DNA from: Candidatus Paracaedimonas acanthamoebae
GTDB lineage: Bacteria; Pseudomonadota; Alphaproteobacteria; Caedimonadales; Caedimonadaceae
NCBI GenBank assembly: GCA_000743035.1
Contig: CP008936.1
Span: forward strand, 1,260,001-1,292,000
Reading direction: 5' to 3'
Length of the DNA: 32,000 nucleotides
The notes beneath the pieces were generated by a model. The model saw nothing but the letters and a program-made list of their open reading frames with translations. It was not told the origin of the DNA and ran no database searches. This document shows, in pieces, positions 1 through 32,000 of the stretch. A program made the translations under genes and the position numbers. How positions within the stretch are numbered: the first letter of the stretch is position 1; each line of letters starts with the position of its first letter.

Positions 1-303
1 TGCTAAACGCGCAGAGGTCGTTCCTTCATTGCAAACAGCCGCGCGAATACCTGAATGTCGATTGGCTGCGATACTCATGCCAATCCCCGTCCCACAAATA
101 AGGACACCTGCCTGTACTTCTTCGTTAAGAAGTGACGTAACAACCTGCTGTGCATAATCAGGATAATCACTTGATTCTTCAGTAAAAGTTCCAAGATCAA
201 ATACGGCGATATTCAAACTCTCAAGCGTTTTAATTAACGCTTTTTTGAGAGGGAACCCTGCATGATCTGAAGCAATTGCAATTTTTTTAAAAACAGGCGT
301 CAC
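1..303 (-). CDS. rpiB: ribose-5-phosphate isomerase B (RpiB/LacAB family), N-terminal part only; the 3' end runs off the window
   Basis: Not in the ORF track because it is truncated by the window edge. My reverse-complement translation from GTG at 303 gives MTPVFKKIAIASDHAGFPLKKALIKTLESLNIAVFDLGTFTEESSDYPDYAQQVVTSLLNEEVQAGVLICGTGIGMSIAANRHSGIRAAVCNEGTTSARLA. SDHAGF and CGTGIGMSIAANR are RpiB hallmarks. A GGGGAG Shine-Dalgarno (SD) sequence lies just upstream. Confidence 0.8.
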   Translation of the reverse strand, partial: MTPVFKKIAIASDHAGFPLKKALIKTLESLNIAVFDLGTFTEESSDYPDYAQQVVTSLLNEEVQAGVLICGTGIGMSIAANRHSGIRAAVCNEGTTSARLA

Positions 304-313
304 TCAGCTCCCC

Positions 314-667
314 TTATTCTACTCTCACGGTTTTTTGTCGTTTCCATTCTTTCTCAGCGGCTGTTAAAATTGCTTTTTCAATCGCTTGAGGTGTGCACTT
401 TTCTTTACAATCTATCCCTTGCGCAAAAATCCCTGTTGAAGATTCACATTTCTTTTGACAGGCAATGACATCTGCCTCAGTAATCTTTAAGGAAGTAGGT
501 AAAACAACATGATCCCCTTTGGTTTCTTTTATAATTTTTTCAATTTCTTGAGTTGCAGAATAAACCTGAACATGTGTGAGGGGTTCTTTAAGAGAATCTA
601 GAGGTGATCCTCCAAAAACTGGCATTCCAAATGATAACAAACAAATACTAAAAATAAACTTCATCAC
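314..667 (-). CDS. hypothetical small secreted protein (117 aa, 4 Cys)
   Basis: From the ORF track. The hydrophobic N-terminus MMKFIFSICLLSFGMPVFG looks like a signal peptide. The stop lies 10 nt upstream of the rpiB start on the same strand. No family recognised. Confidence 0.5.
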   Translation of the reverse strand: MMKFIFSICLLSFGMPVFGGSPLDSLKEPLTHVQVYSATQEIEKIIKETKGDHVVLPTSLKITEADVIACQKKCESSTGIFAQGIDCKEKCTPQAIEKAILTAAEKEWKRQKTVRVE

Positions 668-743
668 CCCTCCTTTAAAATCCTATTTTAGTGTAATCTT
701 TCTTCTGTTAAAGAGTATACTATATTTTAGAGTTTTTCCTATC

Positions 744-1082
744 ATGATGATTATTAAAATTTTAACAGCTCTCAAAGGACGCTTTATAGGCAAGGATGAA
801 TATGGAAATCAATACTTTGAAGAACGATTTCTTTTCATCAAACCTTTACGACGCCCTCGCCGTTGGGTTCTTTATTCTGGTGAAGTAGAAGCTTCAAAAG
901 TCCCTGCCGAATGGTATGGTTGGCTCCATTATACCTTAGAAGCCCCTTTACAAAAGCTACCTTACCCATGGCTTCACCCTCACCAAGCCAACAAGACTGG
1001 TACGGATGACGCTTATCATCCCCTGAAAAGAAGAACAAAAAATAAGCTCGACAAGGGATATGAGCCTTGGCAACCTTTATAA
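744..1082 (+). CDS. NADH:ubiquinone oxidoreductase subunit NDUFA12-like protein
   Basis: Track ORF 576..1082, trimmed to the ATG at 744 (MMIIKILTALKGRFIGKDEYGNQYFE...RRPRRWVLYSGEVEASKVPAEWYGWLHYT). The G-x-D-x-x-G-N-x-Y-x-E, RRWV-x-Y and S-x-h-P-x-E-W-x-x-WLH pattern is the NDUFA12 family signature found in alphaproteobacteria and mitochondria. Confidence 0.75.
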   Translation: MMIIKILTALKGRFIGKDEYGNQYFEERFLFIKPLRRPRRWVLYSGEVEASKVPAEWYGWLHYTLEAPLQKLPYPWLHPHQANKTGTDDAYHPLKRRTKNKLDKGYEPWQPL

Positions 1083-1312
1083 TTTCTTTTATATTTTTAT
1101 TATTAATTTAGCCTAAGGATAAGAAGGGGTTCCTAATTGGAAAAAATTGTTCCATTTATAAAAACTTTAGTAAAGATTAATAAGAAAATCCTTTTCAAAC
1201 TTAATAGAGGATTACACGTTTTGGGGTATTCTCGTGAGGATTCAAATCCTCATAATTTTTGTTTGATAGAAGACATGCGAAAATTATAGATTGACTTTAC
1301 AGGAGTATAAAT

Positions 1313-2659
1313 ATGTTAAATAAGATGCTTAAAATTATGGCGTGTTGTGTTTTTGCTTGTTCATTGTCGCATGAAGGAAAAGCAAGCCTGGTTGAAAACG
1401 AAGAGATTTTGAGTGATGTTGAGTCACCTCGTCCTACCTCCGCCCCTCTATCAGATATCGAGCTCGCTCAGTCCTCTTCAGACCAAGCATCTCCCTCCTC
1501 TACCGCTCCAACAGATACAAGCATAACCACAGAAGAGCCAACAAGCACTGCTCTTCCCAAAGCAGGAAAAAGACGCACTGTCTTACAACGTAACTCTACA
1601 AGTAGCTCGAAATCTAAAGGTAGCGAGCTAAAGCAAAAAGAGGAAGAGAAAAAAATAGAGGAAGTGAAGCCTGTCGCAAATCTGTCCGCTGATATGACAG
1701 TGGAATCCTCTTCTCCTCAGGCAAACATGTTCGCAGCTTGGGCAAGCTATTTATTACCAACAATTAAACCAGTAAAGTCTCCAACCTTATTTGCGCCAGA
1801 TGAATTTCCTGCTGTTTATATTCTTCTTGCCATGCGCGCCGACGAAATAAAAGGACCAAATGATACTCATTCTATGATTTATATTCCACCTGTGGATATG
1901 TTTATCGGATTTAGAGGCATGTTATATGGCAAAGAAAATGACTTGAAAAAAGCCCTAAAATTTGATGACTTTATAAAAATGCAGAATTTAGAAAATGCCC
2001 TTCGCTTACTTTGCATCACAACTGAAGAAGATTTAGAAAAAATTTTGAATCAAAAAGACATGGAAATGGCAGAAGAGTTACTCAAAGAGACACAGAAAGA
2101 GCTATCGCTTCAAACGCACCATCTTAAAGTAAAACGCTCAGATACTGATAAAAGGCCTGATCAAAGTACTTTAGCCCGCCTTCAAAAAGAGAAGACATTA
2201 AAGCATACAGAATCAAACCTGGCTTCTTATATGCTCAATTATACTGATGGAAAGCTCTTTATACCAGAACAAAAAACAGAGGCAACTTCATCTAAATCAA
2301 AAAAAGAAAAAAAGAAGAAAGAGTCTATAGAAGAGGAAGAACCTAAAGGAATCCAATTTTTAGTGTCTGTCACAAGGAAGATAAAAGATAAAGAAAAGGA
2401 TTCTTCTTCCACCTCAAAGGCATCTACTTCTAAAAGCAAAAAATCGGGTTCAACCACACCAAGGAAACGTGCAAAAAGTAAAGGTGCTACCGCTAACGCA
2501 GCATCCTCTTCTGCCACCTTCCCTTCGCAGGTTGTAGAAGATTCACAACCAACGACGATCCCTTTATCTGAAGCTGATCAAAAAAGATTTGAATATGAAT
2601 TAGGTAGAGATGAAAGAGTAACAGAACCAAGTTTAATGCCTATGAAAAAAAGAGAATAA
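1313..2659 (+). CDS. hypothetical secreted protein with long Ser/Thr/Lys/Glu-rich disordered regions (448 aa)
   Basis: From the ORF track. An AGGAG SD lies 8 nt before the ATG. The N-terminus is signal-like (MLKIMACCVFACSLSHEGKA). Low-complexity S/T/P and K/E tracts flank a central non-repetitive region. No family recognised. Confidence 0.6.
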   Translation: MLNKMLKIMACCVFACSLSHEGKASLVENEEILSDVESPRPTSAPLSDIELAQSSSDQASPSSTAPTDTSITTEEPTSTALPKAGKRRTVLQRNSTSSSKSKGSELKQKEEEKKIEEVKPVANLSADMTVESSSPQANMFAAWASYLLPTIKPVKSPTLFAPDEFPAVYILLAMRADEIKGPNDTHSMIYIPPVDMFIGFRGMLYGKENDLKKALKFDDFIKMQNLENALRLLCITTEEDLEKILNQKDMEMAEELLKETQKELSLQTHHLKVKRSDTDKRPDQSTLARLQKEKTLKHTESNLASYMLNYTDGKLFIPEQKTEATSSKSKKEKKKKESIEEEEPKGIQFLVSVTRKIKDKEKDSSSTSKASTSKSKKSGSTTPRKRAKSKGATANAASSSATFPSQVVEDSQPTTIPLSEADQKRFEYELGRDERVTEPSLMPMKKRE

Positions 2660-2708
2660 TCTATATTAATATGGATATTCAATAAATATTAAGGATAGAT
2701 AATTAGAC

Positions 2709-3191
2709 ATGCGAAATAATTTAATTGAAACTGTTATGGGTGGTGTTGTCCTCTTAATTGCTATTTTTTTCCTTACTTTTGCCTATATGAGTAGCGGATA
2801 TAAAAATAGTGAAGGAATCCCTTATTGGGCTCAATTTGATCGCATTGATGGCCTTTTTGTAGGCAGCGATGTTCGCATAAGCGGCGTTAAGGTAGGAACT
2901 GTGAAAAAAGTTGAAATTAATCCACAGACCTACCTTGCCGTTGTCTACTTTACTTCAGCTTCTGACGTAGCACTTCCTAAGGATTCTTCCGCAGAAATTT
3001 TAAGTGATGGTCTTATGGGAAATAAATATCTTGCTTTAATTCCTGGGGGCGCTGATGAAAACCTTTCTTCAGGTGCAGAAATTAAACATACTCAATCAGC
3101 CGTTAGTTTAGAGGGGATGATTGGACAGCTTATTTTCAGCGCTAAAGATGCGAAAAAAGGAGAAACCGCTCCTACAGCAGAGAAAAAATAG
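2709..3191 (+). CDS. mlaD: outer-membrane lipid asymmetry maintenance protein MlaD (MCE domain)
   Basis: 160 aa with an N-terminal TM helix (VMGGVVLLIAIFFLTF). The MCE-domain core GLFVGSDVRISGVKVGTVKKVEINPQTYLAVV...LMGNKYLALIPG is typical of MlaD. Confidence 0.8.
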   Translation: MRNNLIETVMGGVVLLIAIFFLTFAYMSSGYKNSEGIPYWAQFDRIDGLFVGSDVRISGVKVGTVKKVEINPQTYLAVVYFTSASDVALPKDSSAEILSDGLMGNKYLALIPGGADENLSSGAEIKHTQSAVSLEGMIGQLIFSAKDAKKGETAPTAEKK

Positions 3192-3748
3192 TGAAAATAT
3201 TAGCTTTCTGCCTTATTGGAAGTGCTCTTGCAAACAGAGGGTATGCGACAGAAATTACGCCTCCTTCCCAAGAGAACACAATACCTAAAACCCAAGAGCA
3301 AGAAGTCTATGTTACAGACAAAATCCATCTTCAAGCTCTCGACAAAGTTACAGGGCGTGTTATTACCATTGCAGCTGAAATGAATAAGCCCATTGAGTTT
3401 GGCACTTTACGTATCATCCCTCACCTTTGCCAAAAGGCGGCCCCTGAAGATCCGCCGGAATCAACGGCATTTTTAGAAATATTTGAAATAAAACCCAACA
3501 ACCAAGAAAACCTTGTTTTTCAAGGATGGATGTTTGCTTCACACCCTTCTATTTCTGCTTTAGAACACCCTGTTTATGATGTGTGGGTGAAAGAGTGTAA
3601 TGGTTCTATCATCCAATCTAAAAAACTCTCTTCCCCTTCAGTTACTGAAAATAAACCTATTTTAAGTGATGAAATAAAAGCATTTTATCAAGGGCTAGGC
3701 GAGCCCCCAGAAGAAAATACAGCTTCTGACGAACAAAATGATAGTTAA
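3191..3748 (+). CDS. DUF2155 domain-containing periplasmic protein
   Basis: The GTG start overlaps the mlaD stop by 1 nt. It has a signal peptide. The LQALDKVTGRV...FGTLRIIPHLCQKAAPEDPPESTAFLEI pattern matches my memory of DUF2155, which commonly follows mlaD in alphaproteobacteria. Confidence 0.65.
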   Translation: MKILAFCLIGSALANRGYATEITPPSQENTIPKTQEQEVYVTDKIHLQALDKVTGRVITIAAEMNKPIEFGTLRIIPHLCQKAAPEDPPESTAFLEIFEIKPNNQENLVFQGWMFASHPSISALEHPVYDVWVKECNGSIIQSKKLSSPSVTENKPILSDEIKAFYQGLGEPPEENTASDEQNDS

Positions 3749-4395
3749 GTCTTACTTTTAACTAAATTTTTTTCTTTATATTCGCATATATCAACAACAG
3801 GGCAGAGATAACATTTTGGCTTACGTGCTTGACATATATAGCGACCATGCAGAATAAGCCAATGATGTGCATGCTGAAGATATTTAGAAGGAATTTTTTC
3901 CATCAATGCTTTTTCAGCCTCTAAAGGTGTTTTGGCCGTACAAATTCCAAGACGATTGGTTACACGCAATATATGCGTATCAACAGCTATAACAGGTTTA
4001 CCAAAAACAGTATTCAAAATAACATTTGCTGTCTTACGACCAACACCCGGCAATTGTTCTAAAGCCGCGCGGTTCTGAGGAACCTGTCCTTGGTGTTCTT
4101 GAATTAAAATTTCACTGAGACGGATAATATTTTTTGCTTTAGTATTATAAAACCCTATTGTTTGAATCGCCTGCTTTAATTTTTCTTCTCCAAACTCAAC
4201 CATTTGTTGCGGAGTAGATACCTTCTCAAATAAAGTACGTGTCGCTTTATTAACGCCTTTATCTGTAGATTGGGCTGATAAAACGACTGCGACCAACAGA
4301 GTATAAGGATTTTTATATTCAAGCTCTGTTGTAGGTTCAGGATTAAGAACAGATAATTTCTTGAAAATTTCTTCGATAGCTGAAATGCTGAGCAT
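3745..4395 (-). CDS. nth: endonuclease III (DNA-(apurinic/apyrimidinic site) lyase)
   Basis: Track ORF 3745..4446, trimmed to the ATG at 4395, which has an AAGGAG SD. HhH-GPD motif LPGVGRKTANVILN...VDTH. C-terminal 4Fe-4S ligand pattern C-x6-C-x2-C-x5-C (CQARKPKCYLCPVVDIC). Confidence 0.9.
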   Translation of the reverse strand: MLSISAIEEIFKKLSVLNPEPTTELEYKNPYTLLVAVVLSAQSTDKGVNKATRTLFEKVSTPQQMVEFGEEKLKQAIQTIGFYNTKAKNIIRLSEILIQEHQGQVPQNRAALEQLPGVGRKTANVILNTVFGKPVIAVDTHILRVTNRLGICTAKTPLEAEKALMEKIPSKYLQHAHHWLILHGRYICQARKPKCYLCPVVDICEYKEKNLVKSKT

Positions 4396-4475
4396 TATAA
4401 GCTCCTTTTGAATGTGACTAGACGAGATCGTATGTCTGAGATACAACTCTCTTTAGAATTAGTATAGAGGTAAAA

Positions 4476-5258
4476 ATGCAAAAATTATTCTTATCAACAG
4501 CTTTCATCTTAGCTTTTTCCTATCAGTTGAAAGCAGAAGAACTTATCGACGCCGACGTTCTAGATCAAGAAATTGTTCAAGAAGATGTTCCTCCTGTTCT
4601 TCCCAACGATGCCTATGGAACGACTGAATCACGTCTCATACAATTAGAAACACAAGTTCAAAAATTGACCGATAAAGTTGAAGTTCTTGAACATCGTTTA
4701 AACTTAAAAAACGTGCCCGCAATTTCTTCTCTTACATCCCTGCCAGAGAAAAAAACGCAAGCGAATCTTGAAGAAGATTTAACGCCGACAACTTCAGATG
4801 CAACAACACTTAGAACAGATGATGCTCAAATACTTTACGCAAAAGCACAGGAGTTTTTAACACAAGGCGAATATAACGCTGCTGAAAATTCTTTAAAAGA
4901 GCTTATTAAAAATTACCCAAAAGACCCTTTAGTAATTAATGCTAAATATTGGCTTGGTGAAACATACTATGTCCAAGGAGATTATCGCCGGGCATCGGTT
5001 TCTTTTGGAGAAGCTTACAAATCTTATAAATTAATAGAAAAATCAACGGATCCTAAAGATAAAGAAGCAAAAAAGTTAAGCTTTGCAAAAGCCCCTGAAG
5101 CTCTTATTAAACTTGTCTTCTCTCTTAAAGGGTTAGGAAAAACAGAAGCCGCATGTGCCACCCTTGAACAACTTCGAGAAGAGTTTCCCAATCAGGCTCA
5201 AAATGTTAAAAAAATGGCTGAAAAAGCCCGACAAAGCTTAACTTGCCCAAAACAATAA
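4476..5258 (+). CDS. cpoB: Tol-Pal system protein CpoB/YbgF (TPR protein)
   Basis: Signal peptide, a coiled-coil (LIQLETQVQKLTDKVEVLEHRL), then a TPR region with YPKDPLVINAKYWLGETYYVQGDYRRA, the characteristic YbgF motif. A GAGG SD lies 5 nt before the ATG. Confidence 0.8.
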   Translation: MQKLFLSTAFILAFSYQLKAEELIDADVLDQEIVQEDVPPVLPNDAYGTTESRLIQLETQVQKLTDKVEVLEHRLNLKNVPAISSLTSLPEKKTQANLEEDLTPTTSDATTLRTDDAQILYAKAQEFLTQGEYNAAENSLKELIKNYPKDPLVINAKYWLGETYYVQGDYRRASVSFGEAYKSYKLIEKSTDPKDKEAKKLSFAKAPEALIKLVFSLKGLGKTEAACATLEQLREEFPNQAQNVKKMAEKARQSLTCPKQ

Positions 5259-5510
5259 AAATGATATCAAGGCCTTAACAAGAGTAAATTTCGTGTTAGC
5301 CCTTGGCTATATTTTATTGCAAGCCAGCTTTTTTCTTCCCCTATAACATCTCCTTTAGGATCTAAGGCAAAGCCTTTGAATATATTAATAAATAAAAGAC
5401 TTAAACTTAGTAAGCCAACAACGTTAAATGCATTTTCCTCTTGCAAGCTATTAACCAATCATAATTTTGCCCCAATTAGGCACTTTATTGTTAAATTATT
5501 AGCTTTTCAG

Positions 5511-5530
5511 TTCGTATTCATGAATACGAA
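5511..5530. promoter_or_regulatory. perfect 20-bp palindrome TTCGTATTCA|TGAATACGAA upstream of ctrA (candidate operator)
   Basis: Read directly from the sequence. It lies about 100 nt upstream of the ctrA ATG and 5 nt from the CtrA-box-like site. Confidence 0.4.
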
Positions 5531-5535
5531 TGAAA

Positions 5536-5550
5536 TTAATACATTGTTAA
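5536..5550 (+). promoter_or_regulatory. CtrA-box-like site TTAA-N7-TTAA (TTAATACATTGTTAA)
   Basis: Exact match to the alphaproteobacterial CtrA consensus TTAA-N7-TTAA, 83 nt upstream of the ctrA start. The motif is not rare in AT-rich DNA, so its position is the main argument. Confidence 0.4.
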
Positions 5551-5632
5551 CCTTCGTAAATTAAACTTAACAATCTTAAGGAAATATGTTCAAATAATAG
5601 TGTAAAAATAGAATAAATTTAGGGGAGGAAAA

Positions 5633-6391
5633 ATGCGTGTATTAATAATTGAAGATGATGCTGCCACATCTAAAACCATTCAAATTGCTTTGGAAGCGCA
5701 AGGATTTGTTTGTAATTCTACAGATATTGGTGAAGATGGTTTAGAAATCGCGAGGCATTATGAATATGATCTTATTCTCCTCGATTTAATGCTTCCTGAT
5801 ATTGATGGGTATGAAATATTACGTCGCCTTCGATCTGTCCAAGTTTCAACACCTGTTTTAATTCTCTCAGGTCTTTCTCAGATTGATGATAAAATTAAAG
5901 GATTAGGTTTCGGTGCCGATGATTATCTGACGAAACCATTTAACAAAGATGAACTCATTGCTCGCGTCCGCGCCATTATCCGACGCTCAAAAGGTCATCC
6001 TAATTCGATTATTCAGATTGGCCAACTTAAAATTGATTTAAATGCAAAAACTGTAGAAGCTAAAGGAAAACCTCTTAAACTCACACGTCGAGAATATTCT
6101 ATTCTAGAACTCCTTGCCATTCGTAAAGGAGCGACTCTTTCAAAAGAAATTTTCTTAAATCATCTTTATGGTGGAATGGAAGAGCCAGAGTTTAAGATCA
6201 TTGATGTTTTTGTATGCAAACTTCGCAAGAAACTTGCTGATGCTTTAGACGATGAAAACTATATTCAAACTGTTTGGGGCCGTGGTTATATGCTCAGAGA
6301 GCCAACACACGAAGACAAGCTCTCACCAACAAATCAACCTGTAAAAGCAGAAGATTCTTTTAATCTTAAAAAAGCTTTACCTGCATCGTAA
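5633..6391 (+). CDS. ctrA: cell-cycle response regulator CtrA (OmpR family)
   Basis: [25 protein letters not shown]...[23 protein letters not shown]...[29 protein letters not shown]...[49 protein letters not shown]...[12 protein letters not shown] is near-collinear with Caulobacter CtrA as I remember it. Strong GGGGAGG SD. Confidence 0.9.
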
Positions 6392-6406
6392 CTTTATAAA
6401 AAGCAC

Positions 6407-6439
6407 AATATCCAATAAAGATTTCTCTTATTGGATATT
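6407..6439 (+). terminator. 12-bp perfect stem hairpin downstream of ctrA (AATATCCAATAA / TTATTGGATATT)
   Basis: Inverted repeat read directly, 16 nt after the ctrA stop. No clear U-tract follows, so a terminator function is uncertain. Confidence 0.3.
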
Positions 6440-6614
6440 ATGTTCTCAAATTTTTCTCTTAAAAACAATTGCTTTATTTTAACATAAAGTCTAAATAAAA
6501 GAGATGCTTTGCGTTTTTTGCATAGGCATATGCAGAATTTTACGTTTATTATTATGTTCTTTTCAGATATGCAAAGCAAACCTAGTAAGTTTATCAATGT
6601 TATAGGAAAGTAAA

Positions 6615-8141
6615 ATGGCAACCAATAAAGAAGGTACACAACCAGCAGAGTTTAGTCCTGTGCGTGCTGCACTATGGCCTATCTATGCACACGAACTTAA
6701 AAAATTCTTGCCCATGGGCATGATTATGTTCTTTATTCTTTTTAATTATACTATTTTAAGAGATGTTAAAGACGTCCTTATTATGACAGCTCCTAACTCA
6801 GGCGCTGGAGTACTTAGCTTCTTAAAAGGCTGGGGTGTTATGCCATCCGCCATTTTGTTTGTTTTGCTTTATACAAAATTGTCTAATATTGTTAATCGTG
6901 AACGACTTTTTTATGGAATTGTCGTTGTGTTTATCGCTTTTTTTGGATTGTTTGCTTTTTACCTTTATCCAAATCGTGAACTTATTCACCCAAGCCTTGA
7001 AACAATTCAAAATCTTCAAGCAAATTATCCCAACCTTAAATGGATTTTCCCTATTTATGGTGTATGGACATACTCCTTGTTCTACGTCCTTGCTGAGCTT
7101 TGGGGGTCTGTCATGATTTCGCTTCTGTTCTGGCAATTTGCTAACGATATTACGCGAACTGAAGAAGCAAAGCGCTTTTATGCAATGTTCGGTTTAATTG
7201 CAAACGTTGCTCTCATCTTTTCAGGAACAACTGTTGAATACTTCTCAGAAATTAAAGATAAACTCCCTCCTGAAATTGATGCTTGGGGATATTCTTTGAA
7301 TTACATGATGGGCGCTGTTGTCCTTTGCGGTGTTGCAGCGATTGCGCTTTATTGGTGGGTTACAGAGTATGTTCTTACAGATCCTCGTTTCTACGATGCA
7401 TCTGCACCAAAAAATAAAAAAGAGAAGAAGGACAAGCCAAAATTAAGTGTTGGCGAGAGCTTTAAGTTGATCTTTAGTTCTCCTTACATTGGTTACATTG
7501 CAATTCTCGTATTAGCCTATGGTGTATCTATCAACCTTATTGAAGTTGTATGGAAAGACCAATTGAAGCAAGCTTTCCCAAATCCTAATGATTATGGTGC
7601 TTTCATGGGTAAATTCTCTCGTGCAACAGGTATCGTAACCATGCTTCTGATCTGGTTCACAAAAGGTATCGTACGTAAGTTTGGTTGGTTCACGGGTGCG
7701 ATCGTAACACCTGCTGTTTTGATTATTACAGGCGCGCTATTCTTTGCATTCGTGCTTTTCAAAGACGAGCTCACACCGCTTGTGGCAGGTTTTGGTCTCA
7801 CTGCAACCTTAATGGCAACCTATATTGGAGCGATTCAAAATATCCTCAGTAAAGGTACAAAGTACTCAAACTTTGACCCCACAAAAGAGATGGCTTACAT
7901 CCCTCTTGATCAAGAGCTCAAGGTTAAGGGTAAGGCTGCCGTTGATGTTATTGGTGGACGTTTAGGAAAAGCTGGTGGTGGTTATGTTCAACAGGGTCTC
8001 CTGATTGCAACAGCCGGCGATATTATGACAATTGCCCCCTACCTTGCTGGTGTTGTTGGTGTCGTTGTTGGTGCTTGGGTTATTGCTGTGAAGGGTCTTT
8101 CAAAGAAATATAATGCTCTTATCAAGAAAACAGCAGCTTAA
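6615..8141 (+). CDS. tlc: ADP/ATP translocase (nucleotide transport protein, Tlc/NTT family)
   Basis: 508 aa polytopic membrane protein. The N-terminus ...ELKKFLPMGMIMFFILFNYTILRDVKDVLIMTA... and ...YSLFYVLAELWGSVMISLLFWQFANDIT...AKRFYAMFGL... are the conserved Tlc/NTT blocks known from Rickettsia, Chlamydia and plastids. Confidence 0.9.
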   Translation: MATNKEGTQPAEFSPVRAALWPIYAHELKKFLPMGMIMFFILFNYTILRDVKDVLIMTAPNSGAGVLSFLKGWGVMPSAILFVLLYTKLSNIVNRERLFYGIVVVFIAFFGLFAFYLYPNRELIHPSLETIQNLQANYPNLKWIFPIYGVWTYSLFYVLAELWGSVMISLLFWQFANDITRTEEAKRFYAMFGLIANVALIFSGTTVEYFSEIKDKLPPEIDAWGYSLNYMMGAVVLCGVAAIALYWWVTEYVLTDPRFYDASAPKNKKEKKDKPKLSVGESFKLIFSSPYIGYIAILVLAYGVSINLIEVVWKDQLKQAFPNPNDYGAFMGKFSRATGIVTMLLIWFTKGIVRKFGWFTGAIVTPAVLIITGALFFAFVLFKDELTPLVAGFGLTATLMATYIGAIQNILSKGTKYSNFDPTKEMAYIPLDQELKVKGKAAVDVIGGRLGKAGGGYVQQGLLIATAGDIMTIAPYLAGVVGVVVGAWVIAVKGLSKKYNALIKKTAA

Positions 8142-8168
8142 GCTAACTTGATATATTACTACTTTAAG

Positions 8169-8198
8169 TAAGGGAGTTTTGTAACTCCCTTATTTTTT
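8169..8198 (+). terminator. rho-independent terminator after tlc
   Basis: TAAGGGAGTT-TTGT-AACTCCCTTA has a 10-bp perfect stem and is followed by TTTTTT. Confidence 0.7.
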
Positions 8199-8205
8199 AC
8201 TTAAA

Positions 8206-8775
8206 ATGTATAAAAATCTTTTCCTTGCAGTTCTTTTTGAAGATAAGCTTAAAGAAAAATTAGCGCATAACCTTCGTCTTGAAGCTTCTTTAGAGGAAGT
8301 CATTTATGCCCCCAAACAAAATTTACATTTGACTTTAGGTTTTATTCGTAACGTTGCCCCTCAGGATCGAGCCCTTCTGAAAAATGCTTTTGATGCCATT
8401 CAATTCATATCTATTTTTAAAGGATATGCTCAAACAAGTGTCATTCTTGGGAATAGCAATAGCTTGTGTATTAGAGCTGGTCCCTTCGAAAAATTATCTG
8501 AAATCCGTATTGCATCCCAAAAACTGTTATTACAAAATTCACACTCTAAATATGATTTTAATGCCTCGTTTGATTATCTACCTCACATTAAGATTCAATC
8601 GCTACGCTCTTATCTTCCTATAGAACGACGCACATCTCTTTTAGAAGAATTCTCAAGGAAATGCGAGCGTCGCATAGAATTTACAATCATGTCTCTTGCG
8701 CTCATGGAGCGACAAGGAGAATTTTACCATATTGTAAAAAAATATTTTCTAGAAGATTCTCCAACAACTTATTGA
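8206..8775 (+). CDS. 2H-phosphoesterase / 2'-5' RNA ligase (LigT)-like protein
   Basis: 189 aa. First H-x-T-x motif in NLHLTLGFI. The second motif position reads LPHIKIQS (H-x-K-x rather than H-x-T/S-x). Size and motif spacing fit LigT-like proteins. The assignment is tentative. Confidence 0.4.
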   Translation: MYKNLFLAVLFEDKLKEKLAHNLRLEASLEEVIYAPKQNLHLTLGFIRNVAPQDRALLKNAFDAIQFISIFKGYAQTSVILGNSNSLCIRAGPFEKLSEIRIASQKLLLQNSHSKYDFNASFDYLPHIKIQSLRSYLPIERRTSLLEEFSRKCERRIEFTIMSLALMERQGEFYHIVKKYFLEDSPTTY

Positions 8776-8806
8776 ATTTTGAAAACCTCAAAGTGAAAAT
8801 GAGGGG

Positions 8807-10138
8807 TTATAAAAGATGCGATTTACTTAAGGCTCTTGCTTGTTGCTGTTCAACATTTTCTATACTAAAGTCTTTAATAAGCTCTTGATATAGTTGATGC
8901 CAATTCAATTCTGCTTTTAGGTGCATAAAGACCGAACCAATACCAACAGCAGCTCTATCCATAAAAACAAACTCTCGAGGAGGGCAGACCCCCCCTAACT
9001 CTCGTAACTTTGTATGAACTTGATAGGCAATCTCCCTACCATAGGTACCCCTATTATCAGTTTGAATGGGACGAACACGATCTTCAAGTAAAGGTTCATA
9101 TAAAAGCTTTGCCCAGAGGTTAAGGACTTCTATAAGTTCTTTAGATAAATTTTTAAACCCCCAACTTTCGTAAGCTGACACTGCTAAATCTATATCTTGC
9201 CGAAGCATGGCATAATAAAGATCAATAACACCTTTCACAAAAGGTGCCGGAAATTTTCGTACACACCCAAAATCGAGTAGATTAAGGATACCATCTGAAG
9301 CAAATGTATAATTTCCAAGATGAGGATCACCATGAATCACTCCATAATGGTAAAAAGGCTTATACCATGCTCGAAAAACATTTTGTGCGAGGCGATTGCA
9401 GTCTTCTTGAGAGAGATTTAGAAGCGCTTTCAGGGGGTTACCTTCAAGCCATGTCATTGTTAAAAGGCGTTTAGTCGAAAGATGTGGAACAACTTCAGGA
9501 AGGCGAATTGAAGGTTCATCTCCTAAGATATATTGATAAAGGGCAATATGTTTTGCCTCCAACTCGTAATCAAGCTCTTCCCATAAACGTGCTTTAATTT
9601 CCTCATAAATTTCTTGTGTTTTAAGAGCTTTTAAAGAGGCTTCATAAAGAGAAAGAATTAGCTTCAATTGAGTTAAATCGGCTTCCACAATCGAGTTCAT
9701 ATCAGGGTACTGAAGCTTGCATGCAAGTATTTTCCCTTCTTTACTTTCAGCCTTATGAACTTGACCAAGTGATGCAGCGAAAGTTGCTTCATGTTGAAAA
9801 TTTTTAAATTTACCTTGCCAATTTTGTCCCAATTCAGCTGTCATTCGCCGCCTTACAAAAGGCCACCCCATAGCAGGAGCATTTGCCTGAAGCTGTAAAA
9901 ATTTAGTTGTATATTCTGAAGGAATACTATCAGGAATTGATGCTAGCATCTGGGCAATCTTCATCACTGGCCCTTTCAGAGACCCAAGTGCATGGGTTAG
10001 ATCGTGAGCCAGAGATTCATGATCAACCGAAAGGCCAAAATAGCGTTCACCGACTAGACGCATAGCAGCACTACTCATTGCTGTTGAAACATGAGCATAT
10101 CGTTTCAAACGGCCCGAAAAGGTGCTATCATCCTGCAA
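8807..10138 (-). CDS. ABC1/UbiB-family atypical protein kinase
   Basis: 443 aa. KIAQMLASIPD...P, AASLGQVHKA (the Ala-rich-loop/VxK equivalent), HGDPHLGNY and LLDFG are ABC1/ADCK/UbiB signatures. TTG start with a GAGG SD 8 nt upstream, one codon after the pyk stop. Confidence 0.8.
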   Translation of the reverse strand: MQDDSTFSGRLKRYAHVSTAMSSAAMRLVGERYFGLSVDHESLAHDLTHALGSLKGPVMKIAQMLASIPDSIPSEYTTKFLQLQANAPAMGWPFVRRRMTAELGQNWQGKFKNFQHEATFAASLGQVHKAESKEGKILACKLQYPDMNSIVEADLTQLKLILSLYEASLKALKTQEIYEEIKARLWEELDYELEAKHIALYQYILGDEPSIRLPEVVPHLSTKRLLTMTWLEGNPLKALLNLSQEDCNRLAQNVFRAWYKPFYHYGVIHGDPHLGNYTFASDGILNLLDFGCVRKFPAPFVKGVIDLYYAMLRQDIDLAVSAYESWGFKNLSKELIEVLNLWAKLLYEPLLEDRVRPIQTDNRGTYGREIAYQVHTKLRELGGVCPPREFVFMDRAAVGIGSVFMHLKAELNWHQLYQELIKDFSIENVEQQQARALSKSHLL

Positions 10139-10141
10139 GAT

Positions 10142-11587
10142 CTATACCTCACCCACGGCTATAATGCTTAATACACGCGTCGTCCCCGAATAAAAAACGC
10201 GGGGAGCATCTGACTGCGAGAAATCTCCTCCAATCGTTAGGACTAAGTTATCTCCTATCTGCGCAAATCCATTTTGCATAGCAAGATGCGAAACACGTGG
10301 ATCTATTTCCATAATAGAATCAAAATCTTGCATTTCTATAGGATGAGTTCCCCATACAAGAGAAAGGCGACGTGCCACCTGATGATTAGGGGTTAACGCT
10401 AAAATAGGTGTTTGAGGCCGCTCTCTTGCTGCTCGCAAAGTGGTAGATCCCGAAGTCGTCAATGTCACAATAGCAGATGCCGAAATAGTCTCAGAAACTT
10501 GCCGTGCAGCAGCCGTAATTGCATCTGCAGATGTTGCCTGCCATGGTGTTCTACTATCTCTTAAATGTTGATAATAATAAGGATCTCTTTCAACTGACTC
10601 TATGATGCGATTCATCATAGAAACTGATTCTTGAGCGTAAGATCCAGAGGCTGACTCTGCAGAGAGCATAACCGCATCAACTCCATCATAAACAGCTGTT
10701 GCCACATCCGAAGCTTCAGCTCTCGTCGGCGTTGGAAGGTGTACCATGGAATCAAGCATTTGGGTAGCCACGATAACTGGTTTGCCAGTCATGCGACAGG
10801 CGCGTATAATTTTCTTTTGTAGATTAGGTACTTCCTCAGGCAGCATCTCAACACCAAGGTCACCTCGTGCGACCATAATCCCATCCGCAACTGAAACAAT
10901 TTCGTTAAGATGCTCAATGGCCATGGGCTTCTCAAGTTTAGCAATAACGCTTGCTTGATTGCCTATAATGGACTTTACTTCCGTCACATCTTCTGCTCTT
11001 TGGACGAAAGACAAAGCAACCCAATCTACCCCCATCTCCAGGCCAAATGCTAAGTCTCTATGGTCTTTTTCAGTCAATGCTGAAATTGGTAAAGTGACAC
11101 CAGGAACATTAACTCCTTTAGAATTGGACAAAGGACCACCAATGATAACTGTCGTCTCTGCAAAATCGGGGCCATAGTTTTGTACTTTAAGGCGTAATTT
11201 ACCATCATCAAGTAAAAGATCGGTTTCCTTCTGAAGAGCAGAAAAAATTTCTGGGTGAGGCAGATTGACTCGCGTAGAGTCACCTGGTGTAGGGTCAAGA
11301 TCAAATCTGAAATGGTCGCCAGCTTTAAGCTCAATTTTACCTTCTTTAAAGGCCCCCACTCGTAATTTAGGCCCTTGTAAATCTTGTAGAATACCGATAG
11401 GGCGTCCGTATTTTGTTTCTAATGCACGAATAATCTTATAATTTTTGAGATGAGTCTCATGTGTTCCATGCGAGAAGTTAAGACGAAAGACATCTACACC
11501 TTTAAGAAAAAGTTGCTCAATTACTTCTTGAGAAGAACTTACCGGACCAAGGGTTGCAACTATTTTTGTTGCACGATAGCGACGCAT
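10142..11587 (-). CDS. pyk: pyruvate kinase
   Basis: 481 aa. KIVATLGP, RLNFSHG, MVARGDLGVE and ATQMLDSM are all canonical pyruvate kinase motifs. Confidence 0.95.
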   Translation of the reverse strand: MRRYRATKIVATLGPVSSSQEVIEQLFLKGVDVFRLNFSHGTHETHLKNYKIIRALETKYGRPIGILQDLQGPKLRVGAFKEGKIELKAGDHFRFDLDPTPGDSTRVNLPHPEIFSALQKETDLLLDDGKLRLKVQNYGPDFAETTVIIGGPLSNSKGVNVPGVTLPISALTEKDHRDLAFGLEMGVDWVALSFVQRAEDVTEVKSIIGNQASVIAKLEKPMAIEHLNEIVSVADGIMVARGDLGVEMLPEEVPNLQKKIIRACRMTGKPVIVATQMLDSMVHLPTPTRAEASDVATAVYDGVDAVMLSAESASGSYAQESVSMMNRIIESVERDPYYYQHLRDSRTPWQATSADAITAAARQVSETISASAIVTLTTSGSTTLRAARERPQTPILALTPNHQVARRLSLVWGTHPIEMQDFDSIMEIDPRVSHLAMQNGFAQIGDNLVLTIGGDFSQSDAPRVFYSGTTRVLSIIAVGEV

Positions 11588-11596
11588 ATGAGTTCC

Positions 11597-12505
11597 TTAA
11601 TTTTGAATTGATAATTTTTTTTCATTCTCTCGAGCAATCACAAGCCCAATAAGAATAATGATTCCACCTAGAATTTTTATCAAAGTTAGCTCTTCTGAGA
11701 ACAAGTACCAGGCAATAATAGTAGACACAATAGGGGAGATCATTAAGGCAACTGAAGAAAAAGCCGCCGTTAGATGCCCCATCCCGTAAGCCACAAAACC
11801 TTGACCAAGAACATGGACAATGATTGCAAGTCCAATAATAGGCAACCAATCTTGATAGTGTGTGGGCAAGAAATGATCCTCATAAATTCCCATCATCAAC
11901 GCCAGAGTATACATACTCGCAAGCCCAGACCATGTCATAATTGTCGCCGCGCTGAAATGTTGCCGTAACTGCTTAACGGCCAGCACATATCCTGCATAGA
12001 AACCCGCAGAAATTAAAGCCTGACTATCTCCCAGAAGCTGAGAAACATGTGTGTCATCTCGGTCTCCAACAAGAAGAGCGGCCCCTAATGTTGCGAGCAA
12101 AATTCCGATAACAGTTGCTCTTCCTAGCTTTACTCGTAATACAAGCCAAGAAATGGTGGCAACAAAAATAGACGTTAAATTATTTAAAAGGGTTGCATTG
12201 GCAACTGATGTTTTATGAAGAGACCAATGCCAAAAAGCAATATCGAGAGCTAAAAAAGCGCCGGCTGAGATTAATAAGAAATATTCTCTCTTGGTTCGAG
12301 GCGCTTTAGATTGAATGTCTTGATTATGGTCAAACAGCATCCAACTAAATAAAAATGGAAAAGCTAAAAAGAAACGAAAAAAACCTGTTGAGAGGGGGTC
12401 AATCGTACTTAACCGAACAAAGATTGGTGAAAATCCAAGAAGTGCTGCACCTATAATCGTTAAACTAACAGCTATGGCCTTTTCCCGCGTAGAAGCATCA
12501 CGCAT
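11597..12505 (-). CDS. DMT-superfamily (EamA-like) transporter
   Basis: 302 aa with about 10 predicted TM helices in a two-EamA-repeat arrangement. Substrate not inferable. Confidence 0.7.
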
Positions 12506-12625
12506 TTTATTTTTCTTTCTTCATAGAATTTAAAGGAGTATCCCATTAAAATTAGAAATTAAATCTTTTAGCTAGGACTCGTCAATTTAGAAAAAAGAGT
12601 AAATACATCCTTTTTCAATTTTAAA

Positions 12626-13324
12626 TTAATTTAAGACCCCTTTATCCACAATTTGATCCAGCAAGAGATACATGTATTGATGAATGTCTTCCAAGCTTTG
12701 ATTCATAAGTATTTCTGGACTTTGAACAAATTTTCCAGCTCTTAAATCATCGGGGCATGCTTTAATTAACTCTGCTATCCCTTGTTGAGTAATTTCCATA
12801 TGAAATTGGAATCCATAAACACGGGCCCCGTACCGAATAGCCTGACGAGGACACCCTTCACTAAAAGCAAGCAGCTGAGCATCCTTTGTGAGTCCAGGCA
12901 TATCGTTATGCCAATGAATAACATTAAATGTTTTAGGAAACCTTTTAAAGAGATCATCTTTCAGACCTTCTGGCGTCAATGAAACAGGATGAATACCAAT
13001 TTCTTTTTCAGGGCTTCGTTCTGTCTTGCCTCCTAAGGCTTCACCAATGAGTTGAGCCCCTAAACAAAAACCCAACACTATTTTCTCTGTTTGAATAGCT
13101 TTATTAATTAATTCAATTTCATCTTTAAGGTAGGGTGCCTCCTCAAGATCAAGAGGACTTTGAGGTCCTCCCATTACAATGAGGAAATCAAATTCTTCGG
13201 TAGTTGGCAAAAGTTGAGCTTGATACGGTTTGAAAATACTAAGTTTATGTTTTTTATCCCGAGCCCAAACTTCAATGACACCCGGTGTTTCAAAATCGGC
13301 ATGCATAATGACAGAAATTCGCAT
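12626..13324 (-). CDS. class I (type 1) glutamine amidotransferase-like protein
   Basis: 232 aa. Nucleophile elbow GFCLGAQL and a C-terminal FQFHME (His-x-Glu) triad, as in GuaA-type GATase domains. Confidence 0.75.
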   Translation of the reverse strand: MRISVIMHADFETPGVIEVWARDKKHKLSIFKPYQAQLLPTTEEFDFLIVMGGPQSPLDLEEAPYLKDEIELINKAIQTEKIVLGFCLGAQLIGEALGGKTERSPEKEIGIHPVSLTPEGLKDDLFKRFPKTFNVIHWHNDMPGLTKDAQLLAFSEGCPRQAIRYGARVYGFQFHMEITQQGIAELIKACPDDLRAGKFVQSPEILMNQSLEDIHQYMYLLLDQIVDKGVLN

Positions 13325-13340
13325 CTTTTAATTCTTCCCT

Positions 13341-13374
13341 AAAAAAAAAGGAACTTAAAAAAGTTCCTTTTTTT
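13341..13374 (-). terminator. bidirectional rho-independent terminator downstream of rpsD
   Basis: A9-GGAACTT-AAAA-AAGTTCC-T7. The AAAGGAACTT/AAGTTCCTTT stem has an A-run on one side and a T-run on the other. It lies 22 nt after the rpsD stop. Confidence 0.7.
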
Positions 13375-13395
13375 GGTAATTTTTTTGCGTTCCTA

Positions 13396-14010
13396 CTAAC
13401 GAGAATAGAACTCAATAACAAGGTTTGGTTCCATCTGAACCGGATAAGGAACATCAGCAAGCTGAGGTCCTCGTACAAATGTTCCCTTAAGCGCATTGGT
13501 ATCAACTTGAATATAATCAGGCGTTTCTCTTTCTTGAGAATTCACTGATTCTTGAACTAACGCCATTTGTTTTGAGCTATCCTTGACTTCAATAACATCG
13601 CCATCCTTCACTTGATAAGACGCAATATTAACGCGACGACCATTCACTTTGACATGACCATGATTCACAAACTGACGAGCAGCAAAAGGTGTCGGAACAA
13701 ACTTCATCCGATAGACAACCGCATCAAGTCGCCTTTCTAAAAGTTCAACAAGGTTTTCACCCGTATCACCACGACGACGAATTGCTTCTTCGAAAAGACG
13801 ACGGAATTGACGTTCACCAATATTACCGTAATATCCTTTCAAACGTTGCTTTGCAGCTAATTGCAAACCATAATCTTTTGGCTTGCTTTTATTTTGGCCA
13901 TGTTGGCCTGGGCCATAGGCACGTGAATTTACTGGACTCTTAGGACGGCCCCATAGGTTAACTCCTAAACGACGGTCAATTTTGTACTTAGAATTTAAAC
14001 GTTTTGTCAT
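13396..14010 (-). CDS. rpsD: 30S ribosomal protein S4
   Basis: 204 aa. [26 protein letters not shown]...[16 protein letters not shown]...[11 protein letters not shown]...[24 protein letters not shown] is unmistakably S4. Confidence 0.95.
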
Positions 14011-14068
14011 ACTTTACATTACTCTATCAAAGGACAAGAAAGGTTTTAAAAATATACTGCTGCTTTGA

Positions 14069-14096
14069 GATATACTGGATTCCCCCCTGTTGTCAA
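14069..14096 (-). promoter_or_regulatory. sigma70-like promoter for rpsD (TTGACA-16 nt-TATATC on the minus strand)
   Basis: The -35 TTGACA is the complement of 14091-14096, and the -10 TATATC is the complement of 14069-14074. This places the promoter about 60 nt upstream of the rpsD ATG. Confidence 0.4.
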
Positions 14097-14136
14097 TTCG
14101 ATTATTAAAAAATGTTTATAATCGTGAACTCCAACC

Positions 14137-14919
14137 TTAAGTTTTATTCTCTTTTTCACATTTTTGAAGTCTTCGTTTTGTCATTCTTGCTCTTTCACCT
14201 TGGGGATCAGAAAGATCCGACACAATTCCTCTTAAGGTCCGAACCTCTTGAGAAGTCAAAGGAACCCTAGAAAACATATTATGAATTGTCCGAAGCATTT
14301 TAGGCTTTTTATGATCGGCTCTAAAATAACCAGAAAGATCCAGCTCTCCCTCAAGTTGGTTTAAAAATCCCATTAATTCTTCACGGGTGGCTAAAGAGGC
14401 CTCTCCTTTTTTCAAGGTCATCTCAGGGAATTTGGCTTTGGCTTGATACCACTCATAGGCGATCAAAAGGACAGCTTGGGCCAGATTAAGTGAGCTAAAC
14501 TCGGGATTAACTGGCACATAAATGTTTCCTTCACACAAAGCGACATCTTCATTATCAAGCCCTGCTCGCTCAGGCCCAAAAAGCACACCTATGTGATGAT
14601 TTTCTTGGACCATCTCTACAAAAAGGTCTGCTGCTTTCTTTGGCGTTAGCTGAAGCTCGACCATATCTCGATGCCGGGCACTTGTTGAGAAAACACGATG
14701 CAAATCCGCAATAGCTTCGCTGGTTGAATTAAATATTTTTGCTTGCTCTAGAACTTCATCGGCGCCTGCTGCCAACGCTCGCGCATCACGATGGCAAGGA
14801 TCAACAAGAGGCCTGACAAGCCTAAGATCTCTCAATTCACAATTCAGCATCGCACGAGCCGCCTTCCCAATATTTTGAGGAATCTGAGACTCAACGAGGA
14901 TAATGACTGGACCTATCAT
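14137..14919 (-). CDS. trmJ: tRNA (cytidine/uridine-2'-O-)-methyltransferase TrmJ (SpoU/TrmH class)
   Basis: 260 aa. IILVESQIPQNIGKAARAMLN...LRLVRP, VLFGPERAGL, PEFSSLNLAQAV and the C-terminal ...MFSRVPLTSQEVRTLRGIVSDL parallel E. coli TrmJ along the full length. The ATGA start overlaps the dapB stop by 4 nt. Confidence 0.8.
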   Translation of the reverse strand: MIGPVIILVESQIPQNIGKAARAMLNCELRDLRLVRPLVDPCHRDARALAAGADEVLEQAKIFNSTSEAIADLHRVFSTSARHRDMVELQLTPKKAADLFVEMVQENHHIGVLFGPERAGLDNEDVALCEGNIYVPVNPEFSSLNLAQAVLLIAYEWYQAKAKFPEMTLKKGEASLATREELMGFLNQLEGELDLSGYFRADHKKPKMLRTIHNMFSRVPLTSQEVRTLRGIVSDLSDPQGERARMTKRRLQKCEKENKT

Positions 14920-15743
14920 GACACGGTATTTTTCTCTGAGGATGTTAAAATATCGGAAAATTTATAATAGCCTGGCTTCTGATTTGCAAGCCATAGAGCC
15001 GCCCTCAAAGCACCTTTTGCATACAATTCTCGTTTTAAAGCACGATGAGAAAACTCAACAACCTCTTCATCTGAGGCGAATATAACTGAGTGATCGCCAA
15101 TCACACTGCCACCTCGCAAGACAGCAAAGCCTATCTCATTTTCATGACGAGATTGACGTTGACGGGTTCGATCATAGATGGCTTTCTCTTGAAGTGTGAG
15201 ATTTCGACCTTCTGCGGCTGCCCTTGCCAAGGCTAAAGCCGTTCCAGATGGCGCATCTTGCTTATGACGGTGATGCATTTCAAGCAACTCAACATCAAAA
15301 GCAACGCCCAACTTTTTCGAGGCCTCTTTCACCATCTCCATCAGCAAATTAATCCCCAAGCTAAAATTCGCAGAGTAGAGAATTGGAATGGTAAGCGAAG
15401 CTTTTTCTAACATTTGGAACTGCTCTTTTGATAAGCCTGTCGTTCCAATCACGAGACCAATTTTCTCTCGCAGCGCAACATCAAGGTGTGTTTGAAGCGT
15501 TTCTGGCGCTGTAAAGTCAATGATCACTTGAGCATCCTTAAAAGCCCCAGCTACATTTGAGGTTAAAATAATATCCTCAGGTGCATTTGAAAAAAGCCTT
15601 GTAAGCGGTTCCTCATTTAAAGGACTTGTGCACGAAACCGTAGCGCCCGAAAGTGTTGTCTGAGATGACGCAAGAACTTGCTGAATAATCAGCTGCCCCA
15701 TACGTCCAGAAGCGCCAGCCACGGCAATATGAATGTTATCCAT
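14916..15743 (-). CDS. dapB: 4-hydroxy-tetrahydrodipicolinate reductase
   Basis: 275 aa. N-terminal IAVAGASGRMG Rossmann motif, VIGTTG, E-x-HH-x-x-K-x-DAPSGTA (LEMHHRHKQDAPSGTAL) and AKGAL. Confidence 0.9.
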   Translation of the reverse strand: MDNIHIAVAGASGRMGQLIIQQVLASSQTTLSGATVSCTSPLNEEPLTRLFSNAPEDIILTSNVAGAFKDAQVIIDFTAPETLQTHLDVALREKIGLVIGTTGLSKEQFQMLEKASLTIPILYSANFSLGINLLMEMVKEASKKLGVAFDVELLEMHHRHKQDAPSGTALALARAAAEGRNLTLQEKAIYDRTRQRQSRHENEIGFAVLRGGSVIGDHSVIFASDEEVVEFSHRALKRELYAKGALRAALWLANQKPGYYKFSDILTSSEKNTVS

Positions 15744-15790
15744 TATTTTTTACCTTTTATTTCCTAAAGAAAGATTAAATCTTTTTTTCT

Positions 15791-17413
15791 TCACATGTTG
15801 GGATAGCGAGGTCCATCCCCCCCTTCTGGGGGTACCCAATTAATATTTTGCAATGGATCTTTAATATCGCATGCTTTGCAATGAACGCAATTTTGCGCAT
15901 TAATATGAAGCTTCTGTTCTCTTGAGGCACCTTGAACAATTTCATATACACCCGCAGGACAATACCGTTGTTCAGGGGCCGCATAATTTGCAAGATTATA
16001 AGAAATAGGAATCTCAGAATCTTTCAATTGCAAATGACACGGCTGATCTTCAGCATGATTCGTATTGGAAAGATAAACAGATGACATTTTATCAAAAGAA
16101 ATAACTCCGTCAGGTTTTGGATACGAAATAGGGATGCATTTCTTTGCTTTCTTTAACGAATGATGATCCTCACGATGTTTTAAGGTCCATGGAAATTTTC
16201 CGCGCGATATCGTCTCAAAAACCGCATTTACTAAACCTGCCCATAACCCCTTTTGAAAACCAGGTCGTATATTGCGAACAGGTTTTAGTTCTTCAGCAAT
16301 CCAACTCTTTCGAATCGCTTGATCAAGGATTCCTTCCTCAGGCTCTACCCCTTGACTTAAGGCATCAAAAATCACTTCAGCCGCAATCATCCCTGACTTC
16401 ATTGCTGTATGTGTGCCTTTAATCTTAGGCACATTCAAGAAGCCTGCAGCACATCCAACCAATGAGCCTCCACGAAAACTCAATCGAGGGATTGACTGCC
16501 ACCCACCTTCATTCAAGGCTCGCGCCCCATAAGAAATGCGTCGCCCACCTTCCAAAAGTGATTTAACAGCAGGATGATGCTTAAAGCGTTGAAATTCATC
16601 ATAAGGACTCAGATAGGGATTTTCATAATCCAACCCAATCACAAACCCAATAGCCAGCTGCTGGTTTTCCAAATGATATATAAAAGACCCACCATATGTT
16701 TGTGAATCAAGAGGCCAACCAAGGGTATGGACCACCAAACCTTGTTGATGCTTCTCAGGCTTAATCTCCCAAAGTTCTTTAATGCCAAGACCATACGTCT
16801 GCGGTTGGCACTCTCTGTTCAAATGAAATCTCTCAAAAAGCTCTTTGCTTAATGATCCTCGACATCCTTCTGCAAAGACAACATGACGTGCCAAAATTTG
16901 AACGCCTGGCTCATAAGAATCTTTTTGGCGTCCCTCGACATCAAGGCCTCTTGGCGTTGTTTCCACACCAATCACCTTCCCACGATCATTATACAGCGTC
17001 TTACCAACAGAAAATCCAGGATAAATCTCAACCCCTAAGGCCTCAGCTTGTCCAGCAAGCCAGCGGCAAAAATTCCCTAAACTAATAATATAATTTCCAT
17101 GATTTTTCATGGGGGGCGGCGTCGGTAGTCGAAAGGATTTTTTTTCAGTGAGAAAAAGAAATTTATCTTGCTGCACCAGCGTTTCTAATGGAGCGCCTTT
17201 TTCCTTCCATTCAGGAATAAGTTCGTTCAACGCGCGCGGCTCAAGAACTGCTCCCGAGAGGATATGCGCTCCTACCTCGGCTCCTTTCTCAAGAACACAA
17301 ATACTTAATTCATGAGATTTCTCGGCGCACAGCTGTTTCAACCGAATGGCTGCCGATAGACCAGCAGGTCCAGCCCCCACAATCACAACATCAAAATTTA
17401 AAGCATCCCCCAT
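15791..17413 (-). CDS. electron-transfer flavoprotein:ubiquinone oxidoreductase (ETF-QO)
   Basis: Track ORF trimmed to the ATG at 17413, which has an AAGGAGA SD. FDVVIVGAGPAGLSAAIRL FAD motif and a C-terminal 4Fe-4S ferredoxin-like region (CPAGVYE...CVHCKACDIKDP...I.W..PEGG.GP.Y). Length and order match ETF-QO. Confidence 0.9.
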   Translation of the reverse strand: MGDALNFDVVIVGAGPAGLSAAIRLKQLCAEKSHELSICVLEKGAEVGAHILSGAVLEPRALNELIPEWKEKGAPLETLVQQDKFLFLTEKKSFRLPTPPPMKNHGNYIISLGNFCRWLAGQAEALGVEIYPGFSVGKTLYNDRGKVIGVETTPRGLDVEGRQKDSYEPGVQILARHVVFAEGCRGSLSKELFERFHLNRECQPQTYGLGIKELWEIKPEKHQQGLVVHTLGWPLDSQTYGGSFIYHLENQQLAIGFVIGLDYENPYLSPYDEFQRFKHHPAVKSLLEGGRRISYGARALNEGGWQSIPRLSFRGGSLVGCAAGFLNVPKIKGTHTAMKSGMIAAEVIFDALSQGVEPEEGILDQAIRKSWIAEELKPVRNIRPGFQKGLWAGLVNAVFETISRGKFPWTLKHREDHHSLKKAKKCIPISYPKPDGVISFDKMSSVYLSNTNHAEDQPCHLQLKDSEIPISYNLANYAAPEQRYCPAGVYEIVQGASREQKLHINAQNCVHCKACDIKDPLQNINWVPPEGGDGPRYPNM

Positions 17414-17640
17414 ATTTTTCTCCTTTTTATTATACTTCCAGTATAACACAAAACCATCATTGTGTCGACAAAATTATTAAAATTTTTGAATTATTTATTT
17501 TTTATTTTCAACCACTTATAACAATAAATGGTCGCGTTTTTTTGTAAAAAATAGGGCCATTTTCCTCTTCATAATATTCACTTAGAAGACAAATATTTTG
17601 CTTGATTTTCATTTCATAACCCAGTAAAGCTTGTGCCGAT

Positions 17641-17716
17641 GTCCCCATCGTCTAGAGGCCTAGGACACCGCCCTTTCACGGCGGCAACGCGGGTTCGAAT
17701 CCCGCTGGGGACGCCA
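17641..17716 (+). tRNA. tRNA-Glu (anticodon UUC), CCA encoded
   Basis: Hand-folded cloverleaf: acceptor GTCCCCA/TGGGGAC, anticodon stem CCGCC/GGCGG with loop CTTTCAC, T-arm GCGGG-TTCGAAT-CCCGC, then G-CCA and a T-run. Confidence 0.9.
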
Positions 17717-17751
17717 CTTTTTTTAGAATTCCTGTTAACCACACTCTCGCC

Positions 17752-18057
17752 TTATTTTGGGCTACTTTTTTGCTGAAGTTCCCGTTTCTTCCATTTTATT
17801 TGTGCGCTATCCAAGTGCTGTTGAGCCCGACTCTGAGTAACGTCATAAGATTGGCGACGACGCTCTTGTTTTTCTTTTTTCAACAAATCATTTGCACATT
17901 CCTCCATCTCTTGAGAGCCTTCTTTAAAACCAAACTCTCCACACCGAGCCTTATGACACTCAAGAAGCAGTGTCTCACAAGAACTCAAGAAAATACTGAT
18001 TGAAAGAAAAACAACCACTTGAGATAAAAAGAAAATTTTACCATTCAATTTCATCAT
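17752..18057 (-). CDS. hypothetical small lipoprotein/secreted protein
   Basis: Track ORF 17752..18093. I prefer the MMKLNGKIFFLSQVVVFLSISIFLSSC start (ATG 18057) because it gives a signal peptide with a lipobox-like LSSC. The C-terminal half is charged. No family recognised. Confidence 0.45.
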   Translation of the reverse strand: MMKLNGKIFFLSQVVVFLSISIFLSSCETLLLECHKARCGEFGFKEGSQEMEECANDLLKKEKQERRRQSYDVTQSRAQQHLDSAQIKWKKRELQQKSSPK

Positions 18058-18204
18058 TAGCTTACCATACTCCGCAATAACACTTCCAAGCATAAATGAG
18101 AATTATTTGTCCTTAAATCCCTTTATTTTAAAGAATGAATTATCAATTTGACGGATTTCTGTCGGAAGAGTACAAACACCTCATTGAGACTAATATAATG
18201 AAGC

Positions 18205-19344
18205 ATGACCATGAAAATTTTCTATCAATTATTTTTAAGTTTGTTGTTAAGTATTTCGACTCCCTTGCTTGCCGATAATGAAAACACACTGCTTTCGCAA
18301 CCTATTCCTATCGATCAAATTTCGACCTTTTTAGCCGGCATTCCACAAGGCGGCCCCTTCACTGAGTATGAGCAAACCCACGAATGGCAAGACTTTTCTA
18401 AAGACTTTGAATATCGTTGGCAAAGCATTCAAGAAAAACGGCTTGCTCCCATGAGAGCTTGGCGTGATCAATACTTGGGCCCCATCACTTTGCCACTTTT
18501 CTATCCTATGGGGGGTCCGGATGTTTTAAATGCTCTTTTGTTCTTTCCTCATAGTGCTGAATATCTCATTGTAGGGCTTGAACGTGTAGGGCGAAAGATT
18601 GATTTTGAAATGCTGGCCATGCCTGAGAAACGACGAAGCTACTTTGAAAACATTCAAAATGGTACAAGCTCTCTTTTCCAGCGCAGTTTTTTTATTACAA
18701 AGGATATGTCCAAGGACTTTTTTGATTATGGCGTTCTACCAACCCTCCTAGCCCTTCTTAAGCGGTCTCAAGCCGAAATAAAATCGATTACTTTTGTAAA
18801 AATTACAGCTGAGGGTGAACTCCTTGAATGCCCTGACGATCAAGCTCAAGGTGTCCACATCTTGTTTTTTCAAAAAGGCCATGAAAAACCTCAAACGCTC
18901 TCTTATTTTAGACAGAATCTTAATGATTACAATATTCACCAATTTACCTCTTTCTTAAAAAAGAAAGCTCCCTTGGCAACAATGTTTAAGTCAGCCTCTT
19001 ACACACCTCATCAAGTTGGTTTTGCTAAACTCGTTGAATTCGTTCTTGAAAATACAACCCTACTCTTGCAGGACGATACAGGTCTTCCCTATCGGGTGCT
19101 GCAGCAACATCAATGGCAGCTTAAATATTTTGGTATTTATGAAGAGCCTTACGGAGAAAGCTTTGTGGCTTATAAACAGCCTGATCTCGCTCGCTATTTC
19201 ATTGAGCAAAAAGCAGTTATAAGAGAACTACCTTTCCGCATCGGTTATGGTTATGGCAAAGTCCCCTCTAATTTTTTGATTGCAATGCCCCCGATTAAAG
19301 GCCTGGAATCAACAAATGAACCGAGTCCAAAACCAACTCCTTAA
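18205..19344 (+). CDS. hypothetical secreted protein (379 aa)
   Basis: From the ORF track. Signal peptide MKIFYQLFLSLLLSISTPLLA. Globular-looking, non-repetitive sequence with an FYPMGGPDVLNAL motif. No family recognised with confidence. Confidence 0.6.
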   Translation: MTMKIFYQLFLSLLLSISTPLLADNENTLLSQPIPIDQISTFLAGIPQGGPFTEYEQTHEWQDFSKDFEYRWQSIQEKRLAPMRAWRDQYLGPITLPLFYPMGGPDVLNALLFFPHSAEYLIVGLERVGRKIDFEMLAMPEKRRSYFENIQNGTSSLFQRSFFITKDMSKDFFDYGVLPTLLALLKRSQAEIKSITFVKITAEGELLECPDDQAQGVHILFFQKGHEKPQTLSYFRQNLNDYNIHQFTSFLKKKAPLATMFKSASYTPHQVGFAKLVEFVLENTTLLLQDDTGLPYRVLQQHQWQLKYFGIYEEPYGESFVAYKQPDLARYFIEQKAVIRELPFRIGYGYGKVPSNFLIAMPPIKGLESTNEPSPKPTP

Positions 19345-19348
19345 TCGT

Positions 19349-20344
19349 TTAAGAAGCGCCTAAACCTAAAATACGGTAAGCTTCAGATGTTAATTGGCGG
19401 CCTCTTGGTGTTCGTTGTAAAAAGCCTTGCTGGATAAGATATGGCTCAACAACATCTTCCAACGTATCTCGTTGCTCAGAAAGGGCTGCTGCAAGCGTTT
19501 CCACACCTACTGGCCCTCCATTATAGACGCGTGCAAGCTGATTTAAATATTGCCGATCTAATGCATCCAACCCCTCCTGATCAACCCCTAATCGATTGAG
19601 GGCTTGCGCACAAAATTCGGCATCAGCCTCAGGAACCTTCATGACTTCAGCAAAATCTCTCATCCGTCTTAAAAGACGCCCTGCAATACGAGGTGTGCCC
19701 CGCGCTCGATGAGCGACCGCCTTAATGCCATCAGCTGTCATTGTGAATGAGAGCAGTCTCGCCGCTCGCGCTACAATCATTTCAAGTTCAGCAGGGGTAT
19801 AATACTCAAGCCGTAAAGGTATACCAAAGCGATCCCTTAAAGGTGAGGTAATTAATCCCGTGCGCGTAGTTGCGGCAACTAAGGTAAAGGGAGGCAAATC
19901 GATTCGAATAGAACGGGCTGCAGGCCCCTCACCAATGATTAAATCTAGCTTAAAGTCCTCCATCGCAGGATAGAGAACTTCCTCAATCGTTGGATTAAGC
20001 CGATGAATTTCATCAATGAAAAGAACATCCTTGGGCTGCAAATTGGTTAAAATTGCGGCTAAATCCCCTGGTTTGTTAATGATGGGCCCCGTGGTCGCCC
20101 GAAAGTTAACGCCTAACTCCGTCGCCACAATTTGCGCAAGCGTCGTCTTTCCCAAGCCAGGAGGACCATAAAAGAGCACGTGATCTAAAGCTTCTTCTCG
20201 TTGGCGAGCCGCTTCAATGAAAACCTTCAGGTTTTCACGCACTGATTGCTGGCCAATAAAATCTTGAAGTGAACTTGGCCGCAAAGATTTTTCAGTAAAA
20301 TCTTCATCAAGAATATTTGGATCTGTGAGTCGTTGCAAGTGCAA
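19349..20344 (-). CDS. ruvB: Holliday junction branch migration ATPase RuvB
   Basis: [12 protein letters not shown], Walker [10 protein letters not shown] and Walker [13 protein letters not shown] start with a GAGGA SD 8 nt upstream, one codon after the ruvA stop. Confidence 0.95.
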
Positions 20345-20347
20345 GCT

Positions 20348-20956
20348 TTATATCCTCGCAAGTTTTGTTAAGCTGAAGCGAATTAAGTCTTCAATTGTAG
20401 CATCTTTCCCAGCTTTTTGTTGGGCAAAATTTAAAGCCTCTTGAGCTTCCGCCAATTTATAACCAAGGTTCGTTAATGCCGACAGGGCGTCTTGAAGAGC
20501 AACCGTGGGCAATGATAGCGCCGCACTCGTGTCAACATTCCCGAAAGGCATTTGCTTATTGACCTTGTCTTTAAGCTCATGAACCAAGCGCATCGCAAGT
20601 TTTGGTCCCACTCCTTCAGCTTGGGCAAAAAAATTCTTGTCCTGGTTCATGATAGCACTTGCGAACTGGTGAGGTTCCGCAATAGATAAGATCGCAAGAG
20701 CGACTTTCATTCCCACACCTTGTACTGATAAAAATAGGCGAAACCACTCTCTTTCTTCGCTTGTCTTAAAACCATACAACTGCATGAAATCTTCCCGAAC
20801 AATCATTTCTGTAAAAAGAGTGATAGCCTCCCCCGATTTCCCGAACTTGCTCAAGGTTTTTTGAGAGCAAAGCACGCTATAACCAACCCCATTCACATCA
20901 ATGACCGCACTATTGTCATGAGTTGAATCAATAACGCCTGTTAATTTACTAATCAT
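20348..20956 (-). CDS. ruvA: Holliday junction DNA helicase subunit RuvA
   Basis: Track ORF trimmed to MISKLTGVI... (ATG 20956), which forms an ATGA overlap with the ruvC stop. Also F.LF..L..V.GVG.K.AL.IL, the HhH motifs and a C-terminal domain III. Confidence 0.9.
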   Translation of the reverse strand: MISKLTGVIDSTHDNSAVIDVNGVGYSVLCSQKTLSKFGKSGEAITLFTEMIVREDFMQLYGFKTSEEREWFRLFLSVQGVGMKVALAILSIAEPHQFASAIMNQDKNFFAQAEGVGPKLAMRLVHELKDKVNKQMPFGNVDTSAALSLPTVALQDALSALTNLGYKLAEAQEALNFAQQKAGKDATIEDLIRFSLTKLARI

Positions 20957-21450
20957 GCGCAGTTCTTCCATCTCTTTTCAATTGATGAAGTATGCACGTG
21001 ACAAATGGCAACAGCAAGGGCATCCGCTGCATCTTCTTTAACTCCCTTACATCCATATAATAAGCGCTCAACCATCAAAGCCACTTGATCCTTTGTCGCA
21101 TGCCCCACACCGACAACTGTTTTCTTGACACTGTTGGTGGCATATTCTGCTACCTTTAAGCCATGCTGGGCTGGCACCAATAAAACAACGCCACGAGCCA
21201 TGCCTAATTTAAGGGTTGAGTTAGCATTCATATTAACAAAAGTTTCTTCAACGGCCGCCTCTGCTGGCTGATATTGTGTAATAACTGCTTGTAACTCATG
21301 ATGAAGAATGTTTAGACGATTTGAAAAATCAAGTTTGCTCGAAGGACTAATGACACCATGAGCCACATATTTAAGAGCATTCCCCGTCGCCTTCACAATT
21401 CCCCATCCTGTATGCCGTAACCCAGGATCTAAGCCAATAATTGTTGGCAC
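20953..21450 (-). CDS. ruvC: crossover junction endodeoxyribonuclease RuvC
   Basis: IIGLDPGLRHTGWGIV (catalytic Asp), EETFVN and a C-terminal DAADALAVAICH motif. GTG start. Confidence 0.9.
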   Translation of the reverse strand: MPTIIGLDPGLRHTGWGIVKATGNALKYVAHGVISPSSKLDFSNRLNILHHELQAVITQYQPAEAAVEETFVNMNANSTLKLGMARGVVLLVPAQHGLKVAEYATNSVKKTVVGVGHATKDQVALMVERLLYGCKGVKEDAADALAVAICHVHTSSIEKRWKNCA

Positions 21451-21480
21451 TTAGCGTTTCCTTTTTCTTTTTTGTTATGC

Positions 21481-22230
21481 TTAAAGCTCTAATGTTTTTA
21501 GGACTGATTCATCGATATCTTCGTTCGAATAAACATTCTGAACATCATCGTTGTCATCGAGAACATCTAAGAACTTGAAAAGTGTTTTAGCGGTATCCGC
21601 ATCAACAGGAATTGTGTTTTGAGGTTTCCAAACAAGCTTTGCGGCTTGAGGATCTCCAAATTTAGCAATCAGCATGTCGCGAACAGCGGCCAATTCCTCA
21701 ACCTTACAATAAATTTCATGCTGATCTTGGTTTGTGGCAACATCGCTTGCGCCCGCTTCAAGAGCTGCTTCAAACATAATATCTACACTTGCCTTGGAAA
21801 CGGGATAAAGAATTTGCCCCAGCTGATCAAACTGAAAACTCACGCTATTCGACTCTCCTAAATTTCCGCCATACTTTGTAAAGCTTGATCGAACCTCTGC
21901 AGCTGTTCGATTACGATTATCTGTTAAAGCTTCCACAATCACGGCAACCCCTCCTGGTCCATATCCTTCGTACCGAATGGCTTGGTAGTCTGCCCCATCT
22001 TCTCCGCCAGAAGCACGCTTAATCGCACGCTCCATGGTATCTTTTGGCATATTCGCCTCACGCGCTGCAATGACAGCACTGCGAAGACGTGGATTACTTA
22101 AAAGATCTGCCCCTCCTTCTTTGGCAGCAACTGTGAGCTCACGAATAAGTTTAGTAAAAACCTTTGCACGCTTTGCATCTTGAGCGCCTTTTCGATGCAT
22201 AATATTTTTAAACTGGGAATGTCCTGCCAT
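21481..22230 (-). CDS. yebC: YebC/PmpR-family DNA-binding transcriptional regulator
   Basis: [32 protein letters not shown]...GG.D...NPRLR is the invariant YebC N-terminus. It occupies the conserved position upstream of ruvCAB. Confidence 0.9.
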
Positions 22231-22384
22231 TGAATCCTCATCTTTTAATCAACTTTATGCTTCATCAATCGCAGAGGAACAGGGGGGACGTCAAGAGATT
22301 CGTTTAATTAATTCTTTTCTATTAACGAAAGAGATCTCTTGGAATAAGGCGACCGACAAAAAGCAACTTCTCAACAATATAATT

Positions 22385-23290
22385 TCATTGGATGATTTGT
22401 ACTGAAGATGGGCGCCCAAAAGCTTTGACCAACCTTTCCCAAAGATTTGATAAATGAGAAATTCCATATACAATGAGGGTTTTATGGTTTTTAGAAACAG
22501 AATCTTTGATTACGTTTATGAGATGATTGTCTCTATGATTATGAAACCAATAAGCCATCCTCTGCGTATATGTATATAAAGCATCTTCCTTATTACTTGA
22601 CTCATGAAAAGAGCATCCTTTTTTCCATCCAGAAAATTCTTTTTCCATGTTTAGGGGAGCCCCAAATCGTTGTTTCCACCATATAAGAAAATCATTATAG
22701 TCTAAATATACCTTTTCTTCTATCCAGGTGGCAATCTTATTTTTTAAAAATGCATTACACATATTTTCCCATGAAGATGAATCGAATTTTTGAGTATGAG
22801 TTTCAAAGTCGCCGTCTCGATAAAAGTAAGGGAGTTGCTGCACTAATAAATAAAATATGACATCTTCACGTGAGTAACCATACTTCTTTAATAAAGGTAT
22901 TTGCTCCTTTTCAGATAGTTCTGCACCTATAAAATTAACCTGATATTTTGTGGCAAGGTATGCAGCATAAAGATTTTCTTGGCATTTTCCTTTTTTTTCG
23001 CAGATTTCTGCAGACTTTTTCTTTAAGCGCACAGGTGATACCCCTTCTCGAGCAGAGCAGAAACCTTCCATTATGTAGATATCTGGCTTCTCATTTTGAA
23101 AAATATCTTTTATGCGCTTGTGCTGAGGAGAATTAATATCATTTGTATGCCAGCAAGCAACAAAGATAAGTTCTTTATTGTCTTTTAAAGACCATCGCAC
23201 AATTTGAGAGGGCCACTCTTTAGATGAAATTTCCTGTATACAATAAGTAGGATGTATCCATAGAATTAGGAAGCAAATAAATCTTTTCAT
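22385..23290 (-). CDS. hypothetical secreted protein, possibly TraB/GumN/Tiki-superfamily
   Basis: Track ORF trimmed to MKRFICFLILWIHPTYC (ATG 23290, AAGGGAGA SD). The ordered motifs LIFVACWHT, IYIMEG, RDNHLINVI and TLIVYGISHL resemble the (G)xxH ... E ... R-N/D ... GxxHL arrangement of TraB/GumN/Tiki proteins. Called by eye only. Confidence 0.4.
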   Translation of the reverse strand: MKRFICFLILWIHPTYCIQEISSKEWPSQIVRWSLKDNKELIFVACWHTNDINSPQHKRIKDIFQNEKPDIYIMEGFCSAREGVSPVRLKKKSAEICEKKGKCQENLYAAYLATKYQVNFIGAELSEKEQIPLLKKYGYSREDVIFYLLVQQLPYFYRDGDFETHTQKFDSSSWENMCNAFLKNKIATWIEEKVYLDYNDFLIWWKQRFGAPLNMEKEFSGWKKGCSFHESSNKEDALYTYTQRMAYWFHNHRDNHLINVIKDSVSKNHKTLIVYGISHLSNLWERLVKAFGRPSSVQIIQ

Positions 23291-23445
23291 AAGATCTCCC
23301 TTTTGAGCTTTCGACTTAGATAATATTATTATCGAATTTCTCACCTATTTTAAAACACAATACGACATTATCATTTATTACGACATCTGATATGCTTTGG
23401 GATATGCAGCGCTGCATCTAGCTTATCTCTCCCACACCATACCTC

Positions 23446-23580
23446 TCACACATGATGGAAAATCTTCTGGCGCCTATTAACATTTTTAGGCTGCCTGAGA
23501 TCCTCGGCACAAGGCCGGGGATGACCTTGTGGGTGGTACTCTTGCAGCTCATCAGTTTTTAACCCTTTATTTCCAAACAT
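23446..23580 (-). CDS. small ORF (44 aa): MFGNKGLKTDELQEYHPQGHPRPCAEDLRQPKNVNRRQKIFHHV
   Basis: Below the ORF-track size cut-off; my own translation. A strong AAGGAGA SD lies 6 nt before the ATG at 23580. Its C-terminal half is encoded by the 67-nt repeat shared with ORF 24079..24429. Confidence 0.4.
   Translation of the reverse strand: MFGNKGLKTDELQEYHPQGHPRPCAEDLRQPKNVNRRQKIFHHV
23459..23525. repeat. 67-nt direct repeat, copy 1
   Basis: 64 of 67 nt are identical to 24149-24215, at an offset of exactly 690 bp. Mismatches are at 23471 and 23517-23518. Confidence 0.95.
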
Positions 23581-23870
23581 TTTTTTCTCCTTCTTTTGTT
23601 TTGTTCACCTTGATGAAATCATGAGTTCCTCTTCTTCTTTCCGAACACAAGACTTCTTTTTTTCTTAAGGATCAAGGGTTGGTTCCTCTTCATTTAAACC
23701 CTCCCCCCTTGCTTCTTAAGTTGTTCTCAATAAGGCTTAAACCTTGTGAGAATTTTTGTTATTTCTTCCTTTCTTTATCAAATTCCAATCTTGCCATCCT
23801 TGGGCCTGTCCCAAGGATCTCAAGAGACCGAAAGATCCATCATGTCACCAATCGTTTCCCTTCAGCATTT

Positions 23871-23898
23871 CCTGGATCCCCGCCTGCACGGGGATGAC
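23871..23898 (-). repeat. small GC-rich palindromic element GTCATCCCCG-TGCAGG-CGGGGATC (minus-strand orientation)
   Basis: 7-bp stem ATCCCCG/CGGGGAT at 23876-23895. A truncated tandem half-copy (GCCACGGATGAC) lies at about 23909-23920. Confidence 0.6.
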
Positions 23899-24055
23899 AA
23901 GAAAGAAGCCACGGATGACAAAAAAAAGAATTCTTCATCTCTCGGAGCTTTTCCTTGACTACTTCTTCTCTCCTAGAGAAACCAAAACAGGGATTCCACT
24001 CTCTGACCCGTGCCTGTCACACACGGTTGAGAGCTTTTGGCATTTTTCCTATGGT

Positions 24056-24079
24056 GTCATTCCCGTGGAGGCGGGAATC
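24056..24079 (+). repeat. small GC-rich palindromic element GTCATTCCCG-TGGAGG-CGGGAATC (plus-strand orientation)
   Basis: 7-bp stem ATTCCCG/CGGGAAT at 24059-24078. It has the same architecture as the 23871-23898 copy but the opposite orientation. Confidence 0.6.
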
Positions 24080-24429
24080 TATAAAGACGGTGAGGACAGA
24101 AACTTCTCCTTTGTCTCCTGGCCCCTTTTGTGCCTGCCACGTACGCTTAAAATCTTCTGGTGCCTATTAACATTTTTAGGCTGCCTGAGATCCTCGGCAC
24201 AAGGCCAAGGATGACGGCGAAGTAGCCATCTAATCCTGTCCTCATCAATCACCATTAGTTGCCAGTTGCCAGTTGCCAGTTGCCAGCTGCCTAAAAAGAA
24301 ATTTCCTAACTTCTTTACAATATCAAAGATCCAATTTTGATGTTTCTCTCTTTCCCTGGTACCAAGGGAAGGTAAGAACTTTTCCCCCATCTTCAACCTG
24401 AGTGAAGAATCAGAAGGTGTGGTGTACAT
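24079..24429 (-). CDS. hypothetical ORF (116 aa), longer paralogue of the 44-aa ORF; possibly decayed
   Basis: From the ORF track. It contains HPWPCAEDLRQPKNVNRHQKI, against HPRPCAEDLRQPKNVNRRQKI in ORF 23446..23580. Homology continues upstream (IDED versus TDEL) with a 3-nt indel. The SD is weak, the ATG is buried in the 8-bp-stem hairpin at 24424-24441, and the ORF runs through a heptamer repeat. Confidence 0.3.
   Translation of the reverse strand: MYTTPSDSSLRLKMGEKFLPSLGTREREKHQNWIFDIVKKLGNFFLGSWQLATGNWQLMVIDEDRIRWLLRRHPWPCAEDLRQPKNVNRHQKILSVRGRHKRGQETKEKFLSSPSL
24149..24215. repeat. 67-nt direct repeat, copy 2
   Basis: See copy 1 at 23459-23525. Confidence 0.95.
24257..24291. repeat. 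heptanucleotide tandem repeat (AGTTGCC)x4 plus one degenerate unit AGCTGCC
   Basis: Read directly: AGTTGCC at 24257, 24264, 24271 and 24278, and AGCTGCC at 24285. It lies inside ORF 24079..24429 and encodes ...GSWQLATGNWQL.... Confidence 0.95.
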
Positions 24430-24844
24430 CCCTGGATGTACGAATGGTGTTTCACTAAGTCATTTTTTTGTTTTTCTCTCTTTCTTCCTGTTTGTTCTTA
24501 ACCTTGTTTTAGGGCGCAGAAACTCATTCGCTTAAATCTTTAAATCCAAGCCTCTTAAAACTCTTATTTCCTACTATCTTATTAGACTTTACTTCTTTTT
24601 CTTATCTATCGCATCTTAGCTTTCTCCCATGTTAAACGTTAAACCTACCTGTTTTTTATTTTATCTTACATGGGGGTGATCAATCCCTTAGGCTCTCTCG
24701 AGAAGAATGTTGAAGGGCTTGCCAGCCATTCAACCCTCTCCATTAATAGTAACAAATTTCATTTAAAAACTCAACCTTTTTCCTGTTATATTTATCAAGA
24801 AATCATCCTTTTTTGAACACGCCTTATCATCTTTCAATATATTA

Positions 24845-24872
24845 TTGACAATCAGAAAATAACACCTATATC
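24845..24872 (+). promoter_or_regulatory. sigma70-like promoter upstream of the F-box/LRR gene (TTGACA-16 nt-TATATC)
   Basis: -35 at 24845-24850 and -10 at 24867-24872, about 38 nt before the ATG at 24910. It has the same hexamer pair as the putative rpsD promoter. Confidence 0.35.
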
Positions 24873-24909
24873 TTTCTTGTCATAGGTCTTTTTACACGAA
24901 AATAATTAA

Positions 24910-25738
24910 ATGAAACTACGCTCTCTCCTGACTGCCATCTTGATCAATATCTATGTTCTTTCTCCTCTCTGGGGCACAGACCTGAGAGATGAGCAACAAG
25001 CTTTATCCTCAGCCGCTACTTCATATTTACTTAAAATGCTCCCTGACGATGTGATGGCCCTCATCCTTTCTTATGTCTCAGGTCCTACTCTCAATCGTTT
25101 ATGGGAAACAGGCGATAAGACAATGCAACAGAGATTATCCCAAAACGCCAAAGTTTTTGAGATAGGAAAGACCCAGAAACAACTCGTAGAGCTATCAACT
25201 TATAGGCTTCCTAAACCCAAACTTCCCTTTCATTTCTTAGAGGTCATAGTTTCTCGATATTCTGCTCTCATAAACCTAGATATATCCCGTAATCTCTGTG
25301 ACCAAGATGCCCTAGAAACATCTATACCCTCACTGACACACCTGAGGGCATTGAACCTATATGAATGCGGCTTAACAATATTGCCTCAGAATTTCTCAAA
25401 ACTCGTCAATCTCACTGAACTCAATGTAGGGTTTAATTGGTTTGTAGGTGGTGTTCTCCCTACTAAAATATTCACTAACGCAACTAATAACATTGATTAT
25501 AAGTGATTGTGGATTAACAACATTGCCTGAGAACTTACCGCAATTCGTCAAACTTACTTACCTAAATCTATCCTCTAATCGTTGTTTAGGTGATGATCTT
25601 AGGCCTCTCATTCCTTTATTAACCCTAAAACGTCTAAAAAGGGTAGAACTATCGGGTATGCACTTGACAAAGTCAAGCTTACCAGAGGAACTCCATCAAT
25701 ACCCTCATATCCTTCAAAACGTTGATTGGAAAAATTAA
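24910..25738 (+). pseudogene. eukaryote-like F-box plus leucine-rich-repeat protein, split by a +1 frameshift
   Basis: Track ORFs 24910..25506 and 25448..25738 overlap in different frames. F-box-like LPDDVMALILSYVSGPTLNRLW. LRRs LTHLRALNLYECGLTILPQNFSKLVNLTELNVGFN (frame 1) and LTQLITLIISDCGLTTLPENLPQFVKLTYLNLSSN (frame 2). Removing one A from the A4 run at 25465-25468 gives a continuous ...VLPTKYSLTQLITL... LRR register. Confidence 0.65.
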
Positions 25739-25782
25739 CAAAAGAAAACAGATCGTACGTCTTCTGGATTACCCCTCGGCCA

Positions 25783-25803
25783 CCCCCCTTTCTTTTAGGG
25801 GGG
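25783..25803 (+). terminator. GC hairpin CCCCCCT-TTCTTTT-AGGGGGG downstream of the LRR gene
   Basis: 7-bp stem read directly, 45 nt after the stop at 25738. No U-tract follows, so its function is uncertain. Confidence 0.3.
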
Positions 25804-25957
25804 CTTGGAACACGCTTTTCATCCCCGAAATCAAGAATGAACGCAAAATTATTAAATAAAGAATCCCTGCCGTTAGTGGATAGGGACTTTAATAGGGCAA
25901 ATTAAATTGCAAGCGGTAAAAATACAACCTTAAGAGGTTTAACCGCCCTCACTATGT

Positions 25958-26663
25958 TTATTTTTTCGTTTTAATTTTATTTCTTTCATCTTGGGCCAAC
26001 TTATAGGCTTCCTGTCTTTCTAAAACAGCCTTTTGAAGAGCTTGAGAAAAATGAGTAATTTCTTGTTTTTTTGCAGCTGCAATACTTTAAACGTTTGCTT
26101 TTCTTTAACTGTTGCTTGAGCAGATGTCGTGATAAAGTTAGCTTTAGCATAAGCAAAAACGGCTTCTAAAAAATCTTTTCCGTGATGTAATTCTGATTTT
26201 GTTTTATTTTCGAGAATATCTAATGCATTTATCCATGATTTAAACTCTGGTTTTTCGCCAAATTGCCTTTTTGCTCCTTGGATGCCCACAATATCTTTAA
26301 TAGATTGAGTGAGGAGAGCTTTTACATTATTTACAAAATTTTTACATTATTTTTGGCTTCATTTAATCCTGGTGTGCCTAGATTTATTCCAGAAAATATT
26401 GCTGTGATATCTAATCTTTCATTGAGATTTGCAAGAGCTCCTTCTAATTTTTGTCGATCGACACTCTGTTCGACGACTGTAATGGCGGCTATAACGCCAT
26501 TTAAAGTACTGTCCAATACATGGCTTAATTTTTGATAATCTTCTTCTAAAACAGCTGATTTTAAAGCTTTTCCAGCATTATTTGTTGGAAGATTTACAGC
26601 CTCTGCATTGCTCAATCCACTGATAACAACACTCATAATAAAAAAGAAAAGATTTTTAAGCAT
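25958..26663 (-). pseudogene. secreted hypothetical protein gene broken into three frames
   Basis: Track ORFs 26331..26663 (signal peptide MLKNLFFFIMSVVISGLSNAEA) and 26020..26289, plus a third open frame that I translated to a stop at 25958-25960 (...KKQEITHFSQALQKAVLERQEAYKLAQDERNKIKTKK). Break 1 is at a 13-nt direct repeat spaced 20 nt apart (26320-26352). Break 2 is at the A7 run (complement of 26066-26072). Confidence 0.55.
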
Positions 26664-26739
26664 TTTGATATCCGATCGTTAATTAATTCCATAAGACTAT
26701 CAAATGCTTATTAAAAAATGGTTAAGTCCTCTTATCTGT

Positions 26740-27003
26740 CTAATGAAGGCTCAGAGAATAAGGCGTGTATTTAAACTCAGATGGTTTAATAAGGTTTACA
26801 TGGGAAACAGTTACTGAATGCATACGTCCCTCAATATTGTGCGCCCAAAAATTAAGAAATTTATGAAGTTCAGGAAAATTTGGTAAAAGATCATACTCTT
26901 GCCAGATAAACGTTTGTAAAATATCTGGATGATCGGGGAGATGATACAGGATTTCTGCTGTTGTTAGTCGATAATTTTGAAGTTGAAGGGCGAGATGTTT
27001 CAT
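26740..27003 (-). CDS. usg: Usg-family protein
   Basis: Track ORF trimmed to the ATG at 27003, with a GGAGG SD 6 nt upstream. YRLTTAEILYHLPDHPDILQTFIWQEYDLLPNFPELHKFLNFW...HSVTVSH matches my memory of alphaproteobacterial Usg (PF06233) proteins. Confidence 0.65.
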   Translation of the reverse strand: MKHLALQLQNYRLTTAEILYHLPDHPDILQTFIWQEYDLLPNFPELHKFLNFWAHNIEGRMHSVTVSHVNLIKPSEFKYTPYSLSLH

Positions 27004-27070
27004 CACAATCCTCCGTCTCTTTTATCTACACTTTTAGAATGCCATAAAATGTTAAAGAGTTTATTAAAAT

Positions 27071-27424
27071 TTAAGCAGCGGCAATTATCTGAATTTGACC
27101 CGGAAACTCAATCGTAATAACGCCTCCGATGTTACAGGAAAGGATTGATGCCTGATCTAAAGCAAACTCTTCACCAATAAGAACAGTTGGCACGCCAGGT
27201 ACCCATGATTCAATAGCCGGCACGCATTCTGTATCAACTCCTAGTGTTTCTGCTGCAAGAATTGAGCAAACAGAGAAACTTTCAACATTTACAAAAGGTA
27301 TAGCGCTACTTATATTCCCGACCATTCCCTCGCCTGCGATGACATTCCCAACAATTGTCATGGCACTCGGTGTTGCTCCGGCCGCGCACTGTACTAATGC
27401 CTCTGTCACAACTAAGGTTGCCAT
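27071..27424 (-). CDS. DUF4280 (PAAR-like) domain protein
   Basis: 117 aa. VVTEALVQCAAGATPS..., ...FVNVESFSVC... and ...ECVPAIESWVPGVPTVLIGEEFALDQASILSCNIGGVITIEFPGQ follow the DUF4280 motif order. The ATG lies 8 nt after the petC stop on the same strand. Confidence 0.7.
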   Translation of the reverse strand: MATLVVTEALVQCAAGATPSAMTIVGNVIAGEGMVGNISSAIPFVNVESFSVCSILAAETLGVDTECVPAIESWVPGVPTVLIGEEFALDQASILSCNIGGVITIEFPGQIQIIAAA

Positions 27425-27432
27425 TGCTCTCT

Positions 27433-28200
27433 CTATTCTTCAAGTCGACGCCAAGTTTGGCGTTTTATAAGCCCCATTAAAACAGTAAAAACTAAAAGAT
27501 ACGTTAAGATCTTGACGCCTAAATGCTTACGCTCCTCCATTTCAGGCTCTGATGCCCACGCCAAAAAAGTCACAACGTCATGCGCCATTTGATCAACGGT
27601 AGCCGGCGTTCCATCTGCATATTGAACAAGATGGTCTGAAAGAGGAGGCGCCATGGCAATTTGATGCCCGCTGAAATAAAGGTTATAAGACATCCCAGGC
27701 GCCAACTGAATACCTGAGGGCGGATCTGTATATCCCTTTAACAAGGCTTTCACGTAGTGAGGCCCTCCCTTACGCGCTTTAATGATCAAAGAAAGGTCTG
27801 GTGGATTTGCGCCATTATTAGCTGCCCTCGCTGCTTTCTCATTGACAAAGGGATTTGGAAAGTAATCTGAGGGCTTTCCCCCTCTTTTAATCGGATTCCC
27901 TTCTTCATCAACACCATCTTGCACCTCTTTTTGAGCTGCAATTGCTTTAATTTTAGCTTCACTAAATCCTAAAGCCTTGAGATGTCGGTAACTGATGTGG
28001 CTCAATCCATGGCATGTGGAGCACACTTGTTGATAGACTTGAAACCCTCTTTGAAGCTCAGCCCGATCAAACGTTCCAAATATCCTATCAAAGCTCCACT
28101 TTTCTTGAGGAAGAGGAGATTGTTGATTTGCACAAAGGACATCGCTGACCAACAAATTTAAAAAAACAATAAAAATTTCTCTTAAAAAACGGCGACTCAT
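27433..28200 (-). CDS. petC: cytochrome c1 (ubiquinol-cytochrome c reductase subunit)
   Basis: Signal peptide, haem-binding CSTCHG, a PPDLS motif and a C-terminal TM anchor. A 4-nt ATGA overlap with petB. Confidence 0.9.
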
Positions 28201-29438
28201 GAGTGTCCTCCAAACTCTCCACTAAGAGTAGATTTTTTTTGAAGGTTCTCGGGCAAAGGAAGGGGACGTTCAATACGATTCAAAATCGGCACCAAAATTA
28301 AGAAATGAATAAAATAATAAACAGTTGCTATCCTTCCAAGTATCAAAGGTAAACCCTCAGGTTTCTGGGAACCAACCCAGCCCAAAATTAAGCAATTGAT
28401 TAAAAAGATCCAAAACAAGATCTTATATAAGGGTCTAAAACGCGCACTTCGAATAGGGGAACGATCTAACCATGGCATTAAGGTTAAGATAAAAACGGCG
28501 CTAAACATTAAAACAACGCCTCCCAATTTATCCGGTACAGACCGTAAAATGGCATAATAGGGTAAGAAATACCACTCAGGCACAATATGTTCAGGCGTCA
28601 CAAGCGGATCAGCAGGAATATAATTATCTGGCTCTCCAAAAAAATTGGGCGCAAAAAAAACAAATGCCCCCCATATCAGCAATAAAACACCCAAACCTAA
28701 TAGATCTTTTACCGTGTAATAGGGATGAAATGGGATTTTATCTCCGGGCTTCTTTGCGTCAATACCAAGCGGATTATTGGAGCCATGTTGATGAAGGGCG
28801 ATTAAATGAAGGAAAACCATCCCCACAATCAAAAAAGGAAAAAGGTAATGTAAGGCAAAAAAACGGTTTAATGTTGGATTCGCAACAGAAAACCCACCCC
28901 ATAACCACGTTACAATGGGATCACCAATTAAAGGAATTGCTGAAAAAAGATTCGTGATGACGGTCGCGCCCCAATAACTCATTTGGCCCCACGGCAATAC
29001 ATATCCCATGAAGGCTGTTGCCATCATCAAGAGGAAAATAATCACGCCTAAAATCCATAAAAGCTCTCGCGGCGCTTTATAAGATCCATAATAAAGTCCT
29101 CGAAACATATGAATATAAACAACGATGAAGAACATAGAAGCGCCATTCATGTGAATATAACGGATCAACCAGCCATAATTGACCTCTCGCATAATGCGCT
29201 CAACGCTGTTAAAGGCATGATCCACATGGGGAGTATAGAACATTGCTAGGAAAATGCCCGTTAAAATCATAATAACTAACACAACTCCAGCAAGAGAGCC
29301 AAAATTCCACCAATAATTAAGATTCCGAGGTGTTGGATAGTCAACCAATTCCTTATTAATAAAAGAGAAAACTGGTAGACGCTCATCAACCCACTGAATA
29401 AATCCTGATTTCTTTTTTTCTGACGATGGCATCGACAT
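28197..29438 (-). CDS. petB: cytochrome b
   Basis: 413 aa. [29 protein letters not shown] and [13 protein letters not shown] are canonical cytochrome b motifs. Confidence 0.95.
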
Positions 29439-29446
29439 GGGGACTC

Positions 29447-30013
29447 CTAACCAACCTTTAACGTTGTTTCATTTAAAAATGTATAAGGCGGAACCTCGAG
29501 ATTTCGTGGCGCTGGCCCTCCCCGTACTCGTCCTGAAATATCATACACAGAACCATGGCAGGGACAATACCATCCGCCATACTGTCCTCGATTATCGCTG
29601 GGCTTTTGTCCAGATGGTACACATCCCAAATGCGTGCAGACGCCAACGACCACAAGCCATTGGGGATACTGTTTAAAGCGATCTACATCCAATTGAGGAT
29701 CAACCAGATCGTTAAGATTAACATTTTTAGCTTCTTGAATTTCTTGGGCCGTTCGATGACGAATAAACAACGGGCGTCCCCGCCACATAACGGTAATCGC
29801 CTGCCCTTCTTGAATAGGTTTAAGATCAATTTCAATAGACGCAAGAGCTAAAACATCGGCAGCAGGATTCATGCTTTTAACCAAAGGCCAGACAAAACCT
29901 GCAGTCCCCACAACACCCACAGCGCTGGTGGCCAAAATGAGGAAATCGCGCCTTGATTTATGCACAAGATCAGGTTGTTCTGGTTCACTTTTTAAAACTT
30001 CATCATTATGCAT
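29447..30013 (-). CDS. petA: ubiquinol-cytochrome c reductase Rieske iron-sulfur subunit
   Basis: Track ORF trimmed to MHNDEV... (ATG 30013, AAGGGGGG SD). Tat-like SRRDFL plus a TM segment. Rieske boxes CTHLGC and CPCHGS. Confidence 0.9.
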
Positions 30014-30342
30014 GCGCCCCCCTTTATGGTTGCAGATTCCTTTCTTTGTCTGAATAAATCTATAGGACAATCAAGGCATTTGAGCAATATGAATAAAAAG
30101 AGTCAGCGCTTAAAAATGCCGTCCCTCAATAGACTCCAACAAAAACTAAGGGCGGGAATAGATAATCACCAGAACCGCATAAGTCACTTGCATTCCCCCT
30201 ATCCGCATAACAATTTTTCATAAAACCTATACATCCTCCTTTGTCATTAAAAAATAAGATAATTATGTAAGATTTTAAATGCATGAATGTAGGATTTAGG
30301 ATACTTTGTATGCTTGTAACAATTATTAAGACATGCAAGCAT

Positions 30343-31449
30343 ATGAAATCCCATTATTTCCATCTTATTTCTATTTTAAGCTTTATTACCATAGCCACAC
30401 CACAACCCAGCTTCTCATATTCTAAAGATTATTATATCGGCTATGCGCGCTCGATAACCGATGATGCTATTCCTGAAGAAGATGTAAAACTAACAATTAC
30501 AAATCATATTCTTGATCTTACAATTAATGGTGATCCTCTAGATATTCATGTTGAACAAAGACTAAAAGAACGCCTTTCAAGAACAAAATATTTTAGAAAA
30601 ATTAATATCCAATACAAAAATAACGCGTGTATTGCAGCTAATAATTTGTCTTTGCCCGTTGAAAAAGAAAAACCTGCTTTAAATGACTTTATGCCTTCTG
30701 GAACGATTTATAACGCTCCTATTGCTGATCCTAAATGGCCCAGATTTTCTGTAGGATATCAAAATCATTTTAAAAAGAACCATGCTAGAAGTATTTATTT
30801 CTTATCTTTTGGAGAGAATTTAGCTCTCTTCCGTCATAAGAATAATAGTGAAGTATATGAATTAGGCATTCAAGCAGGGCTCTTTGGAGCGATGGATATC
30901 TCCTCAAATCCGACTAAATTAATTAACTCTGACTATTTTGTAGGTTTAGGACTTTCAATTGTGAAAAGTAAAAAATGGCAAAATATGATACAATTTTCCC
31001 ACCTTAGCTCACATTTAGGAGATGAACTTATCGTTAGCGACCCTACGATTACGAAAAAAAGGATCAATCTCAGTTATGAAACACTTAAATGGCTTACAGC
31101 CTATAAATTTAATAGTTTAAGACCTTATTTAGGCATCGGATATATTGTACATCGAGACCCTTCATCTCTCAAACCTCTTACGTTTGAAGGTGGGATTGAT
31201 TATATCTCTGAAGATAAATTTATATTACCTACAACAAGGGCTGTGGCAGGCGTCCATATACATAGTTGGGAAGAAAATAAATTTAAGCCAACGCTCAATG
31301 TGAGGGCTGGTTTGCAATTAGAAAATCCTGTTTGGCAGGGAAGGTTCCTGCAAGGACTCATTGATTATTCTTATGGGAAATCGCGGCATGGCCAGTTTTA
31401 TAAACAAAAAGAGCATTATATTGGCTTCTTAATATCTCTTTCAAGTTAA
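30343..31449 (+). CDS. putative outer-membrane/envelope protein, DUF1207-like
   Basis: Track ORF trimmed to MKSHYFHLISILSFITIATPQPSFS (signal peptide). The APIADPKWPRFSVGY motif resembles the P-L-x-A-D-P-R-x-P-x-F-S block I associate with DUF1207. The C-terminal part is rich in alternating beta-strand-like segments and ends in an aromatic/hydrophobic tail. Confidence 0.4.
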   Translation: MKSHYFHLISILSFITIATPQPSFSYSKDYYIGYARSITDDAIPEEDVKLTITNHILDLTINGDPLDIHVEQRLKERLSRTKYFRKINIQYKNNACIAANNLSLPVEKEKPALNDFMPSGTIYNAPIADPKWPRFSVGYQNHFKKNHARSIYFLSFGENLALFRHKNNSEVYELGIQAGLFGAMDISSNPTKLINSDYFVGLGLSIVKSKKWQNMIQFSHLSSHLGDELIVSDPTITKKRINLSYETLKWLTAYKFNSLRPYLGIGYIVHRDPSSLKPLTFEGGIDYISEDKFILPTTRAVAGVHIHSWEENKFKPTLNVRAGLQLENPVWQGRFLQGLIDYSYGKSRHGQFYKQKEHYIGFLISLSS

Positions 31450-31831
31450 GTTATAATTTGAATAAATTTGCCTTGAAGGATCAGCTGATGTATCAACTGC
31501 GCATAAGTTATGAAGCTAATTGCACAAGATAACTCATCTTTATCATTTTCTTTTAACATTCTTTAAGTTGCATCAAAAGGGTAGGAGAGGCTGTCCCCCG
31601 TATCAAAATATTCATCCTAAATTTGTTTAATACTTTTCCATTTTTAGGTTATTTAATCTCTCTACTTGATTAAGACTTATCTTTTAAAAGTTATCTCATA
31701 TATCCATAATTGACTTGATTGAGAAAGCTCTTCCTATAACACTTATGCTCCATGGGGACTTTATAAAAATGCCTTTATTTGCTTTCAAAGATTTTCAGGA
31801 AAATTTTATAGTCAAGAAATGACTTATAAGA

Positions 31832-31906
31832 TGGTGGGCGATGAGGGATTTGAACCCCCGACCCTCTCGGTGTAAACGAGACGCTCTCCCGCTGAGCTAA
31901 TCGCCC
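31832..31906 (-). tRNA. tRNA-Val (anticodon UAC), CCA encoded
   Basis: Reverse complement GGGCGATTAGCTCAGCGGGAGAGCGTCTCGTTTACACCGAGAGGGTCGGGGGTTCAAATCCCTCATCGCCCACCA. It folds as a cloverleaf with anticodon stem TCTCG/CGAGA, loop TTTACAC and T-loop TTCAAAT. Confidence 0.9.
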
Positions 31907-32000
31907 TGAATTGGCCACACCATACCTAAAACTTTCACAAGAGAAAAGAAGAATATTACATTAAAATAATTTTTTATCTTTTCAAAGGAAAGTTTTGCAT

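What the first reader, a model, noticed from the sequence alone, without database searches (positions are those of the whole stretch)
27071..27424. PAAR-like DUF4280 gene sits 8 nt behind petC, with no other secretion-machine gene nearby
Seen: the 117-aa product follows, in order, the motif pattern of DUF4280. The pattern is an N-terminal V-V-x-x-A-x-h-x-C-x-x-G-x-x-P-S, a central F-x-x-C, and a C-terminal C-x-P-x3-W-x-P-G-x-P-T-V-L-I-G-x3-A-L-x3-S-x-L-x-C-x2-G-G-x-I-x-I-x2-P-G-Q. Its ATG (27424) lies 8 nt after the petC stop (TAG, 27433-27435) on the same strand with no intervening hairpin, so it should be transcribed with petABC unless a promoter lies inside petC. Established: DUF4280 proteins are PAAR-like cones that cap the VgrG-type spike of type VI secretion and related contractile injection systems. 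Seen: no vgrG, hcp, sheath, baseplate or tss gene occurs in this 32 kb. Inference: three readings are possible. A spike-tip gene may have been captured by the respiratory bc1 operon, which would tie delivery to energy status. It may be an orphan of a system encoded elsewhere or since lost. Or DUF4280 may have a role here that is unrelated to secretion. Physical coupling of a spike-tip gene to a core respiratory operon is not an arrangement I know of.
Basis: partly seen in the sequence, partly recalled or inferred. Interest (0 to 1): 0.7.

Follow-up and report, generated by a model that had tools for sequence, protein, structure and literature searches.

The report
Stray T6SS spike-tip gene behind petC
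A small gene directly after the cytochrome bc1 genes of an amoeba symbiont encodes the sharp tip of a type VI secretion needle whose other genes are reported to lie scattered elsewhere in such genomes; the family is known, and only its conserved position behind a respiratory operon is mildly unusual.

Summary
Window 27071-27424 (-) encodes a 117-aa protein that matches Pfam DUF4280 end to end (62.7 bits; cut-off 26.3). It starts 8 nt after the petC stop, and nothing in the 32 kb resembles a T6SS or contractile-injection gene.

The window matches 'Candidatus Paracaedimonas acanthamoebae' (Holosporales), and the protein is AIL13264.1. A 2021 paper places that accession in one orthogroup with a lone DUF4280 gene that it lists among T6SS genes. 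The same paper reports that T6SS core genes in these families lie at four or more separate sites.

- **Family evidence:** the four DUF4280 cysteines are invariant. The predicted fold best matches a solved DUF4280 domain sitting on a VgrG spike.
- **Relatives outside Holosporales:** 12 of 15 loci carry T6SS genes within 8 kb, and none carries pet genes.
- **Best reading:** this is the spike tip of a T6SS encoded elsewhere, probably expressed as a passenger of petABC.
- **What is new:** petABC-DUF4280 adjacency also occurs in a second Holosporales lineage whose tip protein is only 36% identical. I found no paper describing this.
- **Not verified:** I could not check the T6SS in this genome directly, and co-transcription is inferred.

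Interest is low to moderate.

The parts
27071..27424 (-). DUF4280 (PAAR-like) gene, 117 aa. It has four invariant cysteines (C13, C53, C67, C97), no histidine and no N- or C-terminal extension. It is the predicted T6SS spike tip.
   Evidence: Pfam PF14107 at 62.7 bits over the full length. The cysteines are invariant in 9, 11 and 76 sequences. The AF2 model (pLDDT 74) best matches 9jg8_B, a DUF4280 domain on VgrG. dN/dS is 0.05-0.26. The protein is identical to AIL13264.1 / IM40_06775.
27425..27432 (-). The 8-nt petC-DUF4280 spacer AGAGAGCA. It is purine-rich and resembles a Shine-Dalgarno sequence.
   Evidence: Read directly from the sequence. The equivalent spacers in relatives are 8, 9, 9 and 9 nt, all purine-rich, and 32 and 44 nt in the distant lineage. 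No hairpin forms.
27433..28200 (-). petC (cytochrome c1). Its last 39 codons (27436-27552) show raised conservation at synonymous sites.
   Evidence: Pfam Cytochrom_C1 at 321 bits. Codon invariance among amino-acid-invariant codons is 17/30 in the last 39 codons against 47/155 elsewhere. One-sided Fisher p = 0.006, but the region was chosen after looking at the data.
28197..29438 (-). petB (cytochrome b). It overlaps petC by 4 nt.
   Evidence: ORF list. The orthologue is annotated Cytochrome_B and Cytochrom_B_C in relatives. Identity to relatives is 75-94%.
29447..30070 (-). petA (Rieske iron-sulfur subunit), the first gene of the operon.
   Evidence: ORF list. The orthologue is annotated UCR_Fe-S_N and Rieske in relatives.
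27007..27070 (-). The 64-nt AT-rich spacer between DUF4280 and usg. It holds a conserved motif, TTTTAATAAA-CTCTTTAACATTTTATGGCATT (27038-27069), that may be the usg promoter or operator. No terminator hairpin is present.
   Evidence: The motif is conserved in L001, L005 and L009, even where the L005 spacer has grown to 349 nt. A 72%-similar copy lies in the next spacer at 26685-26716 (D3). The fold is not significant.
26740..27006 (-). Usg-family gene, the downstream neighbour. It is kept in the Paracaedimonas clade but not in the distant Holosporales lineage.
   Evidence: Pfam Usg at 125.5 bits. It is present in L001-L009 and absent from L025 and L028, where a His_Phos_1 gene follows instead.

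Best explanation
The gene encodes the PAAR-like spike tip of a type VI secretion system. As established for the family, a small beta-cone held together by a metal ion on four cysteines caps the blunt end of the VgrG trimer. This sharpens the spike that the contracting sheath drives through a target membrane.

In Holosporales the T6SS gene cluster is reported to be broken up and spread over the genome. In the lineage of this amoeba symbiont, the tip gene came to lie directly behind petC. There it is most likely expressed as a passenger of the petABC (cytochrome bc1) transcript, either by read-through or from a signal inside the 3' end of petC.

It has no effector domain, so it would serve as a bare tip or an adaptor. 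It is not a subunit of the bc1 complex.

- **Shown here:** family membership, cysteine conservation, PAAR-like predicted fold, purifying selection, conserved adjacency to petC, and T6SS context of relatives outside Holosporales.
- **Inferred:** metal binding, VgrG binding, co-transcription, and the presence of the partner T6SS in this genome, which rests on the literature only.
For: **Family**
- DUF4280 at 62.7 bits over the full profile.
- C13, C53, C67 and C97 are invariant across 76 homologues. They are the four cysteines that define DUF4280 and were shown to bind metal in IglG (PMC5349215).
- All four align to cysteines of 9jg8_B in a profile search of the PDB (E = 3.1e-10).

**Fold**
- The AF2 model has pLDDT 74 and pTM 0.69.
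- The best Foldseek hit is 9jg8_B, BtpeA bound to the VgrG spike (E = 2.6e-4, probability 1.00, TM 0.63).
- The next hits are weak (E = 0.4 or above) but are also spike tips: phage KP1, T4 gp5.4 PAAR and PVC Pvc10.

**Context of relatives outside Holosporales**
- L030 (46% identical) lies directly after a VgrG gene and near VipA, VipB and Hcp.
- 12 of 15 genome loci (L010-L024) carry T6SS genes within 8 kb, and none carries pet genes.

**Literature**
- T6SS is conserved in almost all Holosporineae except Holospora (PMC11909080).
- Its core genes lie at four or more loci in Bodocaedibacteraceae, Paracaedibacteraceae and Caedimonadaceae (PMC8163844).
- That paper lists a lone DUF4280 gene under T6SS genes.
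- Its orthogroup includes AIL13264.1, which is this protein. It contains none of the four Holospora genomes in the data set.

**Operon**
- The genes share a strand. Gaps are 8-9 nt in five species-level relatives and 32-44 nt in a distant lineage.
- There is no terminator or significant hairpin.
Against: - I could not inspect the rest of this genome. The presence of vgrG, tssBC and the other core genes in 'Ca. Paracaedimonas acanthamoebae' rests on family-level statements in two papers, not on a test made here.
- The adjacency to petC survives in a lineage whose tip protein is only 36% identical and whose other neighbours differ. Neutral hitch-hiking does not require such persistence.
- The unlinked orthologue in 'Ca. 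Bodocaedibacter' had zero RNA-seq reads, so expression of this family in symbionts is not assured.
- The AF2 model has only moderate confidence, and residues 41-70 have pLDDT 53-65.
- Raised synonymous conservation at the 3' end of petC leaves an internal promoter open. In that case the gene would not be a simple operon passenger.
Confidence: 0.8

Rival explanations
1. Regulatory coupling. The tip gene is kept behind petC by selection, because placing the spike tip under the respiratory operon ties T6SS firing to respiratory or energy state. An example would be during the extracellular or phagosomal stage, when the symbiont cannot import host ATP.
For: - The petABC-DUF4280 adjacency is kept in two Holosporales lineages that differ in all other neighbours. 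Between them PetB is 75% identical, PetC 52-60% and DUF4280 36%.
- The spacers are tight and purine-rich.
- The window also encodes a TLC ATP/ADP translocase, so energy supply does depend on life stage.
- DUF4280-bearing T6SS is used for phagosome escape in Francisella (PMC5349215).
Against: - There are no expression data.
- A gene without its own promoter is hard to move, so the adjacency can persist neutrally.
- The Bodocaedibacter orthologue, CPBP_01201, does not appear to follow pet genes. CPBP_01198 is a permease and CPBP_01202 is a 72-aa hypothetical protein.
- Whether the tip is limiting for this T6SS is unknown.
Confidence: 0.1
2. The protein has been recruited to a role unrelated to secretion and connected with cytochrome bc1. 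It might act as a small cysteine-rich metal-binding factor for assembly or regulation of the complex.
For: Only the conserved, tight adjacency to petC and the four metal-type cysteines.
Against: - The whole DUF4280 profile is retained, including the residues that form the cone.
- The closest relatives outside Holosporales sit in T6SS clusters.
- The orthogroup is present in the T6SS-bearing Holosporales families and absent from Holospora, which lacks T6SS.
- The N-terminus, MATLVVTEALV..., has no visible signal peptide that would take it to the periplasmic face of bc1. This was read by eye and no predictor was run.
- From established knowledge, bacterial bc1 complexes have three subunits and no known DUF4280 partner.
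Confidence: 0.04
3. The gene is a decaying remnant of a lost contractile system and has no present function.
For: - It is isolated from all other secretion genes.
- The Bodocaedibacter orthologue had zero reads.
Against: - Purifying selection: dN/dS is 0.05-0.26 while dS is about 1 or more.
- The reading frame is intact in every relative, and the cysteines and the start context are invariant.
- The T6SS is reported as conserved in these families.
Confidence: 0.04

Closest known systems
DUF4280 / PAAR_H single-domain PAAR-like proteins (Pfam PF14107)
   Same: A full-length profile match, four conserved cysteines, a length of about 117 aa and a predicted conical beta fold. Relatives are encoded next to vgrG or inside T6SS clusters.
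   Different: Here the gene is encoded away from any T6SS gene and directly behind petC. The Paracaedimonas clade sits on a long branch, at most 46% identical to relatives outside Holosporales.
Francisella IglG (T6SS subtype ii PAAR-like protein)
   Same: It has the DUF4280 core with four cysteines and belongs to an intracellular bacterium with a non-canonical T6SS. The nearest Polyangia relatives lie between IglE-like and IglI-family genes, as in the Francisella island.
   Different: It scores only 17.9 bits against the IglG model, whose cut-off is 200. It lacks the N-terminal helical extension that binds IglF, because the DUF4280 domain starts at residue 5.
BtpeA N-terminal DUF4280 domain on the VgrG spike (PDB 9jg8/9jg9, Bacteroides T6SS)
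   Same: It is the best match by sequence profile (E = 3.1e-10) and by fold (TM 0.63). All four cysteines align.
   Different: BtpeA is a 608-aa effector that carries a toxin domain behind the cone. The window protein is the cone alone.
Canonical PAAR proteins (PF05488; for example T4 gp5.4 and PVC Pvc10)
   Same: The same cone-on-spike architecture. These proteins appear among the fold hits, but only weakly, at E = 2.1-2.6.
   Different: It has no PAAR motifs, no PF05488 hit at E up to 1, and no histidine at all. The His3-Cys zinc site is therefore replaced by Cys4.
Lone DUF4280 gene CPBP_01201 of 'Ca. Bodocaedibacter vickermanii' (PMC8163844)
   Same: It is in the same published orthogroup as this protein, is listed among T6SS genes, and is separate from the other T6SS loci.
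   Different: It is 130 aa and, judging by the numbering and annotation of its neighbours, is not next to pet genes. It had zero RNA-seq reads.

Membership tests
DUF4280 (PF14107) PAAR-like family | Match to the Pfam model above its gathering score, over the whole domain | tested here: met
   62.7 bits against a cut-off of 26.3, profile positions 1-109 of 109.
DUF4280 (PF14107) PAAR-like family | Four conserved cysteines, the metal site defined in IglG (PMC5349215) | tested here: met
   C13, C53, C67 and C97 are invariant in alignments of 9, 11 and 76 sequences. They align to cysteines of 9jg8_B.
DUF4280 (PF14107) PAAR-like family | Conical, PAAR-like all-beta fold | tested here: met
   The AF2 model (pLDDT 74, pTM 0.69) is all-beta. 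The one significant Foldseek hit is the spike-tip domain 9jg8_B (E = 2.6e-4). The weaker hits KP1, gp5.4 and Pvc10 are also spike tips. Model confidence is only moderate.
DUF4280 (PF14107) PAAR-like family | Binds a metal ion and caps a VgrG trimer | not testable with these tools
   This needs purified protein or a complex structure.
Type VI secretion system (Holosporales dispersed type) | The same genome encodes VgrG, sheath (TssB/C), tube, baseplate and membrane complex | not tested
The evidence is from the literature only, which reports T6SS at four or more loci in Caedimonadaceae and Paracaedibacteraceae.
Type VI secretion system (Holosporales dispersed type) | Homologues of the tip protein are encoded with T6SS genes in other organisms | tested here: met
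   L030 lies directly after VgrG and near VipA, VipB and Hcp. 12 of 15 loci outside Holosporales have T6SS genes within 8 kb. IglE_N, IglI, TssK, TssM and TssG flank the Polyangia relatives.
Canonical PAAR (PF05488) | Three Pro-Ala-Ala-Arg motifs and a His3-Cys zinc site | tested here: not met
   There is no PF05488 hit at E up to 1. The sequence contains no PAAR string and no histidine.
IglG (NCBIfam NF041248) | Score above the model cut-off, and the N-terminal helical extension that binds IglF | tested here: not met
   17.9 bits against a cut-off of 200. The match covers only the C-terminal DUF4280 part of the model, positions 58-170.
petABC (cytochrome bc1) operon | Same strand, short gap and no terminator, so transcribed with petABC | tested here: inconclusive
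   The gap is 8 nt with no hairpin, and short gaps are conserved. Synonymous constraint at the 3' end of petC leaves an internal promoter possible. No transcript data were available.
Cytochrome bc1 complex subunit | Homology to a known bc1 subunit or assembly factor | tested here: not met
   The only family matches are DUF4280 and, weakly, IglG. No pet genes lie near any homologue outside Holosporales.

The most novel reading that the evidence does not exclude
Selection has kept the spike-tip gene of the Holosporales T6SS behind petABC across deep lineages so that the tip, which is lost with the spike at each firing, is made in step with the respiratory chain. Firing would then be licensed when the bacterium respires on its own, outside the host or in the phagosome, rather than when it lives on imported host ATP. 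This would be a direct wiring of a secretion weapon to respiratory gene expression.
Probability: 0.1. Interest if true: 0.6.

Novelty: new member of a known kind. Interest (0 to 1): 0.27.

Why it matters
The result assigns a function to a gene annotated only as 'hypothetical protein'. It would also give the spike tip its name in the reduced, dispersed T6SS of Holosporales symbionts. The review of the group calls that system the most credible candidate for host interaction and notes that it has no experimental data.

The conserved petABC-DUF4280 adjacency is a simple, testable handle on how a fragmented secretion system is expressed in a reduced genome. It is a small addition to what is known, not a new kind of system.

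Tried and rejected
- **Retrieving the source genome:** an exact-protein look-up found no record, so I could not search it for T6SS genes.
- **T6SS on the symbiont's plasmids:** a tblastn of TssC against PLSDB returned 579 records. None of the 15 listed was from this organism, and Paracaedimonas was not among the ten commonest genera.
- **Per-genome T6SS tables:** searches of two papers' supplements gave only family-level statements and genome lists.
- **Whether Holospora or Bodocaedibacter retain petABC:** literature searches gave nothing usable.
- **Naming further Holosporales orthologues:** the third protein search returned no named Odyssella or Paracaedibacter hits.
- **NJ tree of 76 homologues:** it does not resolve whether the two Holosporales clades are sisters, because both are long branches.
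- **Rejected, canonical PAAR:** no motif and no histidine.
- **Rejected, IglG membership:** 17.9 bits against a cut-off of 200.
- **Rejected, a divergent T6SS gene hidden among the unannotated window ORFs:** NCBIfam found no such hit.

Full report
**1. What is in the sequence**

On the minus strand the window carries four tightly packed genes followed by a fifth:
- petA, 29447-30070
- petB, 28197-29438
- petC, 27433-28200
- a 117-aa ORF, 27071-27424
- an 88-aa ORF, 26740-27006

The petC stop codon (TAG) occupies 27433-27435. The ATG of the 117-aa ORF is at 27424, so the gap is the 8 nt AGAGAGCA.

Pfam gives these assignments:
- petC is Cytochrom_C1, at 321 bits.
- The 88-aa protein is Usg, at 125 bits.
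- The 117-aa protein is DUF4280, with E = 5.9e-17 and 62.7 bits against a cut-off of 26.3, covering profile positions 1-109 of 109.

No other ORF of 100 aa or more in the 32 kb hits any T6SS, phage-tail or contractile-injection family in Pfam or NCBIfam. A tblastn with nine T6SS proteins taken from related loci finds nothing in the window.

**2. Where the window comes from**

The protein is 100% identical to IM40_06775 of 'Candidatus Paracaedimonas acanthamoebae', on a contig of 1,722,347 bp. Its accession is AIL13264.1.

This organism was formerly 'Ca. Caedibacter acanthamoebae'. It is a cytoplasmic symbiont of Acanthamoeba in the Caedimonadaceae, Holosporales (PMC11909080; genome size also given).

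The rest of the window fits that lifestyle. It holds a TLC ATP/ADP translocase, leucine-rich-repeat proteins and about 40% G+C.

**3. Is it a real PAAR-like protein?**

- *Cysteines.* C13, C53, C67 and C97 are invariant among nine close orthologues, eleven more diverse sequences and 76 homologues. Four conserved cysteines that coordinate a metal are the hallmark of DUF4280, as established for Francisella IglG (PMC5349215).
- *Solved structures by sequence.* A profile of the 76 sequences finds one convincing match, 9jg8_B (E = 3.1e-10). All four cysteines align to cysteines of that chain.
- *Predicted fold.* An AlphaFold2 model built on that alignment is all-beta, with mean pLDDT 74 and pTM 0.69.
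- *Solved structures by fold.* The best match is again 9jg8_B, BtpeA bound to the VgrG spike of a T6SS (E = 2.6e-4, TM 0.63). The next matches are weak (E = 0.4-2.6). They are the tip protein of Klebsiella phage KP1, T4 gp5.4 PAAR and the PVC tip Pvc10.
- *Families it does not belong to.* It is not a canonical PAAR protein. It has no PF05488 hit, no PAAR motif and no histidine. It is not IglG either, scoring 17.9 bits against a cut-off of 200, with no N-terminal extension.
- *Selection.* Pairwise dN/dS among five orthologues is 0.05-0.26. The gene is under purifying selection but evolves two to three times faster than petB or petC.

**4. What relatives show**

*Close orthologues.* Orthologues at 61-86% identity occur in 'Caedibacter sp.' metagenome-assembled genomes and in metagenomes. 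Every locus has petA-petB-petC-DUF4280, and nearly all then have usg.

*A distant Holosporales lineage.* P0186 and P0013 are only 36% identical to the window protein. In their loci PetB is 75% identical and PetC 52-60%. This lineage also has petA-petB-petC-DUF4280, although every other neighbour differs.

*Spacers.* The petC-DUF4280 gaps are 8, 8, 9, 9 and 9 nt in the close clade, and 32 and 44 nt in the distant lineage.

*Relatives outside Holosporales.* These behave differently:
- None of 15 genome loci has a pet gene, and 12 of them have T6SS genes within 8 kb.
- One 46%-identical relative lies directly after a VgrG gene and near VipA, VipB and Hcp.
- The Polyangia relatives share the order TssK, TssM, IglE-like, an acyl-CoA-ligase-like ORF, DUF4280, IglI-family, TssG.

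The family context is therefore T6SS. The position behind petC is found only in the Holosporales loci examined.

**5. What the literature adds**

- The review of the group states that the T6SS is conserved in almost all sequenced Holosporineae except Holospora, and that it is probably non-standard (PMC11909080).
- Their Supplementary Table 3 lists a lone 'DUF4280 domain-containing protein' (CPBP_01201) under the T6SS genes.
- Their orthogroup for that gene contains AIL13264.1, which is the window protein. It also contains orthologues from Odyssella, both Paracaedibacter species, Caedimonas and UBA6184, but none from the four Holospora genomes in the data set.
- The paper's main text and the seven supplementary files held never use the word PAAR.
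- I found no mention of the adjacency to petC in the papers I could search.
- Isolated PAAR-type genes are not rare. Only 62% have a vgrG gene within 20 genes (PMC8651086).

**6. Most likely mechanism**

The gene most likely encodes the tip of the dispersed Holosporales T6SS. When the cluster broke up, the tip gene came to lie behind petC. It has stayed there, probably transcribed with petABC.

Evidence for co-transcription is indirect:
- the genes share a strand;
- the gaps are short and conserved;
- the spacer is purine-rich and resembles a Shine-Dalgarno sequence;
- there is no terminator or significant hairpin.

One result complicates this. Synonymous sites in the last 39 codons of petC are unusually conserved: 17 of 30 codons against 47 of 155 elsewhere (one-sided Fisher p = 0.006). 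The region was chosen after looking at the data. The signal could mark an internal promoter or a translation-initiation element. The stretch also encodes the membrane anchor of cytochrome c1, so constraint on codon choice there is a third possible cause.

**7. Rivals**

- *Selected coupling of tip supply to respiration.* This is possible and would be the interesting case. Only the persistence of the adjacency supports it. The Bodocaedibacter orthologue does not seem to follow pet genes.
- *A bc1-related role.* Nothing supports it beyond the adjacency.
- *A decaying remnant.* This is contradicted by purifying selection and by the intact frames in all relatives.

**8. Limits**

- I could not read the rest of this genome, so the partner T6SS is documented only at family level.
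- Metal binding, VgrG binding and transcription are all inferred.
- The tree of this 117-aa family does not resolve whether the two Holosporales clades are sisters. A single ancestral move behind petC is therefore likely but not proven.

**9. Verdict**

This is a correctly spotted, real PAAR-like gene in an unusual place. Its explanation is largely ordinary: it is a stray part of a known, scattered secretion system. The conserved link to petABC, which I did not find described, is a modest new observation.

Noticed in passing
window 27436-27552 (-), the last 39 codons of petC: Synonymous sites are more conserved here than in the rest of petC across five species: 17/30 codons against 47/155 (Fisher p = 0.006, region chosen post hoc). 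This could be an internal promoter or translation-initiation signal for the DUF4280 gene, or codon constraint in the membrane anchor.
   Followed up: partly
window 27038-27069 and 26685-26716: A 32-nt AT-rich motif, TTTTAATAA...TTATGG(C/A)ATT on the minus strand, recurs at 72% identity in two successive spacers, upstream of usg and of the next ORF (26331-26663). The copy upstream of usg is conserved in relatives even where the spacer has grown to 349 nt (L005). It is a candidate promoter or operator.
   Followed up: partly
window 23459-23525, 24149-24215, and the inverted partial copy 23795-23836: A 67-nt repeat (96% identical copies 690 nt apart, plus an inverted 42-nt copy) lies in a gene-poor stretch at about 23.3-24.9 kb that has only dubious ORFs. 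It may be a small mobile or repeat element, or debris of decayed genes.
   Followed up: no
window 24910-25506 (+) and 25448-25738 (+): Two leucine-rich-repeat ORFs overlap by 59 nt in different frames. This looks like one LRR gene split by a frameshift. Relatives carry intact LRR genes of 365-369 aa nearby (L001, L002). Function not examined.
   Followed up: no
L010 5843-10287, and the equivalent regions of L012, L013, L015, L016, L019 and L020: The nearest relatives outside Holosporales (Polyangia/Myxococcales) sit in a Francisella-island-like T6SS cluster. The order is TssK, TssM, IglE_N lipoprotein, a 571-aa acyl-CoA-ligase-like ORF, DUF4280, an IglI-family protein (215 bits), then TssG. 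The ligase-like ORF directly upstream of the tip gene is unexplained.
   Followed up: partly
L032 1-44: In a third divergent lineage (P0011, 39% identical), the tip gene is preceded by a GC-rich hairpin, CTCCCCGC-GCAG-GCGGGGAG, that looks like a terminator. The contig ends there, so the upstream gene is unknown.
   Followed up: no
L009 8001-8357 compared with L007: Between two close relatives (petB dN 0.031, dS 0.55) the tip gene has dN 0.20, about six times the pet genes. The tip protein evolves fast in this branch.
   Followed up: no
window 6615-8141 (+): A TLC ATP/ADP translocase (673 bits) is encoded here, which indicates that the bacterium imports host ATP. This bears on any idea that links the tip gene to energy status.
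   Followed up: no
PMC8163844, Supplementary Table 3: The unlinked DUF4280 orthologue of 'Ca. Bodocaedibacter vickermanii' (CPBP_01201) had 0 RNA-seq reads, while every other listed T6SS gene had 12-133 reads.
   Followed up: no
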